Source of the DNA: Escherichia coli | GTDB taxonomy: Bacteria > Pseudomonadota > Gammaproteobacteria > Enterobacterales > Enterobacteriaceae | Length of the DNA: 64,000 nt | Assembly (NCBI RefSeq): GCF_050920415.1 | Contig: NZ_CP169309.1 | Reading direction: 5' to 3' (one strand) | In this document: positions 1 through 64,000 of the stretch, in pieces | Layout of the letters: each line of letters starts with the position of its first letter | How positions within the stretch are numbered: position 1 is the first letter of the stretch | Notes under the pieces: generated by a model | The model's input: only the letters and a program-made list of their open reading frames with translations | The model's database searches: none | What the model was told of the DNA's origin: nothing | Program-made: the position numbers and the translations under genes

Positions 1-312
1 GGCTGCGACCATTGGCCCCAACATCAGCGAAGTCACATCGCCGACGCCGCCGGTCGAGTGTTTATCAACAATCGGGCCATTCAGATGCAGGCTTTTCCAG
101 TCGAGAACGGTTCCTGAATCTCGCATCGCCATCGTCAGCGAGACACGCTCCGGCATTGTCATATCGTGGAAGAAAATGGTCATCGCGAGGGCGGCAATCT
201 GCCCTTCGGAGATAGTGTTGTCGCGAATACCGTTGATAAAGAAGCGAATTTCTTCATCGCTCAGCGCATGACCATCACGTTTTTTACGAATAATTTCTTG
301 TGCGAGAAACAA
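1..312 (-). CDS. deoA: thymidine phosphorylase, N-terminal 104 codons (truncated by window start)
   Basis: The minus-strand frame is open from TTG at 312 to base 1: [38 protein letters not shown]...[20 protein letters not shown]. It lies downstream of deoC, as in the deo operon. It is missing from the ORF track because it has no stop in the window. Confidence 0.85.
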
Positions 313-334
313 GGTAACCTCCCGTGGAATAAGT

Positions 335-470
335 TTGAAGGCGTTGTTGCCAGATGGCGGATGTTGTTATTGCCTGATGCTGACCGCTTCTTATCCTGCC
401 TACACGGCAATCGTCCCGTAGGCCGGATAAGGCGTTCGCGCCGCATCCGGCATCCACCCTCTGGCAAAAG
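335..470. repeat. REP/BIME-like extragenic palindromic element in the deoC-deoA spacer
   Basis: gcctgatgctgaccgcttcttatcctgcctac and ggccggataaggcgttcgcgccgcatccggca belong to the E. coli REP motif family. The ORFs called across it look like artefacts. Confidence 0.6.
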
Positions 471-475
471 GCAGC

Positions 476-1255
476 TTAGTAGCTGCTGGCGCTCTTACCG
501 TCGCCGTGGCCCAGCGCTTTCAGCAGGCTTGCCAGCAGGCTGGAAGCACCAAAGCGGTAGTGACGCGCATCAGCCCAGTCAGCACCGAACAGTTCATCTG
601 CGATGGCAAGATATTTCTGCGCATCTTCCGCAGTACGCACGCCGCCCGCCGGTTTGAAACCAACGGTTTTTTCTACGCCCATGTCGCGAATCACTTCCAT
701 CATGATGCGCGCGCTTTCCGGCGTCGCATTCACAGCCACTTTACCGGTAGAGGTTTTGATGAAATCAGCACCCGCTTTGATGGATATTTCAGACGCTTTG
801 CGGATCAGCGCTTCGTCTTTCAGTTCGCCGGTTTCGATGATCACTTTCAGCAGTACATTCGCTGCCGCGCAAGCCTCTTTACAGGCTTTCACCAGGTCAA
901 AACCTACCTGCTCGTTACCCGCCATCAGCGCACGGTACGGGAACACCACATCAACTTCATCGGCACCGTAGGCGATTGCCGCGCGGGTTTCGGCCAGCGC
1001 GATTTCGATATCGTCGTTACCGTGTGGGAAGTTGGTTACCGTAGCGATACGGATTTCCGGGGTACCCTGCTCTTTCAGCGTTTTGCGAGCAATTGGGATA
1101 AAGCGAGGATAGATACAGATAGCGGCGGTATTGCCGACCGGAGTTTTGGCCTGATGACACAGGGCGATCACTTTCTCGTCGGTGTCGTCGTCATTCAGGG
1201 TGGTCAGGTCCATCAATTTCAGTGCACGCAGGCTGCTTGCTTTCAGATCAGTCAT
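476..1255 (-). CDS. deoC: deoxyribose-phosphate aldolase
   Basis: 259 aa from ATG 1255 ([39 protein letters not shown]...FIKTSTGK...). The ORF-track start at 1279 is 8 codons upstream. Confidence 0.95.
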
Positions 1256-1513
1256 TTCATTCTCCTGGCTTGTCGCCAATAAAATTCACCTTGCGAGTTT
1301 GTTAGTATTCTAACATCGACTCCGCAACACACTTCGATATACATCACAATTAAGGAAATCTACTTACAAAATTGCATTACTGTAATGCGATCTGGTTCAA
1401 ATAATTCACTTTCAAATGAATGCGTCAGTGGTGGCAAACGCATCAGGATCAAAGTGAACATCACGAAACTTCTTACAATGGCGCATCACCTTCGGCATAA
1501 AAAGGAACAGAAG

Positions 1514-3064
1514 ATGCCCACTTCTCATGAAAATGCACTGCAACAACGTTGCCAGCAAATTGTCACCAGCTCAGTACTTAGCCCGGAGCAGAAGCGCCAT
1601 TTTCTGGCGCTGGAAGCAGAAAACAATCTGCCTTACCCACAGCTTCCTGCCGAAGCCCGCCGCGCGCTGGATGAAGGTGTAATCTGCGATATGTTTGAAG
1701 GTCATGCGCCGTATAAACCGCGCTATGTCTTACCCGATTACGCCCGTTTTTTGGCCAACGGTTCCGAATGGCTGGAGCTGGAAGGCGCAAAAGATCTTGA
1801 TGACGCACTCTCTCTGCTGACCATTCTTTACCACCACGTTCCTTCGGTCACATCGATGCCGGTCTACCTGGGGCAACTGGATGCGTTGTTGCAACCGTAT
1901 GTTAGAATTCTAACACAAGACGAGATCGATATTCGAATAAAACGTTTCTGGCGTTACCTCGACAGAACCCTGCCAGACGCCTTTATGCACGCCAATATTG
2001 GCCCATCTGATTCACCCATTACCCGTGCGATTTTACGCGCAGACGCAGAGCTGAAGCAGGTTTCACCGAACCTGACTTTTATCTACGATCCTGAAATCAC
2101 CCCTGATGACCTGCTGCTGGAAGTGGCGAAAAACATCTGTGAATGTAGCAAACCGCACATCGCCAACGGTCCCGTGCATGATAAAATTTTCACAAAAGGG
2201 AGCTACGGGATTGTGAGCTGTTACAACTCACTGCCGTTAGCGGGTGGTGGCAGTACGCTGGTACGCCTCAACCTGAAAGCCATTGCCGAGCGCAGTGAAT
2301 CGCTGGATGACTTCTTTACGCGCACTCTACCGCACTACTGCCAGCAGCAAATCGCCATCATCGATGCGCGGTGTGAATTCCTCTATCAACAATCACACTT
2401 CTTTGAGAATAGCTTCCTGGTGAAAGAAGGGCTGATTAACCCTGAACGTTTTGTGCCAATGTTTGGCATGTATGGGCTGGCGGAAGCGGTTAACTTGCTG
2501 TGTGAAAAAGAAGGAATTGCCGCACGTTACGGTAAAGAAGCCGCCGCAAATGAAGTGGGTTATCGCATTAGCGCGCAACTGGCGGAGTTTGTCGCCAATA
2601 CCCCCGTGAAATATGGCTGGCAAAAACGCGCCATGTTACACGCACAGTCGGGGATAAGTTCCGATATCGGCACCACGCCGGGCGCGCGTTTGCCGTATGG
2701 CGATGAGCCAGATCCGATCACCCATCTGCAAACTGTCGCCCCGCATCATGCTTATTATTATTCCGGCATCAGCGACATTTTGACGCTCGACGAAACCATC
2801 AAACGTAATCCGCAGGCGCTGGTACAGCTTTGCCTCGGTGCCTTTAAAGCCGGAATGCGTGAATTTACCGCCAATGTCAGCGGTAACGATCTGGTTCGCG
2901 TTACCGGTTATATGGTGCGTTTGTCGGATTTAGAAAAATATCGTGCCGAAGGTTCACGTACCAATACCACCTGGCTGGGAGAAGAAGCCGCACGCAACAC
3001 TCGTATTCTGGAACGCCAGCCGCGCGTTATAAGCCATGAACAGCAGATGCGCTTTAGTCAGTAA
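1514..3064 (+). CDS. yjjI: YjjI, glycyl-radical-enzyme-like protein (DUF3029)
   Basis: 516 aa from ATG 1514 ([19 protein letters not shown]...). It overlaps the downstream activase gene. Recognised from memory of the E. coli K-12 locus. Confidence 0.85.
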
Positions 3065-3899
3065 GATTATCCCCTTCTCCTGCGTTGACGGGCCAGGCAG
3101 TCGTCTGGCTCTGTTTTTACAGGGCTGCAATCTGCGCTGCAAAAACTGTCACAATCCGTGGACGATGGGGCGCTGTAATGATTGCGGTAAGTGCGTGCCA
3201 CAGTGTCCGCATCAGGCGTTGCAGATTATTAACAGCAAAGTAGTGTGGAACGCAGCCGTCTGCGAGCAGTGTGATACCTGTCTGAAGATGTGTCCGCAAC
3301 ATGCCACGCCGATGGCGCAATCCATGAGCGTGGATGAGGTGCTTAGACATATCCGCAAAGCGGTGCTGTTTATCGAAGGGATAACGGTAAGCGGCGGCGA
3401 AGCCACGACCCAGCTGCCGTTTGTGGTGGCGCTGTTTACTGCCATCAAAAACGATCCGCAACTGTGCCATCTCACCTGTCTGGTGGACAGTAACGGCATG
3501 TTGAGCGAAACCGGCTGGGAAAAATTACTCCCAGTGTGCGACGGCGCGATGCTCGACCTCAAAGCGTGGGGTGGCGCGTGCCATCAACAGCTAACCGGAC
3601 GCGATAATCAGCAGATCAAGCGCAGCATTAGTCTGCTTGCCGAGCGCGGCAAACTGGCAGAACTGCGTTTGCTGGTAATCCCAGGCCACGTGGATTATTT
3701 GCAGCATATCGATGAGCTGGCGGCGTTTATCAAGGGTCTTGGCGATGTTCCGGTACGCCTGAACGCGTTTCATGCTCACGGCGTGTATGGCGAGGCGCAA
3801 AGCTGGGCGAGCGCCACGCCGGAAGACGTTGAGCAATTGGCTGATGCGTTACGGGAGCACGGGGTGAGCCGATTAATATTTCCGGCGCTGTATTTGTGA
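3036..3899 (+). CDS. yjjW: radical-SAM glycyl-radical activating enzyme family protein
   Basis: Cys clusters [23 protein letters not shown] and [12 protein letters not shown], plus VSGGEAT. It overlaps the yjjI 3' end by 29 nt. Confidence 0.85.
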
Positions 3900-4125
3900 C
3901 ATGGCGGATGCAGCCTACGGTTCGGCACAGACCTGTAGGCATGATAAGACGCGTCAGCGTCGCATCAGGCATTGTGCGTCGACTGCCGGATGCGGTGTGA
4001 CGCCTTATCCGGCTTACGGTTCGGCACAGACTTGTAGGCATGATAAGACGCGTCAGCGTCGCATCAGGCATTGTGCGTCGACTGCCGGATGCGGTGTGAA
4101 CGCCTTATCCGGCTTACGAAGGGCA
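3900..4125. repeat. tandem REP/BIME elements
   Basis: Two ~100-bp tandem copies of ...cggttcggcacagac(c/t)tgtaggcatgataagacgcgtcagcgtcgcatcaggcattgtgcgtcgactgccggatgcggtgtga(a)cgccttatccggc... ORFs 3901..4263 and 3730..4071 are translations of the repeat. Confidence 0.8.
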
Positions 4126-4127
4126 GA

Positions 4128-4910
4128 CTACCCACGAACGTTAAACACCGCATACGTGTTATTAAGCAACACTTCGGCAATCTCATCCGCGGGTTCCGGG
4201 CGTAACTCGCACAGCACGGCAAACACACGGGCGGCCTGTTCAGGGCGATTAGGCTGCCCCTGAAAACCATTGAGCGGCATATCTGGTGCGTCGGTCTCCA
4301 GCAACATCGATGCCAGCGGCAGCTTTGCGATGACATCGCGGGTTTTACTGGCGCGTGGATAGGTGATAGTACCGCCTACGCCAATTTTGTAGCCCAGCTG
4401 CACAAACCGTTCGGCCTGTTGCAGGCTGCCAGAAAAACCATGAACCACACCAGTGCGTGGCAAATTTTGGCGTTTAAGATGCATCGCCAGTTTGTCGTGC
4501 GTGCGCCGTGAATGAAGGATCACCGGCAGATCGTAGCGTTTCGCCAGTTTCAGTTGTTCATCAAGCAACCACTGCTGCCTCTCAAATTGCGGATCGTCAC
4601 CAAAGAGATCCAGGCCGATCTCCCCCACCGCCACCACCTTCGTCGGACGTCTTCCCAACGCCTGCTGTAACTGATCCAGCGATGCATCGTTATGTTTTTC
4701 CAACATCCCCGGATGGAACCCTAAAGCGGCATACAGCGGTTGATAATTTTCCGCTAACGCCTGCACGCGGGCAAAATTTGCCGCCTCGGTGGCCGGAACA
4801 ATGATCTTGCCTACGCCCGCTTGTGCCGCGCGTTGCAGGCTGGCCTCTTCATCGCCACTAAACGGCGGGAAATCAAAATGGCAGTGGGTGTCGATAAAAC
4901 GGCAAATCAA
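4128..4910 (-). CDS. yjjV: TatD-family metal-dependent hydrolase
   Basis: 260 aa with N-terminal IDTHCHFDF and the GEIGLD, ILHSR and LLETDAP motifs of the TatD/amidohydrolase fold. Confidence 0.85.
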   Translation of the reverse strand: MICRFIDTHCHFDFPPFSGDEEASLQRAAQAGVGKIIVPATEAANFARVQALAENYQPLYAALGFHPGMLEKHNDASLDQLQQALGRRPTKVVAVGEIGLDLFGDDPQFERQQWLLDEQLKLAKRYDLPVILHSRRTHDKLAMHLKRQNLPRTGVVHGFSGSLQQAERFVQLGYKIGVGGTITYPRASKTRDVIAKLPLASMLLETDAPDMPLNGFQGQPNRPEQAARVFAVLCELRPEPADEIAEVLLNNTYAVFNVRG

Positions 4911-5980
4911 GCCAAATCCTCATTGTTAAATGTCGGGTCGTTCGCCTGTGGAGCGTCTATCACCTCGGTAACCAGCGTATCGTTGGCGACGGGTGCAGGC
5001 GGAATAACGATCGACTCCGGCGTCACCACCGGCACCAGATGGCGGCTCAGCGGCGCTTTTTCAGTCAATAACTTACCGACCGTTGCCAGAAAATAACGCC
5101 CGCATAAACGCCCAAGTTTATAGTCTTCACGCAGCGCCGGAATCCGACTGCCGAGCGCGATACTATGTAATGGCTTCGGCGGATAAATTTCGAATATCCT
5201 CAACTGGCCCGGTGGTTTCTCAATAAATTGCTGAATCTCACGATAGCTGGTTTCATGATGCTGCACCAGATTGACCAGCGGCTGCAGGCTACTGTCACCC
5301 AGCCAGCGTTCCATGCGTTTGAACCACTGCGGCGTATAGTACATTTGTGACGGCACAGTGCGGATAACGACCAACGTTTTTGCGCCCTGCCTTGCCGCCT
5401 CTTTAACCGGGATCGCATCACTGATCCCGCCATCCAGGTAATTAATGCCTTCCAGCGACACTCCGCTACGATAAAAGCCAGGTATTGCACTGGAGGCGCG
5501 AATCACATCCAGCCAGTTTTGTTTGGTTGGTAAAAAGTAATTCGGCGCGTAGTCATCCTGACGACAGGCGCACATATAAAACGATTTGCCGCTGTCAAAT
5601 AGCCGCGCTGCGGTGTCCATTTGCAACGGCATCTGGCTTGCGGTGGCCTCCACCAGCCAGTCGAGATCGATAAGATTTCCTCCACGGACAAAGCGCAATG
5701 GATCGAAAAATTCGCGTTTTGTGGTATAGCGCATGATGACTTTGCGCGCGTAACCGGGCTGATTGCAGATATACGCCGAGAGGTTCTGCGCCCCGGCAGA
5801 TGTGCCGAGATAAAGATCGAAAGGATTAAACTGCGCGCGCATAAACTCATCCAGCACGCCAGCTGTGAAAATTCCACGCTGCCCGCCGCCTTCGCACACC
5901 AGAGCTATTCGTCCAGGCTGGAACGGCCTTAGCGACAACGGCGCAATATTACCAAGCGTTACAGGTATTCGCTGCCCCAC
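4907..5980 (-). CDS. yjjU: patatin-like phospholipase
   Basis: 357 aa from GTG 5980 (MGQRIPVTLGNIAP...), with GGGQRG, GTSAG (GxSxG) and DGG motifs. The stop overlaps the yjjV start. Confidence 0.85.
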   Translation of the reverse strand: MGQRIPVTLGNIAPLSLRPFQPGRIALVCEGGGQRGIFTAGVLDEFMRAQFNPFDLYLGTSAGAQNLSAYICNQPGYARKVIMRYTTKREFFDPLRFVRGGNLIDLDWLVEATASQMPLQMDTAARLFDSGKSFYMCACRQDDYAPNYFLPTKQNWLDVIRASSAIPGFYRSGVSLEGINYLDGGISDAIPVKEAARQGAKTLVVIRTVPSQMYYTPQWFKRMERWLGDSSLQPLVNLVQHHETSYREIQQFIEKPPGQLRIFEIYPPKPLHSIALGSRIPALREDYKLGRLCGRYFLATVGKLLTEKAPLSRHLVPVVTPESIVIPPAPVANDTLVTEVIDAPQANDPTFNNEDLA

Positions 5981-6101
5981 CTCTGCCTTCCTGTTTTTGT
6001 TGTGAAAGAATGACAAAGTAACGCAATTTATTATTCGCTAAAACCGCAAAAGCCAGTCCGCTGGACTGGCTTTGGATAAAATTTTCTTAATGGTCTGAAA
6101 T

Positions 6102-6263
6102 CTAGGGTCGTTTTCGGCCCATGAACAAACTCACCAGGAACAGAATAATCCCGACGACAAAGACAATTTTAGCTGCGCCTGCAGCAGTACCGGCCAGACC
6201 ACCAAACCCAAGTGCGGCGGCGATTAACGCGATAACCAGAAATATGATGCCCCAACGAAACAT
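6102..6263 (-). CDS. ytjA: small two-TM membrane protein (DUF1328 type)
   Basis: 53 aa from ATG 6263: [53 protein letters not shown]. Confidence 0.8.
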
Positions 6264-6391
6264 ATAAGCGTCTCCTTTACCATAGTTAATGTCACCGCTT
6301 GATATGAGCGTGAAAATCACTCAATGCGATATTTTTAGTGTGGTGCACATCGCGCCTCCCGACAAAGTTCGGGAGGACGAATTACGACGAA

Positions 6392-6997
6392 TTACTTAGT
6401 TTTCAGATCATTTTTAACGCTTTTCACACCATCTACCGCTTTGGCGATACTTTCAGCACGGTCACTTTGTGCCTGAGAATCTACGGTACCGGAGAGCTGA
6501 ACCACGCCATCGGTGGTTTCAACTTTCACTTTACGTGAAGGGACGATATCGTCCGCCAGCAGCTTAGCTTTGATTTCACTGGTGGTGGCGGTGTCACCCG
6601 CGTAGCCCTTCACAGAGCCTTCTTTAGCGTCGCGAACGTGCAGTTTGTCGCTGACAGAGGTCACGCCTTCAACGCCTTTCGCCACTTTCACTGCCTCTTC
6701 GGCCTGGGCCTGGCTTTCAACGAAACCGCTCAGGGTCACGACTTTTTGATCGGTTTTGACAGAGATATCGGTGCTCTTGATGTTGTCATGATCCACCAGG
6801 GCCGCCTTCACTTTCGCGGTGATAGCGCTGTCATCCATGAAATTACCGACTTTATTCATAGAGCTATCGACTTTTTGCCCTGCGCTTTCATTGGTTGTCT
6901 GCGCGTTGTTTTCTGCGTAGGCAGAGCCGGTCGCGACGGCAGAGGTCAACATTACAGCCAGCAGAGTTTTCGAAATCTTCAGTCTTGTCATAGTCAT
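6392..6997 (-). CDS. osmY: periplasmic osmotically inducible protein (two BON domains)
   Basis: 201 aa from ATG 6997, with signal peptide [28 protein letters not shown] and repeated BON-type segments. Confidence 0.95.
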
Positions 6998-7389
6998 CGA
7001 TTTATTCCTGTATGTTTGCTCGTAATTTGAGCCTGGCAACACGAGGTTGCATTGCTGAATAGGGAGAGACTTCACCCTCTACAGAAGTCAACGGTCTCCA
7101 TCACAAAATCGATGGGTGATGAATAACGACCATTACAGCCTCTGAATCAGTTATTAATATCGGTAGAATGACAATCGACGGCTTTAGATACTGATATCTA
7201 CGCATTGAACGGTATTTAACGCCGTCAGAAATGTCATTACTTTGTTAAATATAGATCACAATTTTGAAACCGCTCGGGATATCAGCGAAAACATAAGCAA
7301 AAGTGAATGTTTTAAGAACATTCCGTAAGCGGCTAATAAGGAAGGGAAATTGACAGGGCGCAGCGGCTACCGCGCCCTGGAGGCAAGAA

Positions 7390-8976
7390 TTAATGCTCGC
7401 GAGTCTGGTGGAACTGAACGTCCGGATAACGTTCCTGTGCCAGGCGCAGGTTGACCATGCTGGTAGCGATGTAAGCGAGGTTATCGCCGCCATCAAGCGC
7501 CAGTTGGCTTTCGTTCTTACGCTTGAACTCTTCGAATTTCTTCGCGTCCGCACATTCTACCCAGCGTGCAGTGGCAACGTTGACTGACTCATACACTGCT
7601 TCAACGTTGTATTCGCTCTTCAGGCGCGCTACCACCACATCAAACTGCAGCACACCAACCGCACCAACGATCAGGTCGTTGTTGGAGATCGGACGGAACA
7701 CCTGCACCGCGCCCTCTTCGGAAAGCTGTACCAGCCCTTTGAGCAGCTGTTTTTGCTTCAGCGGATCTTTCAGGCGGATACGACGGAACAGTTCCGGCGC
7801 AAAGTTCGGGATACCGGTGAACTTCATCATCTCACCCTGGGTAAAGGTGTCGCCGATCTGAATAGTGCCGTGGTTGTGCAGACCAAGGATGTCGCCCGGA
7901 TACGCTTCTTCAACATGCGAACGGTCGCCCGCCATAAAGGTCAGCGCGTCGGAGATCACCACATCTTTCGCGGTGCGCACCTGGCGCAGCTTCATACCTT
8001 TTTCATATTTACCAGATACCACACGCATAAACGCCACGCGGTCGCGGTGTTTCGGGTCCATGTTGGCCTGAATTTTAAATACGAAGCCGGTAAATTTATC
8101 TTCGCTCGCCTCTACGATACGGGTATCAGTCTGACGCGGCATCGGCGCAGGTGCCCACTCTACCAGGCCATCCAGCATATGATCGACGCCGAAGTTACCC
8201 AGCGCAGTACCAAAGAACACTGGAGTAATTTCGCCCGCAAGGAACAATTCTTTGTCGAACTCGTTAGACGCGCCTTTCACCAGTTCCAGTTCGTCACGCA
8301 GCTGCTGTGCCAGATCTTCACCAACCGCAGCATCGAGATCCGGGTTATTCAGCCCTTTAACAATACGGACTTCCTGAATGGTGTGACCTTTACCGCTCTG
8401 ATAGAGATAGGTTTCGTCTTTATAAAGGTGGTAAACGCCTTTAAACAGCTTGCCGCAGCCAATCGGCCAGGTGATCGGCGCACAGCCGATTTTCAGCTCG
8501 TTCTCAACTTCATCGAGCAGCTCCATCGGATCGCGGATATCACGGTCAAGTTTGTTCATAAAGGTGAGGATCGGCGTATCGCGCAGACGGGTAACTTCCA
8601 TCAGCTTACGGGTACGATCTTCAACACCTTTTGCGGCGTCGATAACCATCAGGCAGCAGTCCACCGCCGTCAGGGTACGATAGGTATCTTCCGAGAAGTC
8701 TTCGTGCCCGGGGGTGTCGAGCAGGTTAACCAGGCAGTCGTGATACGGAAACTGCATCACAGACGTGGTAATGGAGATCCCACGCTGCTTTTCCATCTCC
8801 ATCCAGTCCGACTTAGCGTGCTGGTTGGAACCACGGCCTTTTACTGTACCGGCAGTCTGAATGGCCTGTCCGAACAGCAGCACCTTCTCGGTGATGGTCG
8901 TTTTACCGGCGTCCGGGTGAGAAATAATTGCAAAGGTTCTTCTTTTCGCTACCTCTGCGGCCAAAAGGCTTGTCAT
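7390..8976 (-). CDS. prfC: peptide chain release factor 3 (GTPase); the first 21 codons are supplied by the prophage
   Basis: 528 aa from ATG 8976 ([27 protein letters not shown]..., [12 protein letters not shown]). The ORF-track start at 9003 is an upstream TTG. The att core lies at codons 17-21. Confidence 0.95.
8915..8928. repeat. attL core
   Basis: The 14-bp gggtgagaaataat is identical to 56500-56513. Flanking sequence diverges on both sides. Confidence 0.8.
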
Positions 8977-8992
8977 AATTGTTGTCTCTTTG

Positions 8993-9111
8993 ATTATGTA
9001 CAATCATATGTACAAAGAAAAATTCATGCCGCTGATTGTACATTTTGGAGGTATCAGAGCATAGCAGAACATGATCAGTAGGTGTATTTGTAGCCAAAGA
9101 ACATTTGTACA
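8993..9111. repeat. cluster of TGTACA motifs (probable integrase arm-type sites, P' arm)
   Basis: TGTACA occurs at 8997, 9009, 9037 and 9106. The 22-bp attatgtacaaNcatatgtaca at 8993-9014 recurs at 56314-56335 on the other side of the att core. Confidence 0.5.
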
Positions 9112-9130
9112 TGCAGCAATCTTTACTCTA

Positions 9131-9180
9131 TTGACACTGTTTATTCATACAGTAAAAAATAGTGCTGTATACAAATACAG
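9131..9180 (+). promoter_or_regulatory. SOS-regulated promoter with two tandem LexA boxes
   Basis: TTGACA at 9131-9136. CTGTttattcatACAG (9137-9152) fills the spacer, and CTGTatacaaatACAG (9165-9180) lies just downstream. Both fit CTG-N10-CAG. RBS agaggga at 9184-9190. Confidence 0.75.
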
Positions 9181-9195
9181 TATAGAGGGATTTTT

Positions 9196-9444
9196 ATGCG
9201 TATTGAGATCTGCATAGCCAAAGAGAAAATGACTAAAATGCCAAGCGGTGCTGTTGATGCGTTAAAGGAAGAATTAACTCGGCGCATCAGTAAGCGTTAT
9301 GACGATGTAGAAGTAATCGTAAAAGCCACCAGCAATGACGGGCTTTCTGTTACACGCACCGCAGATAAGGATTCTGCAAAAACATTTGTTCAGGAGACTC
9401 TGAAAGATACTTGGGAGTCTGCTGACGAGTGGTTTGTTCACTAA
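9196..9444 (+). CDS. DinI-family protein
   Basis: 82 aa: [31 protein letters not shown]...[16 protein letters not shown]. It aligns by eye with E. coli DinI (MRIEVTIAK...LQETWESADDWFVSE). Confidence 0.8.
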
Positions 9445-9693
9445 TAGACACGTAAAATCGGTAACGGCTGGAAATAATTCAATACTCGCACTATCGGAAG
9501 TTCACCAGCCAGCCGCAGCACGTTCTTGCATACGACGTGCCTGCGGTTTCAACTCCCGCCAGCTCCACCACTTTTGATAGGACTGCAACCGGACAGCGGC
9601 AATAAAAACAGCCACTTACGGACACTGACCAGACAGTAAGCGGACTTAAAAAAGACAAAAATATACACGCAAAATGCACGTGCATTTCAAAAA

Positions 9694-9725
9694 AGCCTCT
9701 GATTGTGAAGTCAGAGGCTTTTCTA
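9694..9725. terminator. bidirectional intrinsic terminator between the dinI-like gene and tfa
   Basis: A 9-bp stem, agcctctga/tcagaggct, with an A-run before it and a T-rich run after it. Confidence 0.7.
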
Positions 9726-9768
9726 TTTGTAACTAAGAGTAACAATTCAACATAACGCAACCTACCAA

Positions 9769-10341
9769 TTACGTCACGTCAAACGCTCTGATTGAACGCA
9801 AATCATCCAGATTATTCAGTTGTTCCTTCATCTCGCGCTGGCGTTCGTGGATTTTAAAGCCCTCCGCCACCATGGCCACCATCATGGCATCGTTCAGCGC
9901 AATAAGTTTCTCCCTGGTCAGTATGACGTTGTTATTATCCGCATCAGTCCAGAAAAAACCATCCGGAAGCAGCCCGGCCTGCGCTGTTGCAACCACGGGC
10001 GCAAGGCGTGACTGCGAGGTTTTTCCGCCATCAAAACGACGGCCATCAAACGTGAAAATAAACTCAACGTTTTCCTGACTGTCGCGCCATGCCTCAATTT
10101 CCCGCCTTTTGGCATCCTTTGCCGCTGCAATAAGTTCCGGCGTGACGGTGAACGGGGCGATTTCGCCCCATTTCCCGCTTTGCAGCTCCTGCCAGACATG
10201 CTGGCCTGTCGGGGCCATATCATCCTGTATGGCGGTATACAGGACGAACTCCGTTTCACCTTCAAATAACACCTCGCAGTCAACCGCACCATTTTCAAGA
10301 TAATGCGCGTTTCTGATGCCTTTCACCGCTCTGATTTTCAT
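9769..10341 (-). CDS. tfa: tail fibre assembly protein
   Basis: 190 aa immediately downstream of the side tail fibre gene. The sequence is of the Tfa family type (MKIRAVKGIRNAHYLENGAV...). Confidence 0.75.
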   Translation of the reverse strand: MKIRAVKGIRNAHYLENGAVDCEVLFEGETEFVLYTAIQDDMAPTGQHVWQELQSGKWGEIAPFTVTPELIAAAKDAKRREIEAWRDSQENVEFIFTFDGRRFDGGKTSQSRLAPVVATAQAGLLPDGFFWTDADNNNVILTREKLIALNDAMMVAMVAEGFKIHERQREMKEQLNNLDDLRSIRAFDVT

Positions 10342-10355
10342 GTCTTATTTCCTTA

Positions 10356-12446
10356 TTACTCAATGCGTACAAAAAGACCGATATAGCCACGCGTTGTATC
10401 GTGACTAATGCGGGTCCCCGAAAGCGCCGTGTAACGACCGGGGAAGTTGTATTCACCAGCACCGCCAATCACAACCTGCGGTGAGGATGCGTATGTCCCT
10501 GTATCGCTAACCCGTGCACTCATAGCCAGAGGGCCAAGACGGGAACCCGGCACAATATCACCGAGCCCCAGAGACGCATCTGCACCAAAACTCTCCCCCT
10601 GATATGCCGCCATAATCGGCACACCAACGGCCGGGTATTTATAATATGAGCCTGAGCCCGCCATCCTGGACAGCAGGTACGCCAGTGAATCTCCGTCGTA
10701 TACAACTACCCGCGATGACATGTTCCAGCTGTTATCGCTGTCGTTGTACCGGTACTGCATATAGTGAATACAGTGTTCACCCTGATAATACTGGTTGTAG
10801 CACATCAGGGTTTTAAATTTGCGGACTGTGTCGGATTCACTGTTGGCGTACGGTGACCACATCACATCAATAATGCCGTTAAATTGCGTGGTACCGGTAA
10901 GCAGTTGCGAGGAGTCTGTAATACTGACCGCATACCGCCCCGGCGTGACTTTCTTCAACCACTCAACGAAATCAGACAGCCCCTCAAACGCCAGAGCGTC
11001 AGTGCTGGTGAATGCCTGTCCAAACCCATACATCCCGGACAGGGCCAGCCTGCCCGGTGTGCGGTCACGGATATCACTCTGGGGTTCCATCGTCGCAGCC
11101 GCGTTCAGCTCAAGCTCCGTGCGCATGGCTTCAGCCGTGTCATGCGCCAGTAATGCGCGGCCCTTCTCTGACAGCAGAGACAGTGAGGCATTCCCGTCTG
11201 TATTGAAGTACAGAAGATTATCTGCCCGTTGCGTCAGTGCGCTGATTGCCGTTAAGACGTCATTAAGCGGTTGTTTGCCTGCCAGCGCGTTTGTGATTGT
11301 CGTCGCAAAGTTCGGGTCATTGCCCAGCGCCGCAGCCAGTTCGTTCAGGGTGTCCAGAACTTCCGGTGACGAATCAACCAGCGCAGCAAGCAGTTTGCGC
11401 ACAAACGCCGCGTTCGCTGCTTCCAGACCGGCGGCATCATCCTGTGGGGTTGGGGTGGTTGGGGTGCCGGTGAAGGCCGGGCTGTCCAGTGGCGCTTTTG
11501 TTTTCGTCTCCTCCATGACGGTTTTGACAGCCTTTGGCGTGGCAGCCAGTTCCTCGCTGTCGTTATCCGTGTCACTACAGAGTTGCACCAGACCTTTTTC
11601 TGTCGTGGAGGCATTTGTTGCATTCAGGTCATCAACTATCTGCTGCGTCTCATCCCTGTACTGTTTCGCTTCCTGCGCATTGTCTGCACCTGCATCCTGG
11701 CTGGCTTTAGCCTGTCGGGCGTATTCGGCGGCACTGTTTTTGTGCCCCAGCGCCGCATTTGCCGACAGTTCTGAACTGGTCGCTGCTGATGATGCGGCAT
11801 TATGATAAAGGCGGGCGCGTTCGGCGGCATCGACTGATTCGTCCCGCGCTGTGCCTGATGACTGTGCGCTGTTTTCTGCCTCACCCGCAAAACGTTCCGC
11901 ATCATCACGGGCCGTTGCGGTTGTCGTCACATCCTGTGCCGTCTGCTGTGCGTTTCCGGCTGCAGCTTCGGCGCTCTGCTGTGTCTGATTTTTTAGCTCT
12001 TCTGCCTCATCCTTACTAACCGCCGCAGATGTTGCTGCATTGATTGCATCATCAGCAGCTGTTTCTGCTCTCTCCCTGTCACTGACCACCTGCTCAGACA
12101 AGCGAACAACGGTATTTACCATTTCCTCAAAACGCTTCATTACCTCAGGGCGTAAATCACCCTCCTTTGGTGCATCCAGAAAAGCATTCAGCGTATCCGG
12201 CTCATCTGTCGGTGCAACATAAATTTCCCCCGCCTTTACAGGAGGATGCCCTGAGCGGGACAAAAATACATCATAAAATCCCGGCTCAGCATTAATAGTA
12301 TACCCGCCATCACTTCCCGTAAGACAGGTTGCCACAATATTAACCACAACTGTCGGACTGGTTCTTCTGGCTCGCAATTCAATCGCACAGTTTACGACAG
12401 GCTCACCTGCTCCGTCCTTCAGGACACCTGAAATCTTTACTGCCAT
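10356..12446 (-). CDS. stf: side tail fibre protein
   Basis: From ATG 12446: MAVKISGVLKDGAGEPVVNC..., as in lambda Stf. It has an Ala/Ser/Glu-rich coiled region and the conserved ...KGLVQLCSDTDNDSEELAATPKAVK... and LNELAAALGNDPNFATT segments. Confidence 0.9.
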   Translation of the reverse strand: MAVKISGVLKDGAGEPVVNCAIELRARRTSPTVVVNIVATCLTGSDGGYTINAEPGFYDVFLSRSGHPPVKAGEIYVAPTDEPDTLNAFLDAPKEGDLRPEVMKRFEEMVNTVVRLSEQVVSDRERAETAADDAINAATSAAVSKDEAEELKNQTQQSAEAAAGNAQQTAQDVTTTATARDDAERFAGEAENSAQSSGTARDESVDAAERARLYHNAASSAATSSELSANAALGHKNSAAEYARQAKASQDAGADNAQEAKQYRDETQQIVDDLNATNASTTEKGLVQLCSDTDNDSEELAATPKAVKTVMEETKTKAPLDSPAFTGTPTTPTPQDDAAGLEAANAAFVRKLLAALVDSSPEVLDTLNELAAALGNDPNFATTITNALAGKQPLNDVLTAISALTQRADNLLYFNTDGNASLSLLSEKGRALLAHDTAEAMRTELELNAAATMEPQSDIRDRTPGRLALSGMYGFGQAFTSTDALAFEGLSDFVEWLKKVTPGRYAVSITDSSQLLTGTTQFNGIIDVMWSPYANSESDTVRKFKTLMCYNQYYQGEHCIHYMQYRYNDSDNSWNMSSRVVVYDGDSLAYLLSRMAGSGSYYKYPAVGVPIMAAYQGESFGADASLGLGDIVPGSRLGPLAMSARVSDTGTYASSPQVVIGGAGEYNFPGRYTALSGTRISHDTTRGYIGLFVRIE

Positions 12447-12457
12447 ATTCACCCCAC

Positions 12458-12485
12458 AAAAAAGCCCGCCTGAACCCGGCGGGCT
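12458..12485 (-). terminator. intrinsic terminator after lom
   Basis: agcccgcc/ggcgggct stem followed by T6 on the minus strand. Confidence 0.7.
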
Positions 12486-12511
12486 GTCATAACACTGTGT
12501 TACCTGGCTAA

Positions 12512-13111
12512 TCAGAACTTATAACCGACACCCACGATGAAACCGTCAGTGCGCCAGTCGCCACTGCCGGAGCCTTCATAAGCAATATCAATAGCCACGG
12601 ATTCGGTCGGGTTAAACTGCACGCCAGCTCCCCACGCCAGAGACGTGTTGCTGTGGCGACCGTCATCACTTCCGGTCAGCACATCGTGCGTTTTCCCCTT
12701 ATTGTCAGTTACGCGGAGATAATCCCCGGAGAAAGTCGACACACGGCTGTAAGCCACACCCGCCATCGCATACGCGCTGAACCATTCATTCACGCGCACA
12801 GACGGCCCCGCCATTACGCTGAACCAGCGGTTACGAACGGAATCTTCATGCCAGCGGGTATCGCTGTAACGGGTCAGCTGGCGATTCTTGTCTCCTGCAT
12901 AGCTGAATGACGTCACCATACCCAGTGTGTCCGTAAACTCATAACGGTATTTCACGTTAATCCCGTTCAGATCATCGCTGCCGGGAACGTTCGTCGAGAC
13001 ATGAAGATACCCCGCGCTCAGCGTGGACTGATGTTCAGACGCCCATGCAGGCGCACCGGATAAGGCCAGACAAATGGCTGCGGACAAAATGGCGGCATAA
13101 AGTTTACGCAT
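12512..13111 (-). CDS. lom: Ail/Lom/OmpX-family outer-membrane beta-barrel
   Basis: 199 aa with a signal peptide (MRKLYAAILSAAICLALSGAPAWA), alternating beta-strand pattern and a C-terminal ...GVGYKF. It occupies the lambda lom position. Confidence 0.9.
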   Translation of the reverse strand: MRKLYAAILSAAICLALSGAPAWASEHQSTLSAGYLHVSTNVPGSDDLNGINVKYRYEFTDTLGMVTSFSYAGDKNRQLTRYSDTRWHEDSVRNRWFSVMAGPSVRVNEWFSAYAMAGVAYSRVSTFSGDYLRVTDNKGKTHDVLTGSDDGRHSNTSLAWGAGVQFNPTESVAIDIAYEGSGSGDWRTDGFIVGVGYKF

Positions 13112-13135
13112 AATTACCTCTCGCTTTTCTGCAAT

Positions 13136-13159
13136 AAAAAAGGCGTCATTTCTGACGCC
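13136..13159 (-). terminator. intrinsic terminator after J
   Basis: ggcgtca/tgacgcc stem plus T6 on the minus strand. Confidence 0.7.
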
Positions 13160-13177
13160 CGTTATGGGTTATAAAAT

Positions 13178-16100
13178 TCAGCTGATACTGATACCTGCTG
13201 TGGATTTCTTCATCACCACAACCAGCAGATCGCTGATACTGGTTGTTGGTGTCCAGTTATTCGCTCCTGATGAAGATACGGTGAATGTCAGTGTCAGCGT
13301 CCCCTGTCCGGCAGGCATATCTATAACTGAGGAAAATACGCCCTGAGCATCCGTCGTGGACTGATTAAAAATCTCCTGACCATTGCGGGTCACTCTTAAC
13401 CGGCAGGTTGAATACCAGTATGACTGTTGGTTATTACTGTTGAAATTCTCATGCTTACCACCACGGAACAACACTGGCGGTATCATGACCTGCCGGTCAA
13501 ATTTCTGATCATCACTGATTCTTACCGTGATGGTGCCACTGGCATAACTGTTCGTGCGGGGGAAAGACTTGCTGACCGTTTTGACAATATCGCCTTCAAT
13601 CTGGTTGGCTGACAGTTTCCCCTTAATCTGACAGTTCTCATTTATCGTGACGTTGTTGAGCGTCCCGGAGTTCGCATTCACGTTACCGCTGATATCGGCA
13701 TTTTTAGCGGTCAGCTTTCCGTCCGGTGTCAGGGAAAATGCAGGAGGATTACCGCCGCTGGTAATGGTGGGAGCCGTCAGATATTTCAGGAACACTTCAT
13801 TCATGAATATCTGATCACCCTGACCAACAAACATCGGTTTTGTGTTGCCATTTGCAGGATTAATCATCGCAATCCTGTCTGCCGCCAGCAGCACCTGACT
13901 CTGCATGCCGTCGGGGGTGTTCTCAATACCGGCACCGATACCCGCAATATAAAGGCGACCATCCTGCATCTGCTGCAGTTTCACGGCCCACATACTGTTC
14001 AGGTTATTACTGGTGTCCGTCTGAACCTTTTGTATCTGCTGGATGGTGGCCTCCTGATCTCCCAGCTTCTGGTCCGTTGTCGTCATGATTTCACTGCTTT
14101 TTTGATCCACATACTGGCGAACCTGCGCTATCTGGCGTGCATTCTCCTCATTACTCTGACTGACCGTCTGCGTGAGTTCGCTGCTGACGTTATCCACTCT
14201 CTGGCTCACCTGTGATATACCCAGTGACAGCTCATCATTTTTTTTCGCAACCAGCTGTGTGAGGCTGTTTTCTGTCTCCCCGATTTTTTGGGTCACTTCA
14301 GCAATATCACTCTCTATCTGCTGATTGATCTCATCCTCCAGTTGCTCAACTTCACTGCGCAATGCCGAGGCATTAATACGATCGTTCAGCTCCTGCCCCA
14401 GCAGGGTGCTGTTTATTTTCCCTTCAAAAAAATTGAGATACACCTCAGCATCATTAACCGGCTGGCCAACAGCTTCCACAAACGCTGATTTACCGACGAT
14501 GTTCACACTGCGGATATAAAAGTAATAATCATGGCCCGGCCTGATATTAATACTGGCAGCTGTCCAGTACATCGCCGTACCAAGATAGCGGGCTGTGGTT
14601 TCAACCTGCCGGATATCCGTAATCTGATTTTCCGAGAACCAGAACTCAAACTGCACCGTCGGGTCATACACCGCAAGACGCGGGACTGCCGTTATCTGAA
14701 AATACCCCGGTATCAGTTCAATCTGTGACGGCGCTGCCGGGGCGTTAATCCGGAATGAGGTGGTGGCGGGTTCCCCCTGCTGGCCATAACTGTTTATCGC
14801 CCGCACCGTCAGGGTGTATTCCCCCAGTGGCAGACCACTGAAACGGTGCGCCGTGTCTGCAGTGATGGCGTTGGTCACCAGACGGCTGTCTTCACCGCTT
14901 CCACGGTTCAGGCGCAGACTGAAGCGCACACCCTTCACCACCCGCGGCGTGTCCCATTTCGCCTGCGCCAGATACTGGCCATCATCCGCGCTCACCTCCA
15001 CCGTGAGGTGCTGCACTGCCGGAGGAGTGACGCTGTTCAGGGAGCCGGACAGCGGCTCAAAGGTGGCCCCGTTATCCACAATGGCTTCTTTTTCCGGTAC
15101 GTGCTGCACCGCCGTGATGGCAAAGGTGCCGTCCGTGTTTTCCCGGATGGCCACACAGCGGAACAGGCGACGTCGAAGGCCGGGAATTTTCAGCCCCCAT
15201 ACCCCGTATGTCGCCACGCCATCAGGCAGGGCGCTGACCTGTATCCGGTCAGGAGCAGGCTGTGCCGTGATGTCCACACTCACCGGCTTACCGCTGCCAT
15301 TAATCAGGTTCACCGTGGCGGTACCGGTCTCCGGAAGCGTCACCTCCCGGTCCAGCGTCAGGGTGAGACTGGCGGCATCGATGTTCAGAATGCGCCCGCC
15401 GGTCAGGGTCCCGGCGTAGTCGTTATCACAGACTTCAATGATGTCACCGGGCGTGTGGCGCAGCCCCTGTGATCCGAGCGTGAAATCCACCGTCTGCGTT
15501 TCCAGCAGTTCGGTCTTTATCACCCACAGTCCGGCACGGTGAGCCTGACCGCGACTGGTACAGCCGAACGCATCCATCTTCAGCAGATTACGTCCGTAGC
15601 GCAGTATGGCTTCCGGGTCTTCCACCAGTTCAGTGGAGGTCTGCCAACCGTTCTGCGGGTCGGTGTAATTCACCTCCACCGCCGTGTGCCGGTCCTTCAG
15701 GGCGCTGAAGCTGTAGCGGAAGCCCACACCGTTATCATCCACCACCACATCGCTGTTGGTGTAGGGCCACACCACATCCGACGGGCGGTCCTGCACGAAC
15801 GTCAGCGTCTGCCCGTTCCATACCGGCATACAGCGCATCGCCGAGCAGAAATCACTGAGCACATCCCACGCCTTACGCTGTTGTGACAGGTACGCATTAA
15901 ACGTCATCCGCGGTTCGGTCCCCCCGAAGCCATCCGGCACCGGCTGGTCGCAGTACTGCGCAATGGCATACAGAGCCCATTTGTCCACGTCTGCGGCCCC
16001 CAGACGTTTCCCCATCCCGTAGCGCGGGTGGGTCAGCATGTCCCACAGGCACCAGGCCGGGTTGTTGCTCCAGGCCGGTTTCATACACCCGTCCCAGATA

Positions 16101-16873
16101 CCGCTGTAAGTACGTTTTTCCGGGTCATAGTTTGACGGCACCTGAATGATGCGACCGCGGATATGGTAGTTCACAGTTATCTGCTGACCGCCAAACTGCT
16201 CCGCATCCACCTGCAGGCCCACAATGGCCGTGTTCGGGTAGCACTGTTCCACATCGATGATTTCGGTGTATGACGACCACAGCGTTCTGTTCTGCAGCTG
16301 GTCCGTGGTGCTGTCAGCCGTCTCCCTGACCATCCGGATGTTAAAGGGGCGCTCAGGCAGATTATTCAGAATCACCGACGTCAGGTACTGCGAGGTGGTC
16401 TTACCGTTAATGGTGACATCCTTTTCCGTCACCCAGCTACCGTTACGCTGCAGCTGAATCAGCAGACGAACAGAAGCCGGATTACGGTCGCCCCTGGAGG
16501 TGGTCTCCACCAGTGACTGTACCCCGAAGGTGACCCGCAGGCGGTCAATGTTCGCGGACGTGATGGTACGCGTCACCGGCTTTGCCTTCGTCACTTCCAC
16601 ACCCAGCGCAGTTTCAGCCCCGGAGGACTCAAAACCTTCCGGCGGGGTCTGCTCCTGCTCCCCGGCGCGCCAGACGGCGGTCACACCGTGTATCACGGGA
16701 TTGCCGTCCGTGTCCGTCAGCGGGGTTTTATTCACCAGGATACTCTGCAGTCCCTTCACCGGGCCTTCTATCGGTCCCTCTCCAATCGCATCAATCACGC
16801 TCATCATCTGCGTGGACTTAAGATTGTCCTTTGCCTCAACTGGCGTGTGCGCCTTGCCGCCACCTTTTCCCAT
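13178..16873 (-). CDS. J: host-specificity / central tail fibre protein J
   Basis: 1231 aa from ATG 16873 ([37 protein letters not shown]...), lambda J-like over most of its length. RBS aagggtgagg. Confidence 0.9.
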
Positions 16874-17026
16874 TGCCTCACCCTTTACTGTGATAACTGT
16901 TACGCACAAAAGAACAGGCCCCCCGGGGATGCCTGTATCATAATGACTGAATAAAAATTCTGAGTTTATTCACATTTCCGGAAACTGACGGTTGCAGGAA
17001 TAACTCCACATTTTTACAGTTCTTCA

Positions 17027-17118
17027 GCCTGATAAAGGCAATTGGTCAAAACTTAACTAATCAAGGTGACTATTCATTTCTCCCGTAATATTCGTGAGTA
17101 TTACGGGAGATTTTTTTT
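17027..17118 (+). ncRNA. candidate small RNA antisense to the tail operon (I-J spacer)
   Basis: Predicted promoter: TTGCAG (16992-16997), a 17-nt spacer, then TACAGT (17015-17020). It ends at the terminator at 17079-17118. There is no ORF in the interval. Confidence 0.3.
17079..17118 (+). terminator. strong plus-strand intrinsic terminator inside a minus-strand operon
   Basis: A perfect 12-bp stem, tctcccgtaata/tattacgggaga, with an 8-nt loop and then T8. The T-run overlaps the stop codon of gene I. Its minus-strand image has no U-tract. Confidence 0.75.
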
Positions 17119-17761
17119 ATCCTCTGCCGATAACCACCACTTTCCCGTCACCACCTTCATCACGGGTACTGATGTCCTGGGATATCCGTCGGGAACCAAC
17201 CAGCATTTCACCGTATGGCACCGGCACCGGATTACCCTGAGCAATCATATTGTCCAGCGAGGAAAAGTAGGTGTTCTGTCTGCCGTTATCCGTTGTCCGG
17301 TAATCCGGTGTTTTTGCCTTCGGGGCCAGCATCTGTGCCACCCCACCCAGCGCCATTGCAGTCCCCATGGCAAACATAATATTGCTGGCTGCAATACCGA
17401 TACCCGGCATCCAGATAGCTGCCGCAGCCAGCGCAACGCCAAGAACCGCCTGAAACACACCCCCACTTTTGGCTCCTTCAGTCCGGGGTACCAGATGAAT
17501 GACATCCCCCGGGCTCAGTGGCTCATGCAGTCGGGTCGATATCTGGTCCGGCGCAGTATCCTCACCGGCAATACGTACCCGGTACCAGCCTTCGGTCATC
17601 TGACGGCGGAATCCCGGCAGCTGCAGAGACAGCGCCCGGATGGCTTCCGCTGCCGTGTTCACATACAGGCTGAGGCGGCGGCCAAATCGTTGTAAATCCC
17701 CGTGAAGGCAGATGCGGACCAGTGGCGGTGATGCCAGACAGAATGCGTTCGTCGTTGCCAT
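17117..17761 (-). CDS. I: tail assembly protein I
   Basis: 214 aa. ...ICLHGDLQRFGRRLSLYVNTAAEAIRALSLQLPGF... and ...NTYFSSLDNMIAQGNPVPVPYGEM are lambda I-like. Confidence 0.9.
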   Translation of the reverse strand: MATTNAFCLASPPLVRICLHGDLQRFGRRLSLYVNTAAEAIRALSLQLPGFRRQMTEGWYRVRIAGEDTAPDQISTRLHEPLSPGDVIHLVPRTEGAKSGGVFQAVLGVALAAAAIWMPGIGIAASNIMFAMGTAMALGGVAQMLAPKAKTPDYRTTDNGRQNTYFSSLDNMIAQGNPVPVPYGEMLVGSRRISQDISTRDEGGDGKVVVIGRG

Positions 17762-18402
17762 TTTTCAGAATACCTCTCCCGTTTACTCAGTTGTTCAGGT
17801 ATATGGTGAAGCAGTTCACCGTTACCGCAGTAAATGGCGGCGTGATTGGCCACCGATGCGCCAAAGCAGCACAGCAGGATATCGCCCGGCTGTGCAGAGG
17901 GCAGGGGCACCCGGTAAAAGCCCGTGGCCTCCATATTGTCCAGGTACAGGTTCTGGCCGTTGCGCCACCACTCATCCTCGCGCGCAAAATCCGGCAGCGT
18001 TATCCCTGCCAGATGGTATGCATCCCGGAACAGGGTGTAACAGTCCGTCACACCATGTTCAAAGCGCCGTCCGGTCAGGTGCGGCACACAGCGGAACTTG
18101 TGAATCGCCCCCCGGCAGACCAGCCACCAGGACAGGGCACTTTTCACCTGCAGCCGCCGGTCCGCCTCGCTCAGCCAGGGCAGACCACCGGGATGACTGT
18201 GGACCAGTGCCACAATCTCCCCCTGCATCTCTGCCCGCAGCCAGTCCTCCGGTGCAATACGAAAATATGCCTCAGGCTCTGCGGAGGTATTCACGCAGGG
18301 AAGATACCTGTCTCCCTCCGGCGTTCTCACCACGAAGCCGCACGACTCCGCAGGCGCACACCGCCGGGCATGCGCCAGAATCGCTGATTCAGTCTGTGTC
18401 AT
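17659..18402 (-). CDS. K: tail assembly protein K (NlpC/P60 + JAB-like)
   Basis: From ATG 18402: MTQTESAILAHARRCAPAESCGFVV...HSHPGG..., lambda K-like. The long upstream extension in the ORF track is discounted. Confidence 0.9.
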   Translation of the reverse strand: MTQTESAILAHARRCAPAESCGFVVRTPEGDRYLPCVNTSAEPEAYFRIAPEDWLRAEMQGEIVALVHSHPGGLPWLSEADRRLQVKSALSWWLVCRGAIHKFRCVPHLTGRRFEHGVTDCYTLFRDAYHLAGITLPDFAREDEWWRNGQNLYLDNMEATGFYRVPLPSAQPGDILLCCFGASVANHAAIYCGNGELLHHIPEQLSKRERYSEKWQRRTHSVWHHRHWSASAFTGIYNDLAAASACM

Positions 18403-18412
18403 AAAATGGGAT

Positions 18413-19111
18413 TTACTGCGAAAGTTTATTAATGGAAAGGAAACCGCCAAAATTAGCGACCATGCCGCGCATCTCACACCCGCGCATGCACTTGCTGCAT
18501 TTGTCCTTACGGATATCTGTGGTGGGTTTATCGAACTCATCCGCCACTGCCGGACCGTTATACCCGCATTCATCTCCCCGGTAATCCCACATACAGGTAT
18601 TCGCCAGCATAATGCGACCGGGAAACAACGCCCCGTCCGTCTCGGTCGGAGTGGCCAGCACAAACGAGGCCGTCATGGCCGTCAGCTCTGACATCTGCTC
18701 CACCACCCAGCGGTCGCTCAGCTCCTGCTCCGGGTCCGCCTCCGGATTGCCCGCAACGAAATTCACCGCATCCAGAAAACGCGCATACACCCGGCGGCGG
18801 ACCACCGTTGCCCCCACCAGACTCTGCAGGTCCTCCGCCATCCCGGTGACAAGGCCAAACAGATTGGACACCGTCAGCGACGGTCTGGCACTGCTGCCCT
18901 TCCCGTTCATCTCAAAGCCGCTGCCGTCAATCGGGTATGCCTGATATTCCCGCCCCTGCCAGGTCACCGGCTCCCCTTTTTCATTCAGCTCATTGCAGAA
19001 AAAATACCGCTCACCGCCCTGCACCGTCAGGTCGATTTCCCAGAGTACCACCCGCGGTGACTGCTCTGATTTAACCGACTCGTTAAGACTTTCTTCGTGG
19101 ATATCCTGCAT
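18413..19111 (-). CDS. L: minor tail protein L
   Basis: 232 aa (MQDIHEESLNESVKSEQSPRVVLWEIDL...), lambda L-like. Confidence 0.9.
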   Translation of the reverse strand: MQDIHEESLNESVKSEQSPRVVLWEIDLTVQGGERYFFCNELNEKGEPVTWQGREYQAYPIDGSGFEMNGKGSSARPSLTVSNLFGLVTGMAEDLQSLVGATVVRRRVYARFLDAVNFVAGNPEADPEQELSDRWVVEQMSELTAMTASFVLATPTETDGALFPGRIMLANTCMWDYRGDECGYNGPAVADEFDKPTTDIRKDKCSKCMRGCEMRGMVANFGGFLSINKLSQ

Positions 19112-19440
19112 CAGTTCACCACCTGCTTAAACTCCGCGCTGAACTCAACGCGCAACATCCCGACCCGCGCAGACCACCCGGCACAGGTCACCTTTATCTG
19201 CCGGTATGCATAAGGCGGTGTCCACAGAAACGCCTTCCAGCCACCGTGCTCTGCCAGGAACGCCTCCAGATGCCGGGCCTCCTCCCGGGTCACGGAAAGC
19301 ATCACCCTGTATGTTTTCAGGTCAGCATTCAGTCCCGCCGCCATGCGCTGCGAATACCCGTCACCAAAACGCACTTCACGCACCGATGACTGCGAGTTCA
19401 CCTCCATATCCGGCTTCACTTTCCAGTGAAATGTTTTCAT
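19111..19440 (-). CDS. M: minor tail protein M
   Basis: 109 aa in the lambda M position. Start and stop overlap its neighbours. Confidence 0.9.
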   Translation of the reverse strand: MKTFHWKVKPDMEVNSQSSVREVRFGDGYSQRMAAGLNADLKTYRVMLSVTREEARHLEAFLAEHGGWKAFLWTPPYAYRQIKVTCAGWSARVGMLRVEFSAEFKQVVN

Positions 19441-21947
19441 CGCCCGCTCCCTGATAACATACCGCCATCACGTAACTGCAGCCGGAGCTCATCCTGCGCC
19501 CCCTTACGGGCCATGTCATACACCGCTTTCATCAGCTGCGGCCCCGCCTGTCCGTTGATACCGTCGTTCTGAATCACCACGTGATTGTTCTGATTAAAAT
19601 TAATGCCTTCCACCCGCCGCATCTGCGCCGGACTTCCGGCACCACCCACATAACCACCTTCCGCATAGCCATGCATCAGGCGGTACAGGTTGCCGACGCC
19701 AATCCGGCTGGTCGCCTCCTTCGTGAAGACAAACTCCCCGCGGTGAACAATCCCCGCAGGCTCGTATTTGCCGCCAGTACCTGTAAAACCACCACCGGCA
19801 AACCCAATGGCACTACCGATACTCCCGACAATCCCCACCATTGCCTGCTTAAGCAGAATTTCTGTCATCATGGACAGCACGGAGCGGGTGAAGCTGCGCC
19901 AGTTCTGTTCACTGCCGGTCAGCATCGCCGCCATATTCTGCGCAATACCATCAAAGGTCTGCGTGGCCGCGCTTTTAACCTGCGAAAAACTGTCCATGGC
20001 ACTTTCCGCCCACTCACCCCAGCCGGATTTCAGCCCGACCATCCAGCTTCCACGAAGCTGCTCCTCCGCAGACCAGGTGTTCTTCAGTGCAGATGTGGCC
20101 TTCGCCAGCGCATCCGGATTATCACCGTACACGTCACGAAGGCGCTGCTCTTCCGACTCCCGCTGCGCCTGACGGTCGGTGAGGCCGCGGGCTTTTGCGC
20201 TGATGGCGGCCTGCTTCGCGCTCTGCTGCTGTTCAAACCGCGCCGCCTGCTGTGCCAGCTCATTCAGCCGTTTCTGGTGTTCAACCTTGTCGCCCAGGTC
20301 AGCCAGCTGGCGTTTGTACTCCAGCGTCTCTTTCTCATGGGCCAGCAGCGATTTTTCCTGCCCGGATAACTGCCGTTTCGTGGCGGCCTCTTTCAGGACC
20401 GCATACTGATTTTCCGCTTTCCATAAATCACGGCGCTGCTGGCTGATTTTCTCATTCGCACCGGCATGCTTCTCCAGCGTCCTGAGCTCAGTTTCAAGCG
20501 CCAGCATGGCTGCATGCGCCCGGTCTTCCTGACGCTCCCCGGCTGACACTTTGACACCTGACGACTTCGGTTTTTTCAGCGTCGATTCATAATCCTTTTT
20601 CGCCGCCGCCATCAGCGTGTTGTAATCCGCCTGCAGGATTTTCCCGTCTTTCAGGGCATTATTCAGCTCTTCCTGCCGGTCAGTATATTTCTCCAGTGGC
20701 GTCAGCAGGCGCTCATACGCCTTCTGCGCCTCTCCGGTATACTTCAGCTGTGACGCCTCACGCTCAGCCCGGTCCCTTGCCACCAGTTCACCGGCTTTTT
20801 CCATATCCGACTGCAGCGTGGCTGCCGCCAGCCCCAGACGGGCATTTTCACGGTCATCCCATGCACCCTGAAGGTTGGCACGGAAAGAGGAGGTCTTTCC
20901 CCGGCGCTGACTCCGGCTCTGGTACCACTGCCATTTTTTATCCGCCTCATCAAATGCCTTCTGCGCACTGGCGAGCATATCCGCTGAGGATTCAGGACGA
21001 CCGATATCCAGGATGGCATCCCACATCAATTTGAATGCCTTCCCGGTTTTATCCGCCCAGGTTTCCAGCGTCCCCATGTTTTCTTTCAGGCGACGGGTCT
21101 GCTCATCAAAGCCTTTTGTGGCGATATCGTTCGCCGCCTGTAAGGCCCCTGCCTCATCACCCGAACGCTGCAGCTGCGTAACATACGCAATCTGCTCTGC
21201 CGTCACGTTACGGAACTGGCGCGCCATAGCCATCAGTCCCGACGTCGGGTCGGTGGTCAGCTTTCCAAAAGCCTCTGCAACCTTGTCCACTTCCACACCG
21301 GATGCAGAAGCAAAACGCGCCACACTCTGGTTGATGGCATCAAACTGTTCACCACCACGCACACCGGCATTCACCAGGGCTGCCAGTGACTCACTCGCCT
21401 GGTTAAACGTCAGCCCTGCTGCCTGTCCGGCTCTGGAGAGCGTCAGCATGCGAGCGGCAGTCAGTCCGGACTGATTACCGGAAAGAACCAGGGTTTTATT
21501 AAACGCTGAAAGCATGGAATCCCCCTGGTACCAGGCATACGCCAGCGCACCTGTCGCCACCGCCAGCGAGGTGACCCCGACCATCGGCAGGGTGATCGCA
21601 CCGGCAAGCCCCCTGAACATGGGGAGCATCCCGCCGAAGGCGTCCTTCACCTGACCGCCCTGTTGCAGCAGAATAAGCCAGGGATTCTGACCACCGGCAA
21701 GCTGCGTGGCGATATCCGTAAACTGTGCAGGCAGGGTACGCATGGCCGCTTTATACTGCCCGACGGAAATCCCGGCTTTTTGTGCAGCCAGCGCCTGACG
21801 GCTCAGGCCCTGTTCAACAGCACTGGCGGTTTTTCTGGCGTCGGTATCCAGTCCTGAAAAATGACGCCTTACCCGGCTTATCTGCTCATCGAAACGGACC
21901 GCATCCAGACTCAGGTCAATAACAAGATCACCAACCGGCTGGGACAT
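19437..21947 (-). CDS. H: tail tape measure protein H
   Basis: 836 aa, long and alpha-helical/Gln-Ala-rich, in the lambda H position. Confidence 0.9.
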   Translation of the reverse strand: MSQPVGDLVIDLSLDAVRFDEQISRVRRHFSGLDTDARKTASAVEQGLSRQALAAQKAGISVGQYKAAMRTLPAQFTDIATQLAGGQNPWLILLQQGGQVKDAFGGMLPMFRGLAGAITLPMVGVTSLAVATGALAYAWYQGDSMLSAFNKTLVLSGNQSGLTAARMLTLSRAGQAAGLTFNQASESLAALVNAGVRGGEQFDAINQSVARFASASGVEVDKVAEAFGKLTTDPTSGLMAMARQFRNVTAEQIAYVTQLQRSGDEAGALQAANDIATKGFDEQTRRLKENMGTLETWADKTGKAFKLMWDAILDIGRPESSADMLASAQKAFDEADKKWQWYQSRSQRRGKTSSFRANLQGAWDDRENARLGLAAATLQSDMEKAGELVARDRAEREASQLKYTGEAQKAYERLLTPLEKYTDRQEELNNALKDGKILQADYNTLMAAAKKDYESTLKKPKSSGVKVSAGERQEDRAHAAMLALETELRTLEKHAGANEKISQQRRDLWKAENQYAVLKEAATKRQLSGQEKSLLAHEKETLEYKRQLADLGDKVEHQKRLNELAQQAARFEQQQSAKQAAISAKARGLTDRQAQRESEEQRLRDVYGDNPDALAKATSALKNTWSAEEQLRGSWMVGLKSGWGEWAESAMDSFSQVKSAATQTFDGIAQNMAAMLTGSEQNWRSFTRSVLSMMTEILLKQAMVGIVGSIGSAIGFAGGGFTGTGGKYEPAGIVHRGEFVFTKEATSRIGVGNLYRLMHGYAEGGYVGGAGSPAQMRRVEGINFNQNNHVVIQNDGINGQAGPQLMKAVYDMARKGAQDELRLQLRDGGMLSGSGR

Positions 21948-22392
21948 ATCTCACACCTCCAGGAATCCCCGCTGAAGCCATCATTAATGCGACATCATCC
22001 TCACTGACATCCACCACATCCGCAGAAGGTGAAATATCGCCCCCTCCTTCCCCACCAAACCGGATGCCTCCGGCAAGTCCTGCCGCTTTCTGCATCAGCA
22101 TTTTTTCCTCATCCGCCATCTCCGTCTGCTCTTCCTCACGCCGGGGGGCAAGCAGACTGAAGTCCGAGGGATACATATCCGGATCGCAAAAAAACAGGCT
22201 GAGTACGGTGTACGTCAGCCCGGAAAAATGCATATCCAGTTGGGTATCGTGAAAATAATGCGTGCGGTAAAAATGTCGCCAGTCGGCATATTCGGTGGAT
22301 GTCATCCCGGCAAGCATGGCGCGCCAGTCAGGCCTCCCCATCTCACGCGCCAGTCTGAGGGCAAAATTCAGCTCGCCGTCGAAGACTTTCCC
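21928..22392 (-). CDS. T: T portion of the G-T tail assembly chaperone (reached by -1 frameshift)
   Basis: The -1 frame from the slippery site reads GKVFDGELNFALRLAREMGRPDWRAMLAGMTSTEY... and stays open to 21928. Confidence 0.85.
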   Translation of the reverse strand, partial: GKVFDGELNFALRLAREMGRPDWRAMLAGMTSTEYADWRHFYRTHYFHDTQLDMHFSGLTYTVLSLFFCDPDMYPSDFSLLAPRREEEQTEMADEEKMLMQKAAGLAGGIRFGGEGGGDISPSADVVDVSEDDVALMMASAGIPGGVRYVPAGW

Positions 22393-22799
22393 GCAGAAAA
22401 ATCATCATCAGTAAGCGCATTATTTTTCTCCACTTCGGTGATATCCGTATCCACATGAACAGGCTCACTCATCCCGGACAGACGCAACACCACGTCTTCC
22501 GCCCGGGCAATGGCATCAGCAGGCCAGGTGGTCAGGACTTCCTGCTCAATCTGCATCACAGCCTCATTCATTGACGGTGACTCCGTTTTCTGCGGATGGT
22601 TATGCCACAGGGACATCGCCACCAGAAACGCCCCGGTTCTGACAAGGTCTTCCACGCTCACCTGCAGGTTGCCGCTGGCTTCAGACTCTTCTGCCCGCCG
22701 TTTCAGGAGGGCAAGATGCTCTATACGCTGCAGCGCAGACAGTTCGGAAAGGGTGACGGACACACCGTTATATTCAAATTCTTCTGTTTTCAGAAACAT
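22368..22799 (-). CDS. G: tail assembly chaperone G
   Basis: 143 aa (MFLKTEEFEYNGVSVTLSELSALQRIEHLALL...). Confidence 0.9.
   Translation of the reverse strand: MFLKTEEFEYNGVSVTLSELSALQRIEHLALLKRRAEESEASGNLQVSVEDLVRTGAFLVAMSLWHNHPQKTESPSMNEAVMQIEQEVLTTWPADAIARAEDVVLRLSGMSEPVHVDTDITEVEKNNALTDDDFSAGKSSTAS
22386..22392 (-). promoter_or_regulatory. programmed -1 ribosomal frameshift site G GGA AAG (G/G-T)
   Basis: The minus strand reads gcG GGA AAG tct in the G frame, the same heptamer as lambda G/T. The G stop is 6 codons downstream. Confidence 0.85.
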
Positions 22800-22812
22800 G
22801 TATTACCTCCGT

Positions 22813-23565
22813 TTACCCTGCAGCGCCCGCTTCAGTAACGGTGACTTCAGCTACCGTGGCAAACTGACCATTACCGGAAATCACGGGGATACTCACTTTT
22901 CCAGCCTTAACCCCCGTCACAGTGATCACCATATCTTTCACAGCAATGGTTCCCGTTGACGGATCGGCGGAAACCGCTCTGAACGTCTTGTCGGTTGCAC
23001 TTTCCGGCTCAAAAGAAACAGTCAGGGTGGTTGCTTTCCCTTTTTCCACAGTACCGGATGTCGGCGTCACCTTAATTGCAGTGACCGGCGTAATTTCGCT
23101 GCGTTCTTCCGCCACGGAGGGTTTGCCCACGTTGGTAACTTTCACTGTTCGGGTGATCACTTCTTTCGCCGTCACGGCCTTACCGATACTGCTGACCCAG
23201 CCACGAAACACATCCACCGTGCCATTCGGAAAACGGATTTTATAGGCCCGGACATCGCCGCTTTCAAACCAGCCTATAAGCCCTTTCTGGCCTTCCTCTC
23301 CCGGTTTCCAGGCCAGCGTAAAACTGGTATCACCCGCAGATTTCTGTCCCTGCCCGGTCGCGGTCCAGTCCGCGTCTTCATCATCCAGGTAGTTATCATC
23401 GTAGGATTCTGCCGTCATCTCGCCGGGTGTCAGATCCTTCACCTTAGCCAGTCGCTGCCAGTCATCGTCTGACAACGGGTTTGCATAAGCATCACCCGTG
23501 CCGGTGTAAACCCACAGTGTGGTACCGGCACCTTTTACCGGCGCCAGGGGATTTGGTGTTGCCAT
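22813..23565 (-). CDS. V: major tail protein V (with C-terminal Ig-like domain)
   Basis: 250 aa. ...[11 protein letters not shown]...[41 protein letters not shown]... is lambda V-like. Confidence 0.9.
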
Positions 23566-23572
23566 ATCGTCC

Positions 23573-23968
23573 TCACATCTCGTATGTAATGGAATAAGTC
23601 AGATCTGCAGAACTCCACAATGCCATATCGTCATCACGACGATAGTCATAGCCCTGCGTAACCATCGTGGTAATCATGCCTGCCAGTGCAGGGATCGCCG
23701 CCATCGCCGGGTAAATCCGGCTTTCCATCCACTGATCAAGCTCTGAATCCGGTACCTGTGCCGGTAAAAACACCTCAATATGCAGTGTGGCCCGCCAGGT
23801 ATCTGCATCCAGCTCTTCACCGGTATACTCTGCATCCGTCAGATAAACCGCGACCGCGGGAAAATCCTCTTCGTCAAAAACAACGGGGCGACCATCAAAC
23901 AGCGTCGCCCCGTGTTCATGCTGCTCCAGTGCATCCAGCACTGCCCCGCGGATATCAGTATGTTTCAT
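23573..23968 (-). CDS. U: tail terminator protein U
   Basis: 131 aa in the lambda U position, with matching size. Confidence 0.85.
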
Positions 23969-24498
23969 CGTTTTATCGCAATCCTCAGTTGTTGTTTCAG
24001 CGCGTATGCCAGTTCTTCTGGCAGGCGTTCACGCCGGATACGGTCAACGTTCTCATCAAACGCCTGTTTCAGCGGGGCCGCCATCGGGATTTTCACCACA
24101 TCAATGGGGTAACGGTTTTTCCCGGCCACACGCTGCATGACATGCCAGCGACCGTTTTTTAATCGCTGGATAAATGCCCGCTGATACCGATGCTGACCAG
24201 CTTTAAGTATGCTGTTCGGACGACGGCCCAGCCTCCTGATCCCCAGCTTAATCACAGGAAGATCACCGCGGTTAACGATAATTTTTGCATTCGGATTTCT
24301 GACCGTCGCCCTTTTCAGCCTGGCCCTTTCCTTTACCAGTTTCCGGCGTACCTTTGTCTCACGGGCAACCTGTGACGCCGACTGATTTATTGCCGTTGTG
24401 GCCACACGGTTAATGGCCATTGCTGAAGCAGCAGGAATGGCGTTTTTACGAACCCGGCTCAGATTATCAATCGCCTGATCAAGCCCTTTTATCGCCAT
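23965..24498 (-). CDS. Z: tail completion protein Z
   Basis: 177 aa. MAIKGLDQAIDNLSRV...NGRWHVMQRVAGKNRYPIDVVKIPMA... is lambda Z-like. Confidence 0.85.
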   Translation of the reverse strand: MAIKGLDQAIDNLSRVRKNAIPAASAMAINRVATTAINQSASQVARETKVRRKLVKERARLKRATVRNPNAKIIVNRGDLPVIKLGIRRLGRRPNSILKAGQHRYQRAFIQRLKNGRWHVMQRVAGKNRYPIDVVKIPMAAPLKQAFDENVDRIRRERLPEELAYALKQQLRIAIKR

Positions 24499-24513
24499 AA
24501 TTTCACCCTGCGT

Positions 24514-24867
24514 TTATCGTCGCCGGTTAACTGCGGGTGGTTGCCCACGGTTGAGCCAGATATAACAGCTGCCCCCGTCATCCGGAGAAACACGATCCGC
24601 CCAGAACATCTCGCCGTTAATGGTCAGCGTGTCTCCACGCCGCAGTTGCCGCACATCATCAGTCCGGACAAACAGGGACGGGCTGGAGCCTTCAACGCGC
24701 ACGCCCTGTCCGGCATAGCTGATATTTTCAGGGTCATCAAAAACACCACGTATCACAGCACCGGACTGCTCACCGGATGTCATGGTGGCTGACGTTCCCA
24801 TGTACCCGCGTATCGTTTCATCGGCGCGGGCAATGGCAGCATCGAACAGGTTATCGAAATCAGCCAC
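24514..24867 (-). CDS. FII: head-tail joining protein FII
   Basis: 117 aa. MADFDNLFDAAIARADETIRGYMG... is lambda FII-like. Confidence 0.9.
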   Translation of the reverse strand: MADFDNLFDAAIARADETIRGYMGTSATMTSGEQSGAVIRGVFDDPENISYAGQGVRVEGSSPSLFVRTDDVRQLRRGDTLTINGEMFWADRVSPDDGGSCYIWLNRGQPPAVNRRR

Positions 24868-24878
24868 AGTGCCTCCCG

Positions 24879-25277
24879 TTATTGCATTCTGGCCAGGCCA
24901 CGTTCTGTCATTTCGGCTGCCACACCGGCAGAGACACGAAACGCCGTTCCCGGCAGCACAAATGCCACAGGTTCATCCCGCGTGGCGTGAAGTGCATCGG
25001 TATGCAGCGTCACCAGTGCCACAACCGTGACCAGAGCAGCCGTATCCTGAATCACGGTATCCGGCTGCGCTGATACCACCTCATTTTCATGCCCGGTCAG
25101 CGCATTTTCCGGGCTGACAGACGTGTCCTGACCGGCTGCGTCATCCGTGTCATCAAGCTCCTCTTCCAGCTCTGCCACACGGAGCGCCAGTTCTTCTTTC
25201 GTCCCCGTCAGGCTGACATCACGGTTCAGTTGCTCACCCAGCGACCGGAGACGGGCAATCAGTTCATCTTTCGTCAT
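24879..25277 (-). CDS. FI: DNA packaging protein FI
   Basis: From ATG 25277: MTKDELIARLRSLGEQLNRDVSLTGTKEELALRVAELEEELDD..., lambda FI-like. Confidence 0.85.
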   Translation of the reverse strand: MTKDELIARLRSLGEQLNRDVSLTGTKEELALRVAELEEELDDTDDAAGQDTSVSPENALTGHENEVVSAQPDTVIQDTAALVTVVALVTLHTDALHATRDEPVAFVLPGTAFRVSAGVAAEMTERGLARMQ

Positions 25278-25318
25278 GGACTCCTCCACAGAGAGAAAAT
25301 GGCCCCGAAGGGCCATGA

Positions 25319-26344
25319 TTACGCCAGTTGAACGGATACGAACTCATCAGGATCAGCCAGCAGCATCAGCGGTGCTGACTGAATCATGGTGAACTCTCGC
25401 GCCGGATCGCCGGATGTCTTCCAGTTTTTCGGATAACGGGGAGACGCATTAATACCCTCACTCAATGCATCCGCATCCTGAATACAGCCATAGGTGCGCA
25501 GACCGCGTGCATGAGTGTTACCCAGCACCATCGTGTTGTCCGGCAGGAAGTTCTTTTTGACGCCGTTTTCCACGTACTGTCCGGAATACACGACGATGGC
25601 CACATCGCCATACATTCCCTTATAAGACACCGCTTTGCCCAGGTCTTTTACCGCTGTCTCCAGTTCGGAATGAGAGCCGCGACGGGTATCCAGCTTCTCC
25701 CTGACGGCTTTGAAGGAACGGAACTGCGCCCAGCCTTTCGGATCAAACACGATGATATTCACCACACCGCTGGCGTTCAGCGCGTAGGCTTCGATATCGT
25801 CGGTCGGGTCATATGTGGACTTGTCACGCTTGCTCCACTCCGTGCCGCCGGACTGCGTGATGTTGTTCGCCGCACTGCGGCCCATATCCACCTCAACCGG
25901 ATCGAAGGCTTCACCGGTCATGGTGTATTTGCCCTTGAGCACGGCAGAAACGGCCTGCATCTCTTCGACCTGAGCAATGGCCAGCTCTTCGTCTCGCATG
26001 TTCTGCATGATGATGCGACGGCGGCGGTAAGCCGGGTCCGCCAGATTCTGCGGATCTTCATCCGGCAGGCGACGCAGGGTCATCTGCGGATTCACCTCAT
26101 GCTTGGGCTTGACATATCCCGGTGTAAATTCAGAGGTGGAGCCGCCACGGGAGCGGATAACCTCACCGGAAACAATCGGCGAAACGTACAGCGCCATGTT
26201 TACCAGTCCCGGAATTTGTGAGAGATAGACTTTCTCCGTGGTGAAGGGATAGCTCTCACGGAAAAAGAGACGCAGAAACAGCGGATCAAACTTAAATTTC
26301 TGCTCATTTGCCGCCAGCAGTTGGGCGGTTGTGTACATCGACAT
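25319..26344 (-). CDS. E: major capsid protein E
   Basis: 341 aa. MSMYTTAQLLAANEQKFKFDPLFLRLFFRESYPFTTEKVYLSQIPGLVNMALYVSP... is lambda E-like. Confidence 0.95.
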   Translation of the reverse strand: MSMYTTAQLLAANEQKFKFDPLFLRLFFRESYPFTTEKVYLSQIPGLVNMALYVSPIVSGEVIRSRGGSTSEFTPGYVKPKHEVNPQMTLRRLPDEDPQNLADPAYRRRRIIMQNMRDEELAIAQVEEMQAVSAVLKGKYTMTGEAFDPVEVDMGRSAANNITQSGGTEWSKRDKSTYDPTDDIEAYALNASGVVNIIVFDPKGWAQFRSFKAVREKLDTRRGSHSELETAVKDLGKAVSYKGMYGDVAIVVYSGQYVENGVKKNFLPDNTMVLGNTHARGLRTYGCIQDADALSEGINASPRYPKNWKTSGDPAREFTMIQSAPLMLLADPDEFVSVQLA

Positions 26345-26398
26345 AAAAAAATCCCGTAAAAAAGCCGCACAGGCGGCCTTTAGTGATGAAGGGTCAGG

Positions 26399-26731
26399 TT
26401 AAACGATGCTGATTGCCGTTCTGGCAAACGCGGTCCGTTTTTTCGTCTCGTCGCTGGCAGCCTCCGGCCAGAGCACATCCTCATAACGGAACGTGCCGGA
26501 CTTGTAGAACGTCAGTGTGGTGCTGGTCTGGTCAGCAGCAACCGCAAGAATGCCAACGGCAGCACCGTCGGTGGTGCCATCCCACGCAACCAGTTTACGG
26601 GTGGAGGTGTCCAGCATCAGCGGGGTCATTGCAGGCGCTTTCGCACTCAATCCGCCGGGCGCGGTTGCGGTATGAGCCGGGTCACTGTTGCCCAGCGGCT
26701 GGTAATGGGTAAAGGTTTCTTTGCTCGTCAT
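26399..26731 (-). CDS. D: head decoration protein D
   Basis: 110 aa from ATG 26731 ([41 protein letters not shown]...). Confidence 0.9.
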
Positions 26732-26740
26732 AAACATCCC

Positions 26741-28040
26741 TTACACTGGTGTGTTCAGCAAATCGTTAACGGCATCAGATGCCGGGTTACCTGCAGCCAG
26801 CGGTGCCGGTGCCCCCTGCATCAGACGATCCAGCGCAGTGTCACTGCGCGCCTGTGCACTCTGTGGTGCTGCGGCCAGAATGCGGCGGGCCGTTTCCACG
26901 GTCATACCGGGGGTTTCTGCCAGCACGCGAGCCTGTTCTTCGCGTCCGTGAGCCTCCTCACAGTTGAGGATCCCCATAATGCGGCTGTTTTCTGCCGCAA
27001 CCGCTGCGGTGATCTGCGCGTTCACGTCCGGCTGCGCCGCGCTGGCGTTCTCGCCCTCCTTCGCTGGCTCCACGCTGGTGATGTCAGCCTGCGAAGCAGT
27101 GGCTGAAACAGTTGTTGATTGAGTCTCTTTGGTCATTCGCCCTCCTGAGAGACGGGATTTACGTGCATCCAGTGCATCACGCATGACGGTGATCGCATCG
27201 GTGCTGTTAACAAGTTCATCAGCCAGTCCGGCATCAATGGCCTCCTGACCGCTGTACACTGCAGCCTCGGTATCCAGCACAGCCTGCACGGACAGGCCGG
27301 TATATGCCGACACCTTCTGTGCAAACATCCGGCGGGTTGCATCCATCCGGGACTGCAGTGTTTCCCGGACATCATCCGGTAGATGGCTGTAGGGGTTGCC
27401 ATCCACCTTATGGCTGCCGCTGTAAATCAGCGTGATTTCCACGCCCTGTTTCTCCAGCGCAGCGCCGTAATTACTGTGAGCCATCATGACGCCGATGGAG
27501 CCTGTCCGGGCGGTCTGCGTGACCAGACGTCGGGAGGCGGCGCTGGCAAGCAACTGACCTGCACTGCAGTTCATGTCGTTGGCCAGCGCCCATACCGGCT
27601 TTATGTCACGCACACGGGCGATGATGTCAGCGCAGTCAAATGCCCCTGCCACCATCCCGCCTGGCGTATCCATATCGAGCAGAATGCCGGCCACCATCGG
27701 GTCGCTGGCAGCCTGTTGCAGACGGGCGATAATGCCGTTGTAACCGGTCATCCCCGAATACGGCTGCAGCGCCCGCGTCCGGCTGACCAGCGTGCCGGAC
27801 ACCGGCAGCACGGCGATGCCGTTCATGACCTGATAACTGCGGGCCTGTCGTGGTCCGTCATCATCACCGGATAACGCCAGCGTCGCGGGTGCCTCTCCGG
27901 CAGCCAGGCTGTCACCGGACACCGCATCCGTCAGGCGGCTGATCCCAAGCTGGCCAGCAAGCGCACAAAAGAAAACCCGCGCATAGGCGGGTTCAAGCAT
28001 CAGCGGCTCATTAAAGGCCATGCTGGCAATATGCGGGAGA

Positions 28041-28060
<20 letters not shown>
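26741..28060 (-). CDS. C: capsid assembly protease C (S49 family), with nested scaffold Nu3
   Basis: 439 aa from GTG 28060 (TAELRNLPHIASMAFNEPLMLEPAYARVFF...), lambda C-like. The ORF-track start at 28207 lies inside B. Confidence 0.9.
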
Positions 28061-31741
<3,681 letters not shown>

Positions 31742-31767
<26 letters not shown>

Positions 31768-32287
31768 TCAGCAACCCCGGTATCAGTTCATCCAGCGCAG
31801 CTGCTTTGTTCATGGCTTTGATGATATCCCGTTTCAGGAAATCAACATGTCGGTTTTCCAGTTCCGGAAAACGCCGCTGCAACGACAGGGGGATCCCGTC
31901 GAGAATACTGGCAATTTCACCTGCGATCCGCGACAGCACGAAAGTACAGAATGCGGTTTCCACCACTTCAGCGGAGTCTCTGGCATTCTTCAGTTCCTGT
32001 GCGTCGGCCTGCGCACGCGTAAGTCGATGGCGTTCGTACTCAATAGTCCCTGGCTGGAGATCTGCCTCGCTGGCCTGCCGCAGTTCTTCAACCTCCCGGC
32101 GCAGCTTTTCGTTCTCAATTTCAGCATCCCTTTCGGCATACCATTTTATAACGGCGGCAGAGTCATAAAGCACCTCATTACCCTTGCCACCGCCTCGCAG
32201 AACGGGCATTCCCTGTTCCTGCCAGTTCTGAATGGTACGGATACTCGCACCGAAAATGTCAGCCAGCTGCTTTTTGTTGACTTCCAT
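31742..32287 (-). CDS. Nu1: terminase small subunit Nu1
   Basis: 181 aa. MEVNKKQLADIFGASIRTIQNWQEQGMPVLRGGGKGNEVLYDSAAVIKWY... is lambda Nu1-like. Confidence 0.95.
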
Positions 32288-32289
32288 TG

Positions 32290-32476
32290 TTCATTCCACG
32301 GCCAAAAACAGAGAAAGGAAACGACAGAGGCCCAAAAGCTCGTTTTCAGCACCTGTCGTTTCCTTTCTTTTCAGGGGGTATTTTAAATAAAAACATTAAG
32401 TTACGACGAAGAAGAACGGAAATGCCTTAAACCGGAAAATTTTCATAAATAGCGAAAACCCGCGAGGTCGCCGCCC
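32290..32476. other. cos site (cosB region plus cosN; 12-nt cohesive end at 32465-32476)
   Basis: The reverse complement reads GGGCGGCGACCTCGCGGGTTTTCGCTATTTATGAAAATTTTCCGGTTTAAGGCATTTCCGTTCTTCTTCGTCGTAACTTAATG... This is nearly the lambda cos sequence as I remember it. Confidence 0.85.
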
Positions 32477-32675
32477 CGTAACAGGCCGGATCGCCAGAAA
32501 GGACCCTAAAATGATAATAATTATCAATTAAATAAAAGTTATCTCAACCGACAAGTTCACCATGAAAGAGGACAAATAATGAGTTCGGTCTCAATGCATT
32601 AATTGATCTGCATCAAATTTAAGTAAAAACATCTTTGGACAATACAGAACACTGCCGTGAATATGGAAAAAGACA

Positions 32676-32888
32676 ATGTCATCGAAGAACAAAACCAGCA
32701 AAACAACAACCCGTAACATCCGTTTTCCCAATCACATGATTGAGCAGATCAATATCGCCCTTGAGCATAAAGGCTCCGGCAACTTTTCGGCATGGGTTAT
32801 TGAAGCCTGTCGCCGGAGGCTGGCAGCAGACATAAAATGTGCCCGTCAGTTAACTGTAACAAAGAATGATACACCGTCTGCTCTGTGA
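32676..32888 (+). CDS. small ribbon-helix-helix-like protein (YlcI/DUF3950-like)
   Basis: 70 aa: ...TRNIRFPNHMIEQINIALEHKGSGNFSAWVIEACRRRL... It is opposite in orientation to the late operon and next to cos, as ylcI is in DLP12 (from memory). Confidence 0.55.
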   Translation: MSSKNKTSKTTTRNIRFPNHMIEQINIALEHKGSGNFSAWVIEACRRRLAADIKCARQLTVTKNDTPSAL

Positions 32889-33034
32889 TAACTGTTCATA
32901 TAACCATTTCTTTATATTGCTGAATTTACAAAAAGTCGCAGTTATTAGTCGTATTTATTCCGAATTGAAATCATCCGTCATATAAAATAAAAAAGAATAA
33001 CAATAATAATCTTCTACCCTTATCAGTACCTTTA

Positions 33035-33063
33035 CTGCTGTGCTCCAACACAGCAGTTTTTTT
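33035..33063 (+). terminator. plus-strand intrinsic terminator
   Basis: ctgctgtg/cacagcag stem followed by T7. Confidence 0.65.
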
Positions 33064-33685
33064 GATTATGCTCACATATTTTTCATCCCCACCGCACTGC
33101 ACATTATAACTGTTGCTTTTCAATTCAGGCTTTGTGCAGGTATGTCTGAATCTCCTCCGGGAGAGGTCTTCATCGTTATCAGCCCCAAAACACACCAGCG
33201 ACACTGACAAAGAGCCTGCGAGTGCAGTTGCCCCGTTTTCATTTTATGATGTATTCACCCAGTCAAATAATGAGCAAATTCAATCCATGTCAGACGGCAG
33301 AGAATCATAAAATTTAACCATCGTGCTTACATAAACAATCCGATAAAGACTTAACATACTTAAAATCGCATATTGCATAAGAATAAATAATAAGTCATCA
33401 AAAAACATCGGGCAAAACTACCGCAACTCCAGTTAAAAAGACAATATATTAATCCAGCGACCTCATTTATTATTCAGAAATGCTTAATAATAAGATATTT
33501 CCTGTTATTCCTTTATGGAGATGGGTAACTGCTCCATGCCAGTCTTGTTGAATGGCTCAAAAAATAAGAGAATAATTCATAACATATATTGTAATTCAGG
33601 CTCGGTTATTTCGAATTGAATACTTGCATTAAAATCTGATAAAAAATTCGTCATAACAACAACATTCTCTTCTGCATGTGCCATA

Positions 33686-33715
33686 ACCTGCCGTAACAAC
33701 CCGGCAGGTTTTTTT
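33686..33715 (+). terminator. plus-strand intrinsic terminator with no obvious upstream gene
   Basis: acctgccg/cggcaggt stem followed by T7. It is preceded by ~380 bp of AT-rich sequence with no ORF of 60 aa or more. Confidence 0.6.
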
Positions 33716-33922
33716 ATTGAATAAATTTCCGGTTTCTTCCACCATCGCACCGGCCAGGCGACTATGAGGGGACAACGCCGCGCTCCGTTAACGCAGTAAA
33801 CCCCGGTGTGTATCGTTTTTGATTATCCCCGCACACTCGCGCAGAGGAGTCTCCCTGTCGGGCTACGGTCTCTGTTAATACGGGAATACGGCGACAATAC
33901 CGCGCATGGATAATAAGGTCGC

Positions 33923-34147
33923 TCAACACACTGGCTGTAATGCAGCCGATACCATGCGGCATTTAGCGGCATTCATCGTACACTCAACGGTTAGCTCTTC
34001 ATTCGTGGCATTCACCTGAAAGATCCGGGAGTGTAATTGCGTACATTTACCACTGAACGAACCTTCAACAAGAACACGACCACGCTGCAAAATACGGAAC
34101 AGAATTGTTCCCTGAAAAGGCTTTACGGTTACCAGTAATTTCTTCAT
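33923..34147 (-). CDS. hypothetical protein directly downstream of Rz
   Basis: 74 aa from ATG 34147 (MKKLLVTVKPFQGTILFRILQRGRVLVEG...), with RBS ggagaa 6 nt upstream. No family recognised. Confidence 0.4.
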   Translation of the reverse strand: MKKLLVTVKPFQGTILFRILQRGRVLVEGSFSGKCTQLHSRIFQVNATNEELTVECTMNAAKCRMVSAALQPVC

Positions 34148-34170
34148 GCATTCTCCGGATAACAAAAATA

Positions 34171-34638
34171 CTAGTTAATACACTGAGTGCGGATATATTC
34201 CTGCGCCCCTTCCAGCTGCTTCTGCATCATCATCAACCGCTCTCTGAGAGTGAAATAATCCCGTTCAACTGTGTCTGCCAGTCGGGGGCCGGTTGCATTA
34301 TCCACGCCGGAGGTGCCGGTGGCTTCACGCACGGTACCGGAGCAGGTGGCGTTGATCCGCAGGCGCTTACGACCAGCGGCAACATCAGCACGCAGAGTTT
34401 CATTTTCAGCTCTCGCATCGGCTAATTCCCTCGAGTATCTGGCATCAAGTGCAGCGACATCACGCTGGCGTATCTGCATATCAGTAATTGTCGCGTTCGC
34501 CAGCTCCAGCTCTCTGACTTTTTTATCGCGCTGCGCTTTGTAGGTGATGGCGTTATCGCGGTAATGATTCAGCCCCAGACCAAGCGCACCACAGGCTACC
34601 AGCAGGACAATAATCACCACACACAGAACACGGTTCAT
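34171..34638 (-). CDS. Rz: i-spanin Rz
   Basis: 155 aa with an N-terminal TM ([23 protein letters not shown]) and a coiled coil (...[22 protein letters not shown]...). Confidence 0.9.
34233..34403 (-). CDS. Rz1: o-spanin lipoprotein Rz1, embedded in Rz in the +1 frame
   Basis: From ATG 34403: [15 protein letters not shown] (lipobox), then the Pro-rich [19 protein letters not shown]... Confidence 0.85.
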
Positions 34639-34766
34639 ATCCCCCTCACCCCATCATCCCCGACGAAGACAACATCATCCAGCCTAAGAGCAACCAGCAT
34701 TAGTGAAAATGAAATGCCGACGATTACACAGAGGATCTTCGCCAGCGTTATGAGCTTGTCTGACAT
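34635..34766 (-). CDS. 43-aa single-TM peptide (not in ORF track)
   Basis: ATG 34766 with RBS agagga. Product: [43 protein letters not shown]. Its stop overlaps the Rz start (ATATGA). Confidence 0.45.
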
Positions 34767-34778
34767 GCTTAATCCTCT

Positions 34779-34961
34779 TCACGATTTCAACGCAATGACC
34801 AGTTTTGCCAGCCCATACAGCATCGGAGACACAGCAATACCGACCGCCACCCACTTAATAGCAAAAGCCAGCGCTCTGCTGATGTCATCAGTTACAGGCG
34901 CTTTCAGTTCAAGGCCGTTTTTCATAGTCAACCTCAACAGAATTCGTTTATACTTTTCCAT
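34779..34961 (-). CDS. 60-aa protein with C-terminal TM segment
   Basis: ATG 34961 with strong RBS aagggag. Product: MEKYKRILLRLTMKNGLELKAPVTDDISRALAFAIKWVAVGIAVSPMLYGLAKLVIALKS. The ORF-track GTG start at 35039 would run through the terminator hairpin. Confidence 0.45.
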   Translation of the reverse strand: MEKYKRILLRLTMKNGLELKAPVTDDISRALAFAIKWVAVGIAVSPMLYGLAKLVIALKS

Positions 34962-34994
34962 GTTCTCCCTTGCCTTATCCAAGGTCAGAAACAC

Positions 34995-35027
34995 AAAACC
35001 CCGCTTGCTGCCAACAAACGGGGTTTT
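34995..35027. terminator. bidirectional hairpin terminator between the endolysin and the small membrane genes
   Basis: aaaaccccg/cggggtttt stem with a 15-nt loop and T-rich runs on both strands. Confidence 0.5.
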
Positions 35028-35116
35028 ACTTTTATTCACTTAGGTTTTGCCAGTTCGCAGGATTTCGTGTTATCCGTCCGCGTTGGTCAACGTCATTTTT
35101 CAGCAAAATATTCTGC

Positions 35117-35650
35117 TTATCTGTCGATTCCCCAGCACGCCAGCGCGCTCTCCTGGTCACGACGGGATATCTGACCGTAACAGTTGTTTGAGCGGATACG
35201 GCAGTCTCTGCCACCGTCCTTAATCCACCAGCGAATCGCTTCACACGCTCCCCTGCGATCGCCTGCATTAATTCGTTTATAAAACGTCGACGGGAAACAC
35301 TTACCGGGGCCAATGTTATACGGGCAGAATGACGCGATCCCCGCTTTCTGGGGTTCAGTCAGTGGCACTTTGATGTTTTTCGCCACCCATGCCAGCGCCT
35401 TATCACGTTCAATGGCGTTAACCCGGTCGCATTTTTCCTTTGACAGCTTCATGCCAGGAATAACAGGCTTACCATCCACCCGGGTGGCTCCACGGCAGAT
35501 GGTCCAGATCCCCGCACCATCACGGTATGCCGTGGTGTGGTTACCTTCCTTTTCATCCAGAAACTGGTCGAGGATTTCAGGCGCAGGCGCACCTGCGGCA
35601 ATCAGCGCCAGAACGGCAGCCGACAGACCGTATTTGATTTTGGTGTTCAT
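35117..35650 (-). CDS. R: SAR endolysin (GH24 / T4-lysozyme family)
   Basis: 177 aa with a weakly hydrophobic N-terminal signal-arrest-release segment (YGLSAAVLALIAAGAPAP) and a catalytic region EGNHTTAYRDGAGIWTICRG. Confidence 0.9.
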   Translation of the reverse strand: MNTKIKYGLSAAVLALIAAGAPAPEILDQFLDEKEGNHTTAYRDGAGIWTICRGATRVDGKPVIPGMKLSKEKCDRVNAIERDKALAWVAKNIKVPLTEPQKAGIASFCPYNIGPGKCFPSTFYKRINAGDRRGACEAIRWWIKDGGRDCRIRSNNCYGQISRRDQESALACWGIDR

Positions 35651-35778
35651 GGATATTTATCAGGATTTATCGGTTCCGAATCCCTGGATATGTTAAGTCT
35701 TCAGCCTGCCAGTGGTGGGCACTGGTGTTTTACCTGATGGCTGAAATATATCTGACAATTCCCGTCGAGGATTTAGCA

Positions 35779-36093
35779 ATGTATAACGATGAACATAAAT
35801 ATACCGCCTGCATGCAGGCCATGAATGAACAATTTAAATCAGCATTCCTTAAACTCATTCAGCAAAACCACAAAGCAGTAAAATCCATTCAGGCTGAGCC
35901 GTATGGACACCTCACACCACCAACTCTCGACATTATGTCCAGAATATTAACACCAGCCATGCTTCTACGTCTGAAAGACAATATAAATGACTGGTTAAAC
36001 GAAGAATTAAACTACCTTGAATGTGAGTGGGATCATCATTACGCCAAATCACAAAAAGAACGCATCTTCCGTCGATTATCCGGCAACAGATAA
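35779..36093 (+). CDS. hypothetical protein, opposite strand, inside the lysis cassette
   Basis: 104 aa from ATG 35779 (RBS gagga 7 nt upstream): MYNDEHKYTACMQAMNEQFKSAFLKLIQQNHKAV... No family recognised. Confidence 0.5.
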   Translation: MYNDEHKYTACMQAMNEQFKSAFLKLIQQNHKAVKSIQAEPYGHLTPPTLDIMSRILTPAMLLRLKDNINDWLNEELNYLECEWDHHYAKSQKERIFRRLSGNR

Positions 36094-36102
36094 CGAGCCA
36101 GC

Positions 36103-36743
36103 TTATATACGTCCTTTAAGATAAGTCAGTCCTGGATGAAACCAGTAAGCAGGCACTTTTTTAAAGGGTGGATTATCAAAATCACGAAGAAGAGCCTCCC
36201 GCACAACTGCATCCTTGTCCGCACCACTGGCCAGCGCTTCAATCTCAGCAGCTACCTGCAGATATCCCATGCAACGACCAATGCGCTTCATTAGTCCCTG
36301 CTTTTTATTGTTCTTCAGGTAATCAATGGCAAATTCAATGAGCGCCTCACTGTGCTGGTGCGATGCTGGTGTTACTTTTCCATCTTCACGGATCGTGATA
36401 TTCCAGTCATCGCTTGTCACAATAAAAGATGGCCGATTCCCCCCCCATGCCTGGTCTTTATCCGGTGCAGACGCAATAAAATAACGTTTATTGCCTTCCT
36501 CTCCGGCACTTTTAACTGTAATGGAGTACTTTTCTGACAATGCGGTCGGTAAAAACTTTTCCTGCAAAATCTTCTCAAAGGTCCTGCGAGCAATTTTGAT
36601 GCAATCATCGTAAAACGCTGCTTCCTGCTCATCGCGGCGTTTTTTTCATCTTCAGAAACCATCAGCACCGACAGTTTTTTATTCAGTTCAGTGATTTCAT
36701 TTTCCAGGCAACTTATGCGCTGATTCATTTCTTCATGGTTCAT
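36103..36743 (-). pseudogene. late-operon gene split by a -1 frame change at an A7 tract
   Basis: ATG 36743 lies 4 nt after the holin stop. The frame reads MNHEEMNQRISCLENEITELNKKLSVLMVSEDEK up to the A7 run (36640-36646). The -1 frame then continues sensibly, KRRDEQEAAFYDDCIKIARRTFEKILQEKFLPTALSEKYSITVK...GRI, to 36103. The 0 frame continues as low-quality sequence to 36417. Confidence 0.6.
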
Positions 36744-36746
36744 CGT

Positions 36747-36962
36747 CTACTCTCCCCGCGCCGCCTTACGCCGGTCCTCTCTGATTTTGAAATACAGGTT
36801 AGTCAGGTACGTCAGCAGGCCAAACAGCAGACTCCCCAGCACACCTATCGCCACCCACTGGGACGGAGAGACTTTGTCCAGCAGCTGCAGTAACCAGTAT
36901 CCCGTCCCCACCGCTGACGTGGTGTATGACACACCTGTTGTGATTTTTTCCATCTGGTACAT
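36747..36962 (-). CDS. S: pinholin (phage 21 S-like), dual-start motif
   Basis: 71 aa from ATG 36962: [71 protein letters not shown]. Met1/Met4 resembles the S21 71/68 pair. It pairs with the SAR endolysin. Confidence 0.85.
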
Positions 36963-37264
36963 ACCCCGTCTCCCGTTATCCGGAAACTGACAACAATAAA
37001 AAAGCCACCCGTTAATTACTGATGGCTCTGATGCATAAACGTCATCATTCCTGACCGTTATGATTGACAATGGTTATCATTTTTATATAAAAATACTCCC
37101 GATATGTGTTACATATCATTTCTCCACGGGGAATATCCCCACGCCAGCGTCAGACTCGTTTTCCCGTTCTCTTCTGTGCTGGCGTTTTTTTTATTATGAT
37201 GTCGGTACATTTATCTCCAGCACCAGGCTTTCAATCTCAACACCATACGCGGAATTTTTGGGCG

Positions 37265-37291
37265 TAAAAAATCCCCTCCGGTGAGGGGATT
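37265..37291 (-). terminator. intrinsic terminator closing the TerB-like module
   Basis: aatcccctc/gaggggatt 9-bp stem followed by T6 on the minus strand. Confidence 0.7.
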
Positions 37292-37523
37292 TGCTTATGT
37301 AAACATTTACACTGCTTACCTGCATGGTGCCGGGTGCCTCCCGGTGAATTCAGTATCAGCACCTGAATCCGCAATTATCCCATATACCTACTTGCTGATT
37401 GCCCCTCCGCACAGGGGGATTCACCATGCGAAATTTTTTTAACAAATGCTCAGTCTGACAGGCAACTGTCAACTGGCTGAATTGTGAGACATTTAAAATT
37501 TTCGGGGCGTAACTGATACCCGG

Positions 37524-37688
37524 TTAACTACCTGGCATGTCCTTTTTCACCAAAGGAAAAAGCACCACCACAATACCGACCACCAGCACTCCATCCGCCA
37601 GCACCGACATGATCCTGCTGGTGAAATCCACCATCACCACCAGAAACAGCAGGAGTGCCACAGCGGCCAGACGCAGTTTTACCGTCAC
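37524..37688 (-). CDS. 54-aa two-TM peptide translationally coupled to the TerB-like gene (not in ORF track)
   Basis: GTG 37688 overlaps the TerB-like stop (GTGA). Product: VTVKLRLAAVALLLFLVVMVDFTSRIMSVLADGVLVVGIVVVLFPLVKKDMPGS. ORF-track entry 37528..37815 is a different frame and reads as junk. Confidence 0.5.
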   Translation of the reverse strand: MTVKLRLAAVALLLFLVVMVDFTSRIMSVLADGVLVVGIVVVLFPLVKKDMPGS

Positions 37689-38116
37689 AGGTGGTTCTCC
37701 AGTCGCAGGCCAAGAACACCAGCAATCTCTTCCAGAACCTTACGCTCTTCCGGCTCAATTTCACCATCTGCTTCAGCAATGGCCACCGCCACATCCAGCA
37801 CATCTTCCGCTTCACGCGTATCGTGTTTCACATCTTCAATTTCACGCAACGCTGCACGACGACCAATTTTAAAATTGGTGTCAAGCTGACCTGTGATCGT
37901 GGCACTGATGGCATTAATTTCTGACGTAAACGTGGACAACGCTGGCTGGTTACGTAATACCTGTTCGATCTTCGCTTTCTCTGAAGTCTCACATTCACCA
38001 TCTGCATAGGCCACTAGGTAGGCAGCATTAATAACCGCCTGTGCCAGATCGCGTTTCTCAAACTTTTTAATTTCAGTTGCTGCTCTGCGGGTTTTCTTTT
38101 TGAAAATACCAAACAT
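37685..38116 (-). CDS. TerB-like (tellurite-resistance TerB family) protein
   Basis: 143 aa with two copies of the TerB-type acidic helix motif: AYADGECETSEKAKIEQVL and AEADGEIEPEERKVLEEIAGVLGL. Confidence 0.65.
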   Translation of the reverse strand: MFGIFKKKTRRAATEIKKFEKRDLAQAVINAAYLVAYADGECETSEKAKIEQVLRNQPALSTFTSEINAISATITGQLDTNFKIGRRAALREIEDVKHDTREAEDVLDVAVAIAEADGEIEPEERKVLEEIAGVLGLRLENHL

Positions 38117-38252
38117 CGTGACTTTTCCTTTTAGTGGGTGAGCCTGCGCCCTGCGGGGACCAGCCCACAGAGAAAGTCACACTGACCATCCCGTAAGCTC
38201 CCCCCTGAAAAGCTCTGTGGTTTTTGATATACGCCGGGCGTGGCGCGGATAC

Positions 38253-38276
38253 AAAAAAGGCCCGCAAAAGCGAGCC
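38253..38276 (-). terminator. intrinsic terminator after the tRNA cluster
   Basis: ggctcgc/gcgggcc stem with a tttt loop, followed by T6 on the minus strand. Confidence 0.65.
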
Positions 38277-38289
38277 AGGAAAATAAGTA

Positions 38290-38366
38290 TGGCGCGTTGT
38301 ACTGGATTCGAACCAGTGACCGATTGCTTAGAAGGCAATTGCTCTGTCCGACTGAGCTAACAACGC
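38290..38366 (-). tRNA. tRNA-Arg (anticodon UCU, reads AGA)
   Basis: 77 nt: GCGTTGTTAGCTCAGTCGGACAGAGCAATTGCCTTCTAAGCAATCGGTCACTGGTTCGAATCCAGTACAACGCGCCA. It folds into a clean cloverleaf with anticodon loop CTTCTAA, and it resembles argU. Confidence 0.9.
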
Positions 38367-38379
38367 ATGATGCAGATAA

Positions 38380-38460
38380 TGGACCGCCATCGAGGACTCG
38401 AACCCCGCACCAACAACCCTGTTATCGTGTCGTCTGCTCTTCCTGATGAGCTAATGGCGG
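38380..38460 (-). tRNA. tRNA-like gene with non-canonical anticodon arm (identity undetermined)
   Basis: 81 nt: CCGCCATTAGCTCATCAGGAAGAGCAGACGACACGATAACAGGGTTGTTGGTGCGGGGTTCGAGTCCTCGATGGCGGTCCA. The acceptor, D and T arms and the CCA end are good. The anticodon region is about 5 nt too long: stem ACGAC/GTTGT encloses an 11-nt loop. Confidence 0.55.
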
Positions 38461-38467
38461 TACGTTA

Positions 38468-38542
38468 TGGTGGCCCTGCTGGATTTGAACCAGCGACCTG
38501 GCGATTATGAGTCGCTCACTCTCACCACTGAGCTAAAGGGCC
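38468..38542 (-). tRNA. tRNA with CAU anticodon, ileX-like (tRNA-Ile2/Met)
   Basis: 75 nt: GGCCCTTTAGCTCAGTGGTGAGAGTGAGCGACTCATAATCGCCAGGTCGCTGGTTCAAATCCAGCAGGGCCACCA. By eye it is very close to E. coli ileX, and the acceptor stem is one base short. Confidence 0.8.
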
Positions 38543-38582
38543 GGGCGCAGGATAATAACGGTACGTAACTAATTCTGCAATA

Positions 38583-39641
38583 TCATCCGTTCTGACTGAC
38601 TAAATCCTGAACTTCCTTGACCGTCTGCTCAAAACGCTCAGTCTCCAGCTCAACGCCAATTGCACGACGTCCCAGCGCCATCGATGCTTTGACCGTCGAA
38701 CCCGACCCCATGAAAAAATCTGCAACCAGATCTCCCGGACGACTGCTTGCGCTGATTATCTGCTGCAACATTTCTGCCGGTTTTTCGCACGGATGTTTCC
38801 CGGGATAGTACTGCACCGGTTTATGCATCCACACATCGGTGTACGGCACCTGCACAGTCACACCGAAATACCGCCGCAAATTTTTATATTCTCTCAGCAG
38901 TTCCGTATACTGCCGGTTCAGTTCACTGTATGTGCTGACCAGCTGGTGGTGTGGCTGCTCCAGTTCACCGCGCTGATGTTTTTCTGCTGCAACACGCGCA
39001 AACAACGCCTGCAATTTGTTGTAATCAGCTTCGTTCGGTAACTGCCACTGACTGGTACCAAACCAGTGCGAAGCCATGTTTTTCTTTCCGGTGGCTTCCG
39101 CTATCTGTTTTGACGTTATTCCCAGTTCGGCACGAGCATCCCTGAAATACGATATCAGCGGTGCCATTATGTGCTGTTTGAGTTCCCTTTCTTTTGCCGC
39201 ATAGCCGTCACTTTTGCCGCGATATGGCCCCTGGTAATGTTCAGCAAACAGAACGCGCTCTGTGGCAGGAAAATATGCGCGCAGACTTTCTTTATTACAC
39301 CCATTCCAACGTCCGGACGGCTTCGCCCAGATGATATGGTTAAGCACGTTGAAACGTTCACGCATCATGATCTCAATATCAGATGCCAGGCGATGCCCAC
39401 AGAACAGGTAAAGGCTTCCGGCAGGTTTCAACACCCGCCAGAACTGGGCCAGACAGTGGTCCAGCCACTTAAGATAATCTTCGTCCCCTTTCCACTGATT
39501 GTCCCAACCGTTGGGTTTCACCTTGAAGTAAGGCGGATCGGTAACAATCAGGTCAATGGAATCATCAGGCAGGGACTGAATAAAATGCAGGCAATCAGCG
39601 TTGATTAAATCAACACTGTTTATTTTTACAGTATTTTTCAT
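38583..39641 (-). CDS. DNA methyltransferase (N6A/N4C, DPPY type), orphan
   Basis: 352 aa with IVTDPPYF (motif IV) near the N-terminus and FFMGSGST (motif I, SAM binding) near the C-terminus. No adjacent nuclease gene. Confidence 0.85.
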   Translation of the reverse strand: MKNTVKINSVDLINADCLHFIQSLPDDSIDLIVTDPPYFKVKPNGWDNQWKGDEDYLKWLDHCLAQFWRVLKPAGSLYLFCGHRLASDIEIMMRERFNVLNHIIWAKPSGRWNGCNKESLRAYFPATERVLFAEHYQGPYRGKSDGYAAKERELKQHIMAPLISYFRDARAELGITSKQIAEATGKKNMASHWFGTSQWQLPNEADYNKLQALFARVAAEKHQRGELEQPHHQLVSTYSELNRQYTELLREYKNLRRYFGVTVQVPYTDVWMHKPVQYYPGKHPCEKPAEMLQQIISASSRPGDLVADFFMGSGSTVKASMALGRRAIGVELETERFEQTVKEVQDLVSQNG

Positions 39642-39791
39642 GGATCAGTAAGCGTAACTCTGGTAGGCTCACTCTGCTTTTGCGCTAAAGCAGTGGGCCG
39701 TGGTTCGCTTGTGACCAGTAAGCATGAGCGAATGGCTGGCAGGTGCTACCAACACCCACCAGCCGCCCATTTTCACAGCAGGAAACCGCCA

Positions 39792-39995
39792 TTACTGGCA
39801 GCGTCTGAATTTATTCCCGTACCCGCCGTTATCCTTCGCCAGACCCGCCAGAACTAACTGAGTCAGTATTAACTGGCACCGGACTTCGCTTACTCCGGTA
39901 GTTCTCGTCATCATGCGTGGCGTTACCCACTTGTCAGCAGGTAAGAAATGAAGGACTGCGGCGGCGGTTTCTGTCATATCTTGCTGTTTTAGCAT
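39792..39995 (-). CDS. small hypothetical protein (possible winged-helix)
   Basis: 67 aa from ATG 39995 (RBS aaggga): MLKQQDMTETAAAVLHFLPADKWVTPRMMTRTTGVSEVRCQLILTQLVLAGLAKDNG... Confidence 0.45.
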   Translation of the reverse strand: MLKQQDMTETAAAVLHFLPADKWVTPRMMTRTTGVSEVRCQLILTQLVLAGLAKDNGGYGNKFRRCQ

Positions 39996-40171
39996 GTTTT
40001 TTCCCTTCTGGTTAACATGACATACCAATAACTCTTGTCTAAAAAGCCAGCAAGATAAAAAGTCAGTATTCACGACCACCAGCGTGTTTACTGTACTGCA
40101 CCAAGTTTACAGGTACAAAAAAACCGCTCAGCGGCGGGTTTAAGTTGTGTGGCGAAGTAACCACTCTTAAC

Positions 40172-40199
40172 AGCATATTTGATTTTTTACGATTGTAAA
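40172..40199 (-). promoter_or_regulatory. candidate late promoter PR'
   Basis: The minus strand has TTTACA (40199-40194), a 16-nt spacer, then TATGCT (40177-40172). A short hairpin with T7 (40117-40134) about 50 nt downstream could be the tR' analogue. Position-based inference only. Confidence 0.3.
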
Positions 40200-40264
40200 C
40201 GGTTGATTATTCATCTCCAATAAAAATAATTGTGTAGGTATGCCCTTAACAATGGATAAGAAAC

Positions 40265-40711
40265 ATGAATAAAATGACTGTATTATTACTTAGCGCAACT
40301 ATCATTTCAGGTTGTACTTCTTCCGTACCATTGATAAAGAAAACTCAATCAGGAAAACCTGAGGGGGTTTATCAAAATACGACAAAAGATAAAGTCAAAG
40401 ATGCCCTTGTGAATTACTGCAATAGTAGAGGGTTGATAATTTACAACGCGGATAACAGCAGTGTTATATGTGGTAAAGAACTGGAAGGCGGGTCTGCTGT
40501 TTTTGGACAAATGTTAATCGGCAATGCCTATTCAACAACCCCGGTATCAAAAGTCAGATTTACTATCGCTCAAGTTAATAACGATACAAAAGTGTGGGCC
40601 GATATGTGGATGGAAACTCAAATGGCAATGGGGCAAGTACAACAAATGGCTATAACAGACAACGCAAGCAAAAACACTATCCAACAACGTCTTGATGAAT
40701 TAAAACCTTAA
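40265..40711 (+). CDS. lipoprotein, opposite-strand moron between Q and the putative late promoter
   Basis: 148 aa. MNKMTVLLLSATIISGCTSS carries a lipobox (ISGC). The gene is AT-rich and antisense to the surrounding operon. Confidence 0.7.
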   Translation: MNKMTVLLLSATIISGCTSSVPLIKKTQSGKPEGVYQNTTKDKVKDALVNYCNSRGLIIYNADNSSVICGKELEGGSAVFGQMLIGNAYSTTPVSKVRFTIAQVNNDTKVWADMWMETQMAMGQVQQMAITDNASKNTIQQRLDELKP

Positions 40712-40721
40712 GTAAATTAAT

Positions 40722-40755
40722 TAAATAAAATGGGGAGAAATAAATCGACTCCCCA
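40722..40755 (-). terminator. hairpin with T-rich tail just downstream of Q
   Basis: tggggag/ctcccca stem. On the minus strand it is followed by ttttatttaatt. Confidence 0.4.
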
Positions 40756-40796
40756 CACATTAAACTGATTCAATTACCCCCTCAATAAGAGATCTT

Positions 40797-41162
40797 CTAA
40801 CGATCCATCTCTAGCTCAATTTCTAACATCATTAACATGCCATCAACTACACCTTCAGCCTTTTGCAATAAACGCCCAACCCAGCAATCAGAACGCCCAT
40901 GTTTACGGGCAAGCGCCATAAACGTCATACCACCTACATAATAATCCACTAATAAATCGTGCAAATCGCTGTTGTTCTTTTTCAGGCGAGCCATGCACCC
41001 ACAAATGATCATCGCGTCATCGTCACAACATTGCGGGCGGGATTTTACTTTTGAAGGGATTAGTCCTTTAAATCCTGCAGCAATAGACGACCAGGTGACA
41101 TCCTCGTGATTATTTGCCACCCATGCCCCCCAACGTTCAAGAACCATTTGAATATCACGCAT
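40797..41162 (-). CDS. Q: late-gene antiterminator Q
   Basis: 121 aa from ATG 41162 (RBS ggagaa): [64 protein letters not shown]... This is the typical phage antitermination Q (type 2) pattern. Confidence 0.85.
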
Positions 41163-41179
41163 CAACTTTCTCCACAAAA

Positions 41180-42169
41180 TCAGGCCAGAACGCCAATTGC
41201 CAGCGCACGATCGATAAAACGAAATATCAGCTCCAGCTGGGAGCCATACTTCTCTTCAAATGCCACGGTATCCGCATGCAGCTCGTCGTGATGCTTTCTG
41301 CACAAAGGCAACACAAAAAGGTCATGCGCTTTTGTTCCCATTCCACCCTGACCGTGACCTATCAGGTGGTGGGGATCATCAGCAGGCTTTCCACAACATG
41401 CACACGGCTGTGTCTTAACCCAGCGCGTGTACTTTTCATTAACCCAGCGGCGACGTTTGGGGCGTAACATAAAAGACTCCGGCGACTCCGGATCCACTTT
41501 CAGCGCCAGCACCTTTTTCGCTTTATCCTGGATGATGCTGGTGGCAGGAACCGAAGGCACAAGGTCACACTCCCGGGTGACAGACGGCACAACAGGCGTC
41601 GGTAATCTCAGTGCCTTACGGGCTGCACTTTCCGGTAAGGCATCCGCCAGGTCATTACGAGCCAGCCACCAGCACAGTTCCGGCATTGTCACAACGTGAC
41701 TATCATCAAAACCGAGATCCCGACGCACGACAGATAACACCCACCGGGCACAGTTATCCGTTGCCATTGATTCCAGCCGTTCCGTGAACTGATCGCGCAG
41801 CTGGTTATCGCAGTGCCAGCACAGACGGATTGCGCCCGGAGCGTGTCGCATTGTGGTCATATTCTCGCTGTGCCAGTCGGAATGAGGCCACTGGCAGCCT
41901 TTTTCACGAAGTAACCAGCTTTCAAGACATTCCACGCCACCAGCACGACGGATTACCGCCTCATTGCGGAACATAGCCCGAACGGCAGGATCATCCGCCA
42001 GCGGTTGTGATGCCGCCGGAACGGCACCACTGGCAAAAGATGAATAACGTTCCGGCTCAGGCTCCAGCAGGACACGCCCCTGCATAAACAGGGGCATCAG
42101 CTCTGAACCGGGTCTGAACAATACGATCCCCATACGTGGGGCAATTTCAGGGGTCAGTAGTGCTCTCAA
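41180..42169 (-). CDS. DUF968-family protein (YdfU-like) with C-terminal HNH-like motif
   Basis: 329 aa. C-terminus: ...[52 protein letters not shown] start at 42169; an ATG alternative lies at 42133. Confidence 0.7.
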
Positions 42170-42178
42170 CGTAGAACC

Positions 42179-42694
42179 TCACAGCACAATCTGTTTCAGT
42201 TTCTGTACCGCTTTCCCCATATCCGCCATAGCATCAACAAACTCATCAAATTTACGACTTGCCATTCCATACGCCTGGAGGATTTCCAGTTTCAGAGGAT
42301 CCAGTTGCTTTTTAATTTCCGCACGATCATTAAATTTCTTCTCTGCTTCTTCCGCAGCCCTGATCAGCTCCTCAGCATGCCTGCGTAATTCATCCGGAGT
42401 AACGGTCTTTTTAATCACAACGGGTTCCTCTGTTTTTACTGGTATTTCACTATTTACTGCCTGATGTCCAAATTTAGGATGATGTAACGTTGTAGTTCTT
42501 CCATCATTCGCAACGACCAGAAGTCCACTGTCGCGGATAATGCCAATGAGTATCTCCTTATCCCTTTTATTCAGCAGACTGTACGCCTGCACTTTCTGTG
42601 ATATCTGGGTCAGTGTTGCGCCTTCCGGCATTCGTTCAACAAAACGTTTAACCCTGGATAAAACTGGCTGCAGATGGGGTGGTGTAATTCGCAT
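42179..42694 (-). CDS. hypothetical protein
   Basis: 171 aa from ATG 42694. The C-terminal half is coiled-coil. No family recognised. Confidence 0.6.
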   Translation of the reverse strand: MRITPPHLQPVLSRVKRFVERMPEGATLTQISQKVQAYSLLNKRDKEILIGIIRDSGLLVVANDGRTTTLHHPKFGHQAVNSEIPVKTEEPVVIKKTVTPDELRRHAEELIRAAEEAEKKFNDRAEIKKQLDPLKLEILQAYGMASRKFDEFVDAMADMGKAVQKLKQIVL

Positions 42695-42709
42695 GCTCCA
42701 CGCCTCCCA

Positions 42710-43525
42710 TCAGTGAACGGTATCGAGCAGCTTTAACAGCTCAGGGAATCGGGATTCGAAGAAATGCGGCTGCGTCTCGCGCGGATTTGCAGGACTGGTG
42801 ATGTTCTTGCCGAACATGCAGCCTTTCGCCGTCAGCGACCAGAATTTTTTGATGTTGTTAATCGCGGTACGGCTGTATCGTTCGCGTTGTTCAACGATCC
42901 CCAGCTTCGCCATCTGGTGATATGCCTGATTAGCCGTCAGGCGGATACCATACTGCTTCAGCAGTGCACTCAGCGACAGCGTAGGGCGGCTTGAACCATC
43001 TGGCGCATCAGCAGGTGCATCAATGGCATAGATCGGCATAAGTTCAGGAAGACCTGCTACCTTTGATAATTTCTGGTATGCACCAAGTTTCGAGGAGTTT
43101 GACAGATTTAGAGTCTTTGCTGCTGATTCAAGCAGAATGACCCCGGATTTAATTTTGTCGGATGTGGTTTCTTCTGGTGATGAATTATGAAGCGCATCAA
43201 AAGTACGTATCACTTTTAAGCTGAATGCCGGGCTGATCCACATTGCATATGCATAGACCAGCTCTTTACAGACATACGTCCCACCATTGCGCCCCTGAAT
43301 GGTGATGACAGGAATACTACGGGAATCTCCCGTAGTTTCTTCTTCCAGTAATTCCACAAGAGCCTTCGTTTCAGGACGACGCATAAACTCGTGAACTTCC
43401 AGCGAACGGGAGGAGCGATTCTCACCAGCGGCAAGAAGAGCAGCTTTCTGAAGGTCGTTAAGACAGTAGTTAGATTCAAAGTACTGGCGCACAGAAACGC
43501 CATCAATTACAAGCAACTGATTCAT
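42710..43525 (-). CDS. KilA-N domain / antirepressor-type protein
   Basis: 271 aa from ATG 43525 (RBS ggagaa): MNQLLVIDGVSVRQYFESNYCLNDLQKAA...GGTYVCKELVYAYAMWISPAFSLKVIRTFD (KilA-N), with an ANT-like C-terminal half. Confidence 0.7.
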   Translation of the reverse strand: MNQLLVIDGVSVRQYFESNYCLNDLQKAALLAAGENRSSRSLEVHEFMRRPETKALVELLEEETTGDSRSIPVITIQGRNGGTYVCKELVYAYAMWISPAFSLKVIRTFDALHNSSPEETTSDKIKSGVILLESAAKTLNLSNSSKLGAYQKLSKVAGLPELMPIYAIDAPADAPDGSSRPTLSLSALLKQYGIRLTANQAYHQMAKLGIVEQRERYSRTAINNIKKFWSLTAKGCMFGKNITSPANPRETQPHFFESRFPELLKLLDTVH

Positions 43526-43613
43526 TGGTTTCTCCACAAATTTCGGGACTGCACTCCCTTTTCGTTGATGCAAGATGAACTTACTGCGATTTTTAATAGT
43601 TATCAAGGATACA

Positions 43614-43629
43614 CTGTTCATAAATACAG
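43614..43629. promoter_or_regulatory. LexA (SOS) box in the rusA / KilA-N spacer
   Basis: aCTGTtcataaatACAGta fits the CTG-N10-CAG consensus with TA-rich centre. It lies 89 nt upstream of the antirepressor ATG, in the only large gap of the early-right operon. Confidence 0.6.
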
Positions 43630-43676
43630 TACCTTTAACGAGGTAATACCCAAATTTAGGGTGTTGCTCAATTCCG

Positions 43677-44072
43677 TTACCGAGTTGCTAATTTGCAACT
43701 CGCTTTTTCGTACTTACTGATAGTGATCTCGACCTTACCTTCCGGGATAACCGGTCCCCACTCCACCAGCATTCTTTTCACCTGACTGTCGTCTTCCCAC
43801 ACCCCCGCGTGGGTCAGGGCGTCAAACAGCGCCTTGTTATAGTTGTCCAGATCGCGGATCCGGTTATCCGGAGGAAACAACACGATCTCCACTGAAGCAG
43901 GTGCCGACGTTGGTTTCGGCAGACGACGTAACTGCTCAACTATTGCTGCGCACGCCGCGCTCTGGAATTTTCGCCCCGCCGCGCTTATCAGGCTCTTACC
44001 AGCAAACGCCCCTTTGTTGGGGTGTCGCCAGTACGTGTTCACGCTGGGCGGGAAAGGCAGTATTAGCTTCAT
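43677..44072 (-). CDS. rusA: Holliday junction resolvase RusA
   Basis: 131 aa: LPFPPSVNTYWRH...RIRDLDNYNKALFDALTHAGVWEDDSQV (RusA catalytic Asp motifs). Confidence 0.85.
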   Translation of the reverse strand: MKLILPFPPSVNTYWRHPNKGAFAGKSLISAAGRKFQSAACAAIVEQLRRLPKPTSAPASVEIVLFPPDNRIRDLDNYNKALFDALTHAGVWEDDSQVKRMLVEWGPVIPEGKVEITISKYEKASCKLATR

Positions 44073-44395
44073 ACTTTCAGGCCCCTCTCATGTAACCAGT
44101 GGGTTGCACGCAGCCTGGCGTTTTCCTCACCGGCAAGCAGTGAGCGGATAATCCCGACCGCCTCGCTGTCGTCGTCCTTCATCGCAGTATGAAGCGTTAT
44201 CCCCCGGGCCACGCCACGCTTTATCGTGATGACGCCTTTTTTCTCCAGTGCGCGAAGATGCTCCACCGCTGCATTCACTGAACGGTATCCCAGCATGGTT
44301 GCCACCTCCTGATTGGTTGGCGGGAAGCCACGTTCTTTCTGATAAGAAATCAGCATATCCAGCACCTGCTGCTGGCATTGAGTTAACGTCGTCAT
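44069..44395 (-). CDS. LexA N-terminal DNA-binding-domain paralogue lacking the S24 peptidase domain
   Basis: 108 aa. Residues 1-66 align with E. coli LexA 1-66 at 35 identical positions by my hand alignment, including the recognition helix (SVNAAVEHLRAL vs SPNAAEEHLKAL). There is no Ala-Gly site and no Ser/Lys dyad. Confidence 0.75.
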   Translation of the reverse strand: MTTLTQCQQQVLDMLISYQKERGFPPTNQEVATMLGYRSVNAAVEHLRALEKKGVITIKRGVARGITLHTAMKDDDSEAVGIIRSLLAGEENARLRATHWLHERGLKV

Positions 44396-45044
44396 GCCGC
44401 CATCTCCCTGACCAGTTTTTCCGCCTGCTGGCGAACCTGCGCCAGAAACGCCTCACCACATGCCTCAAGTTCATCGCGCCCGATGTAGCTGATTGCCGGT
44501 CCCTTCCAGGTCTGTCGAAAACAGCAATAGCACCAGCGAAGAAAGCGCCTGTCGGCACCTGCTTCTCATCTTTCGGGATAAACCAGGCAGGCAGTTCAAA
44601 ACCAATACGCCCGCGAATAAAAGCAATATGATCTGCATCTTCCGGCCACCACACTTCGCTGGTGGCAGCTTTGATCAGGAAAACATAGCGCCCGCCTTTA
44701 TCACGCATGGCACTGGCATGTTTCATGATGTAACGCATGCCGGTGATGTATTGCCCCTCATGCTGACTGGCGCGGCTGTATGGGGGATTACCAAAGGCAG
44801 CACCTTTAAGCTCCGCAAGACGTTCTGACCAGTCATGCGCCAGCGCGTTGTCTTCCGCCGTGTAATACGCGGTACATTTGGCGTTATCACCGTCAGTAAA
44901 CAGATCCAGGACAAACGGGCCAAACAGGGTGTTAATTCCCCAGAAAATGTTACCCGGCGTGCGCCACTGATCGCCCACTTCCTTCAGTTCATGGGCTGGT
45001 TTGTTCCGCAGTTCCACCAGCGCCCGGCAATATTTATTACTCAT
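44392..45044 (-). pseudogene. phage Dam-type N6-adenine methyltransferase (YfdM-like), apparent 1-nt frameshift near 44513
   Basis: From ATG 45044: MSNKYCRALVELRNKPAHELKEVGDQWRTPGNIFWG...FGNPPYS...GAIAVFD. The sensible continuation QTWKGPAISYIGRDELEACGEAFLAQVRQQAEKLVREMAA* is in another frame and ends in an ATGA overlap with the next gene. The in-frame read-through to 44127 is junk that overlaps two genes. Confidence 0.65.
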
Positions 45045-45532
45045 TAAGCCCCCACGTAATTCCCTGACAGATACCACTCTTCACCCGATGCAGCGCGCTT
45101 GCTACTTTTCCGTAAGCACCGCTCACGACGCGCCAGAAAATTGTTTCGTTCTGGCAGGGAGTGGCTTTCACGGAATGCCGCCATCCACACGGTTGCAGCA
45201 CGACGAAATAAGCCCCTGGACTCCAGTTCTTCCGCCTGGCGGGTCAGGCACAAAATCACCCGTGGATCGTTAGTGCCGACATAGAAATTGCGCACAGGTC
45301 TGGTTTCACGAACTGGTTGTGGTTCCGGCTCCTGCGCTCTCTCAGTCAGGCGTGGGAAATGTCTGCGTGTATCTCCTTCACAACGGTGAGCCACACGCCC
45401 ACTCTGACGTAACTTGCTTGCTGACTGCAGAACGCGCTGTCGTGAGTAACCAGCAAAAGCATCCGCAATGTCTCCGGAAGTACACCCCGGATGGGCTTCA
45501 ATGAATTTCTGAACTTCATTCAAAAGACTCAT
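45044..45532 (-). CDS. YfdN-like protein with PerC/ANR-like C-terminal motif
   Basis: 162 aa. QAEELESRGLFRRAATVWMAAF resembles the PerC/ANR regulator signature. It occupies the position after the O-like gene, as in CPS-53 (from memory). Confidence 0.5.
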   Translation of the reverse strand: MSLLNEVQKFIEAHPGCTSGDIADAFAGYSRQRVLQSASKLRQSGRVAHRCEGDTRRHFPRLTERAQEPEPQPVRETRPVRNFYVGTNDPRVILCLTRQAEELESRGLFRRAATVWMAAFRESHSLPERNNFLARRERCLRKSSKRAASGEEWYLSGNYVGA

Positions 45533-46353
45533 AATCCCCCCCTGAATCCTGCCGGGATCTGGCTGTAGTCCACGTTGTCGTAACTGGCTTTGAAGTACGG
45601 GTCCTCGCGTCTGGCTGCAGATACCGCAGGAACTTCCCAGGATTCTTCGAAATGACGATCCGGACCAAAGAACGTGACAGCCTGTTTCACAAATTGTGTG
45701 CCGCTGTTACCCATCGCAGATACCCAGCCCGCGTAGCGTTTCACACCTTCCAGCATGGTTTCGGGGTTTACTCCCTCATTCAAACGGGCTTTCCAGGCTT
45801 TGAAGGCTGCAGATTTTGAATTGCCACCAGCACGTTTGGGATATGCCAGCCATGCCTGCTCAAACTCCGGAGAGTATTCCGGTCGGTTTGAACGAACTCG
45901 CACGGACTCATCAACTGATGCACCAACAGCTATTGGTTCATTGACTGGTTCTTTGACTGGTTCAAAAGAGTGACTGGTTCTGGGTGAATCTCCTGCACTA
46001 CCCCCTGGTGCAACTCCTGCACTACCTGGTGAATTTGCTGCACCAGATAGTGAATTATTTGCACTACCCCCTAGTGAATCTCCTGCACCATCCAGATGAA
46101 GGAGATAGATATTACTTGAGTTACCTTTTTCACCTTTCCGGGTGACTTTTTTTACCAGCCCGGACTCACAAAGGGCCGCAATATGATTCATCACAGAACG
46201 TTTGCTAATCTCGCACTGGTCAGCAATATGCTGGTAGCTGGGCCAGCACTCACCCTGATCGCTGGCATTATCAGCCAGCTTGATCAGAACCAGTTTTCGC
46301 AATGGATTACCCACTCGAATTTTCATCGCTTTAACCATCAGCTCCATACTCAT
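45529..46353 (-). CDS. replication initiator (O-like, N-terminal wHTH) containing the origin iterons
   Basis: 274 aa with an N-terminal helix-turn-helix (WPSYQHIADQCEISKRSVMNHIAALCESGLV). A low-complexity G/S/A/N linker is encoded by the iteron DNA. Confidence 0.75.
   Translation of the reverse strand: MSMELMVKAMKIRVGNPLRKLVLIKLADNASDQGECWPSYQHIADQCEISKRSVMNHIAALCESGLVKKVTRKGEKGNSSNIYLLHLDGAGDSLGGSANNSLSGAANSPGSAGVAPGGSAGDSPRTSHSFEPVKEPVNEPIAVGASVDESVRVRSNRPEYSPEFEQAWLAYPKRAGGNSKSAAFKAWKARLNEGVNPETMLEGVKRYAGWVSAMGNSGTQFVKQAVTFFGPDRHFEESWEVPAVSAARREDPYFKASYDNVDYSQIPAGFRGGL
45942..46088. repeat. origin-type iterons inside the initiator gene
   Basis: Three copies of tgactggttc (45942, 45954, 45971). 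Five copies of gtgaaNNtNctgcac-like 15-mers (45984, 46008, 46029, 46050, 46074), spaced 21-24 bp. Confidence 0.7.
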
Positions 46354-46574
46354 GCTGCACCTCCGAGATGCTTCATGTTTTTTCCGGAGCGAAAGGCTAT
46401 AAGCGGCATACTGACGCGGTAATTACGGCCCAGCGGTTCACAAATCACCTTCTGACATTCACGGTCAACCAGGCTAACACGTAGAACATGCCCTGCAGGC
46501 GTGGTGTACCACTGACCCGGTCGAGGACAACGGAAAGTCTGATTGGTAAACCGTTTGAAAATATTCCGGATCAT
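46350..46574 (-). CDS. hypothetical protein
   Basis: 74 aa, with start and stop overlapping the neighbouring genes. No family recognised. Confidence 0.5.
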   Translation of the reverse strand: MIRNIFKRFTNQTFRCPRPGQWYTTPAGHVLRVSLVDRECQKVICEPLGRNYRVSMPLIAFRSGKNMKHLGGAA

Positions 46575-47722
46575 TTGCGCCCCCTTACCTCGGAAGAGTT
46601 CAGCGACGAATGAATAAGACGGGCAAGAAATGCCGCATCGTTAATTCGGTCATACAGACTTACAGCCAGCGGTGATTCAGCTTTTTCCAGCATGGGATAA
46701 AGCTGCTGCAACCAGACCTGATGAATTGATGAAATGTAGGAATAGAGTACGCTGGCGTTATGTGCAACGTCGCTCGGTACAGCGGGCTTTGAAAGCTGTT
46801 TCTCCATCTGGTTAAAGGCATTGATGTATGCCTCTTTGAACTGGGCAGCACGTTTACCCGTGAAACCCATAGCAAGAAACGCAAAACCGTCGCGGGTTAT
46901 TTGATAGCAAGGTAGTTTGCGGCCTGTGCAATCGGTGTAATCACTCACCGAAAAATTGCGGGCAGTGAATGATGCGGAGCATTCAAGCGTGCGGATCTTT
47001 TTCAGTACATCGTCATGACGTTTGGAGAAGAAGTTGGCAACAGCCAGGGATGAAGTAACAGCCTGACCATCAACGATGGCAATTTCAGGTTGAGTGAGGG
47101 TTGGGATCGTAGCCATGATGGCAGCCTCTTTGGTGATTTTTAATAACTCACCACCAAGGCTTTCCACGACCTTATTGGTGGTGAGACGTACAGGGGTGGA
47201 AATACCGGTCACCAAAGAACCCGGCCCAACCGAAGTTGGCCCTGCACGCCCCACCATAATTTGGGCGTAATGCTGCTCATGACACAAAAAAACCGCAAGA
47301 GCGCGGTTGTGCGCTTTGGTGAATTCCGGGTTTCCACGCCCGGCACCCGCTTTATAAGGTGCCTGAACAGTGTAACGTCCCGGAATGGCAGAATCAATGT
47401 GCTGGTGGTCCTTCACACTCAACAAAATCACGCCTGAATTTCCACAAAGGGCTAAAGCACTCATGCGGGTAGTCTTTGCGAAGATAGATAACGCGCTGTG
47501 TTTCTGGCTCCCAACGAATAACATGAACATAAAGTCCTCTTCCGTCACGAAACCAGCGGTTAAGTTCCTGCACAACTCGCCCCCCACAGTCAGGTAAAGT
47601 TCTCTGTGGTTACTTACAGCCAGGAGATTTGGTAATCTGCATTCATGCCGTAACAACAGGTGTTCAGCGACGCTGACCACCAGCTGTTGCGACAAATGGT
47701 TATTTGCCGTTAAACTGTTCAT
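46571..47722 (-). CDS. Rha-family phage regulatory protein with an unrecognised 193-aa N-terminal extension
   Basis: The C-terminal half from MATIPTLTQPEIAIVDGQAVTSSLAVANFFSKRHDDVLKKIRTLE... (internal ATG 47143, RBS agagg) is a typical Rha N-terminus. The same frame is open upstream to ATG 47722, which overlaps the previous stop. Confidence 0.6.
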   Translation of the reverse strand: MNSLTANNHLSQQLVVSVAEHLLLRHECRLPNLLAVSNHRELYLTVGGELCRNLTAGFVTEEDFMFMLFVGSQKHSALSIFAKTTRMSALALCGNSGVILLSVKDHQHIDSAIPGRYTVQAPYKAGAGRGNPEFTKAHNRALAVFLCHEQHYAQIMVGRAGPTSVGPGSLVTGISTPVRLTTNKVVESLGGELLKITKEAAIMATIPTLTQPEIAIVDGQAVTSSLAVANFFSKRHDDVLKKIRTLECSASFTARNFSVSDYTDCTGRKLPCYQITRDGFAFLAMGFTGKRAAQFKEAYINAFNQMEKQLSKPAVPSDVAHNASVLYSYISSIHQVWLQQLYPMLEKAESPLAVSLYDRINDAAFLARLIHSSLNSSEVRGRK

Positions 47723-48282
47723 GCGTTAGTTTCTCCACAGACACAAAACGCCACGACGCCCGGAGCTGCACACTCGCGGGCGTCACTCTTTTCTGGAGCG
47801 CAAAAGATTTTGTAGACCAGTGCTGCATGCTCCTGGAGCTTCGAAATTGACAGATACAACTCATCATTAATTGCTGTCTGCTCGTGTGGCTCCACTACCC
47901 CATCTTCGATTGCCGAACGAATCTGCTTTGAGTAACTCCCGATCTGTTCGATGACTTCCAGCAGGCGCTGGTTTATATCGGCGTTCTCTACTTCCTCAAT
48001 TTCAGGAAGCGATACAAACACCCCACCAGCAGACTGTGCGACAGCATCCGCAATGTAGTGAGTGCCAGCCGCGCGCTGTAAAATCATTGCCCATCCCAGC
48101 GGGAAAATCTGATCGCCATCTGCACGAAGGCGGTTGAATAAAGCGTTCTCTGTTACATCCAGCCACTCAGCAGCTTCAGCGTAACCCCCCGGCAACGCCG
48201 CGATAGTTTTTCTGACAGCTTTCACGTACCACTCAGGCTGTTTTTCTACTTTCCAGTGATGCTTACCCACGGTTAGCCTCAT
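47719..48282 (-). CDS. YdaT-like protein (cII functional-analogue position)
   Basis: 187 aa, second gene of the early-right operon after cro (MRLTVGKHHWKVEKQPEWYVKAVRKTIAALPGGYAEAAEWLDVTENALFNRL...). Confidence 0.55.
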   Translation of the reverse strand: MRLTVGKHHWKVEKQPEWYVKAVRKTIAALPGGYAEAAEWLDVTENALFNRLRADGDQIFPLGWAMILQRAAGTHYIADAVAQSAGGVFVSLPEIEEVENADINQRLLEVIEQIGSYSKQIRSAIEDGVVEPHEQTAINDELYLSISKLQEHAALVYKIFCAPEKSDARECAAPGVVAFCVCGETNA

Positions 48283-48313
48283 CGTTCTGTGGTTAAAAAT
48301 TAAAGGTGTTCTG

Positions 48314-48514
48314 TTAATCTTTCGGATAGATATCCGGTCTTAAGTCAGATTTCGTAATTGCACCTGACGTGCATTGCTCAAGTTTTTTAGCCAGCACAAA
48401 ACTGGCTTTTTTATAACCATTGAAAACCAGCCGTAAGTAGCCTGGTGTTGAGCCAACTTTTCCGGCCAACTCGCCCTGCTGTTCTTTGGTTAAAGAGTCC
48501 CAATACGCTTTCAT
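48314..48514 (-). CDS. cro: Cro-like repressor (YdaS/HTH)
   Basis: 66 aa from ATG 48514: MKAYWDSLTKEQQGELAGKVGSTPGYLRLVFNGYKKASFVLAKKLEQCTSGAITKSDL... It is divergent from cI. The longer ORF-track call overlaps cI. Confidence 0.75.
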   Translation of the reverse strand: MKAYWDSLTKEQQGELAGKVGSTPGYLRLVFNGYKKASFVLAKKLEQCTSGAITKSDLRPDIYPKD

Positions 48515-48519
48515 ACAAT

Positions 48520-48598
48520 ATGTACCTCTTATATACATATTACATGATTGAAATGAACCTTCAAGATACTTGTACCCTATCGGTACAAAGGTTTTAAT
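48520..48598. promoter_or_regulatory. OR region: operators plus divergent PR / PRM
   Basis: Operators are atgtacctcttatatacat (48520-48538) and ttgtaccctatcggtacaa (48570-48588). PR (minus strand): TTGAAG (48564-48559), 16 nt, TAATAT (48542-48537). PRM (plus strand): TTGTAC (48570-48575), 17 nt, TTTAAT (48593-48598), with the cI ATG at 48605. Confidence 0.55.
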
Positions 48599-48604
48599 TT
48601 CGTT

Positions 48605-49279
48605 ATGAAAACAGTCCATGACATCCGGCGGTCTAACGCCAGAAAACTGAGAGATGGTGTTGGCGGGAATTCTTCCTTTGCCACCATGATTGATCGCGAA
48701 CCAACCCAGACCAGCAGGTTTATGGGAGATGGTGCTACTAAAAATATCGGTGACAGCATGGCACGGCACATCGAAAAATGTTTCGACCTGCCTGTCGGAT
48801 GGCTTGATCAAGAACACCAGACAACGAACATCACAAAAAAACCTGATGTTTCAATCACTAATAAACAAATAACGTTAGTCCCTGTCATATCATGGGTACA
48901 GGCCGGAGCATGGAAAGAAGTTGGCTATTCTGAGGTTGATTTGAGCACAACAGAAACATATCCCTGCCCTGTACCCTGTGGCGAAATGACTTATATATTG
49001 AGGGTGATTGGTGATTCAATGATTGATGAGTACCGTCCGGGGGACATGATTTTTGTCGATCCAGAAGTACCAGCCTGCCACGGCGATGACGTTATTGCAT
49101 TGATGCACGATACAGGTGAAACCACCTTCAAAAGGTTGATAGAAGACGGGACACAGCGTTATCTCAAAGCATTAAACCCCAACTGGCCTGAGCCTTACAT
49201 TAAGATAAACGGTAATTGCTCTATCATTGGTACAGTTATTTTCTCAGGAAAACCAAGAAGATACAAAATTAAAGCCTGA
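48605..49279 (+). CDS. cI: CI-type repressor (HTH + S24 LexA-like autopeptidase)
   Basis: 224 aa with an N-terminal HTH. The C-terminal S24 domain has an AG site (WVQAGAW), a GDSM Ser and TFKRL Lys. Confidence 0.85.
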   Translation: MKTVHDIRRSNARKLRDGVGGNSSFATMIDREPTQTSRFMGDGATKNIGDSMARHIEKCFDLPVGWLDQEHQTTNITKKPDVSITNKQITLVPVISWVQAGAWKEVGYSEVDLSTTETYPCPVPCGEMTYILRVIGDSMIDEYRPGDMIFVDPEVPACHGDDVIALMHDTGETTFKRLIEDGTQRYLKALNPNWPEPYIKINGNCSIIGTVIFSGKPRRYKIKA

Positions 49280-49291
49280 TCAATGTCTATG

Positions 49292-49315
49292 AACCTGCTT
49301 CGGCAGGTTTTTTTA
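49292..49315 (+). terminator. intrinsic terminator after cI
   Basis: aacctgc/gcaggtt stem with a ttcg loop, then a T-run. Confidence 0.75.
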
Positions 49316-49318
49316 TAC

Positions 49319-49363
49319 TTGACAATGTACCATTAAGATACATAATGTACCTGCATAAGATAT
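49319..49363 (+). promoter_or_regulatory. PL with two operators
   Basis: TTGACA (49319-49324), 16 nt, CATAAT (49341-49346). Operators atgtaccattaagatacat (49325-49343) and atgtacctgcataagatat (49345-49363) share the ATGTACC half-site with OR. Confidence 0.6.
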
Positions 49364-49428
49364 CGAACAGGCAGGACGCCCACGAAGTAGCCGTCCGGGG
49401 CATACGAAGACCGGAATGGTTCGTAAAT

Positions 49429-49451
49429 AAAAAAGCGCCCAAGTGGACGCT
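49429..49451 (-). terminator. intrinsic terminator of the antisense moron
   Basis: On the minus strand: agcgtcc/gggcgct stem with an actt loop, then T6. Confidence 0.7.
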
Positions 49452-49474
49452 TCACTTTTGAACTGGATTTATAA

Positions 49475-49684
49475 TCAATTATTTTCTTCATAAATGTTTT
49501 GTAATGTATTTATGAGATTTGGTATTTCTTTTATGGGAAAAGAATATATTGGACTTTCGATAATTTTATCAGATTCAAATGGTGGTTGTTTGCAGGACAG
49601 TTGAACTATAACTGAATTATGATCTTTAACTGGCACACAGTACCAACCACATACATCAAAAACAGGAGTATTTTGATTATCCAT
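49475..49684 (-). CDS. hypothetical 69-aa protein, AT-rich moron antisense to the PL transcript
   Basis: ATG 49684 with RBS gagga: MDNQNTPVFDVCGWYCVPVKDHNSVIVQLSCKQPPFESDKIIESPIYSFPIKEIPNLINTLQNIYEENN. It has its own terminator. No family recognised. Confidence 0.55.
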   Translation of the reverse strand: MDNQNTPVFDVCGWYCVPVKDHNSVIVQLSCKQPPFESDKIIESPIYSFPIKEIPNLINTLQNIYEENN

Positions 49685-49980
49685 TATGTCCTCGACAACT
49701 AAAAACACTGCGTACAAACCTCAAAAGCAGGGAGTTATTTATAAAATTTCATAAAGAATAATTACTGATAGCGACAATTCATTGTTCTTGAATTTTGAAA
49801 AATAGCAAGACAAAACAATGTAAACTTATTTAAGAAAAGTTCTTATTATGTAAACAAAACAACCAATTCGTTATATAGGAAAAACAAATAGTACGCAAGA
49901 AAATATTCAACAGGGGTATTACATTCAACCATAAGAGTAATCGTCTCTTTGGTAACTAATACCGAACATTTTATTGTAAC

Positions 49981-50528
49981 ACGTCGTATGGCACATGCGT
50001 CGTTAGCGGTCTGGGGACGTTAAAGGGGACAATCCACTCCTTGCTCGGGCAAACAAACCAGGTAGCCGGAATGTGCAAGTCAATGATGATGCTGATAAGA
50101 CGCCTAACCAGCGTGGCGATCCGGTTTGACGCCTGGGAAGAGACCAGGGTGCAACGATGAGGGCATTTATGGAGCCGCGACAAAGTGTGGTGCCATAACT
50201 GGCTAAGTGCTCTCAGCGTTGTGGTAATCCGCGAAATGGCGCGGCGGTAAGTATGGCGGGGTTACTCTTTCCCCGTTGAGGACACCGGATTGTCAGGTTG
50301 ACCATACGCCTGAGTGACAACCCCACCACAACAGCCACTGCTTTGGCGGTACCAGCTTGTACCCTTGCTTCCGGCTGGTACCGTCCTTTTTACAAAACAG
50401 AGAAGAGCATCACCGGACGACGGGCTCATAACCCAATCCATCCGGGCGGCTGCCACCGCAGGTGTTCTTCTCTGTTTTGTGGAGAAACCAACCGGCCTTG
50501 CAGGGTCGATATGATGAGGAGCAGCAAA
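49981..50528 (+). ncRNA. candidate structured leader / cis-acting RNA of the early-left operon
   Basis: No credible ORF on either strand. Long helices are visible by eye: 50392-50409 with 50463-50480, 50345-50356 with 50374-50385, and several 5-bp GC hairpins. It lies between PL and the first RBS-bearing gene. Confidence 0.3.
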
Positions 50529-50891
50529 ATGGCTAGCGAACGCAGTACTGATGTGCAGGCATTTATCGGGGAGCTGGACGGCGGCGTATTTGAAACCAAA
50601 ATCGGCGCAGTTCTCAGTGAAGTCGCTTCCGGTGTGATGAACACGAAAACCAAAGGTAAGGTCTCACTCAACCTGGAAATCGAACCATTTGATGAGAACC
50701 GTGTGAAAATCAAACACAAACTCTCATATGTTCGCCCGACTAACCGCGGGAAAATTTCCGAAGAAGACACCACCGAAACGCCGATGTATGTCAATCGCGG
50801 TGGTCGCCTGACTATTCTGCAGGAAGACCAGGGACAATTACTGACTCTTGCCGGTGAACCTGACGGAAAACTCCGCGCAGCAGGTCATTAA
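50529..50891 (+). CDS. YfdP-like protein
   Basis: 120 aa from ATG 50529 (RBS gaggag): MASERSTDVQAFIGELDGGVFETKIGAVLSEVASGVMNTKTKGKVSLNLEIEPFDENRVKIKHKL... The ORF-track TTG start at 50298 is discounted. Confidence 0.7.
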   Translation: MASERSTDVQAFIGELDGGVFETKIGAVLSEVASGVMNTKTKGKVSLNLEIEPFDENRVKIKHKLSYVRPTNRGKISEEDTTETPMYVNRGGRLTILQEDQGQLLTLAGEPDGKLRAAGH

Positions 50892-50956
50892 TATCGTTCT
50901 TAATTAACTGATTATTTATCTCATCACTGAATATCTTTATATAGTGAGGACTTATT

Positions 50957-51781
50957 ATGTCTCAGAACTTAGACGCAACCGCAATTAATCAAATCCATGC
51001 CCTTATTTCTGCTCAGGGTGTTAATGAAATTATCAGTAAGATTGGTGCCGATGCTGTGGCATTGCCTGAGAATTTCCGCATTCATGATCTGGAAAAATTT
51101 AATTTAAATCGCTTCCGTTTCCGTGGTGCGCTTTCCACTGCCAGCATCGATGACTTTACCCGTTATTCTAAAGATCTTGCAGATGAAGGCACCCGCTGCT
51201 TTATCGATGCTGATAATATGCGTGCCGTCAGTGTGCTTAACCTGGGTACTATTGATGAACCAGGTCACGCAGATAACACCGCCACTCTCAAACTGAAAAA
51301 GACAGCACCGTTCTCTGCCCTGTTGTATGTTAACGGCGAGCGTAACTCCCAGAAGTCACTGGCAGAATGGATTGAAGACTGGGCCGACTATCTTGTGGGC
51401 TTTGATGCTAATGGTGACACCATTCAGGCAACAAAAGCGGCTGCGGCGGTCCGTAAAATCACGATTGAAGCAAACCAGACCGCTGATTTTGAAGATAATG
51501 ACTTCAGCGGCAAACGCTCCCTGATGGAGTCTGTCGAAGCGAAGACCAAAGACATTATGCCAGTGGCATTTGAATTTAAATGCGTTCCGTTTGAAGGTCT
51601 GAAAGAACGTCCGTTTAAATTACGCCTCAGCATTATCACTGGCGATCGTCCTGTACTGGTTCTGCGCATTATTCAGCTGGAAGCGGTGCAGGAAGATATG
51701 GCTAACGAATTTCGTGATCTGCTTGTTGAGAAATTCAAGGACAGCAAAGTAGAAACCTTTATTGGTACTTTCACCGCCTGA
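50957..51781 (+). CDS. YfdQ-like protein (DUF2303)
   Basis: 274 aa, with the same order and size as CPS-53 yfdQ (from memory). Confidence 0.65.
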
Positions 51782-51908
51782 TTTCATTACTGCAAATGCC
51801 CCTGCGGGGGCATTTATGGAAACGTAATTTACTCAATAATCGCCGGATGGTGAGGGATTCTTTTTACCAGAATTCAGCGCGGTGCAGCGCATATACGTGG
51901 AGAACAAA

Positions 51909-52445
51909 ATGTCATTTATCAAAACTTTTTCTGGGAAGCATTTTTATTATGACAGGATAAATAAAGACGACATCGATATTAACGATATCGCGGTTTCCCT
52001 TTCAAATATCTGTCGCTTTGCCGGTCATCTTTCGCACTTCTACAGCGTCGCCCAACATGCGGTTCTTTGCAGCCAGCTGGTGCCGCAGGAATTTGCTTTT
52101 GAAGCGTTAATGCATGATGCAACAGAAGCGTATTGCCAGGACATTCCCGCACCACTGAAACGCCTTCTTCCTGACTATAAACGGATGGAAGAAAAAATAG
52201 ACGCCGTAATCCGTGAGAAATACGGGTTACCCCCGGTTATGAGTACACCCGTGAAATATGCCGATCTCATCATGCTGGCAACCGAACGCCGCGATCTCGG
52301 GCTTGATGATGGCTCTTTCTGGCCTGTACTGGAAGGCATCCCGGCAACAGAGATGTTCAACGTGATTCCACTGGCACCGGGCCATGCCTACGGGATGTTT
52401 ATGGAACGTTTTAACGATTTATCGGAGTTACGCAAATGCGCATGA
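51909..52445 (+). CDS. HD-domain phosphohydrolase (YfdR-like 5'-nucleotidase)
   Basis: 178 aa from ATG 51909 (RBS ggagaa), with HD-domain residues ...RFAGH...VAQH...LMHDATEAY... Confidence 0.7.
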   Translation: MSFIKTFSGKHFYYDRINKDDIDINDIAVSLSNICRFAGHLSHFYSVAQHAVLCSQLVPQEFAFEALMHDATEAYCQDIPAPLKRLLPDYKRMEEKIDAVIREKYGLPPVMSTPVKYADLIMLATERRDLGLDDGSFWPVLEGIPATEMFNVIPLAPGHAYGMFMERFNDLSELRKCA

Positions 52446-52798
52446 ATGTTTTCGAAATGGAAGGGTTTCTTCGCGGGAAATGTGTACCGCGAGATCTGAA
52501 AGTGAACGAAACAAATGCTGAGTACCTGGTACGTAAATTCGACGCGCTTGAAGCTAAATGTGCGGCACTGGAAAACAAAATAATACCAGTGTCAACTGAA
52601 CTGCCACCAGCAAATGAAAGTGTTCTGTTATTTGATGCTAATGGAGAAGGCTGGCTGATTGGCTGGCGTTCTCTCTGGTACACCTAGGGACAAAAAGAAA
52701 CCGGAGAATGGCAGTGGACATTTCAGGTCGGGGACCTTGAAAACGTCAATATCACTCACTGGGCAGTAGTGCCAAAAGCACCGGAGGCTGGAGCATAA
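52436..52798 (+). pseudogene. YfdS-like DUF551 protein interrupted by an in-frame TAG at 52685-52687
   Basis: The frame continues past the amber codon as GQKETGEWQWTFQVGDLENVNITHWAVVPKAPEAGA* and ends in a TAATG overlap with the next gene. The total is 120 codons, the size of K-12 YfdS. Confidence 0.65.
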
Positions 52799-53577
52799 TG
52801 ACCACATTTACCAATAAAGAACTGATTAAAGAAATCAAAGAACGAATCAGCAGCCTAGAGGTTCGAGACGATATTGAGCGCCGTGCTTATGAAATTGCTC
52901 TGGCATCGCTAGAAGAGGAGCCGGTGGCGTGGCTGCATTCAGAAAATGGCTTAGGTATTCCGGCAATAACGAGGAGTAAAAACATTGCTGACAGTTGGTT
53001 ATCAAAGGGCTGGTATGTTCAGCCGCTATATATAGCCAAGCCAGTGCCGGTAGTGCCAGATGCTCGTCCGTCTTTAAATAATGGCATAGTCGGTTTTGAT
53101 GAAGGCTGGAACGCCTGCCGCGCCGCCATGCTTCATGGTGCCGAACCTGTAAACCAAACTTACAAGTCACCACACACGCAGTTTGAACAAGTTGCTGACC
53201 TCTACGAAATGCAATTTGATGACGGTCGCACTTGTGCCTTTCACACTGATGCGCAAAAGGCTGCGCAATGGCTTCAGGTGTGCGACGGAAACAGGGTTCA
53301 GGAATACGTTAAGCTGGAACGGCTGCAGAACGCGCTGTCTGGCAACTCTCCGGTAAGTCCAGGTGGTTGGATAAGCTGTAGTGAGCGAATGCCGAATGAT
53401 AAACAGTATGTTTGGTGTTGGGGGAAGTCTTACGGCTGGACTGAGTGCGATACCTTCGAAGGGTATTACGATTGGTCGAGAAACAAATGGTGGGCAGTTA
53501 CTGACAATGAGGAAGAACAGGCATCGAAAGTAACCCACTGGATGCCACTACCGGAGCCGCCGCAGGAGGTGAAGTAA
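52798..53577 (+). CDS. DUF551-domain protein
   Basis: 259 aa with the C-terminal ...KVTHWMPLPEPPQ signature. Confidence 0.6.
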   Translation: MTTFTNKELIKEIKERISSLEVRDDIERRAYEIALASLEEEPVAWLHSENGLGIPAITRSKNIADSWLSKGWYVQPLYIAKPVPVVPDARPSLNNGIVGFDEGWNACRAAMLHGAEPVNQTYKSPHTQFEQVADLYEMQFDDGRTCAFHTDAQKAAQWLQVCDGNRVQEYVKLERLQNALSGNSPVSPGGWISCSERMPNDKQYVWCWGKSYGWTECDTFEGYYDWSRNKWWAVTDNEEEQASKVTHWMPLPEPPQEVK

Positions 53578-53771
53578 TGAACAACTTAATGACAACTAAA
53601 CAAGTCGCCGATTTCTGTGGTGTTTCAGTATCGACAGTTCTTCGCTGGAACAGCGTAAACAGGAGAACTGGTCAGAAATACAGGCCTGACTTTCCAGATC
53701 CTGATATTAAATCCTGCCCAAATAAATGGGCATCACACAAGATTTACAGATTTGCGGGAGTGATTGAGTAA
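53577..53771 (+). CDS. xis: AlpA/excisionase-family HTH protein (putative Xis)
   Basis: 64 aa: MTTKQVADFCGVSVSTVLRWNS... It is the last gene of the early-left operon, near int. Confidence 0.6.
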   Translation: MNNLMTTKQVADFCGVSVSTVLRWNSVNRRTGQKYRPDFPDPDIKSCPNKWASHKIYRFAGVIE

Positions 53772-54053
53772 TATGTATTAGCTTAGATGTGAGCTGACAC
53801 ATCTATGCTTAGATGCCAAACCTAATCTGAGCGTCCACTCTTTACCAAGAGCGGACGTTACCAATGACCATATGACATGAATCGATAAGATCAAAACATT
53901 ATCGCCAAGAAATGTCATACCATTGATACAAATAAAATTGATTACCCCCTTACTCTTGTTGAAAAGTTAGTCGTAGAGTACCTATCGCAATGTAATCAGC
54001 TTTAATCATCTGAAAATTACTCCTTAAAAATTAGCTTTTATATACTGAACAAA

Positions 54054-54773
54054 TTAAATCTCTGTTTCTTTTCCTGCTCGGCTCAACCAATACTCCATTG
54101 TTTGAGTATGAATCTTTTCAGCGTATATTTTATCAATTAATTTATCTTGTTTTTCTTTAATGACTTCACGCAGTGAATCATATAACATAAAAAAACGTTC
54201 ATCATCTTCCTCATTATTACCGTAATTTATTTGATTGAGCTCTGAAAAAATATGATAGTACCTTTTTTTCTTGGTCCCCGGCAATATTAAAACCAAGCCA
54301 CATTGATCATATTCGAATTCACCTTTATGGGCAGCAAAGTTATGTCTAACATTCATAATAGAATCATGTAAATCTCTATATTTTTCTGGCACATGCTTTC
54401 TCTGCAATGTGAATCGACGCCCTTTCGCCTCTGTAAAACACTTACCGTAAGTAACAACTTTTGATATAAACAAAGACTTTAATATTAGATTCTTTTCTAA
54501 ATCCGGATAAATAAAGTGTTGTTCTTTATTAATGTTATTACAAATATTTTTTATTATATTCTCCCAACCAATAACATTCCGAAGATCTTTATCAAGCAAC
54601 TGTAAGGCCACATATTGTTCTACAAAGCGGCCTTTTAAAGGTATTCGTGGTAATATTACACCTTTCTGCTTATAAATTCTTTCTATCGTATTATCTGGAT
54701 ATTGGATCTTCCTTATTTCTATTCCGTCTTCTTCTGATACCCTTACTAATGGTTCATTTTTTAACTTTGACAT
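54054..54773 (-). CDS. hypothetical protein with an Rx5H (HEPN-like) motif; candidate abortive-infection/defence gene
   Basis: 239 aa, strongly AT-rich, with RBS aagaggg. NVRHNFAAHKG (R143...H149) sits in a predicted helical context. The gene lies downstream of int in cargo position. Confidence 0.7.
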   Translation of the reverse strand: MSKLKNEPLVRVSEEDGIEIRKIQYPDNTIERIYKQKGVILPRIPLKGRFVEQYVALQLLDKDLRNVIGWENIIKNICNNINKEQHFIYPDLEKNLILKSLFISKVVTYGKCFTEAKGRRFTLQRKHVPEKYRDLHDSIMNVRHNFAAHKGEFEYDQCGLVLILPGTKKKRYYHIFSELNQINYGNNEEDDERFFMLYDSLREVIKEKQDKLIDKIYAEKIHTQTMEYWLSRAGKETEI

Positions 54774-55012
54774 GTTAACCCTCTTAAATAAAAAACTAAC
54801 TTTATCCAGATAGTGTCCGTTAAGAAGTTTTCGTTACAACTAAGTTTCTAGGTAAATCATGAATCGACCTATAGTATCAAAAACATTTGGTGGTAAACAT
54901 CTGCATTTATCAAATGGCAGGAGCGATTTAGGGGCATAGGGATAGTGATGATATCGATACCCGCCCCCTCTTATGTCAACACAATGGCGTAAACTTAACG
55001 CTCACATCTCGC

Positions 55013-56269
55013 TCAAAGTGTGCTAGGAGATTTGGTTATGTTCAGGTGATACAAACCGTCAGTTTGACAATTAACAATCGATTCAACCCTCTTCCACCAT
55101 GCCAGGTAAGCTTTACGCTGTTCTTCTAGATAATCACTCTTATCATAAACTTGCCATACCCCTGGCAGCTTATGACCAAGCATAATTTCTGCGATATGAG
55201 GCGCAGTAAGATCAGAAAAATTTGTTCGAGCTGTACGTCTCAAGTCATGAAGAGACCAATGAGGGAATTGATATCCTAAACACCGCCATGCGTACTGCAT
55301 TAAATTGTAAGGCAGCGACTGCAATGATGTCCGACCAACGGGTTCCCTGCTTCCTTCCTTAGTAAAAAGCATATCGGAACCATTGTTCATAGAGATAGCG
55401 TACTTTATAAGCTCTTCAACCGGTTCAATAATGGGCCGCTTTAGCGGTTCGCCTGTTATCTCCCCAGTCTTATGTCGTTCTGGTGGTACAGTCCATACTT
55501 TATTAATGAAATCAAAATCGTCCACCCGGGCGGTAATTAGCTCTGAACTACGGCAACCAAAATGCAGCAATAGTTTAATGAAGGCCCGGTATTTAGGAAC
55601 CATTCGAGAACCATCGATCGCAGCATAAAGGATTTTAATTTCATCATGTGTCAGAAACCGTTTCTTCTGACCTTTACGGATATCCATATCTTTACCCGTG
55701 ATATCCGACAGCGGGCGAGTTTCAATGAGCTTTCTCTTATACGCCCAGACATGGGCCTGCTTTGCGTTAATTAGCAATCGGTCTGCTATTGCTGGAGTCT
55801 TAGTGCTAAGAGGCTCCAGGACTTCTAACCAATCATGCAATGTAGCTGCATCGTGAGGGATATTCCCGATTTTAGAGAACAGGTGCAGCTCAAACGAGCG
55901 AAGTATCTGTTCAGAACCTTTTTTATTTTTTACACAATATGCTTCATACCAAGCACGGATCACAGACTCTACCGTCATGGCTTCAGTAGCTTTTCGTTTT
56001 TCAGCCTGCTTGACCAATCGTGGATTACGGTTTGACTCGAGTTCACCACGAAGACGGATAACTTCTTCTCTGGCCTCTTTTAATCCAGTTGCCGGGTAAG
56101 TTCCGATATCAAGACGCTCACCTTTCCCTGCCCATTGATAACGATATTGGAACACTACGCGACCTTTCGGTGATACTCTGACAGACAGACCATCACGATC
56201 GGATTTAACCAAAACCTTATCACGTTCCTTTCCAACGACTGAACGCAACCACGCATCAGACAGCGCCAT
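55013..56269 (-). CDS. int: tyrosine integrase (P4-type, N-terminal DUF4102-like arm-binding domain)
   Basis: 418 aa with catalytic-domain motifs ...HFGCRSSEL..., HDLRRTART..., LGHK...VYD (R-H-R-Y pattern). Confidence 0.9.
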   Translation of the reverse strand: MALSDAWLRSVVGKERDKVLVKSDRDGLSVRVSPKGRVVFQYRYQWAGKGERLDIGTYPATGLKEAREEVIRLRGELESNRNPRLVKQAEKRKATEAMTVESVIRAWYEAYCVKNKKGSEQILRSFELHLFSKIGNIPHDAATLHDWLEVLEPLSTKTPAIADRLLINAKQAHVWAYKRKLIETRPLSDITGKDMDIRKGQKKRFLTHDEIKILYAAIDGSRMVPKYRAFIKLLLHFGCRSSELITARVDDFDFINKVWTVPPERHKTGEITGEPLKRPIIEPVEELIKYAISMNNGSDMLFTKEGSREPVGRTSLQSLPYNLMQYAWRCLGYQFPHWSLHDLRRTARTNFSDLTAPHIAEIMLGHKLPGVWQVYDKSDYLEEQRKAYLAWWKRVESIVNCQTDGLYHLNITKSPSTL

Positions 56270-56278
56270 TACTCACCT

Positions 56279-56335
56279 TGTACAAATCGCAAAACACCTC
56301 TGCTGTTTTGTACATTATGTACAAGCATATGTACA
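56279..56335. repeat. cluster of TGTACA motifs (probable integrase arm-type sites, P arm)
   Basis: TGTACA occurs at 56279, 56309, 56318 and 56330. The 22-mer at 56314-56335 matches 8993-9014 at 21 of 22 positions. Confidence 0.5.
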
Positions 56336-56489
56336 GATTTTTGATGAAAGCAAGCTGATCGATTTAAAGTTACATGAAAGAGTTTTCAATTAAAGAAGCT
56401 ACATAACCAAATGTATTTAAATGAGTTACATAACTCAACCTAAATTAACTGAAAGGATTTTGAAAGAGTAAAAGAGCTTTAATTTGGGC

Positions 56490-56564
56490 TTAATTATTGG
56501 GGTGAGAAATAATGGCAAAAGTGCGGCGCTTCGCCACCTCTTGCAAATAAGGAGACAACGTCAT
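56490..56564 (-). pseudogene. prfC: displaced native 5' end of prfC
   Basis: From ATG 56564: [22 protein letters not shown], which is the K-12 RF3 N-terminus as I remember it. It then reads NN* across the att junction. Confidence 0.8.
56500..56513. repeat. attR core
   Basis: gggtgagaaataat, identical to 8915-8928. Confidence 0.8.
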
Positions 56565-56654
56565 AATTCTTTCTTCTTGAGTAAGCGGCATCGCGCCGCG
56601 CTTGTTGAAAACGAAAAATTGCGGCTATTTTACCCATCAACGGGGGGGAGGCAA

Positions 56655-57332
56655 TCAGTGTTTACACAGGAGCTGCTCCAGTTCGTGCAACGAAGAAACG
56701 GTCCAGGTAGGCGCGATGCCTTCTGGTTGCTCGCGATTGTGAGCATTCAGCCAGCAGGTCGCAAGCCCGGCGTTGATGCCACCGAGAATATCGGACTCGG
56801 CAGTGTCGCCAACCATCAGCACGCGTGAACGGTCAGGATTGCCCGCCTGTTCCAGCGCATAATCGAAAATTTTCTTATTCGGTTTGGCTACGCCAACTTC
56901 TTCGGAAATCACCAACAAATCGAAATAATCACGCAGGCCCGTGCGTTCCAGACGCACTTGCTGCAAGGCGCTAAAGCCGTTGGTGATGATGCCGATTTTG
57001 GCGTTGCCGCGAATGGCATTAAGCAGGGAAACCGCGCCCGGCAGCGGTGTGCAAATTTCCGCCATCGCATTAATGAAGGCCTCGTTGAGTTTACCTGGCT
57101 CGACGTTCAGCCGTTCGGCCCAGCTCTCAAAACGCCCGTGCTGAAGCTGTAATGAAGTGATCGCACCGTTTTGATAATCTACCCACAGGGGCTTGTTAAC
57201 GGCCTGATAGTCCTGAAAATCTTCAGCGGTAAAAGTGACGCTGTAATCAAGAAACATCCGCTGCAGGCCGGTGAACGAGTCAAAAGTAAACAGCGTTTCA
57301 TCGGCATCAAAGAAAATCCAGTCCCACTTCAT
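56655..57332 (-). CDS. yjjG: HAD-family pyrimidine 5'-nucleotidase
   Basis: 225 aa: [18 protein letters not shown] (DxD HAD motif I) ...[15 protein letters not shown]. Confidence 0.9.
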
Positions 57333-57346
57333 TATTCCACCTTGTC

Positions 57347-57793
57347 TTACATACTGATTGGCAACGCCATGATGATGGCGTCTTCGCGACCGTCCTTGGT
57401 GGGGTAGTAATTGCGGCGAATCGTCGCCTCGTTAAAGCCTAAACTTTCGTACAGGGCAATGGCGGCAGCGTTTGAGGCACGGACTTCCAGCCATAGTGTC
57501 GCCACGCCGCGTTTTTCCAGTTCGTCGATCAGATGTTCCAGCAGCGCCCTTCCCAGCCCCTGACGCTGATAGTCGGGATCGACCGCAATATTGAACAATG
57601 TAGCTTCATCCAGCACCACTTGCGTAATCGCAAACGCCGCCATTTTGCCGTTTTGCGTTAACTGAAAGTTGAGATAACGCTCGCCCTGGTTGCTGGCAAA
57701 GGTTTTTTCACTCCACGGAAAGGCGTGGGCGCGTTGTTCAATGTGGTAAGCCGCTGGTAAATCAGTCGTTTCGAGGGAAGAAATCGTGTTCAT
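57347..57793 (-). CDS. rimI: ribosomal protein S18 alanine N-acetyltransferase
   Basis: 148 aa from ATG 57793 ([27 protein letters not shown]...), with the GNAT motif [13 protein letters not shown]. Confidence 0.9.
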
Positions 57794-58175
57794 ATGTGCA
57801 AATTTGTTGCCATAACGCGGCGCGTGCCGTTGGGTTTGCCCGTAATTCGGTGAGCGCTGGTGATGCCACCTGAGCGCCTTCCAGTGATAGCGGTTCATCA
57901 GTACCCAACCGCCAGCTGTTGCAGCGACTACCTTGCGGCAGCATCGCGATCTTTTCTGGCGTCAGTTGCAGCACCTGGTCGGGGCTGACGGTTAATGCAC
58001 GCAGAACATCGCTCACTAAAGGATCGGTCAGGGCGGGAAGATCATTTGCCACCATCACCAGACGGACGTGTGCCGGGATCGCAATGGCAATCTCCCCCTG
58101 CAACGCGCCAGGGCGACGCAGCGACCACTGGGTAATGCCCAGCTGCTGTAACTGCCAGTCTCGTCGGGATGTCAT
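57762..58175 (-). CDS. holD: DNA polymerase III psi subunit
   Basis: 137 aa (MTSRRDWQLQQLGITQWSLRRPGALQGEIAI...). It overlaps the rimI start. Confidence 0.9.
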   Translation of the reverse strand: MTSRRDWQLQQLGITQWSLRRPGALQGEIAIAIPAHVRLVMVANDLPALTDPLVSDVLRALTVSPDQVLQLTPEKIAMLPQGSRCNSWRLGTDEPLSLEGAQVASPALTELRANPTARAALWQQICTYEHDFFPRND

Positions 58176-58277
58176 AGCGAATCGCTCCTGTTGTCAGGGG
58201 CGCAAATATAGCAAATTCGTCGATACCGCGCCAACATATGGCTATAATCGCCGCCAGTATCAATTGAGGAGCATTCC

Positions 58278-59309
58278 ATGTCTGCATTTACCCCGGCAAG
58301 TGAAGTCTTGCTGCGTCACAGTGATGATTTCGAACAAAGCCGTATTCTGTTTGCCGGAGACTTACAGGATGACCTGCCCGCGCGTTTAGATACCGCGGCC
58401 AGCCGTGCTCATACCCAGCAATTCCACCATTGGCAGGTGTTAAGCCGCCAAATGGGTGATAACGCCCGTTTTAGCCTGGTGGCAACGGCGGATGACGTCG
58501 CAGATTGCGATACTTTGATTTACTACTGGCCGAAGAACAAACCGGAAGCCCAGTTTCAGTTAATGAATTTACTTTCTCTGCTGCCGGTGGGGACGGATAT
58601 TTTTGTTGTTGGCGAGAACCGCAGCGGCGTGCGCAGCGCCGAGCAGATGCTTGCAGATTATGCGCCGTTGAATAAAGTCGACAGCGCCCGTCGCTGTGGC
58701 CTCTATTTTGGTCGTCTGGAAAAACAGCCGGTATTTGATGCCGATAAATTCTGGGGCGAATACAGCGTCGATGGCCTGACGGTGAAAACGCTGCCTGGCG
58801 TGTTTAGCCGCGACGGTCTGGATGTCGGTAGCCAGTTGCTGCTCTCGACGTTAACTCCGCACACGAAAGGTAAAGTGCTGGATGTCGGCTGCGGTGCAGG
58901 CGTTCTTTCAGTTGCCTTTGCACGCCACTCACCGAAGATTCGTCTCACGTTGTGCGATGTTTCTGCGCCAGCAGTTGAAGCCAGCCGTGCAACACTTGCG
59001 GCCAACGGTGTTGAAGGTGAAGTCTTTGCCAGCAACGTCTTTTCTGAGGTGAAAGGTCGTTTTGATATGATCATCTCCAATCCGCCGTTCCACGATGGGA
59101 TGCAAACCAGTCTGGATGCAGCACAAACGCTGATTCGCGGCGCGGTGCGTCATCTTAACAGCGGCGGCGAGCTGAGAATTGTGGCGAACGCCTTCCTGCC
59201 TTACCCGGACGTGCTGGATGAGACATTTGGCTTCCACGAAGTGATCGCGCAAACCGGGCGCTTCAAGGTGTATCGCGCCATTATGACCCGCCAGGCGAAG
59301 AAAGGTTAA
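58278..59309 (+). CDS. rsmC: 16S rRNA m2G1207 methyltransferase
   Basis: 343 aa with the SAM motif [12 protein letters not shown] and NPPFH. Confidence 0.9.
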
Positions 59310-59329
59310 GTATCCCGCCGCAAGCCTTG

Positions 59330-59495
<166 letters not shown>

Positions 59496-59617
59496 AGTTT
59501 CCCGATGGACATTTTTCCAGCAATTACACCTCCGTCGATAATTAACTATTGACGAAAAGCTGAAAACCACTAGAATGCGCCTCCGTGGTAGCAATTCTTT
59601 TTAAGAATTGATGGTAT

Positions 59618-59704
59618 GCGAAGGTGGCGGAATTGGTAGACGCGCTAGCTTCAGGTGTTAGTGTCCTTACGGACGTGGGGGTTCAAGTCCCCCCCCTCGC
59701 ACCA
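59618..59704 (+). tRNA. leuQ: tRNA-Leu (CAG)
   Basis: 87-nt class II tRNA: GCGAAGGTGGCGGAATTGGTAGACGCGCTAGCTTCAGGTGTTAGTGTCCTTACGGACGTGGGGGTTCAAGTCCCCCCCCTCGCACCA. Confidence 0.95.
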
Positions 59705-59732
59705 AAAACCACGTTGATATTGCTCGCACTGG

Positions 59733-59819
59733 GCGAAGGTGGCGGAATTGGTAGACGCGCTAGCTTCAGGTGTTAGTGTTCTTACGGACGTGGGGGTTCA
59801 AGTCCCCCCCCTCGCACCA
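59733..59819 (+). tRNA. leuP: tRNA-Leu (CAG)
   Basis: Second copy, with one base difference in the variable arm (gtgttctt). Confidence 0.95.
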
Positions 59820-59853
59820 AACGAGGCGATATCAAAAAAAGTAAGATGACTGT

Positions 59854-59940
59854 GCGAAGGTGGCGGAATTGGTAGACGCGCTAGCTTCAGGTGTTAGTGT
59901 CCTTACGGACGTGGGGGTTCAAGTCCCCCCCCTCGCACCA
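59854..59940 (+). tRNA. leuV: tRNA-Leu (CAG)
   Basis: Third copy, identical to the first. Confidence 0.95.
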
Positions 59941-59967
59941 ATTATCTTTACTTCCTTCCTTGTTTTT

Positions 59968-60204
59968 TCATCCCTGATTCAAATTCATTATCATCAGCAT
60001 GACGCCAGCAATAAGCACCAGGCACGATGGTAGCAAAATGTAATGCCGTAACTGTTTGTGATACAACATCACCGGCGTCAACACCAATCCCATCAGAATG
60101 ACAATCCGCCACTGATCCGGCGATAAATCCGCATACGTCAGCCCTGCAATCAGCAATCCTGGCAGAAACACTCCCCAGCCACTGCCCAGCATACGTTGCA
60201 ACAT
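59968..60204 (-). CDS. yjjZ: small inner-membrane protein
   Basis: 78 aa from ATG 60204 (MLQRMLGSGWGVFLPGLLIAGLTYADLSPDQWRIVILMGLVLTPVMLY...). Confidence 0.75.
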   Translation of the reverse strand: MLQRMLGSGWGVFLPGLLIAGLTYADLSPDQWRIVILMGLVLTPVMLYHKQLRHYILLPSCLVLIAGVMLMIMNLNQG

Positions 60205-60222
60205 GGTTTCATCTCTTTCATT

Positions 60223-60326
60223 GATAATGATAACCAATATCATATGATAATTTTTATCATTTGCAAGTCAGAGAAATCCCTTGCTATCGAATAAACCTAT
60301 CGCTAGGATTAGCAATCATTATCATT
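60223..60326. promoter_or_regulatory. Fur-box-like sequences in the yjjZ / fhuF divergent control region
   Basis: gataatgataaccaatatc (60223-60241), gataatttttatcat (60246-60260) and aatcattatcatt (60314-60326) resemble the GATAATGATAATCATTATC consensus. fhuF is a known Fur target. Confidence 0.65.
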
Positions 60327-60344
60327 TAGATTACTATCCCGATT

Positions 60345-61133
60345 ATGGCCTATCGTTCCGCACCGCTCTATGAAGATGTTATCTGGCGAACGCATCTCCA
60401 GCCGCAGGATGCTGGGCTTGCACAAGCAGTACGTGCGACGATCGCCGAACATCGTGAACATTTGCTCGAGTTTATCCGTCTGGATGAACCCGCCCCGCTT
60501 AACGCCATGACGCTGGCGCAATGGTCATCACCGAATGCGTTAAGTTCTCTGTTAGCTGTTTATTCCGATCATATCTACCGCAATCAACCAACGATGATCC
60601 GCGAGAATAAGCCGCTGATCTCCCTGTGGGCGCAATGGTACATCGGCCTGATGGTGCCGCCATTAATGCTGGCCCTGTTAACGCAGGAAAAAGCATTAGA
60701 TGTGACGCCGGAACATTTCCTCGTTGAGTTTCACGAAACCGGACGCGCCGCCTGTTTCTGGGTCGATGTGTATGAAGATAAAAACGCAACACCACATTCA
60801 CCGCAGCAGCGAATGGAAACGTTAATCAGCCAGGCGCTTGTTCCGGTTGTGCAGGCACTAGAAGCAACGGGAGAGATTAACGGTAAACTTATCTGGAGCA
60901 ATACCGGTTATTTGATCAACTGGTACCTCACTGAGATGAAGCAGCTGCTCGGCGAGGCGACGGTTGAATCGCTGCGCCATGCCCTCTTTTTTGAGAAAAC
61001 GCTCACTACCGGTGAAGATAATCCACTCTGGCGTACCGTGGTGCTGCGCGACGGCCTGCTGGTGCGCCGCACTTGCTGCCAGCGTTATCGCTTGCCGGAT
61101 GTGCAGCAATGTGGTGACTGTACGCTGAAATAG
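60345..61133 (+). CDS. fhuF: ferric-siderophore reductase (2Fe-2S)
   Basis: 262 aa with the C-terminal Cys cluster RRTCCQRYRLPDVQQCGDC. Confidence 0.9.
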   Translation: MAYRSAPLYEDVIWRTHLQPQDAGLAQAVRATIAEHREHLLEFIRLDEPAPLNAMTLAQWSSPNALSSLLAVYSDHIYRNQPTMIRENKPLISLWAQWYIGLMVPPLMLALLTQEKALDVTPEHFLVEFHETGRAACFWVDVYEDKNATPHSPQQRMETLISQALVPVVQALEATGEINGKLIWSNTGYLINWYLTEMKQLLGEATVESLRHALFFEKTLTTGEDNPLWRTVVLRDGLLVRRTCCQRYRLPDVQQCGDCTLK

Positions 61134-61171
61134 AAAAATTTGCCGGGGAAGTAAACCCGGCATTAAGCGTA

Positions 61172-61849
61172 TTAATAGGGGTGCAACACGTTACTTGCTT
61201 CGCAATGACGCATACATAACAGAATGTCTGCGGCCTCCAACAACCCTGCATCAGAACTGACGCCCAGTTTCGACATTACATTAAATTTATGCGCGCGGAT
61301 CGTTTTGATATTGCGTTTAAGCTGCTCGGCAATTTGTGTCATTGAGTAGCCACGCGACATAAAACGCAATATTTCTCTCTCCGTCGGGCTTAGCGTCCGG
61401 CTTTGGTTAATGTACCACTGATTGTTCAATCGGTCGGTCGCCTGACGCACACCATTTAATGACAAAAAGAGTTCCTGATGAAAAATCTCCAGCGTCGACG
61501 CTTTACTTAATACACCGTCCAGCGGTGATGGCGACAATGAACCAATCAGCCGAGCTTCAATATCATCATCCGCAATAACTAAACGTCGGGTACGCGGAAA
61601 CTTAATCGCCAGTTCAGTCAGGCAAGATAATCCCTCTCTGCGTTTACTTCTCATGGCAGAAAAAGAAAAAATGACCGCCGCAAATGAGATCCGCGACATG
61701 GCATCCTGAAATGACTCCTGACTGGTATAGATATGGAGCTTATAAGGGTTACCTGCAAACTTTCTGAATAAACTCTCAATACCGATACTGCTCATGACGC
61801 ATTTTTCTATGAGTGCGACATTTCTCTTCTTAATTCGGCTGTGTTCCAT
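61172..61849 (-). CDS. bglJ: LuxR-family transcriptional activator
   Basis: 225 aa with a C-terminal LuxR HTH ([45 protein letters not shown]). Confidence 0.9.
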
Positions 61850-62532
61850 TCTGCGGCATCTCCATAAACAGAAGGCAAGTTAAGTTCTCTTGCACCCTGC
61901 GCGCTATTTATCCATGCATACATTTCAGCGTTGCTGTGAATTGCCAGTCGACGCATCGCACTGTTTTTTTGGGCGCTGATAGTTTTATTACTTTTCTTAA
62001 GCAATGAAGCTATCTGGTTGATGCCCCATCCTTTACCTAATAGCCGCAGTACTTTGCGCTCTGAAAGAGTGAGAATAACGGAGCGATAGCTAAAATCATG
62101 CGTTTCAGTCATTGCCGGAGAGGTCAGCATGGCACTGATACGCTCTGCGTGCGTATTGCCAGAACGCACGGTCTTGACCAGATTCTCAATGGGTTCAACA
62201 TCAGACAATAATGTCGCCGTAGGGCACATGAGCAGTTCTACCGCCTGGGAATACCAGGAGCGTGACACCATGAAAACCCAGTGAATTTCCCGATATTGTG
62301 AGATTAAAGAATAATAATGCTCACAAACAGAACGAGGATCTTCACTTTCACCGGCTAAATCTGCAATAACTAATCCGGAACGACGTAATTGTAATAAGGT
62401 AAGGTCCTCCGCAGAGGCGCTGGATATTATTTCATATTCAGGGAAGTGAGTCCTCATGACCTCTTTTAACCCTGCTTGCATAACAGGTATTTTACTGATA
62501 ACAATTCCATTTTTGCAGCATCCTGGCAACAT
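61807..62532 (-). CDS. yjjQ: LuxR-family transcriptional regulator
   Basis: 241 aa with a C-terminal LuxR HTH ([41 protein letters not shown]). It overlaps the bglJ start. Confidence 0.9.
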
Positions 62533-63152
62533 ATTTCCTCCACATCCACTGTCTAAAAATCATGATGGTCTATTCAGGATATTCATTCCTTAAATGTTTC
62601 CAGCAAATTAATAGATTAAGCGAATAAATTATCCTTTGCATTCACTTTCATATCAGCATACTCCTGCTGCACAATAACTCCACTGCATGTGTCAGAAGGT
62701 TAGCATCAAATGATAACCTGGTGAAATAGCCTGGAGACATTTAAAATATCTACATTAAGTTGTTAGAAATACTTAATGAAAAACAGAATTCTCATTCATT
62801 TAATTTATAATTAAAAAATATTTCTTCTCGCAAAATAAAAAATCACACAATCAATATTTATTCAATAAAATCTGATAGTTTTATCTTTTTTAAAGCCTAA
62901 AAAAGCACTCAGTTATTGATAATCCCGATTCGTAAAAACCAGACCATACATTCATTATGCCGATAATATTCACGTTATAATTTGTTTACAGCTTGAGATT
63001 ATTCGTTTTTTACCCTCCGAGCCTCTCCCGATAACCAGGATTAATCAGCGCAATTTTGATCTTAACCTGCCGCAAAACAACCGCGCTTCATGATACAAAT
63101 GGATTCTCATAATTTGAACAATACGCAGCGCGTCTATGACAAAGGGCGAGTT

Positions 63153-63923
63153 ATGCAAACTGAGCAACAGCGAGCCGTAACACGGCTTTGTATCCAGTGC
63201 GGATTATTTCTTTTGCAACATGGTGCGGAAAGCGCGTTGGTCGATGAACTTTCCTCACGACTGGGTCGGGCGCTGGGAATGGACAGCGTCGAAAGTTCTA
63301 TCTCTTCGAACGCCATCGTACTGACAACCATTAAAGATGGGCAATGCCTGACATCGACACGTAAAAATCACGATCGCGGCATTAATATGCATGTGGTGAC
63401 TGAAGTCCAGCACATTGTGATTCTGGCGGAGCATCATCTGCTGGATTACAAAGGCGTAGAGAAAAGATTTAGCCAAATTCAGCCATTACGTTACCCGCGA
63501 TGGCTGGTAGCCTTGATGGTCGGCCTTTCTTGCGCCTGTTTCTGTAAACTCAATAACGGTGGCTGGGACGGTGCCGTCATCACCTTCTTTGCCAGTACGG
63601 CCGCGATGTATATCCGCCAGCTGCTGGCACAACGTCATCTTCATCCACAGATCAACTTTTGCCTCACCGCTTTCGCCGCCACCACCATTTCCGGTTTGCT
63701 TTTGCAACTTCCCACTTTCAGTAATACCCCCACCATTGCGATGGCCGCCAGCGTTCTCTTGCTGGTACCGGGCTTTCCGTTGATTAATGCCGTCGCCGAT
63801 ATGTTTAAAGGCCACATCAATACCGGACTGGCACGCTGGGCGATCGCCAGTCTGCTGACACTGGCTACCTGCGTCGGCGTGGTGATGGCACTGACGATTT
63901 GGGGGCTACGCGGATGGGTGTGA
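63153..63923 (+). CDS. yjjP: inner-membrane protein (ThrE-family, N-part)
   Basis: 256 aa from ATG 63153 ([30 protein letters not shown]...). Confidence 0.85.
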
Positions 63924-64000
63924 TCGAATTTCTGTTAGCGTTGGCGCAGGATATGATCCTCGCCGCCATTCCTGCAGTCGGCTTTGCGATGGTGTTCAAC
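63914..64000 (+). CDS. yjjB: inner-membrane protein, first 29 codons (runs off window end)
   Basis: ATG 63914 overlaps the yjjP stop: [29 protein letters not shown]... Confidence 0.75.

Follow-up and report, generated by a model that had tools for sequence, protein, structure and literature searches.

The window analyzed here is a stretch of 64,000 nucleotides of Escherichia coli DNA that carries the tail genes of a lambdoid prophage. Tail genes I and J are both located on the minus strand. J starts with an ATG at 16873 and the stop codon of I occupies 17117-17119, so the spacer between them spans 16874-17116 (243 bp). An earlier note on this DNA had described an ORF-free spacer of about 240 bp at 16880-17118; its size and its lack of ORFs hold, and its coordinates are corrected here. 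No credible open reading frame is found in the spacer, where all frames are 25 aa or shorter. A hidden small protein was considered and rejected. A 34-aa tail-strand frame is present in prophage Sp15 of EHEC O157:H7 Sakai but absent from EPEC O127:H6 E2348/69, which argues against such a protein. A 209-aa GTG frame running antisense through I is obviously spurious. In the open reading frame list, the nearby tail genes abut or overlap one another, in agreement with the earlier description of the remaining tail operon as tightly packed. The first 200 aa of J give a clean translation, and homologues were retrieved at 94-100% identity. In the matching genomes, J is annotated as gpJ and I as tail assembly protein. 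Elsewhere in the window, the fhuF-yjjP-bglJ flank is 100% identical to E. coli strain MFDS1022581. The features of the locus are as follows.

13178-16873, minus strand: gene J, tail tip/host specificity, from the open reading frame list.
16905-16935, minus strand: tail-strand hairpin about 30-60 nt upstream of J, with the stem at 16915-16935 followed by UUCUUUUGUG at 16905-16914.
16950-16991, plus strand: A/T-rich upstream block of the putative cassette, AAAAATTCTGAGTTTATTCACATTTCC..., at the left end of the inserted unit.
16992-17020, plus strand: candidate sigma-70 promoter P1, with -35 TTGCAG at 16992-16997, a 17-nt spacer and -10 TACAGT at 17015-17020.
17027-17118, plus strand: predicted sRNA of about 92 nt with a predicted 5' end, from the fold and the type-2 profile match.
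17027-17039, 17043-17072 and 17073-17078, plus strand: 5' hairpin, middle hairpin and U-rich linker of the predicted sRNA, which the terminator and U8 follow.
17055-17066, plus strand: altered motif site.
17079-17118, plus strand: intrinsic terminator from the terminator scan, with a 14-pair stem and 4-nt loop (17079-17110) and T8 (17111-17118).
17117-17761, minus strand: gene I, tail assembly, from the open reading frame list.
18413-19111, 19111-19440 and 19437-21947: further tail genes L, M and H, from the open reading frame list.

The intrinsic terminator is located at the I end of the spacer. Its stem-loop at 17079-17110, TCTCCCGTAATATT-CGTG-AGTATTACGGGAGA, contains a perfect run of 12 base pairs together with one G-U and one A-U pair. 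It is followed by TTTTTTTT at 17111-17118, and the last two T of this run overlap the I stop codon. The perfect 12-bp hairpin and T8 touching the I stop, noticed earlier from the letters, are thus recovered by the scan. The stem is the longest of the 17 terminator-like sites in 12000-22000, and at -19.6 kcal/mol the terminator is the strongest among the 16 family terminators that we compared. On the minus strand, AAAUGAAUAG comes after the hairpin and there is no U-tract, as had also been stated.

The sequence TTGCAG-17 nt-TACAGT is located 87 nt upstream of the terminator. It had been proposed as a promoter, and both hexamers are indeed present at this place. However, P1 agrees with the consensus at only 7 of 12 positions, below the threshold of 9/12 in our promoter scan, which made no call here. 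Taken alone, P1 is no better than chance. It gains support through comparison, because the T, the A and the last T of the -10 hexamer are invariant in related cassettes and because it aligns with the promoter of the sRNA PasB. TACAGT in the window aligns with TAGTGT in PasB, and the reported 5' end of PasB is 6-7 nt downstream of this hexamer. Many alleles also contain a TATAAT-like element about 22 nt further upstream. The window has AATAAC there, without the final T.

The predicted 92-nt RNA folds with an energy of -30.8 kcal/mol (z = -5.4), and none of 200 shuffled sequences is equally stable. In this fold the 5' hairpin, the middle hairpin and the U-rich linker are all intact. The U-rich sequence UAUUCAUUU directly precedes the terminator stem. 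Of the I stop codon the RNA would overlap just 2 nt, and it would end about 150 nt from the start of J. It does not qualify as a classical cis-antisense RNA, which overlaps the opposite coding sequence or ribosome-binding site; it is complementary solely to intercistronic tail mRNA. The earlier term 'antisense sRNA' is therefore right about orientation, but the element is better described as an independent sRNA gene in an intercistronic gap, with just two bases of the I stop overlapped.

Comparison with phage lambda indicated how the spacer is built. The I-J spacer in lambda is 60 bp long and has no such cassette. It holds just a tail-strand hairpin and a U-rich run before J, so, compared with lambda, the segment at about 16950-17118 has been inserted. 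This region of about 170 bp is best read as an inserted antisense promoter-sRNA-terminator cassette, a self-contained 'moron'. Its A/T-rich upstream block contains TCACATT, which is invariant in 50 unique cassettes (the window and 49 others in our alignment). The upstream block recurs at the start of each unit in the tandem arrays found in other prophages, and this repetition shows that it belongs to the cassette rather than the J leader. The repetition of the entire unit likewise indicates that the cassette is a discrete module.

The second hairpin of the spacer, on the tail strand, had been overlooked, as had the U-rich run that follows it before J. It is found in all related spacers. A compensatory change from T-A to C-G is observed in its stem (CAGGCATCC..GGATGCCTG versus CAGGCACCC..GGGTGCCTG), and lambda has the analogous ACCGCCTGCGGGCGGTTTTGTC inside its 60-bp spacer. 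The hairpin belongs to the ancestral I-J leader, outside the inserted cassette. The window copy has one base deleted and an A/G mismatch.

Cassettes of this type are common in related prophages. We fetched 80 IMG/VR loci through the N-terminus of J and extracted their I-J spacers. At least one cassette is found in 66 of the 80 loci, and one locus is too short to judge. The layout in these 66 loci consists of a block (..TTCTGAA..TTCACATTT..), a -35 element TnG, a -10 element TAnnnT, the RNA body and a terminator. The promoter block is common to the cassettes, and the RNA bodies differ. Among the 50 unique cassettes, the T, the A and the last T of the -10 element never vary, whereas the three middle positions do. 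Several loci contain two or three cassettes in tandem, and in one of them (L029) the promoter block occurs three to four times at a spacing of 217-232 nt. At 13 of the 80 loci, a gene for a 175-aa Cu/Zn superoxide dismutase (sodC) occupies the same slot in the same orientation and is followed by a promoter-truncated cassette.

The window shares this layout. Its promoter block is homologous to that of the other cassettes (TTCTGAA..TTCACATTT, -35 TnG and -10 TAnnnT at a fixed spacing). The hairpin and U8 adjoin the I stop, with a U-rich stretch before the stem. The unit is located in the I-J spacer, antisense to the tail operon. Conservation of the spacer in other lambdoid tails had been proposed earlier as a check. 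Its J-proximal half (spacer positions 2-128) matches 629 E. coli genomes and 86 phage records, mostly Stx-converting, at about 85% identity. This matching half includes the A/T-rich upstream block. In the matching Stx phages the I-J gap is also about 240 bp, and a plus-strand terminator again adjoins the I stop.

An experimentally characterized sRNA is encoded at the same place in EPEC. PasB of EPEC O127:H6 E2348/69 is an 83-nt, Northern-validated RNA from the minus strand of NC_011601 (1466343-1466261; PMC8550237 Table S2). Deletion of hfq lowers its level 2^6.8-fold (log2 -6.8; PMC8550237 Tables S2, S5, S6), and its 37 RIL-seq interactions comprise Hfq-dependent chimeras with many core and accessory mRNAs (PMC8550237). 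The RefSeq record has both tail genes on the plus strand, with the end of I at 1466255 and the start of gpJ at 1466496. PasB lies between them on the opposite strand and is therefore an element of the same kind at the same location. PasB belongs to prophage PP6, and its terminator is 5 nt from the I stop. Like the window element, it is located antisense in the I-J spacer of a lambdoid prophage and has a homologous promoter block with the -10 element at the aligned position. Both have an intrinsic terminator at the I stop and a U-rich stretch before it, and their lengths are comparable (83 nt for PasB, about 92 nt in the window). The bodies differ: no similarity is detected by blastn or by the type-1 profile described below, and the window RNA has roughly 14 additional nt. 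Its terminator stem is CUCCCGUAAUAUU where PasB has CCCGCAG, and CUCCUU in PasB corresponds to CUAAUC in the window RNA.

Three EHEC RNAs appear to come from the same slot. EcOnc22, EcOnc23 and EcOnc24 were reported as Hfq-CRAC peaks in prophages Sp15 (Stx1), Sp14 and Sp11, respectively, of EHEC O157:H7 Sakai (Tree et al., 2014; PMC4104026 Table S2). They are reported with a Northern band of about 85 nt that is destabilized without hfq (PMC4104026 Table S2). In the current Sakai record, their coordinates all fall within I-J spacers, on the strand opposite the tail genes. We applied a coordinate shift to these peaks because Tree et al. used an older coordinate set. For AgvB, the current and published positions differ by +137 to +146 nt, and STnc100 in Sp17 fits an offset of this size. 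After shifting, the EcOnc22 peak would coincide with the promoter-to-terminator RNA of the Sp15 cassette, and all three peaks would correspond to the sRNA body. The 5' end GCCUGAAAAA and the motif UAACUCCAUAACGUUAAUCUUCAU of these RNAs resemble GCCUGAUAAA and UAACUAAUCAAGGUGACUAUUCAU in the window RNA. They differ from it in being type 1, with a CCCGCAG terminator and without a 17-nt insert, and the similarity of the bodies is marginal (z = 2.4). The EPEC table (PMC8550237) names no EHEC homologue of PasB.

Sequence comparison divided the RNA bodies into two groups. Type 1, which includes PasB, EcOnc22 and most Stx-phage alleles, contains ..AACUCCUUAA.GUUAAUCUUCAU.. and a CCCGCAG/CUGCGGG terminator. 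Type 2 contains ..AAGGUGACUAUUC(A/G)U.. and a CUCCCGU.AAUAU/AUAUUACGGGAG terminator; its members are L016_1, L041_1, L049_1, L029_2, L056_2, L077_2 and the window clade. A profile built from the six other type-2 RNAs, with the window clade left out, matches 17032-17116 with E = 1.7e-13. At E <= 10, the window is not matched by an nhmmer profile built from 41 type-1 RNAs. Against the 64-kb background, this type-1 profile places the six other type-2 RNAs first, though weakly (E = 0.017-0.077). When only the bodies are aligned, the window RNA scores z = 9.4 against L056_2.

Direct comparison of the mature RNAs was less telling. With mature PasB as the query, blastn at word sizes 28, 11 and 7 gives no match in the spacer, and its 10-14-nt matches elsewhere in the window are attributed to chance. 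Body-only global alignment of the window RNA with PasB or EcOnc22 gives z = 2.4, with 1.3-2.4% of shuffles scoring as well. The full-length pairwise scores (z ~5) were discounted, because the common U-tail inflates them. The mature window RNA is thus not connected with PasB or EcOnc22 by direct similarity of the bodies. It is tied to PasB through its position, the promoter block and the type-2 intermediates.

The terminators of the two types were also compared. Their core pairs CG CG CG GC are common to types 1 and 2. The next pairs are CG AU GC in type 1 versus UA AU AU in type 2, so two pairs have changed on both sides while the helix is kept. This covariation appears between the subfamilies only. 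RNAalifold on the six type-2 RNAs recovered the terminator alone, with no both-sided changes within the subfamily.

A conserved motif is altered in the window RNA. At 17055-17066 the window has AACTAATCAAGG, versus AACTCCTTAA(G/C)G in nearly all others. The latter contains the anti-Shine-Dalgarno-like motif CUCCUU, which is CUAAUC in the window RNA. In the 50-cassette alignment, AACUAAUCAAGG is found only in the window clade (the window/L005, L006 and GB089), and the rest of the family has AACUCCUUAAGG. The most conserved single-stranded motif of the family is AACUCCUUAA..(G/U)UAAUCUUCAU. Its second half is recognizable in the window (GGUGACUAUUCAU), whereas its first half is AACUAAUCAAGG and CUCCUU is lost. 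This change could reflect retargeting or decay. The target set of the window RNA is probably different from those of PasB and EcOnc22-24, because CUCCUU is CUAAUC here. A search for targets within the window gave no signal. When the 52-nt body was paired with 121 start regions, the best duplexfold energy was -27.2, a value that 13 of 25 shuffled sRNAs also reached.

Together, the slot, the orientation and the promoter block (about 85% identity) place an RNA that the earlier note could not assign with PasB and EcOnc22/23/24, and this homology supports its reading of a plus-strand, terminator-ended, Hfq-type sRNA of about 90 nt. By sequence, the window RNA appears to be a diverged, rarer type-2 member of this known prophage sRNA family. 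We consider it fairly probable, at about 65%, that the locus is a self-contained antisense moron producing a trans-acting, Hfq-type, type-2 sRNA. In a lysogen, host RNA polymerase would initiate at the weak sigma-70 promoter TTGCAG/TACAGT, as its alignment with PasB suggests. Transcription is predicted to stop at the strong hairpin and U8 adjoining the I stop, giving an RNA of about 92 nt (17027-17118, with a predicted 5' end). The U-rich linker, the terminator hairpin and the poly-U tail would, by homology, form the usual Hfq-binding module. The RNA may then act in trans on host and prophage mRNAs through limited base pairing, like PasB in RIL-seq.

A main role in cis is an unlikely alternative. 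The RNA could pair with the I-J tail mRNA, or its transcription could converge with that of the tail operon, leading to RNase III cleavage or lower J expression. In the reverse direction, abundant late mRNA could mop up the sRNA on prophage induction. By construction the RNA is fully complementary to the polycistronic tail transcript, and its place beside J is kept in every related prophage examined, including the tandem arrays and the sodC loci. Fast divergence of the body between alleles also fits, because complementarity in cis is automatic. However, PasB forms its Hfq-dependent chimeras with many mRNAs (PMC8550237), and alleles that otherwise differ have kept the short motif AACUCCUUAA..UUAAUCUUCAU in common, something that a role in cis does not require. 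Apart from two bases of the I stop, the RNA overlaps neither the ribosome-binding sites nor the coding sequences of I and J, and lambda builds tails without the RNA cassette.

It is equally improbable that the element is a decaying, functionless relic of a PasB-type cassette with weak or no expression. The conserved CUCCUU of the family is lost, the clade is rare (15 of 5426 complete genomes), the upstream TATAAT-like element of many alleles is AATAAC here, and the neighboring tail-strand hairpin has a 1-base deletion. These signs of decay are countered by the state of the cassette itself. The window terminator is the strongest in the family (16 compared) and has a full U8. The -35 element TTGCAG is nearer to the consensus than the TAGCCG of Sakai Sp15, whose cassette is the one assigned to EcOnc22, an RNA bound by Hfq and detected on Northern blots. 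The -10 element TACAGT is common to many alleles, and the RNA retains an intact 5' hairpin, middle hairpin and U-rich linker.

It is very improbable that there is no sRNA and that the hairpin and U8 only insulate the tail assembly genes from antisense read-through from oppositely oriented genes downstream of J. The terminator does face against the tail operon exactly at a gene boundary, and the sodC loci show that antisense-oriented genes can occupy the slot. However, the spacer contains nothing antisense-oriented ahead of the terminator except the promoter region of the cassette itself, homologous cassettes yield discrete 83-85-nt Hfq-bound RNAs, and each tandem unit has its own promoter block.

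A self-contained moron producing a trans-acting sRNA has parallels in other prophage elements. In the account of phage morons by Juhala et al. (2000), as cited in PMC4104026, a moron is an autonomous unit with its own promoter and terminator between the genes of an operon. Similarly, the cassette is missing from lambda, and sodC is a moron in the same I-J slot at 13 of the 80 loci. The cargo in the window is different, a predicted non-coding RNA of about 92 nt and not a protein gene like sodC. AgvB and AsxR are anti-sRNAs located in EHEC prophages at the PR' moron site (Tree et al., 2014, PMC4104026; Rfam RF02702, RF02703). They are also short, Hfq-bound sRNAs encoded as promoter-RNA-terminator inserts in a fixed lambdoid slot, convergent with the neighboring phage genes. 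However, their slot is downstream of Q/PR', outside the tail operon, and the sequences are unrelated. Their sponge mechanism versus GcvB and FnrS is not implied for the window RNA.

In EPEC and EHEC, gene expression of the host is rewired by prophage sRNAs, of which different strains carry different sets. The kind of element described here is already known, through PasB since 2021 and EcOnc22-24 since 2014. For the window alone, the result is a modest one, the correct call of a known element type. The novelty is limited to two points: a type-2 member that is diverged, unannotated and altered in its core motif, and the view of the I-J slot as a variable site where cassettes are sometimes in tandem and sodC can also be inserted. 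A recent preprint (Zhu, Shabalina and Storz, 2026; bioRxiv 10.64898/2026.05.13.724894) contains neither the term 'EcOnc' nor the cassettes, and uses 'tandem' only to exclude tandem duplication of pasA and pasD. Its searches demanded >75% coverage of the E2348/69 query, so the window allele would escape them. More generally, blastn seeded with the E2348/69 sequence overlooks whole subfamilies in the I-J slot.

A broader interpretation is tentative, and we rate it somewhat below an even chance. The I-J junction may be a modular, hypervariable sRNA cassette site, with common promoter and Hfq/terminator modules and swapped or diverged bodies, its units present singly, in arrays of two to four or beside sodC. 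In this view the window clade would have been retargeted by the exchange of CUCCUU for CUAAUC. If so, PasB, EcOnc22-24 and the unannotated type-2 RNAs would form one evolving system, contradicting the description of PasB as the Pas sRNA least diverse in sequence and synteny. If the altered core motif shifts target choice, related prophages would give their hosts different post-transcriptional programs. With its fixed position opposite the tail mRNA, the locus also lends itself to a simple test of whether I-J sRNAs act on the late genes of the phage.

No Rfam match to the spacer was found in 14000-20000 at E <= 1, and an IRES match inside gene I is attributed to chance. The PasB locus (L004) and the Sakai I-J spacer (L085) also have no Rfam match, which indicates that the family is not in Rfam 15. 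A weak profile match at 26345-26416 on the minus strand was considered as a second cassette and rejected; it is a lambda-type D-E intergenic hairpin beside the major capsid gene, matched by chance (CGGGATTTTTTT). Among species-representative genomes, the type-2 pattern finds nothing, and the type-1 pattern finds Escherichia albertii only, among about 50 otherwise chance matches. At the pattern stringency used, the family therefore looks confined to Escherichia.

Within E. coli, sensitive blastn finds the window RNA in 82 of 5426 complete genomes, 15 at 98-99% identity and 67 at about 82%. The latter 67 carry the L056_2-type RNA. The whole spacer is found in only 15 of the 5426, at 98% identity. 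Strains with the window allele include GB089, 08-00022, 09-00049, RM9088, OkiPb01701 and MFDS1022581. In the window-clade records listed, the sole feature under the match is the adjacent I gene, and nothing is annotated there in the other listed records. Many of the type-2 genomes listed are named STEC or come from cattle, beef and human sources.

The spacer between tail genes I and J (the I-J slot) can hold more than one sRNA cassette. In related prophage loci, two to four cassettes of different types may lie in tandem, each unit with a separate promoter block. Between them are duplicated pieces of gene I, from its 3' end. The tandem arrays are located as follows.

L029:700-1500 and L016:1000-1500: tandem cassettes
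L053, L056, L077, L018, L041, L061 and L049: further loci with tandem cassettes

The slot also accommodates a protein-coding gene. Upstream of J in L027, a 175-aa ORF is oriented antisense, like the cassettes, and contains GFHVHEKGNC...GGGGARMACG. From its sequence, its predicted product is a SodC-like Cu/Zn superoxide dismutase. The same gene is found in L023, L033, L037, L043, L045, L052, L054, L057, L058, L060 and L067. It has its own terminator, followed by a type-1 (PasB-like) sRNA whose upstream promoter block has been lost.

A second structure near J lies on the strand of the tail operon itself.

window 16905-16935, minus strand: hairpin with a U-rich run, about 30-60 nt upstream of J

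This hairpin and its U-rich run are kept in lambda and in every related prophage, with one compensatory change among the relatives (T-A to C-G). In the window copy one base is deleted and an A/G mismatch is present. By its appearance, the hairpin could serve within the late operon as a terminator, as an attenuator or in mRNA stabilisation; we know of no described function for it.

Comparison with EHEC O157:H7 Sakai requires a coordinate correction. Positions given in Table S2 of Tree et al. 2014 (PMC4104026) differ from those of the current record NC_002695.2 by a shift of about +137 to +146 nt, as measured at AgvB1, and prophage Sp17 is consistent with this. At the I-J spacer of Sp15 (L085), the offset corresponds to 1515-1575 versus about 1650-1715. 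EcOnc RNAs mapped from Table S2 onto today's Sakai record are placed in the wrong part of these short spacers.

Additional RNA elements are found in the window.

window 37260-37458, minus strand: STnc100, a strong match (148.7 bits)
window 47174-47362, minus strand: C4 antisense RNA (83.6 bits) and isrK (67 bits), adjacent

STnc100 is reported to be related to the PasD sRNAs (Zhu, Shabalina and Storz, 2026 preprint, bioRxiv 10.64898/2026.05.13.724894). In Sakai Sp10 and Sp17 a match to the anti-sRNAs AgvB/AsxR lies beside STnc100, whereas no AgvB or AsxR match adjoins it in the window. In lambdoid prophages, C4 antisense RNA and isrK usually occur as a pair in immunity or antirepressor regions of the P1/P7 type.

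The remaining features are a hairpin, tRNA genes and repeats.

window 26345-26416, minus strand: D-E intergenic hairpin (AAGGCCGCCTGTGCGGCTTTTTTACGGGATTTTTTT), directly before the major capsid gene
window 38290-38543, minus strand: phage-borne tRNA-Arg(UCU) and tRNA-Met(CAU), within the prophage
window 59618-59940, plus strand: tRNA-Leu(CAG), three genes in tandem, in flanking chromosomal DNA
window 3938-4114 and 59396-59478: naRNA4/REP-type elements

A cassette at 26345-26416 on the minus strand was considered and rejected, the weak likeness of the D-E hairpin to the family terminator being due to chance.

Follow-up and report, generated by a model that had tools for sequence, protein, structure and literature searches.

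The nearest described counterparts of the locus considered here are the tciA and tciB genes of phage P1, which have been named by homology only. In P1, tciA codes for a 144-aa TerB homologue and tciB for a 54-aa DUF3927 protein (Pfam E=1.7e-26), joined through a TAATG overlap in which stop and start share 1 nt; a third gene, tciC, follows through a TGATG overlap and encodes a small protein of 35 aa with a single transmembrane (TM) segment. All three genes were non-essential in a CRISPRi screen (PMC10695390), and nearly half of one P1 subgroup is without the tci operon (PMC9603915). No experimentally described function of a TerB/DUF3927 pair was found in the literature, in agreement with the original prediction for the present locus, which knew of none.

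TerB domains occur in several other settings. The TerB protein of the tellurite-resistance/phage-inhibition operon terZABCDEF, whose Klebsiella representative has been solved (PDB 2JXU), is membrane-associated according to the literature, and a view cited in one phage paper holds that terB is inactive unless the other TelR genes accompany it (PMC8421299). In DjlA, in YebE/DUF533 and in BnzA of the Bunzi system, a TerB-like domain is tethered to the inner membrane, on its cytoplasmic face, by the protein's own TM helix. Three validated defence systems, Bunzi, Shango and Dionysus, contain TerB domains, and membrane surveillance has been proposed for them (10.1101/2022.05.11.491447, 10.1101/2025.09.30.679545, PMC11709261).

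A further point of comparison is positional. In the Stx2 phages phiP27 and Stx2a_1447, the toxin genes stx2AB form a two-gene cargo that follows a methylase gene, ileZ-(argN)-argO and a terminator, precedes STnc100/EcOnc27 and then the lysis genes, and is expressed on the Q-dependent late transcript. The small RNA gene STnc100 has been placed 75 nt downstream of stx2B (PMC12370729) and overlaps the Hfq-binding sRNA EcOnc27/sRNA103 (PMC12711010). In strain EDL933 there are 11 annotated STnc100 copies, most of them covered by RNA-seq reads, and a Northern blot has confirmed one (PMC5331693). According to a 2026 preprint, the related Pas sRNAs have TerB (PF05099) as one of their conserved neighbours.

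Here we show that a stretch of 64,000 nucleotides of Escherichia coli DNA (the window) carries a coupled pair of TciA-like and TciB-like genes within the boundaries that stx2AB occupies in Stx2 phages, and that such pairs are conserved across distant phages and prophages. The reading that we favour, at roughly even odds (a probability of about 0.5), is that the pair would constitute a Q-expressed, lytic-cycle, inner-membrane module of two proteins serving exclusion, defence or counter-defence. That function, like the interaction of the two proteins and the timing of their expression, we infer by comparison.

Both open reading frames (ORFs) lie on the minus strand where they had been predicted. 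The TerB-family gene (143 aa, ATG start) runs from 38116 to 37685, and the DUF3927 gene (54 aa, GTG start within a GTGA overlap) from 37688 to 37524. At the translational-coupling junction (37685..37700, minus strand; cacctGTGAcgg) a GGAG at 37700-37697, which falls in the last codons of the TerB-family gene, stands 8 nt ahead of the GTG at 37688-37686, and this start overlaps the TGA at 37687-37685. The TerB-family gene is preceded by a cassette-specific leader (38117..38240, minus strand) with an AAGGA Shine-Dalgarno sequence at 38130-38126, 9 nt before the ATG. Over positions 37200-38400 the window is 100% identical to E. coli MFDS1022581 (RefSeq NZ_CP169399.1), and over 37469-64000 it differs from the record of that strain by 2 bases. 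PGAP annotates the two products in NZ_CP169399.1 as WP_001355126.1 ('TerB family') and WP_000216624.1 ('DUF3927 family protein'), and about 1000 public contigs contain the exact 54-aa peptide, so that the small ORF, at first thought to be hidden, is not hidden in public annotation; its family is recorded both as Pfam PF13064 and as PHROG 1470, 'TciB-like'. To this extent the pair was already known: it is annotated in RefSeq, belongs to Pfam and PHROG families and has been named in P1.

The assignment of the 143-aa protein to the TerB family, proposed on account of two ADGExxxxE motifs, was borne out by profile comparisons. The protein matches Pfam TerB (PF05099) over residues 26-138 (60.7 bits against a cutoff of 24.4, E=2.1e-16) and PHROG 632, 'tellurite resistance', over its full length (E=2.2e-69), and a profile of 22 homologues matches the Klebsiella TerB structure 2JXU over residues 12-137 (E=1.5e-15). 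DjlA (E=6e-7) and DUF533 (E=1.7e-5) are matched directly, though weakly. P1 TciA is a homologue of the about 52% identical class. The acidic D-G-x5-E motif is present twice, as ADGECETSE at residues 38-46 and ADGEIEPEE at residues 116-124; TciA and the TerB of the ter operon share this duplication as well as the fold family. Across the 22 homologues no substitution occurs at E46, D117, G118 or E124, and the conservation of D39 and G40 reaches at least 90%. The N-terminus of the window protein is basic (9 K/R among the first 22 residues), a conserved and very basic feature of TciA (MFGxFKKK..RR). With no TM segment found (maximum 19-residue hydropathy 0.88), the protein is predicted to be cytoplasmic and all-helical; AF2 models the TerB domain as all-helical at pLDDT 84-91, and the best PDB match of the model in Foldseek is 2H5N, at a weak level (E=9e-3, TM-score 0.57-0.61). 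The protein also shows weak matches, below cutoff, to zf-HC2 and anti-sigma-E.

True homology to TerB, together with the names 'tellurite resistance' and 'tci', would imply a stress factor of lysogenic conversion, that is, a pair expressed in the lysogen and conferring ter-like tolerance of tellurite, colicins, metals or oxidative stress. Stress tolerance is enhanced by the ter operon of Klebsiella (PMC9933665), and the pair occupies a classic moron slot, allelic to virulence cargo. However, no terC, terD, terE, terZ or other ter gene was found in the prophage or its flanks, the window TerB being paired with DUF3927 instead of with ter genes, and a terB without its TelR companions would be inactive on the view cited in PMC8421299. 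Nor was a promoter of the pair's own detected, and the pair is also found in strictly lytic jumbo phages and in repressed early operons of P2-like prophages. We regard the 'tellurite resistance' label of the TerB-like gene as unsupported, and a role in stress tolerance as unlikely.

The 54-aa peptide matches Pfam DUF3927 with 59.5 bits against a cutoff of 25 (E=3.2e-16) and PHROG 1470 with E=1.4e-24. It had been predicted to contain two TM segments, and two hydrophobic stretches of 13-14 residues each are indeed present (residues 8-20 and 34-47, with DFTSRIMSVLADG between them). A two-TM hairpin is not established, because AF2, given a 26-sequence alignment, returns a single continuous helix (residues 2-49, pLDDT 90.7) whereas hydropathy suggests two short ones. 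In a 26-sequence alignment D21, F22, S28, D32 and P45 are invariant. The central segment of DUF3927 is an amphipathic helix on which D21, R25, S28 and D32 form a stripe within 100 degrees, and it is this stripe that is the most conserved part of the peptide. Pairwise dN/dS values of 0.2-0.5 at dS 0.4-1.6, with changes concentrated in the C-terminal tail, show purifying selection on the small ORF.

From the GTG start codon, and from the frequency of short overlapping ORFs in general, it might be argued that the 54-aa ORF is a chance frame and the TerB gene alone functional. Such an explanation has to contend with the Pfam match (E=3e-16), with a Shine-Dalgarno sequence at the correct spacing, with dN/dS below 1, and with homologues that, down to 25-35% identity, keep both the motif and the coupled position. 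Because of this conservation we exclude it as scarcely credible; judged by the same sequence comparisons, the small ORF is a real gene, far beyond chance, and translationally coupled to its neighbour.

The breadth of the coupling was apparent from a scan with a TerB alignment over one genome per species, which returned 52 loci, 51 of them full-length, from Enterobacterales, Pseudomonas, Aeromonadaceae, Oceanisphaera, Photobacterium, Halomonas and Desulfovibrio/Bilophila MAGs. In nearly all 51 full-length loci the TerB stop is followed, overlapped or abutted within a few nt by the start of a small membrane ORF (the exceptions to the coupled small ORF include L027, L041 and the contig-end loci L043 and L044). 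The junction takes the form of GTGA, ATGA, TAATG or a gap of 0-4 nt, the last three being those of distant loci. The same alignment run over viral contigs returned only relatives of at least 95% identity and served for junction statistics, not for diversity; phage copies of the pair were located by distant-homology blastn against a phage collection. Look-ups seeded with DUF3927 found a TerB gene directly upstream in all three of the diverse proteins followed (32-63% identity). The synteny search suggested in the original prediction thus had a positive outcome: the coupling of TerB gene and small ORF is co-conserved across distant phages and prophages, and 71 of 81 close loci retain the GTGA junction itself. 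By these sequence comparisons the pair is a conserved phage cassette of the P1 TciA/TciB type.

The identity of the small partner is less constant than its position. Partners of the DUF3927 type carry the motif (V/I)DFTSxxxSVxxD, and most Pseudomonas loci have, in the same coupled position, an unrelated single-TM protein of 65-68 aa with a Cys-containing C-terminal motif, for which Pfam gave no family. What stays constant is therefore the combination of TerB with some small membrane protein. Two database proteins, P0125 and P0187, are fusions of TerB and DUF3927 and may be frameshift artefacts; in the AF2 model of P0125 the peptide part has a pLDDT of 50-80 at a depth of 2 sequences.

These observations bear on a toxin-antidote or abortive-infection unit, in which the hydrophobic peptide would depolarise the membrane and the TerB-like protein would restrain or trigger it. 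Such a unit would agree with a small, very hydrophobic peptide, with a coupled order of upstream regulator and downstream effector that resembles type II TA operons, and with Dionysus, in which a TerB protein is accompanied by a pore-forming effector. Yet conservation peaks at a specific polar stripe (D21, S28, D32) and not at generic hydrophobicity, and the Pseudomonas partner is an unrelated protein with an extracytoplasmic Cys-containing domain. A megablast search placed the pair in 1109 of the 5426 complete E. coli genomes, in up to 8 places per genome; a toxin would not usually occur in so many places, nor in a fusion such as the ORF P0125. Neither PADLOC nor TA families were matched: PADLOC-DB v2, a release without Dionysus, gave no Bunzi or Shango match, the TerB-like protein being weakly similar to the candidate system PDC-S48 (E=0.002) and the peptide to nothing. 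On balance a toxin-antidote pair appears improbable.

Within the window the genes follow one another in the order Q, DNA methylase, tRNA-Ile(CAU), tRNA-like element, tRNA-Arg(UCU), the pair, holin, lysozyme and Rz. That this is the late-region order of Stx phages, with the pair in the stx slot, had been proposed and proved correct, phiP27 and Stx2a_1447 both carrying stx2AB at this point; the Stx2 phages share the succession Q, reverse-strand gene, small ORF, DNA methylase, ileZ, argN-like element and argO. On the minus strand of the window, ARAGORN places tRNA-Ile2 (CAU) at 38469-38543 and tRNA-Arg (UCU), argO, at 38290-38366. A degenerate argN-like element at about 38380-38460 (minus strand), annotated by PGAP as 'tRNA-OTHER', aligns to the ileZ-argN-argO region of Stx2 phages. 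Directly after argO stands an intrinsic terminator (38276-38259, minus strand) consisting of a hairpin and a T-tract (-13.8 kcal/mol, z=-3.67). The tRNAs and this terminator, GGCTCGCTTTTGCGGGCC-TTTTTT, are almost base-for-base common to the window, phiP27 and Stx2a_1447, in which two phages stxA starts about 90 nt after argO. Divergence between the window and the Stx2 phages begins about 25-40 nt past the terminator, homology ending at about 38225-38240. On the other side, the window and Stx2a_1447 become homologous again about 30-45 nt past the stop codon of DUF3927 in the former and of stx2B in the latter, and remain so through a 200-nt element.

Downstream of the pair, at 37458-37260 on the minus strand, lies a gene for the sRNA STnc100 (Rfam RF02076), corresponding to the EcOnc27/sRNA103 region of Stx2 phages; the match scores 148.7 bits against a gathering score of 47 and spans model positions 1-206 of 206. 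Its 3' hairpin (37291-37265, minus strand; T-tract, -15.9 kcal/mol, z=-3.66) is the structure that had been taken for a terminator of the pair, and a hairpin at 37427-37400 does not fold significantly (z=-0.39). Both hairpins exist and fold more stably than shuffled controls, but the description of the pair as a terminator-insulated unit is wrong. They are not specific to the unit: since the same terminators flank stx2AB in Stx2 phages, both are features of the backbone, and the downstream one is STnc100's own. As for annotation, the downstream 'terminator' is to be read as the sRNA STnc100.

Given alignments to Stx2 phages on both flanks, the cassette is allelic to stx2AB, between the argO terminator and STnc100, and as judged from these alignments a segment of about 730 bp (about 38240-37495) is a precise allelic replacement of the toxin genes. 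The resemblance is one of position: the encoded proteins are unrelated, and the window pair includes no secreted AB5 toxin. The comparison with P1 gives a different pattern. Both the P1 tci operon and the window pair are phage-borne, adjoin phage tRNA genes and lie downstream of a DNA methyltransferase gene, but the former occupies the dmt-ban region and the latter the late-operon slot of a lambdoid prophage, and in place of a tciC-like ORF, which was not found after position 37524 in the window, there is STnc100. What the present analysis adds to the prior record at this position is the extent of the cassette relative to stx2AB and the identification of the downstream terminator with STnc100. 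As a direct alternative to stx2AB in STEC-type prophages, the pair provides a clean marker of cargo exchange in the late region of Stx phages.

A crude consensus scan of the minus strand, which may miss a weak or non-sigma-70 promoter working in lysogens, found no sigma-70 promoter for the cassette. As regards moron features, no sigma-70-like promoter emerged from that scan, and both nearby terminators are held in common with Stx2 phages. Since no promoter was detected, and since it is the argO terminator that stands before stx2A in Stx2 phages as well, the expression of stx2 offers an analogy: the pair is probably made mainly from pR' by read-through of Q-modified polymerase, that is, during lytic development.

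The late-operon location invites the suggestion, also made in the original prediction, that the pair acts in lysis timing, as an antiholin or holin accessory working on the adjacent class II holin. The late transcript of the window, like that of Pantoea prophages, does have the pair placed after Q and before the holin/lysozyme genes: in Pantoea septica and P. stewartii it is found between the Q antiterminator gene and a lysozyme gene, and in P. entomophila just after Q. The linkage, however, belongs to the lambdoid cargo slot and not to the pair, and in Stx2 phages that slot holds a toxin. Elsewhere the pair follows a CII/CP76 regulator gene (in a Symbiopectobacterium MAG), is near S24 repressor genes (in Pseudomonas, Desulfovibrio and Yersinia), or forms part of the early operon of P2/186-like prophages of Serratia, in the order Int, C, Cox, Fil, TerB, DUF3927, RepB. 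P1 carries it between dmt and ban, and the lytic Machinavirus jumbo phages inside a tRNA cluster. Linkage to holin or endolysin genes is confined to the lambdoid contexts and is absent from the P1, P2/186-like, jumbo-phage and repressor-proximal loci. The occurrence of the pair in early operons too, and at a distance from the lysis genes in some phages, speaks against a lysis-timing function, which we consider very unlikely. Phage 434 has a DUF3927 gene without TerB, placed after a gene for a 247-aa polytopic membrane protein downstream of Q.

All contexts that were characterised are phage-borne. A pair that is borne by phages throughout, is not tied to lysis genes or late transcription, and is kept by strictly lytic phages points to a role in lytic growth. 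This argument from context, and the breadth of the coupling with its alternative partner in Pseudomonas, are likewise additions of the present work. The favoured reading, a lytic-cycle module at the inner membrane, can be set out as follows. Coupling of stop and start would yield TciA and TciB together. Since coupling to a small membrane protein, whichever family it belongs to, is what the TerB proteins of this type have in common, the partner is proposed to supply a membrane attachment or signal in trans, TciB holding or partnering TciA at the inner membrane through a putative physical interaction. The pair would in this way reproduce in trans the arrangement of TM segment and TerB domain seen in DjlA, YebE/DUF533 and BnzA, from which it differs in that the membrane element is a separate, coupled polypeptide and no J-domain or effector domain is present. 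The TciA/TciB complex might then act on, or monitor, the inner membrane to the phage's benefit. Its likeliest roles would be to exclude superinfecting phage or to shield the phage from host defences directed at the membrane, with tellurite resistance and holin control less plausible ones.

A wider version of this proposal, which we put forward tentatively and think rather doubtful, would treat TciA/TciB as a widespread phage device for lytic growth at the inner membrane. It might bring about superinfection exclusion, or it might serve as a TerB decoy or competitor that blunts surveillance by Bunzi, Shango, Dionysus or ter islands; the small partner would be an exchangeable membrane adaptor, supplied by DUF3927 in most lineages and by the unrelated 67-aa single-TM protein in Pseudomonas, and the repeated linkage to phage tRNA clusters would mark a counter-defence island. 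As a minimal, two-protein phage version, the pair would be a tractable model for the action of TerB domains at the membrane.

Among the E. coli matches, a partial 'DUF3927' match in O104:H4 (H113) was rejected as a mislabelled pseudogene fragment beside IS elements. In the sampled E. coli records where the match spans both genes, the two are annotated alike in every case (22 of 22).

Examined locus by locus, the TerB/DUF3927 pair repeatedly adjoins phage tRNA genes across unrelated phages, the contexts comprising Stx-like lambdoids, P1, Machinavirus jumbo phages and Bilophila and Desulfovibrio MAG contigs. The loci concerned are the window itself (tRNA genes at 38290-38543), P1 (locus L054, 1142-3012), phage ChrisDB (L058, 947-3574) and locus L059, together with L003, L015 and L039 from the TerB-alignment scan of one genome per species. 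At P2/186-like and Pseudomonas loci the pair is not beside tRNA genes. The middle tRNA element of the window (approximately 38380-38460, minus strand) is a degenerate argN, labeled tRNA-OTHER by PGAP and left without a call by ARAGORN; its anticodon-arm region agrees with the version carried by phiP27, but not with the intact argN of Stx2a_1447.

One reading frame spans both the TerB domain and DUF3927 in two database entries, P0125 (197 aa) and P0187 (170 aa), which are either real fusions or artefacts of a 1-nt frameshift at the GTGA junction. Phage 434 (L055, 1663-2895) carries a DUF3927 gene without TerB, located downstream of a Q82-like Q and preceded by a 247-aa polytopic membrane protein; after it come a 62-aa product with the annotation 'putative membrane protein' and a SASA esterase. 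A different protein, of 65-68 aa, is the coupled partner of the TerB-like gene at most Pseudomonas loci, usually through an xTGA start/stop overlap; an ORF beginning at the TerB stop was seen in Pseudomonas and relatives at loci L017, L020-L035, L037-L041 and L046-L050. This partner has a single, N-terminal TM helix and the conserved motif C-x-YYG-x-QT(D/E)R...VGCMV...W-PR-E-R, and is without a Pfam family.

Rfam places a full-length sRNA STnc100 (37260-37458, minus strand, 148.7 bits) after the stop codon of the DUF3927 gene and ahead of the holin. In Stx2 phages STnc100 likewise lies 3' of stx2B and overlaps the Hfq-binding EcOnc27/sRNA103. The sRNA could be transcribed from its own promoter, or be a processing product of the cargo transcript's 3' end. 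A gap of about 300 nt (36963-37259) separates STnc100 from the class II holin; according to a recent preprint, the PasA/PasC sRNAs directly adjoin the holin in related prophages. Within the gap, an Esr41-like Rfam match at 37103-37193 (plus strand) is sub-threshold, scoring 34 bits where the gathering score is 102.

The prophage occupies approximately 9100-56400, between prfC and yjjG, and may be defective. In the near-identical RefSeq record (NZ_CP169399.1), frameshifts affect the portal, the Rz-like lysis gene, an N6-adenine methyltransferase and the ORF intervening between holin and lysozyme. The window, too, has a split version of this last ORF (36103-36743), and at least one indel sets the window's left part apart from that record. 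Rfam finds C4 antisense RNA (83.6 bits) next to isrK (67 bits) at 47174-47362 on the minus strand, close to the Rha/YmfL/YmfK genes, which suggests that the early portion of this lambdoid prophage contains an antirepressor-control region of the P1/P7/P22 type. Between Q and the methylase, a reverse-oriented 148-aa gene (40265-40711, plus strand) runs antisense to the presumed late transcript, and its N-terminus resembles a lipoprotein signal (LLSATIISGC); Stx2a_1447 has two reverse-strand genes at this position.

Follow-up and report, generated by a model that had tools for sequence, protein, structure and literature searches.

The 151-nt spacer between rusA and kilA-N in the early-right operon of this Escherichia coli prophage is predicted to be a self-contained promoter-operator-leader unit for kilA-N, since it holds a LexA box, a promoter candidate and a leader hairpin. 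We consider it somewhat probable (roughly 55%) that kilA-N is controlled by an SOS-regulated internal promoter equipped with this LexA box, and that additional control is exerted at the RNA level from the leader. The analysis was performed on a 64-kb window (i.e. the whole stretch of E. coli DNA under study) and followed up a prediction made from the DNA letters, in which an SOS box had been placed directly upstream of an antirepressor-type gene. The features on which the present interpretation is based are listed in Table 1.

Table 1 Features of the rusA/kilA-N region (positions are those of the window).
Feature	Position	Strand	Basis
kilA-N gene, 271 aa: KilA-N/APSES-like DNA-binding domain at the N-terminus, followed by a helical linker and an uncharacterised C-terminal domain	42710-43525	-	
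Intergenic spacer, 151 nt; predicted promoter-operator-leader unit of kilA-N	43526-43676	-	
Shine-Dalgarno sequence GGAG, 6 nt before the kilA-N ATG	43532-43535	-	read from sequence
Leader RNA hairpin: stem GGGA/UCCC (43558-43555 with 43548-43545), loop GUGCAG (43554-43549), weak lower stem	43536-43565	-	
-10 hexamer TAAGTT of the proposed P(kilA-N)	43578-43583	-	weight-matrix scan; T1, A2 and T6 invariant in eight lineages
-35 hexamer TTGATA of the proposed P(kilA-N)	43601-43606	-	weight-matrix scan; TG invariant in eight lineages
Predicted LexA operator (SOS box); 20-mer TACTGTATTTATGAACAGTG on the minus strand, core CTGTTCATAAATACAG (CTGT-N8-ACAG) at 43614-43629	43612-43631	.	matrix score 21.4
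rusA (Holliday-junction resolvase), upstream of the gap	43677-44072	-	Pfam RusA, E = 6.4e-15; RefSeq annotation of the identical prophage
rusA 3'-end palindrome CGAGTTGC-AAATTA-GCAACTCG (operon strand)	43681-43702	.	terminator-like scan
Truncated LexA homologue, 108 aa: DNA-binding domain and linker, no S24 protease domain	44069-44395	-	Pfam LexA_DNA_bind, E = 2.9e-19

Organization of the early-right operon

The early-right operon is located on the minus strand. Downstream of cro it comprises a cII-like gene, a Rha/Ash gene, replication genes, a Dam-like methylase gene, the truncated lexA-like gene and rusA, and beyond the gap it continues with kilA-N, a 171-aa ORF, a DUF968 gene and Q (40797-41177). 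Gene junctions were taken from the RefSeq annotation of an identical prophage, inserted between yjjG and prfC in E. coli MFDS1022581. This comparison revealed that every junction from the cII-like gene through rusA is an overlap of 1-4 nt, that the gaps after kilA-N measure 9-17 nt and that cro and the cII-like gene are separated by 43 nt. The spacer under study, which corresponds exactly to the rusA/kilA-N intergenic region and ends at the kilA-N start codon (ATG at 43525-43523), is therefore the only large gap between cro and Q, in full agreement with the tightly packed operon that had been described originally. The S24-type nature of the repressor was also borne out, as the product of cI (48605-49279, plus strand) contains a Peptidase_S24 domain (E = 1.3e-26).

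The palindrome at the 3' end of rusA forms a stable hairpin. The scan for terminator-like structures flagged it only on the plus (antisense) strand, which is the sole strand with a T-run; as a minus-strand RNA it folds with -13.5 kcal/mol (z = -2.96) and has no U-tract after it. In its position it is analogous to the terminator-like palindromes found ahead of the LexA boxes of Gifsy prophages (PMC3121763). At the opposite end of the spacer, the GTGGAG motif at the strong ribosome-binding site of kilA-N is kept in the homologues of this gene.

The predicted LexA operator

The spacer contains a perfect CTGT-N8-ACAG palindrome, CTGTTCATAAATACAG, exactly where the SOS box had been predicted. The surrounding 20-mer, TACTGTATTTATGAACAGTG, matches the consensus TACTGTATATATATACAGTA at 16 of 20 positions, and both half-sites are perfect. 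For scoring, a position matrix was built from 26 E. coli SOS boxes; these genuine sites span scores of 12.8-26.7, and the 20-mer, with 21.4, falls within their range. A heterology index based on the same list was dropped, as it did not reproduce published values (e.g. 1.7 for recN1 against 5.2).

In the window, 8 occurrences of the core motif were counted, compared with 0.77 expected, and none of 100 shuffles reached this number. The window-wide expectation corresponds to about 0.002 core matches per 151 nt. Sites with a score above 20 are limited to four in the 64 kb, namely the box in the gap, two boxes preceding a dinI-like gene and one site within the first codons of the methylase gene. 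The dinI homologue (9196-9444) is located at the prophage end, and its promoter consists of TTGACA overlapping box 1, then TAAAAT, and then box 2, the two boxes being located at 9135-9182. With two strong boxes at such a textbook dinI SOS promoter, the prophage demonstrably uses LexA boxes. Two other core matches in the window (19862 and 33038) have GC-rich centres and look like chance occurrences.

Comparison of six E. coli/Shigella variants showed that the 16-nt core of the box is invariant, whereas the bases around it vary. The same six variants differ in the spacer upstream of the box, at one base of the -35 hexamer, in the leader and by an 11-nt indel. We infer that LexA binds to this site, which, judging by its score and conservation, is predicted to be a high-quality operator.

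A putative sigma-70 promoter next to the box

According to the original prediction, no convincing sigma-70 promoter was visible around the box. This stood as far as a strict consensus scan is concerned, as 0 sites were found on either strand of the region 43300-43900 at a threshold of 9 of 12 matches, but not once a weight-matrix scan and comparative data were considered together. In the weight-matrix scan, TTGATA-17-TAAGTT obtained a score of 11.6, which is the best in the spacer and within the top 2% of the phage's 221-nt windows; the controls, i.e. the dinI promoter of the same prophage and a PR-like site, scored 11.7 and 9.8, respectively. The -10 hexamer of this candidate agrees with the consensus at only 3 of 6 positions. 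Two further candidates, TTGAGC-17-TATTAC (5.4) and TTGGGT-16-TACTGT (4.1), which would have put the box at +5 or over a -10, were rejected, as they did not exceed the median of random windows.

Sequence variation within E. coli (94-100% identity) is too low for footprinting alone, and the alignment of the promoter was based on homologous loci (63-88% protein identity) originating from Raoultella, two Kluyvera spp., Leclercia, Kosakonia and two metagenome contigs. Across the eight aligned lineages, the -35/-10 spacing is constant (17 nt) and the sequence of the spacer is variable, while the -10 hexamer takes the forms TAAGTT, TAATCT, TAATGT, TAGTGT and TAAGGT (for the invariant positions see Table 1). 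Invariant hexamer positions separated by a freely changing spacer are, on this comparative evidence, the pattern that a real sigma-70 promoter would leave. The putative P(kilA-N) would initiate transcription at about 43569-43572 (near 43571), giving rise to a 46-nt leader.

The box is centred near -50 relative to this predicted start and ends 5 nt upstream of the -35 hexamer; it adjoins the promoter and leaves the -35, the -10 and the start site uncovered. E. coli SOS boxes giving tight repression usually overlap one of these three elements, and LexA repression from the -50 position may be weak. The distance between the box and the ATG is 86 nt, which falls within the range of 8-236 bp reported between boxes and start codons of Salmonella SOS genes; in the tightly LexA-dependent genes of Salmonella, the boxes overlap the start site (PMC8072944).

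A conserved RNA hairpin in the kilA-N leader

In nearly all full-length kilA-N homologues, a hairpin is found 23-45 nt before the ATG. Its loop is (G/U)UGCAG, with UGUACGG, UAUACGG and AUGCGG as the loops in Proteus, Morganella and Providencia, and its stem sequences are wholly different between homologues. Covariation was assessed with a nine-sequence seed, in which 93% of cells are paired, compared with 55% in shuffles, and five of five pairs have changed on both sides; the covariation score was reached by none of 500 shuffles. A covariance model detected exactly one copy of the hairpin per locus, always ahead of kilA-N, and a search with this model for extra copies elsewhere in the window or the phage, which might have indicated a regulon, yielded none (next best E = 3.9). 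When G·U pairs were allowed, the summed stem length rose from 98 to 131 bp, with 17 wobbles, whereas allowing A·C pairs, the antisense equivalent, added only 3 bp. As G·U wobbles far exceed A·C pairs, the hairpin is considered to be an RNA element of the kilA-N sense transcript.

The fold of the window's own hairpin is unremarkable (z = +0.36), and 4-bp stems such as this one often arise by chance. RNAalifold applied to the first hairpin alignment returned no structure, because loops of 6 and 7 nt shift the stems out of register, and this was fixed by the use of a seed alignment restricted to 6-nt loops together with the covariance model. No relevant match to Rfam was obtained over 43300-43900 at E<=10. 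The hairpin is more widespread than the SOS box, and it is present also in the spacer-less kilA-N allele (see below), where it overlaps the stop codon of rusA; it is thus independent of the box and older. Its location and conservation suggest a translational operator, or alternatively a stability or processing element.

An in-frame ATG located further upstream (43621), which would open a 303-aa ORF, was rejected as the start of kilA-N, as the 11-nt insertion of the common SfIV-type allele breaks the frame. The similarity of the peptide "extension" among homologues was likewise set aside, as it merely translates the conserved hairpin.

Distribution of the spacer and of the SOS box

The spacer, together with this allele of kilA-N, was identified in 187 of 5426 complete E. 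coli genomes (94-100% identity) and in the phages SfIV and PhiR49_1; a literature search on SfIV retrieved nothing specific. A second kilA-N allele (about 67% protein identity), carried by SfV, SfII, Stx2a_1447 and Stx2c phages, is located 19 nt after rusA and has no box, and the 19-nt gaps of SfV and Stx2a_1447 contain no promoter. The recombination joint between alleles with and without the spacer falls within the final codons of rusA, which indicates that the spacer and kilA-N travel as one exchangeable module.

The rusA - kilA-N - DUF968 - Q block is syntenic in many Enterobacterales, and in most of them the SOS box is absent. A wider survey covered 80 loci from a one-genome-per-species scan, including 38 full-length homologues. 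Five of these 38, against an expectation of 0.28 (P about 1e-5), have a LexA-like site scoring at least 12.8 within 200 nt upstream; the scores are 19.0 in Edwardsiella, 16.6 in Erwinia sp., 14.4 in Serratia, 13.5 in Raoultella and 13.3 in Pantoea. The Erwinia sp. box overlaps the -10 of TTGCCA-17-TATATT, a strong promoter. In Raoultella, the layout is the same as in the E. coli prophage, i.e. a box, then 5 nt, then the -35, and the box, CGCTGGATGTTTGTTCAGTG, is weaker.

The five nearest relatives from other genera (73-80% protein identity), i.e. Citrobacter farmeri, Kluyvera georgiana, Leclercia, Kosakonia and a metagenome contig with a protein named for Cedecea davisae, keep the promoter and the hairpin and have only degenerate boxes. 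At the homologous position, scores of 7-11 were obtained for K. georgiana, Leclercia and Kosakonia, in which the left halves are GTGT, GTGA or GTGG, and lower ones for the other two. Some of the degenerate palindromes lie inside the rusA coding sequence. Since the nearest relatives are devoid of a usable box, SOS control would be neither ancestral nor universal for kilA-N, and the variation of the box among relatives points to SOS boxes being gained and lost around a stable promoter. By matrix score, the best predicted box is that of the E. coli/Shigella allele.

The KilA-N protein and the truncated LexA homologue

The gene downstream of the spacer had been described as encoding a KilA-N/ANT antirepressor-type protein. 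The KilA-N domain is indeed present, but the rest of this assignment found no support: neither ANT/KilA-C (PF03374) nor any other Pfam family was found for residues 115-271, even at E<=10, NCBIfam gave no hit, and no similarity to solved antirepressors was detected. The family to which the protein belongs (PHROG 129) is labelled "transcriptional regulator", and the C-terminal part of the protein resembles proteins of other phages that carry Rha-like, Bro-N or antirepressor annotations. In the literature searched, no experimental function, including repressor binding, was found for any PHROG 129 member. The identification of kilA-N as an antirepressor gene is not supported.

Two genes upstream of kilA-N, the operon encodes a truncated LexA homologue, which aligns to residues 2-86 of E. 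coli LexA (E = 1e-15). Its recognition helix reads S-V-N-A-A-V-E-H-L, compared with S-P-N-A-A-E-E-H-L in LexA, and S39, N41, A42, A43, E45 and H46 are kept. The upstream region was recovered for seven related loci, and each of them has a gene with the LexA_DNA_bind domain. The truncated LexA is also encoded by phages without the box (SfV and Stx2a_1447), and it is absent from loci with box-like sites in Serratia, Erwinia and Rahnella. Variants of its recognition helix showed no clean correlation with variants of the box, and nothing specific on truncated LexA in lambdoid phages was found in the literature.

Comparison with known regulatory systems

The closest system is that of Gifsy-1, -2 and -3 (gfoA, gftA and gfhA), in which dinI-antirepressor units are controlled by LexA, the box overlaps the core promoter and the repressors are non-cleavable (PMC3121763). 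As in Gifsy, the predicted LexA box and its own promoter are located in the early-right (nin) region, where they follow the replication genes and are not part of the immunity region, a palindrome lies ahead of the box, and SOS-dependent expression from a repressed prophage would be possible (PMC3121763). In contrast to Gifsy, the box lies upstream of the -35, the 271-aa KilA-N protein is unrelated to GfoA/GftA and CI is of the S24 type. Furthermore, the dinI homologue is 34 kb away, has its own two boxes and is not followed by an antirepressor-like ORF. The Gifsy and 186 paradigms combine small antirepressors with non-cleavable repressors (PMC3121763); both are absent here, and the prophage does not fit an induction switch of this type. 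The likeness to 186 Tum and N15 AntC is that a host LexA operator would tie a phage gene to the SOS response (PMC3121763); however, those phages depend on their antirepressor for induction, and here CI is cleavable.

The gp6 protein of GIL01, a truncated LexA, binds a site that overlaps a -35 and activates the late promoter P3 (PMC6182141). Both phages encode a LexA homologue reduced to its DNA-binding domain, and in both a phage promoter has LexA-type sites at its -35 or adjacent to it. GIL01, however, is a Gram-positive tectivirus without a dedicated repressor, and gp6 recognises its own site, whereas the homologue described here has a host-like recognition helix and its binding to the box is hypothetical.

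With respect to its architecture, the KilA-N protein is similar to the KilA-N/Bro-N/Rha modular regulators (P1 KilA, P1 and P22 Ant, HK022 Roi), as it combines an N-terminal KilA-N module with a swappable C-terminal module; in other phages, the latter is also found after N-termini of the Bro-N and Rha types. The difference lies in the lack of an ANT/KilA-C domain. HK022 roi lies in the nin region, as does kilA-N here. As for the leader, P22 sar RNA and P1 c4 RNA are antisense RNAs controlling antirepressor genes, and the likeness consists in a structured leader that directly precedes the ribosome-binding site of a gene for a phage regulator. In the present case, however, the structure is one hairpin on the sense strand, which has a conserved GUGCAG loop and no Rfam family.

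Proposed mechanism and alternative explanations

In the lysogen, CI would shut PR, and host LexA, bound near -50 and abutting the -35, would hold P(kilA-N) down, probably by hindrance of sigma region 4 or of the alpha C-terminal domain. Upon DNA damage, RecA would be activated, LexA cleaved and kilA-N transcribed from its own promoter, independently of CI cleavage and probably earlier. After induction, PR read-through would transcribe kilA-N as well. The leader hairpin would act on the mRNA via translation or stability, and the product would be a KilA-N/APSES-type DNA-binding protein, for which the role of an antirepressor is only one possibility. The weakest link of this SOS-promoter model is repression from a site centred near -50, and it also speaks against the model that no known KilA-N function makes SOS control an obvious requirement.

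The original prediction envisaged two parallel SOS inputs. One part of this idea was retained, as the box and the promoter would allow SOS-dependent expression of kilA-N independent of CI cleavage, but the antirepressor role that completes it found no favouring evidence. It is a special case of the main model, and a rather doubtful one, that KilA-N is a LexA-repressed antirepressor providing a second SOS input or inducing co-resident prophages in the way of the Gifsy, 186 and N15 antirepressors. LexA-controlled trans-acting antirepressors are well documented (PMC3121763), and the annotations of proteins similar to the C-terminal part would be in line with such a function, but the lack of an ANT/KilA-C domain and of similarity to solved antirepressors, as well as the family label, argue against it. 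Moreover, kilA-N is a core syntenic gene of the nin region, usually without an SOS box, and a cleavable, S24-type CI needs no antirepressor. An antirepressor of the phage's own repressor, in particular, could not tolerate a promoter without a box; in the nearest relatives the promoter persists although a good box is lacking, and some alleles have no box, which counts against this role because an unregulated antirepressor is incompatible with lysogeny. It is possible, albeit not probable, that LexA binds the box with little effect on kilA-N, which would be controlled by the hairpin or expressed weakly and constitutively, while the box would serve lineage-specific fine-tuning or be near-neutral, having developed from a near-palindrome that was already in place. 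The location of the box outside the core promoter, the conservation of promoter and hairpin without it, and the presence of similar degenerate palindromes (7-13.5) in Kluyvera georgiana, Kosakonia, Leclercia and Raoultella, some of them inside rusA, are consistent with this reading. It is at odds with a perfect core that stays invariant in all E. coli/Shigella copies examined though the neighbouring bases vary, and with moderate to good boxes that arose independently in Edwardsiella, Erwinia and Serratia.

The presence of a LexA homologue in the same operon allows for two further scenarios. An unlikely one is that the box acts as a shared switch, at which host LexA would repress in the lysogen and the protease-less phage LexA would take over after induction, with the GUGCAG hairpin adding control at the RNA level. 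The phage fragment, which RecA could not remove, would occupy other boxes of the prophage and possibly host SOS boxes, and would, after the model of GIL01 gp6, either silence transcription again or activate it. Slightly less likely still is that the box is mainly or also a target of the truncated LexA, made from PR after induction, which would re-occupy SOS boxes and re-repress P(kilA-N) or activate it from its place beside the -35. The kept recognition-helix residues, the location of its gene two genes upstream, the presence of a LexA_DNA_bind gene in each of the seven related loci, the four strong SOS boxes of the prophage and the precedent of gp6, which activates transcription from a site overlapping a -35 (PMC6182141), all favour the latter reading. 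On the other hand, phages with the truncated LexA often have neither spacer nor box, many box-like kilA-N loci have no truncated LexA, and the protein has no evident dimerisation domain. The transcript concerned might also be a different one, namely a short plus-strand antisense RNA that would originate within the spacer and terminate at the rusA 3' hairpin (43681-43712). A parallel is lambda OOP; this short antisense RNA lies in the early-right operon and has a LexA-responsive promoter. The hairpin with a T-run on the plus strand only and a plus-strand candidate promoter, TTGATG-17-GATTTT (score 9.0), for which the box would fall at about +12 to +31, agree with such an RNA. Nevertheless, we regard it as very unlikely, as the -10 (GATTTT) is poor, the candidate is not conserved and its -10 falls within the variable spacer of P(kilA-N), terminator-like hairpins occur on the plus strand also in alleles without the box, and the conserved leader hairpin is specific to the kilA-N sense strand. 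Finally, short AT-rich intergenic DNA can yield palindromes, and the matches at 19862 and 33038 look accidental, but a chance match that LexA does not bind is extremely improbable in view of the small number of cores expected in 151 nt, the operator-like score of the 20-mer, its invariance across copies and the equally good boxes at the dinI promoter of the same prophage.

Significance

The location of an SOS box before a prophage regulator gene is a known kind of arrangement; the leader hairpin and the truncated LexA could be new. Two side results of the analysis concern these elements, i.e. the finding of a strand-specific, conserved leader hairpin with an invariant loop before kilA-N genes across Enterobacterales, and of a phage LexA fragment without the protease domain, for which the only studied analogue found is the transcription activator gp6 of GIL01. 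If the box were indeed shared by host LexA and the phage fragment, the system would constitute a lambdoid, Gram-negative counterpart of the LexA/gp6 circuit of GIL01, supplemented with a new leader RNA element.

LexA-controlled genes in repressed prophages decide the behaviour of lysogens at sub-inducing DNA damage and can couple the induction of several prophages. This is of relevance here because Shiga-toxin-related phages and Shigella serotype-converting phages carry the module, as do about 3% of complete E. coli genomes, O104:H4 and O111:H8 strains among them. Should P(kilA-N) be SOS-controlled, the SOS regulon of these strains would gain a widespread DNA-binding protein.

Prophage type and additional SOS boxes

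The backbone of the prophage is of the Shiga-toxin phage type, in which Q and a methylase gene are followed by tRNA-Ile and tRNA-Arg genes placed immediately before the lysis genes (window 38400-40800; comparison locus L084, 24100-25451). No stx genes were found at their usual position in the prophage. Its immunity region is e14-like, with homologues of ymfK, ymfT and ymfL.

Besides the box in the spacer between rusA and kilA-N, the prophage carries other SOS boxes. Those preceding the dinI homologue are arranged in the order TTGACA (overlapping box 1), TAAAAT and box 2, and no antirepressor-like ORF follows this gene. Another box falls inside codons 4-9 of the N6/N4 DNA methylase encoded downstream of Q, and the same box occupies the same place in Kluyvera and Rosenbergiella loci. 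In a Providencia locus a variant of the box alters the encoded amino acids, yet CTGT and ACAG are retained, which hints that the box itself may be under selection.

Features of the prophage (scores from a matrix of 26 E. coli SOS boxes, whose own range is 12.8-26.7)
Feature	Position	Strand	Remarks
dinI homologue	9196-9444	+	prophage end, beside prfC
Double-SOS-box promoter of dinI homologue	9135-9182	+	canonical layout
SOS box TACTGTAAAAATAAACAGTG	39614-39633		inside methylase gene 38583-39641 (-); score 23.0, strong
Further terminator-like sites	43316-43336, 43815-43836	+	near rusA 3' palindrome
RNA hairpin, loop (G/U)UGCAG	43536-43565	-	homologous sites in comparison loci L001-L041
Palindrome in rusA 3' end	43681-43702; L001, about 3835-3860		stable; T-run only on + (antisense) strand
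Truncated LexA, 108 aa	44069-44395	-	DNA-binding domain and linker
Dam-like N6-adenine methylase, frameshifted	about 44392-45044	-	upstream of truncated lexA
Ash and Rha fusion protein, 383 aa	46571-47722	-	directly after cII-like gene

Other genes of the early operon

The truncated LexA has a host-like recognition helix and is devoid of the S24 protease domain; a LexA_DNA_bind gene adjoining rusA was kept in all seven related loci for which the upstream region was recovered. The sole studied analogue found is gp6 of Bacillus phage GIL01, an activator. In the identical prophage of E. coli MFDS1022581, RefSeq lists the Dam-like methylase gene among the pseudogenes. The Ash and Rha fusion matches several PHROG 'anti-repressor' families, and the corresponding protein of Stx2a_1447 is annotated as an antirepressor; judged solely by annotation, this fusion outranks KilA-N as an antirepressor candidate.

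Predicted leader of kilA-N and features of the adjoining rusA

The sense-strand hairpin, located 23-45 nt before kilA-N start codons, is conserved across Enterobacterales, with covarying stems and a single copy per phage, and no matching family was found in Rfam. Relative to most E. coli/Shigella copies (compared: L003 (phage SfIV), L192, L193 and L202), the window allele is missing 11 nt (CTCGTGGATAA) directly after the hairpin, at about 43541-43544. The ancestral lower stem (ACGA/TCGT) thereby loses its 3' half, and an upstream ATG at 43621 is put in frame with kilA-N.

The rusA 3' palindrome, present in spacer-bearing and spacer-less alleles alike, looks like a terminator of antisense transcription; around the rusA 3' end, three terminator-like sites were observed on the + strand versus 0.5 expected. 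In one strain, E. coli 09-00049 (L194, 153-1265), IS421 interrupts rusA, while the SOS-box spacer and kilA-N are intact. The insertion severs kilA-N from direct operon read-through, and in this strain the gene would have to depend on its own predicted promoter.

Follow-up and report, generated by a model that had tools for sequence, protein, structure and literature searches.

[quoted passage not shown] The product of 108 amino acids lacks the S24 protease domain and ends in a tail that is conserved throughout its family and is predicted to form a hairpin of two helices. From these properties we tentatively propose that the gene encodes a repressor of SOS boxes that is made in the delayed-early phase, is immune to RecA* and would act chiefly on SOS genes of the host, a reading that may well be right but is slightly more apt to be wrong.

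A LexA DNA-binding domain with a conserved helical tail

The open reading frame begins with ATG and its product (WP_000210144.1) carries the PGAP name 'LexA repressor'. Residues 1–65 of the 108-amino-acid protein match the Pfam family LexA_DNA_bind (PF01726; E = 2.9e-19, 69 bits, cut-off 23.7), BLASTP aligns the protein with E. coli LexA at 39/90 identical positions (E = 9e-22), and a search of PDB sequences is headed by the DNA-binding domain of LexA (1lea; E = 6.7e-16) and the full-length protein. A first, sequence-only reading had counted 35 identical positions over LexA residues 1–66; the similarity stands, the formal ungapped alignment of residues 1–66 giving 34.

The protein has no Peptidase_S24 domain with its Ser119 and Lys156 (Pfam search), the chain stopping at residue 108, and TIGR00498, the lexA equivalog model, is matched only over positions 1–91 of 203 with a score of 70.6 bits, which is below the cut-off of 110.95. 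In LexA the RecA*-mediated cleavage reaction is carried by residues 75–202 and needs the Ser119-Lys156 dyad (PMC9926225). The 108-amino-acid protein is therefore unable to autocleave. Thus, the earlier claim that the S24 domain is missing proved correct, and the claim of immunity to RecA*-stimulated autocleavage is supported by the sequence together with established knowledge.

In the AlphaFold model codons 1–68 (44192..44395, minus strand) fold into a winged helix-turn-helix composed of helices 6–22 and 28–35, the recognition helix 40–52 and the wing strands 56–59 and 65–68. The best Foldseek match to the model is the LexA-DNA complex 3jso (rmsd 1.5 Å over 67 residues), 1lea being matched as well; this fit and the Pfam and BLASTP results uphold the assignment as a LexA paralogue. 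Four of the five DNA-contact residues of LexA (taken from PMC3091678) are identical in the window protein (S39, N41, A42 and E45), the fifth, E44, being replaced by V, and the recognition helix (NAAVEHLRALEKKG) has 10 of its 14 residues in common with LexA, in agreement with its earlier description as nearly unchanged. E. coli LexA and the window protein share R at position 38. R28 of LexA is N in the window protein, and within the family E44 varies and E45 is altered in some subfamilies (to G, D, L, I or V). Because of these changes the operator specificity of the family may have drifted. The LexA structures 1jhf and 1jhh were also among the PDB sequence and structure matches.

The rest of the protein had been taken for an unrelated tail, which is wrong. 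Where LexA (1jhh) has its S24 protease/dimerization domain, codons 75–108 (44072..44173, minus strand) are predicted to form a conserved amphipathic hairpin (AlphaFold pLDDT 86–88) of two helices (75–87 and 93–102), each with a hydrophobic stripe. Eleven tail positions carry hydrophobic residues in 75% or more of the sequences, and A97 and L101 are invariant in the tail across subfamilies of 38–48% identity. The pattern is common to P0122, P0124–P0126, P0132 and others, and the protein length in the family is constant at 104–112 amino acids. In the mEp390-type subfamily dN/dS is about 0.19 for the DNA-binding domain and for the tail alike; the tail is thus under purifying selection and not junk. 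A search with the tail profile against PDB sequences and with the tail sequence against Pfam yielded chance-level matches only. As modeled, the hairpin presumably provides a surface for dimerization or for binding a partner.

Of 5426 complete E. coli genomes, 2232 (~41%) carry the gene at ≥95% identity. Its product is a member of PHROG 362, a phage family of about 106 amino acids confined to Enterobacterales phages and prophages, and of the NCBI 'LexA family transcriptional regulator', and differs from them in nothing; residues 1–108, tail included, match positions 1–106 of the 106 in the PHROG 362 profile (E = 1.1e-59). The family name, for PHROG 362 'transcriptional repressor', was assigned by homology. 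In the phages SfV (orf42), mEp460 (mEp460_046), cdtI, Stx2a (Stx2a_1447_18) and Stx2c, genes 95–100% identical to that of the window are already annotated as 'LexA family/LexA DNA-binding domain protein'. The carriers thus include converting phages of the Stx2a and Stx2c types.

Operon position and SOS boxes of the prophage

The gene lies in the early-right (nin) operon between the genes for a phage Dam N6-adenine methyltransferase (44392..45077, minus strand; PF05869, E = 6.9e-42) and for the Holliday-junction resolvase RusA (43677..44072, minus strand; PF05866, E = 6.4e-15). Both junctions are 4-nt overlaps (ATGA), the normal stop of dam overlapping the start of the LexA-like gene and the ATG of rusA its stop. 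A consensus scan of 43400–45200 found no sigma-70-like promoter and so none for the gene itself. The overlaps on both sides and the negative promoter scan support the placement in the early-right operon, which is released from the immunity region defined by a ymfK-type CI repressor with HTH and S24 domains (48605..49279, plus strand; coordinates obtained as L001 positions + 24068, from the PGAP annotation of a sequence 100% identical to the window). Unlike lexA of E. coli, the gene is borne by a phage as part of a nin operon and lacks autoregulation through its own SOS box.

Beyond rusA follow the genes for a KilA-N domain protein (42710..43525, minus strand, PGAP coordinates; PF04383, E = 1.6e-15; PHROG 129), a putative antirepressor or regulator, and for a DUF968/HNH-nuclease-like protein (41180..42169, minus strand; PF06147, E = 4.2e-80; HNHc_6, E = 4.3e-6; PHROG 96). 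The LexA-like gene, rusA, the DUF968 gene and Q form a conserved block, found in the same order in mEp390, and the arrangement with dam upstream and rusA downstream is also that of SfV, mEp460 and Stx2a_1447. A PADLOC search returned nothing meaningful.

In the window dam has suffered a 1-nt deletion, as seen in the alignment with dam of mEp460 (PGAP 'frameshifted'), and the shifted frame is open to 44127 (ORF 44127–45077). Since this frame carries ribosomes past the start codon of the LexA-like gene, expression of the latter may be lowered in the window. PGAP lists several frameshifted genes in this prophage.

When scored with a rough position weight matrix (PWM) built from operator sequences, the prophage contains four strong SOS boxes, all above 21 bits and each above the median of the PWM's own operators. 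Two of them (9135–9154, 23.9 bits, and 9163–9182, 24.4 bits) make up a region (9135..9182) directly 5' of a dinI-like gene (9196–9444, plus strand; PGAP 'DinI-like family protein') at the prophage end. The third, CACTGTTCATAAATACAGTA (43612..43631; 21.8 bits), falls in the gap that separates the end of rusA from the KilA-N gene and precedes the annotated start of the latter (43525) by about 90 nt. The fourth, CACTGTTTATTTTTACAGTA (39614..39633; 22.6 bits), overlaps the first codons of an annotated DNA methyltransferase gene (38583–39641, minus strand). The sequence-only reading had reported three good boxes; all three score strongly, the one at 39614–39633 having been missed. The motif CTGT-N8-ACAG occurs in the prophage 8 times, the expected number being 0.6. 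The consensus scan revealed no sigma-70 promoter at the 43612 box. A weak TTGAGC-17-TATTAC upstream of it was spotted by eye.

It had also been suggested that the phage gates its own SOS-box promoters. Boxes are indeed abundant in this prophage, but the one at 43612–43631 belongs to a single KilA-N allele: among 80 near-identical carrier loci only about 14 have it, and it is missing from mEp460 and Stx2a_1447, in which the gap between rusA and the KilA-N gene is about 20 nt. The box at 39614–39633 has a counterpart at the same position in both of these phages and recurs in about 30 of the 80 loci. No SOS box of at least 18 bits is present within 6 kb in 31 of the 80, and among more distant carriers such a box is nearby (within 5–6 kb) in only 8/80 mEp390-type and 7/56 Cronobacter-type loci. 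The suggestion is thereby weakened; because many carrier loci are without a nearby box, host SOS boxes are the only class of target common to all carriers. Of 54 loci with a cI allele that has an internal SOS box, 48 also contain the gene; this was rejected as independent support, since the loci are 97–100% identical relatives in which allele and gene are 3–5 kb apart, so that the co-occurrence reflects linkage.

Other explanations for the gene

A full-text literature search brought up no experimental work on the enterobacterial family; only gp6 of GIL01, a tectivirus of Bacillus thuringiensis, surfaced (PMC6182141). Gp6 is the only characterized phage protein that consists of a LexA DNA-binding domain without the protease, and hence the closest characterized case. 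Like the window protein it is uncleavable and is the product of an early gene expressed after SOS induction. It binds GaCACA-N-TGTGaC rather than the LexA box and activates a late promoter; its key contact residue is K38, and its 14-residue extension completes the wing without forming a helical tail (PMC6182141). By this description the window protein, with R38, the LexA-like S39, N41, A42 and E45 and a helical tail, is set apart from gp6, which in addition stems from a Gram-positive tectivirus.

By analogy with gp6, the window protein could be a regulator of diverged specificity that activates or represses at a phage-specific operator and not at SOS boxes. We consider this unlikely but the most serious of the alternatives. 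The precedent itself, a truncated LexA homologue that binds a non-LexA site and activates, would speak against SOS boxes as targets, as does the finding that an SOS box within 5–6 kb is absent from most carriers of the mEp390 and Cronobacter types. Subfamilies that differ down to 38–48% identity within one bacterial order indicate fast evolution, residue 44 and in some subfamilies also residue 45 vary, and a different dimerization module such as the new tail could alter the geometry of the half-sites and impose another spacing. On the other hand, the contact residues and the recognition helix have stayed largely those of LexA, and in a scan of the prophage for CTGT/ACAG half-sites with spacings of 0–20 only N8 was enriched. 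When mEp390-type and Cronobacter-type loci were scanned with spacings of 0–16, five excesses at other spacings appeared. The four that were located all fall within coding sequence, at conserved sites in genes of the mEp390-type loci, one of them within the LexA-like gene itself; the fifth is ACAG-N3-CTGT in the Cronobacter-type loci. Finally, the late genes of the prophage are served by a Q antiterminator (PGAP), which leaves no need for a late activator.

Distinctly less probable is that the protein is not a transcription factor at all but a partner of the recombination module, which would assist RusA, and possibly the DUF968 HNH nuclease, for example in the targeting or regulation of junction resolution. 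In its favor, a rusA homologue follows directly, with the ATGA overlap, in all 79 mEp390-type/P0125-type loci with enough downstream sequence and in most Cronobacter-type loci, despite an identity of about 45% between the subfamilies, and the DUF968/HNH gene is located downstream in SfV-type and mEp390-type phages alike; the conserved hydrophobic tail could bind a protein. Yet overlapping genes are hard to split by mosaic recombination, and linkage alone can therefore explain the synteny. P0132-type members mostly have a 67-amino-acid ORF in place of rusA, and rusA occurs in many phages that do not have the LexA-like gene, for example DLP12 and phage 82. A structure-specific cofactor would also have no use for the base-specific contacts of LexA that have been kept.

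The Ala-Gly of the tail leads to a third alternative. The sequence-only reading had stated that the protein has no Ala-Gly site, which is literally incorrect: codons 88–89 (44129..44134, minus strand) encode this dipeptide, and 'LLAGE' of the window protein is aligned with 'VAAGE' of LexA by BLASTP as well as HMMER, which places A88-G89 on the cleavage bond A84-G85. By way of this LexA-like 'VG..LLAGE' the tail might fit into the active-site cleft of LexA from the host or of a phage repressor with an S24 domain, or might itself undergo cleavage in trans, and so change how fast LexA or CI is cleaved without occupying DNA. The weak similarity to LexA is indeed carried through the linker up to the Ala-Gly by BLASTP, HMMER and TIGR00498, and the repressor of the prophage, YmfK, is an S24 protein. 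There is a precedent in that the C-terminal domain of LexA has been described to cleave fragments of LexA in an intermolecular reaction. We nevertheless find a decoy of this kind very improbable, for close homologues have N or K in place of G89, most distant subfamilies lack the Ala-Gly altogether, the region is predicted to be helical (with A88-G89 in the turn between the two tail helices) and not strand-loop-strand, and it would remain unexplained why the DNA-contact residues are conserved. Because the dipeptide is not conserved and lies in a region predicted to be helical, we rejected A88-G89 as a cleavage site in our main reading; it is probably vestigial.

That the gene is a decaying, functionless remnant of a captured lexA, as its resemblance to a truncation just past the cleavage site, the many frameshifted or fused family variants in databases and the frameshifted genes of this prophage might suggest, was already disfavored and is hardly credible in view of the purifying selection on both halves (mEp390-type subfamily), the constant length, the tail kept across subfamilies and the presence of the gene at high identity in many E. 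coli genomes.

A proposed brake on the SOS response

We return to our proposal of a RecA*-immune SOS-box repressor. The gene would be transcribed only as part of the early-right operon, once the prophage has been induced or a cell infected, its translation being coupled to that of dam and rusA. The 35-residue amphipathic hairpin would replace the LexA C-terminal domain as dimerization module, and the dimer would bind SOS boxes of the form CTGT-N8-ACAG, the LexA box that Enterobacterales hosts have in common. RecA* would be unable to remove the protein, since there is neither a Ser/Lys active site nor a RecA*-docking domain, so that repression of the LexA regulon would be kept or re-imposed while host LexA undergoes cleavage. 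Host SOS genes would be the main targets, joined by phage promoters with SOS boxes where these are present, here those of the KilA-N, methylase and dinI-like genes.

The isolated N-terminal fragment of LexA still binds operators, albeit weakly, and is cleared in cells by ClpXP; it follows that a stable dimeric version should be a strong repressor. In the non-inducible LexA mutants (lexA3/Ind-, G85D, S119A) SOS boxes stay occupied despite RecA*, and the same phenotype is expected of the window protein. These mutants are full-length proteins with point mutations, whereas the window protein is without the whole catalytic domain and would have to dimerize via another module.

In its most far-reaching form the proposal would say that a RecA*-proof LexA mimic, which dimerizes via a previously undescribed helical hairpin, switches the host SOS regulon off again during lytic growth. 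SOS-induced toxins, mutagenic polymerases, colicins and the LexA-controlled antirepressors of rival prophages would thereby be silenced, and the co-translated RusA and the HNH nuclease would stand in for the repressed host recombination. We regard this extended version as possible, but as rather unlikely to hold in full. The protein is small and soluble-looking.

In E. coli the SOS response governs several processes of clinical relevance, among them prophage induction, Shiga-toxin release, mutagenesis and persistence. The gene is annotated in thousands of genomes, and our literature search found no study of it. If the proposal is true, the SOS response would be subject to a brake made by phages, in the form of a very common prophage protein. 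This could alter the response of Stx2a and Stx2c phages and of co-resident prophages to antibiotics, could account for differences in SOS output from strain to strain, and could offer a natural scaffold of a non-cleavable LexA.

A truncated LexA homologue with a predicted helical tail

The ORF at 44069-44395 (minus strand) is genuine and encodes a 108-aa LexA DNA-binding-domain (LexA-DBD) protein, of which residues 1-65 match Pfam LexA_DNA_bind (E 2.9e-19) and 39 of 90 aligned residues are identical with E. coli LexA (BLASTP, E 9e-22). The sequence-only reading had counted 35 identities over LexA residues 1-66; the ungapped count is 34, essentially the same. The AlphaFold model (mean pLDDT 78.5), a monomer computed from a shallow alignment of 18 family sequences, predicts the LexA winged helix-turn-helix for residues 1-68, a linker of low confidence for residues 69-74 and two helices, 75-87 and 93-102, with pLDDT 86-88; it superposes on the LexA-DNA complex structure 3jso with 1.5 Å across 67 residues (Foldseek). 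LexA contacts DNA via Ser39, Asn41, Ala42, Glu44 and Glu45 (PMC3091678), four of which are identical in the phage protein, with Glu44 replaced by Val. Judged from these conserved contact residues, occupation of SOS boxes (LexA operators) by the protein is plausible.

The S24 domain is absent, as the sequence-only reading had stated, and in the lexA equivalog TIGR00498 only model positions 1-91 are matched, with 70.6 bits versus a cut-off of 110.95. For cleavage mediated by activated RecA (RecA*), LexA residues 75-202 suffice and the Ser119-Lys156 dyad is required (PMC9926225). The proposed immunity to RecA* is well founded, since the protein has neither the cleavage domain nor the dyad. An Ala-Gly dipeptide, said to be missing, does exist at residues 88-89: the LexA alignment extends through the linker and pairs VGIIRSLLAGE with VGRVAAGE (BLASTP, HMMER and TIGR00498), so that the protein looks like a LexA cut short just beyond the cleavage site. 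This Ala-Gly is probably a vestige, since G89 is Asn or Lys in close homologues, most distant subfamilies do not have the motif and its position is the turn predicted between the two helices of a hairpin, with no strand-loop-strand.

The tail, described earlier as unrelated, has a pattern that is common to relatives at 38-48% identity, which are full-length proteins of about 104-135 aa found by exhaustive profile search; hosts of the distant relatives are Cronobacter, Kosakonia, Enterobacter, Cedecea, Klebsiella and Salmonella. At eleven tail positions no fewer than 75% of the sequences have a hydrophobic residue, A97 and L101 are invariant, and no match to the tail was found in Pfam or among PDB sequences. 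DNA-binding domain and tail have dN/dS values of 0.196 and 0.194, respectively, across 72 distinct genes of the mEp390-type subfamily. Some proteins of the representative library (P0128, P0129, P0138, P0140 and others, 141-350 aa) contain two LexA_DNA_bind stretches in tandem.

Operon context and distribution of the family

Genes were annotated via E. coli MFDS1022581 (NZ_CP169399.1, 4449831-4474830; PGAP), which is 100% identical to 30000-54999 of the window. According to PGAP, the lambdoid prophage is bounded on one side, at about 9.1 kb, by prfC with a dinI-like gene and on the other by an integrase adjoining yjjG (about 55-56 kb), and its immunity repressor is of the ymfK type (HTH plus S24). 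The early-right operon (minus strand) comprises ymfT/ymfL, Rha, an O-like HTH replication protein, a PerC-like protein, a Dam methyltransferase, the LexA-DBD gene, rusA, KilA-N, a 171-aa unknown protein, DUF968/HNH and Q. The LexA-DBD gene has a GGGAGA Shine-Dalgarno sequence upstream of its ATG and ATGA overlaps at both ends (dam stop with its start, its stop with the rusA start). A promoter scan found no sigma-70-like promoter within 43400-45200, so that the gene belongs to the delayed-early class of the nin region.

The phage dam gene (44392-45077, minus strand) has lost 1 nt near codon 177, and the frameshifted ORF (44127-45077) crosses the LexA-DBD start codon and continues out of frame over two thirds of that gene, which may lower its expression in the window. 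Other genes that PGAP marks as frameshifted are the portal gene, the lysis genes and a hypothetical one; indel errors in the assembly may account for this, or else the prophage may be defective.

Directly downstream of the LexA-DBD gene lies rusA in 79 of 79 mEp390-type/P0125-type carrier loci with enough downstream sequence. It has the same place in most loci of the Cronobacter type and also in P0132-type loci, which are more distant. The majority of the remaining P0132-type loci (L257-L283, L290; Cedecea/Enterobacter-type phages) have instead of rusA a conserved 67-aa ORF (MKKSWFLHEQLSESQALELAERYRKK...) without Pfam match, which overlaps the LexA-DBD gene by 4 nt as rusA does, except in L290. 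In SfV-type and mEp390-type phages the LexA-DBD/rusA block is continued by the DUF968/HNH nuclease and Q. In the DUF968 protein (41180-42169, minus strand) one region resembles HNH nucleases (HNHc_6, E 4.3e-6), and there is a sub-threshold likeness (E 0.11) to the family of the RecA-dependent nuclease Ref of P1.

Of 5426 complete E. coli genomes, 2232 carry the gene at 95% identity or more, under the names 'LexA repressor', 'LexA family protein' or 'LexA family transcriptional regulator'. It is also found in the phages SfV (orf42), SfII, SfIV, cdtI, 1720a-02, Stx2a_1447 and Stx2a_WGPS2, in many Stx2c phages and in mEp460, whose copy is annotated 'LexA DNA binding domain protein', and the match of the protein to PHROG 362 ('transcriptional repressor') spans its whole length. 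The resemblance to LexA had thus already been catalogued. No experiments with members of the enterobacterial family came up in full-text literature searches; the family is annotated but apparently unstudied.

SOS boxes in the prophage and in carrier loci

Instead of the three good SOS boxes counted before, a scan with a rough position weight matrix, trained on E. coli operators, found four strong ones, all scoring above the median of these operators: two upstream of the dinI-like gene (9196-9444), at 9135-9154 and 9163-9182, one in the rusA/KilA-N gap (43612-43631), and one at 39614-39633 that covers the first ~27 nt of a late-region CDS annotated as DNA methyltransferase (38583-39641, minus strand). 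The prophage has 8 copies of the core CTGT-N8-ACAG, versus 0.6 expected from mononucleotide shuffles, with no other spacing comparably enriched. Apart from the four strong boxes, these 8 comprise four sites whose spacers are richer in GC and which fall within structural or Rha genes (11198-11213, 19862-19877, 33038-33053 and 47604-47619). The dinI-like gene with its two tandem boxes (9135-9444), at the prophage end beside prfC, is a second SOS-modulating function of the prophage. In NZ_CP169399.1 these boxes are shifted 66 nt to the left and one differs by 1 base, so that the window is not identical to that genome in this part.

Three SOS-box modules recur near the LexA-DBD gene: the cI linker, the rusA/KilA-N gap and the methylase start. 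Among the carrier loci, here and below not phylogenetically independent, about 30 of 80 have the methylase-start box, which lies at the same position in mEp460 (L003 2078-2097) and Stx2a_1447 (L004 1603-1622); either the start is misannotated or LexA binds across the gene start. The 43612 box is tied to one KilA-N allele, present in PhiR49_1 and about 14 of 80 near-identical loci, and is absent from mEp460 and Stx2a_1447, in which rusA and KilA-N are only ~20 nt apart. No box of at least 18 bits lies inside 6 kb in 31 of 80 window-type loci; one is nearby in 8 of 80 mEp390-type, 7 of 56 Cronobacter-type and 30 of 34 P0132-type loci.

A near-perfect SOS box (TACTGTATATAAAAACAGTA or TACTGTATGTAAAAACAGTA) is located inside cI of Stx2a_1447 (L004 11129-11148) and mEp460 (L003 11129-11148). 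It is found in 80 of 80 loci with that cI allele (L085-L164, nt 164 of the cI match), lies in the HTH-S24 linker, where it encodes SNTVYKNSTG, and is absent from the ymfK-type immunity region of the window. LexA bound there could act as a roadblock; alternatively, the box could belong to an internal promoter under SOS control that yields a fragment with only the C-terminal domain. This cI allele and the LexA-DBD gene occur together in 48 of 54 loci, which we rejected as evidence and read as linkage, the phages being closely related and the features 3-5 kb apart.

Possible function of the LexA-DBD protein

The sequence-only reading, whose observation stands with three corrections and whose interpretation is partly supported, had left open whether the phage edits the host SOS response or gates its own SOS-box promoters. 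The comparative data favour the former, because the 43612 box is allele-specific and many carrier loci have no SOS boxes nearby. The likeliest mechanism, which we infer tentatively and regard as possible, if short of probable, is one in which a RecA*-proof dimer on SOS boxes keeps the LexA regulon off in lytic growth. After induction or infection the early-right transcript would yield the LexA-DBD protein together with RusA. The amphipathic hairpin probably dimerises, since its conserved hydrophobic positions are too numerous for solvent exposure, and would form a four-helix bundle replacing the lost C-terminal dimer interface of LexA. The dimer would sit on CTGT-N8-ACAG boxes, not removable by RecA*, and the LexA regulon would be held off, or turned off again. 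The isolated N-terminal fragment of LexA keeps weak operator binding and is actively degraded by ClpXP, which fits a stabilised dimeric version as a potent repressor.

The only characterised analogue found, gp6 of the Bacillus tectivirus GIL01, is also a truncated LexA homologue, and the enterobacterial family is a variant of that kind; gp6 has come to recognise another site, GaCACA-N-TGTGaC, with K38 as the key residue, and activates the late promoter (PMC6182141). A gp6-like regulator with a phage-specific site is the first alternative, although an unlikely one. It is rather improbable that the protein serves the recombination module as a partner to RusA and the HNH nuclease, as the shared block might suggest, and more doubtful still that it is a decoy which targets S24 proteins through its LexA-like LLAGE stretch. 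Purifying selection speaks against a dead remnant, which we regard as extremely improbable.

If the protein does silence the host LexA regulon, the phage might gain, speculatively, from the repression of SOS-induced membrane toxins, colicins or LexA-controlled antirepressors of rival prophages, and co-translated RusA might offset repressed ruvAB. The resemblance to LexA itself is not new; the family is very widespread, of medical relevance via the Stx2 phages, and its proposed function is easily tested.

Follow-up and report, generated by a model that had tools for sequence, protein, structure and literature searches.

The leader of the early-left operon in an Escherichia coli lambdoid prophage carries an inserted gene, antisense to the promoter PL, whose product very probably belongs to the BssS superfamily. 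The gene, a 69-aa ATG ORF on the minus strand (49475–49684, stop codon included), is almost certainly a real moron gene. As judged from sequence comparison, its product represents a divergent, C-terminally shortened subfamily of the BssS superfamily that is outside the Pfam family as defined. This apparent tail-less BssS-family variant is what is new here; the architecture is otherwise that of an ordinary moron. The best explanation, which we modestly favor, is that a moron in the PL leader provides a lysogen-expressed, BssS-like conversion gene acting on host physiology. Coordinates are those of the window, the whole 64,000-nucleotide stretch of DNA that was analyzed.

The 64-kb window contains the immunity region of an SfV/cdtI/e14-type lambdoid prophage of E. 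coli. A ymfT-like cro gene (48314–48517, minus strand) is followed by the gene for a cI-type repressor of the YmfK/LexA family (48605–49279, plus strand; Peptidase_S24, Pfam PF00717 at 93 bits; phrog_4; annotated as ymfK in RefSeq). An intrinsic terminator 3′ of cI (49291–49310, plus strand) was found by a terminator scan and is annotated as a terminator in SfV. The PL promoter (TTGACA-16-CATAAT, 49319–49346, plus strand) matches the consensus at 11/12 positions and encloses the operator ATGTACCATTAAGATACAT (49325–49343), a 19-bp palindrome-type element with a perfect ATGTA-N9-TACAT match. Two perfect copies of this operator occur in the 64 kb, one at 49325 in PL and one at 48520 in the cro-cI intergenic region, and since only about 0.06 copies are expected by chance in a sequence of this length, PL is well supported. 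The first gene of the early-left operon is yfdP (50529–50891), followed by yfdQ and yfdR. Between the insertion and yfdP lies a conserved non-coding leader (49965–50528, plus strand) that is 97–98% identical in cdtI and in Stx2c phages and contains no intact ORF. The ORFs lying over this leader (F1055_0036, cdtI orf40 and the SfIV gp36 type) are Cys/Arg-rich, and their similarity crosses stop codons of the window; they look spurious, and we therefore do not treat the BssS-family gene as part of a two-gene operon.

Phage cdtI matches the window with 95% identity over 48500–49352 and resumes at 49965 with 98% identity. The whole stretch from 49353 to 49964 is missing from cdtI and is therefore an insertion in the PL leader. 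Related phages diverge within this stretch: the sequence shared with SfV ends at 49424, after which SfV has another gene, on the plus strand, and PhiR29_1, SfIV and Kati share sequence through the moron terminator, behind which, in PhiR29_1, a minus-strand gene for a 242-aa protein (phrog_1244) replaces the 69-aa gene. The different cargo in SfV and PhiR29_1 identifies a variable accessory slot with the terminator as its common junction.

The inserted unit is AT-rich, with a GC content of 0.24–0.37 over 49425–49950 versus 0.46–0.58 in the flanks. A Shine-Dalgarno sequence (GAGGA, 49693–49689, minus strand) is positioned 4 nt 5′ of the ATG and is invariant in four variants, and PGAP annotates the identical protein at the same place in E. 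coli RefSeq genomes (WP_021559686.1). In the Rho-independent terminator of the moron (49453–49432, minus strand), 5 of the 9 stem pairs are G-C and the stem leads into TTTTTATTT; its predicted folding energy is −16.2 kcal/mol (z = −3.3), with 0/200 shuffled sequences reaching this stability. The initial annotation had described a self-contained, AT-rich moron in the PL leader, antisense to PL and next to the repressor, with a good ribosome binding site and a strong minus-strand terminator, and our analysis agrees with it on all of these points. The unit resembles classical morons, which are promoter-ORF-terminator insertions such as HK97 gp15 and lambda bor/lom, in being absent from a close relative, in its deviant base composition, in having its own terminator and in the exchange of cargo between relatives. 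Classical morons sit in the late region, whereas this unit lies in the early-left leader, antisense to PL, and has a promoter only at the level of a candidate.

The AT-rich spacer upstream of the gene (49685–49964, minus strand) is the presumed promoter region on the basis of its base composition. A putative promoter region had been proposed at 49720–49960; its AT-richness is confirmed, whereas a specific promoter did not emerge. A consensus promoter scan returned zero minus-strand sites in 49700–49960, and the best PWM site, TTGAAT-17-TATTTT (49928–49900, score 13.1), is inside the range given by shuffles of the same composition (median maximum 11.2, 95th percentile 14.6). The −7 T of this site is lost in variant L009. 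Comparison of four natural cassette variants reveals that the block from ~49825 to the ATG is far better conserved than 49830–49900. An extended −10 element, TGcTATTTT (49807–49799), is invariant in all four and, by conservation, is our preferred promoter candidate. Another candidate, TGtTACAAT (49981–49973), was rejected, as its −10 is TACAAC in cdtI and in a plasmid variant whose gene is intact. The spacer also contains a 28-codon hydrophobic ORF (49932–49846, minus strand) with a weak ribosome binding site, for which a type-I-toxin-like peptide had been suggested. This ORF is not conserved, and no other part of the cassette varies as much as the stretch where it lies; in L008, the plasmid variant, one nucleotide is deleted within the ORF and another is inserted further on, which shifts the frame and removes the stop. 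We judge the 28-codon ORF to be noise.

The 69-aa protein was at first thought to match nothing. This proved wrong: it is linked to the BssS superfamily by an intermediate protein, by a shared PHROG and by an HMM built without the window subfamily. A Pfam search with the window protein gave no match at E ≤ 1, below the BssS gathering threshold (PF13991, 27 bits), a close relative (P0002) had no Pfam BssS match at E ≤ 10, and a word-indexed protein search recovered only four close E. coli clusters. An exhaustive HMMER search of 1.84 billion representatives identified P0006, an 85-aa protein that is 35% identical over its full length (E = 9e-5; pairwise BLASTP with the window protein, 5e-14) and that itself scores 31.6 bits on Pfam BssS, over the 27-bit cut-off. 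Two further proteins from the representative search (P0007 and P0008) are repeat proteins with compositional matches and were discarded, as was a spurious match to a BRCA1 helix (E = 0.05) in a search of PDB sequences. The best PHROG, phrog_10846, is matched in the same register by P0006 (2e-9), K-12 BssS (5e-5), P0002 (0.04) and the window protein (0.31).

To score the window protein against the family as a whole, we used a custom HMM of 32 canonical BssS sequences, P0006 and gp37 of phage F1055, with the window subfamily left out. The window protein scores 24.3 bits (E = 1.6e-9 within that comparison) and its relatives 29–32 bits, with window residues 3–63 aligned to profile positions 6–67 of 85. 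An hhalign comparison of the window's small family with canonical BssS gave E = 0.039, and 1.9e-4 with the intermediate included. Identity between the window protein and canonical BssS is 14–24%. K-12 BssS (YceP; PF13991) is similarly a small soluble protein with an xVFxVxGW motif, a beta-hairpin, a PP/P turn and a C-terminal helix with I..L. It has 84 residues including a ..SGD....H tail, whereas the window protein has 69 and ends ..IYEENN, ~15 residues short and without the conserved ..(G/S)D....H tail. Unlike K-12 BssS, the window gene is prophage- or plasmid-borne and AT-rich.

A structural model of the window protein (pLDDT 82), whose deeper alignment included BssS sequences, contains four beta-strands followed by a long helix and resembles COMM dimerization domains. 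An independent model from a shallow alignment matched PUR, PC4 and COMM folds, and its comparison with a viral "BssS family" model gave a TM of 0.60 (E = 0.37). COMM domains work by tight dimerization, and in predicted fold the COMM domain of COMMD proteins, including the bacterial COMMD-like protein 9q6a, is among the closest known systems. The COMM-like predicted fold makes protein-protein binding, rather than catalysis, the most likely activity. Membrane segments, a signal peptide and catalytic motifs are all missing from the sequence of this cytoplasmic protein, which likewise points to partner binding.

The full 511-bp cassette is present in 29 of 5426 complete E. coli genomes. A conservation and synteny search, which the initial annotation had suggested, found the ORF conserved and the cassette always in the same slot in the 11 IMG/VR prophage contigs that carry it. 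The window subfamily is absent from GTDB species representatives (one genome per species, 185,579 species), and tblastn of the 69-aa protein against 50,697 phage records gave zero matches. A second lineage, ~80% identical in DNA, is located in IS-rich islands and on IncF plasmids, adjoining a two-partner-secretion locus, and its homology to the window is confined to 49471–49696 (the ORF and its ribosome binding site) and the terminator. Codon comparison of the window with divergent copies shows purifying selection on the 69-aa ORF (dN/dS 0.12–0.19 at dS about 0.9–1.0). Replacements between the lineages are conservative (D/E, Y/F, I/V, K/R), and the 69-codon length and the stop are kept.

IncFIB/FIC conjugative plasmids of Salmonella and E. 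coli (15 records are from Salmonella, the rest from E. coli) carry a version of the cassette with 94–97% identity inside the remnant of a decayed prophage. The remnant contains holin and integrase pseudogenes and adjoins the artAB toxin genes, and its 69-aa gene is intact with 2 aa changes. The gene is still intact in these plasmid remnants and in the IS-rich islands, which have lost cI and the PL −35. The survival of a small intact gene in a decayed plasmid remnant argues for a benefit independent of the phage's own switch. If the gene were instead the now functionless fragment of a BssS pseudogene, truncated and carried along in AT-rich junk, one would expect the rarity described above, a protein 15 residues shorter than BssS with the conserved tail missing, and the frameshifted variants that exist (P0004, P0005 and P0029). 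This is very improbable, given that two lineages separated by dS about 1 have retained the length and the stop, that the ribosome binding site and terminator are conserved, and that the gene is intact while neighboring phage genes are pseudogenized.

In this phage group one gene type recurs at a constant position and in a constant orientation, and the window has a shortened form of it. In Salmonella phage F1055, gp37 (Pfam BssS, 61.9 bits) is encoded antisense between the early-left genes and PL with el60, a structured RNA in the PL leader that is described below. The P0006 gene is convergent with a cI-like repressor gene on its contig, with cro beyond. We examined 22 viral contigs with F1055-type genes of 59–100% identity, and in 19 of them a convergent cI-like gene is located 0.3–2 kb downstream. 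In most of these, cro lies beyond the cI-like gene, and yfdP/yfdQ lie upstream on the opposite strand. The contigs represent at least three immunity types, including repressors 85–87% identical to that of the window. Among GTDB species representatives the F1055-type gene occurs at one locus (Acerihabitans), in the same arrangement. The phage BssS-family proteins (phrog_10846; F1055 gp37 and its IMG/VR relatives) thus share slot, orientation and best PHROG with the window gene. F1055-type proteins differ from the window protein, to which they are about 30–35% identical, in being full length (83 aa, 62 bits on Pfam). The region upstream of F1055-type genes is GC-normal and contains a conserved covarying hairpin and TGGTATCCT, whereas the window has the AT-rich spacer instead.

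The stop of the 69-aa gene lies 195 bp past the cI stop, with PL between them. The gene converges with PL, and its terminator insulates it, from which we infer expression in the lysogen. In the lysogen, cI would repress PL and the minus-strand gene would be transcribed from the AT-rich spacer, with its own terminator stopping the moron transcript before PL and cI. After induction, PL transcripts would pass el60 and the terminator hairpin and then run antisense through the gene, and this convergent transcription would be expected to depress its expression.

A function of the 69-aa protein in host physiology is a tentative proposal, with slightly less than an even chance of being correct. The protein would be a lysogenic-conversion factor that alters host physiology as chromosomal BssS does (biofilm, signaling, colonization), possibly by pairing with host BssS or with BssS partners. 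The apparent retention of the BssS core without the tail makes pairing with host BssS or its partner an attractive possibility, and a tail-less protein may not act like BssS at all. BssS has been associated with biofilm formation, indole/AI-2 traffic and gut colonization resistance (PMC3646849). Our literature search found no paper on the molecular mechanism of BssS or on phage BssS homologues; literature on BssS and phage concerns mostly the restriction enzyme Nb.BssSI. A "BssS-like function" is a statement at the level of phenotype only.

The initial annotation assigned the unit to the genomic slot of lambda rexAB, P22 sieB and BTP1 bstA and expected an exclusion or abortive-infection function. 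The repressor-adjacent part of this comparison stands, but the orientation differs. Lambda rexAB and BTP1 bstA lie downstream of the repressor in the same orientation, whereas the window gene is convergent with cI and not co-transcribed with it. These loci resemble the window gene as accessory genes beside the immunity repressor for which lysogen expression is expected, and a lysogen-expressed small protein that protects the cell as they do would suit a slot of varying cargo on the strand opposite to the lytic operon. Such accessory loci are often expressed in lysogens (PMC7067206), and retention of the gene on conjugative plasmids and islands after phage decay fits any host-beneficial function, including defense. 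However, the window protein has zero matches to 5027 PADLOC models at E ≤ 1 and no defense domain in Pfam or PHROGs, it is a soluble protein of 69 residues without an enzymatic motif, and its only characterized relative, BssS, is a regulator of host physiology. It has no sequence or domain similarity to the rexAB, sieB or bstA products, is much smaller and lacks membrane segments. As nothing beyond position speaks for superinfection exclusion or abortive infection, we regard this function as unlikely.

Under the favored reading of a BssS-like conversion gene, the cassette is a possible colonization modifier that prophages and plasmids carry in poultry lineages and in Shiga-toxin-producing E. 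coli. BssS homologues recur in temperate phages at a single position within the immunity region, and the form without a tail has reached conjugative plasmids in poultry-associated Salmonella and E. coli. BssS is a biofilm marker gene in wide use, and the 210-bp gene gives experiments on it a concrete starting point. A more far-reaching scheme, which we consider quite unlikely, is that BssS is at root a phage immunity-region family. The SfV/ST64B/F1055 prophages would place a homologue antisense to PL for lysogen-only synthesis, the tail-less form would use a COMM-like dimer interface to bind host BssS or its partner and so mimic or antagonize it, and el60 may let PL transcripts pass the moron terminator. 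If this were true, the prophage would rewire host biofilm and colonization behavior through a tail-less form of BssS, the BssS homologue and el60 would constitute a previously undescribed regulatory module of lambdoid prophages, and there would be a first handle on how BssS works.

The el60 RNA element (49363–49424, plus strand) consists of an outer stem, an invariant 5′ half and a covarying 3′ hairpin. Across 13 distinct versions, 96.4% of cells are paired, versus 21–42% with the partners slid, and the 3′ hairpin shows compensatory changes in 4/5 pairs. It is present as a single copy in the window. An Rfam search of 47500–52000 gave no match for el60; a match to STnc100 at 51773–51952 (20 bits against a threshold of 47, E = 0.3) was treated as chance. 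Identity of el60 with HK022 put was considered and rejected: the el60 covariance model is unmatched in the 24–36 kb region of HK022, blastn gave no match to HK022, and a second copy downstream of PR is missing from the window.

The hairpin of the moron terminator is also in the path of PL transcripts, where its T-run is weak. Its position directly after a structured leader RNA would be expected of a unit that modulates the phage switch by convergent transcription or antisense RNA on the PL leader, or whose protein acts on induction or on the repressor. So would the strict conservation of position and orientation relative to cI and PL among BssS-family genes of 30–100% identity and at least three immunity types. 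Such a phage-internal regulator is improbable, since selection acts on the coding sequence (dN/dS as above) and not on the antisense overlap, the gene is intact where cI and the PL −35 have been lost, and cdtI-type phages work without the cassette. Salmonella ST64B also has el60. In ST64B, peroxide shock raises the levels of the ncRNA STnc1310 and of two genes located downstream of cI along with those of lytic genes (PMC7067206).

Immediately downstream of the prophage leftward promoter PL is an RNA element of ~60 nt (49363–49424, plus strand), denoted here as el60. Comparison of 13 versions revealed a nearly invariant 5′ half (CGAACAGGCAGGACGCCCACGAAGTAGCCG), in which two positions carry one substitution each. 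The 3′ hairpin varies in sequence and keeps its pairing (TCCGG/CCGGA, CCTGG/CCAGG, CCGGT/ACCGG, CCCCA/TGGGG and CCCGA/TCGGG), and an outer stem is also part of the structure. The element is found in SfV, SfIV, ST64B, F1055, SEN34, mEp237, SPN3UB and ZF40 and in further phages of Klebsiella, Yersinia and Citrobacter, and Rfam contains no family for it. A possible role for el60 is that of a nut-like or antitermination leader RNA, and it may be the counterpart of ST64B STnc1310. We rejected identity with HK022 put, to which it has no match. In Salmonella phage F1055 and several IMG/VR relatives, the first gene past PL and el60 is gp38 (L016 3328–3513, minus strand), whose 61-aa product carries a ClpX-type C4 zinc finger that scores 40 bits in Pfam. 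This is the position of N in lambda; gp38 is absent from the window.

Upstream of yfdP, a GC-rich stretch of 560 nt (49965–50528, plus strand, 54–58% GC) contains no intact ORF. Both cdtI and Stx2c-converting phages carry it at 97–98% identity, and its conservation is still recognisable in F1055, ST64B and SfV. The ORFs annotated over its counterparts (cdtI orf40, F1055_0036) look spurious, as the similarity runs across stop codons in the window. The stretch may serve the early-left operon as a long structured leader. Further along the plus strand, between yfdQ and yfdR, a sub-threshold match to the Rfam sRNA STnc100 (51773–51952; 20 bits, gathering score 47, E = 0.3) probably arose by chance.

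We also identified a conserved motif ~40–90 nt upstream of the F1055-type bssS-like genes (L016 2890–2960 and the equivalent in L030–L047). Its first part is a hairpin whose stem arms show compensatory changes (GCCTG...CAGGC versus GCCGG...CCGGC), and after the hairpin comes an extended −10-like sequence, TGGTATCCT or TGGTATCTT. K-12 bssS carries TGGTATACT ~75 nt upstream of its start. The window's 69-aa BssS-superfamily gene lacks the hairpin and −10-like motif of the F1055-type genes.

The slot of the 69-aa gene holds other cargo in phage PhiR29_1, where a gene for a 242-aa protein (L011 2629–3357, minus strand) is positioned behind the same terminator. The protein belongs to phrog_1244, a family annotated as of unknown function, gave weak coiled-coil-like matches, and had no match in PADLOC.

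Copies of the 69-aa gene also occur outside intact prophages. A divergent version with 71–78% amino acid identity (5005–5214 in L004, L005 and L006, minus strand; also L007) is found with its terminator on IncF plasmids and within islands flanked by IS elements. It follows a two-partner-secretion locus, on its downstream side, encoding TpsB, a 1776-aa TpsA, a DUF2919 protein and a LuxR-type HTH protein. Strain TUM1881 has the same IS-flanked island twice, once on the chromosome and once on a plasmid. The cassette of gene, AT-rich spacer and terminator is also retained in a decayed prophage remnant (L008 2315–3445; also L054), adjoining artAB, which encodes a pertussis-like ArtA and an AB5 binding subunit. 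This remnant is carried by IncFIB/FIC conjugative plasmids of ~144 kb that are common in poultry-associated Salmonella enterica.
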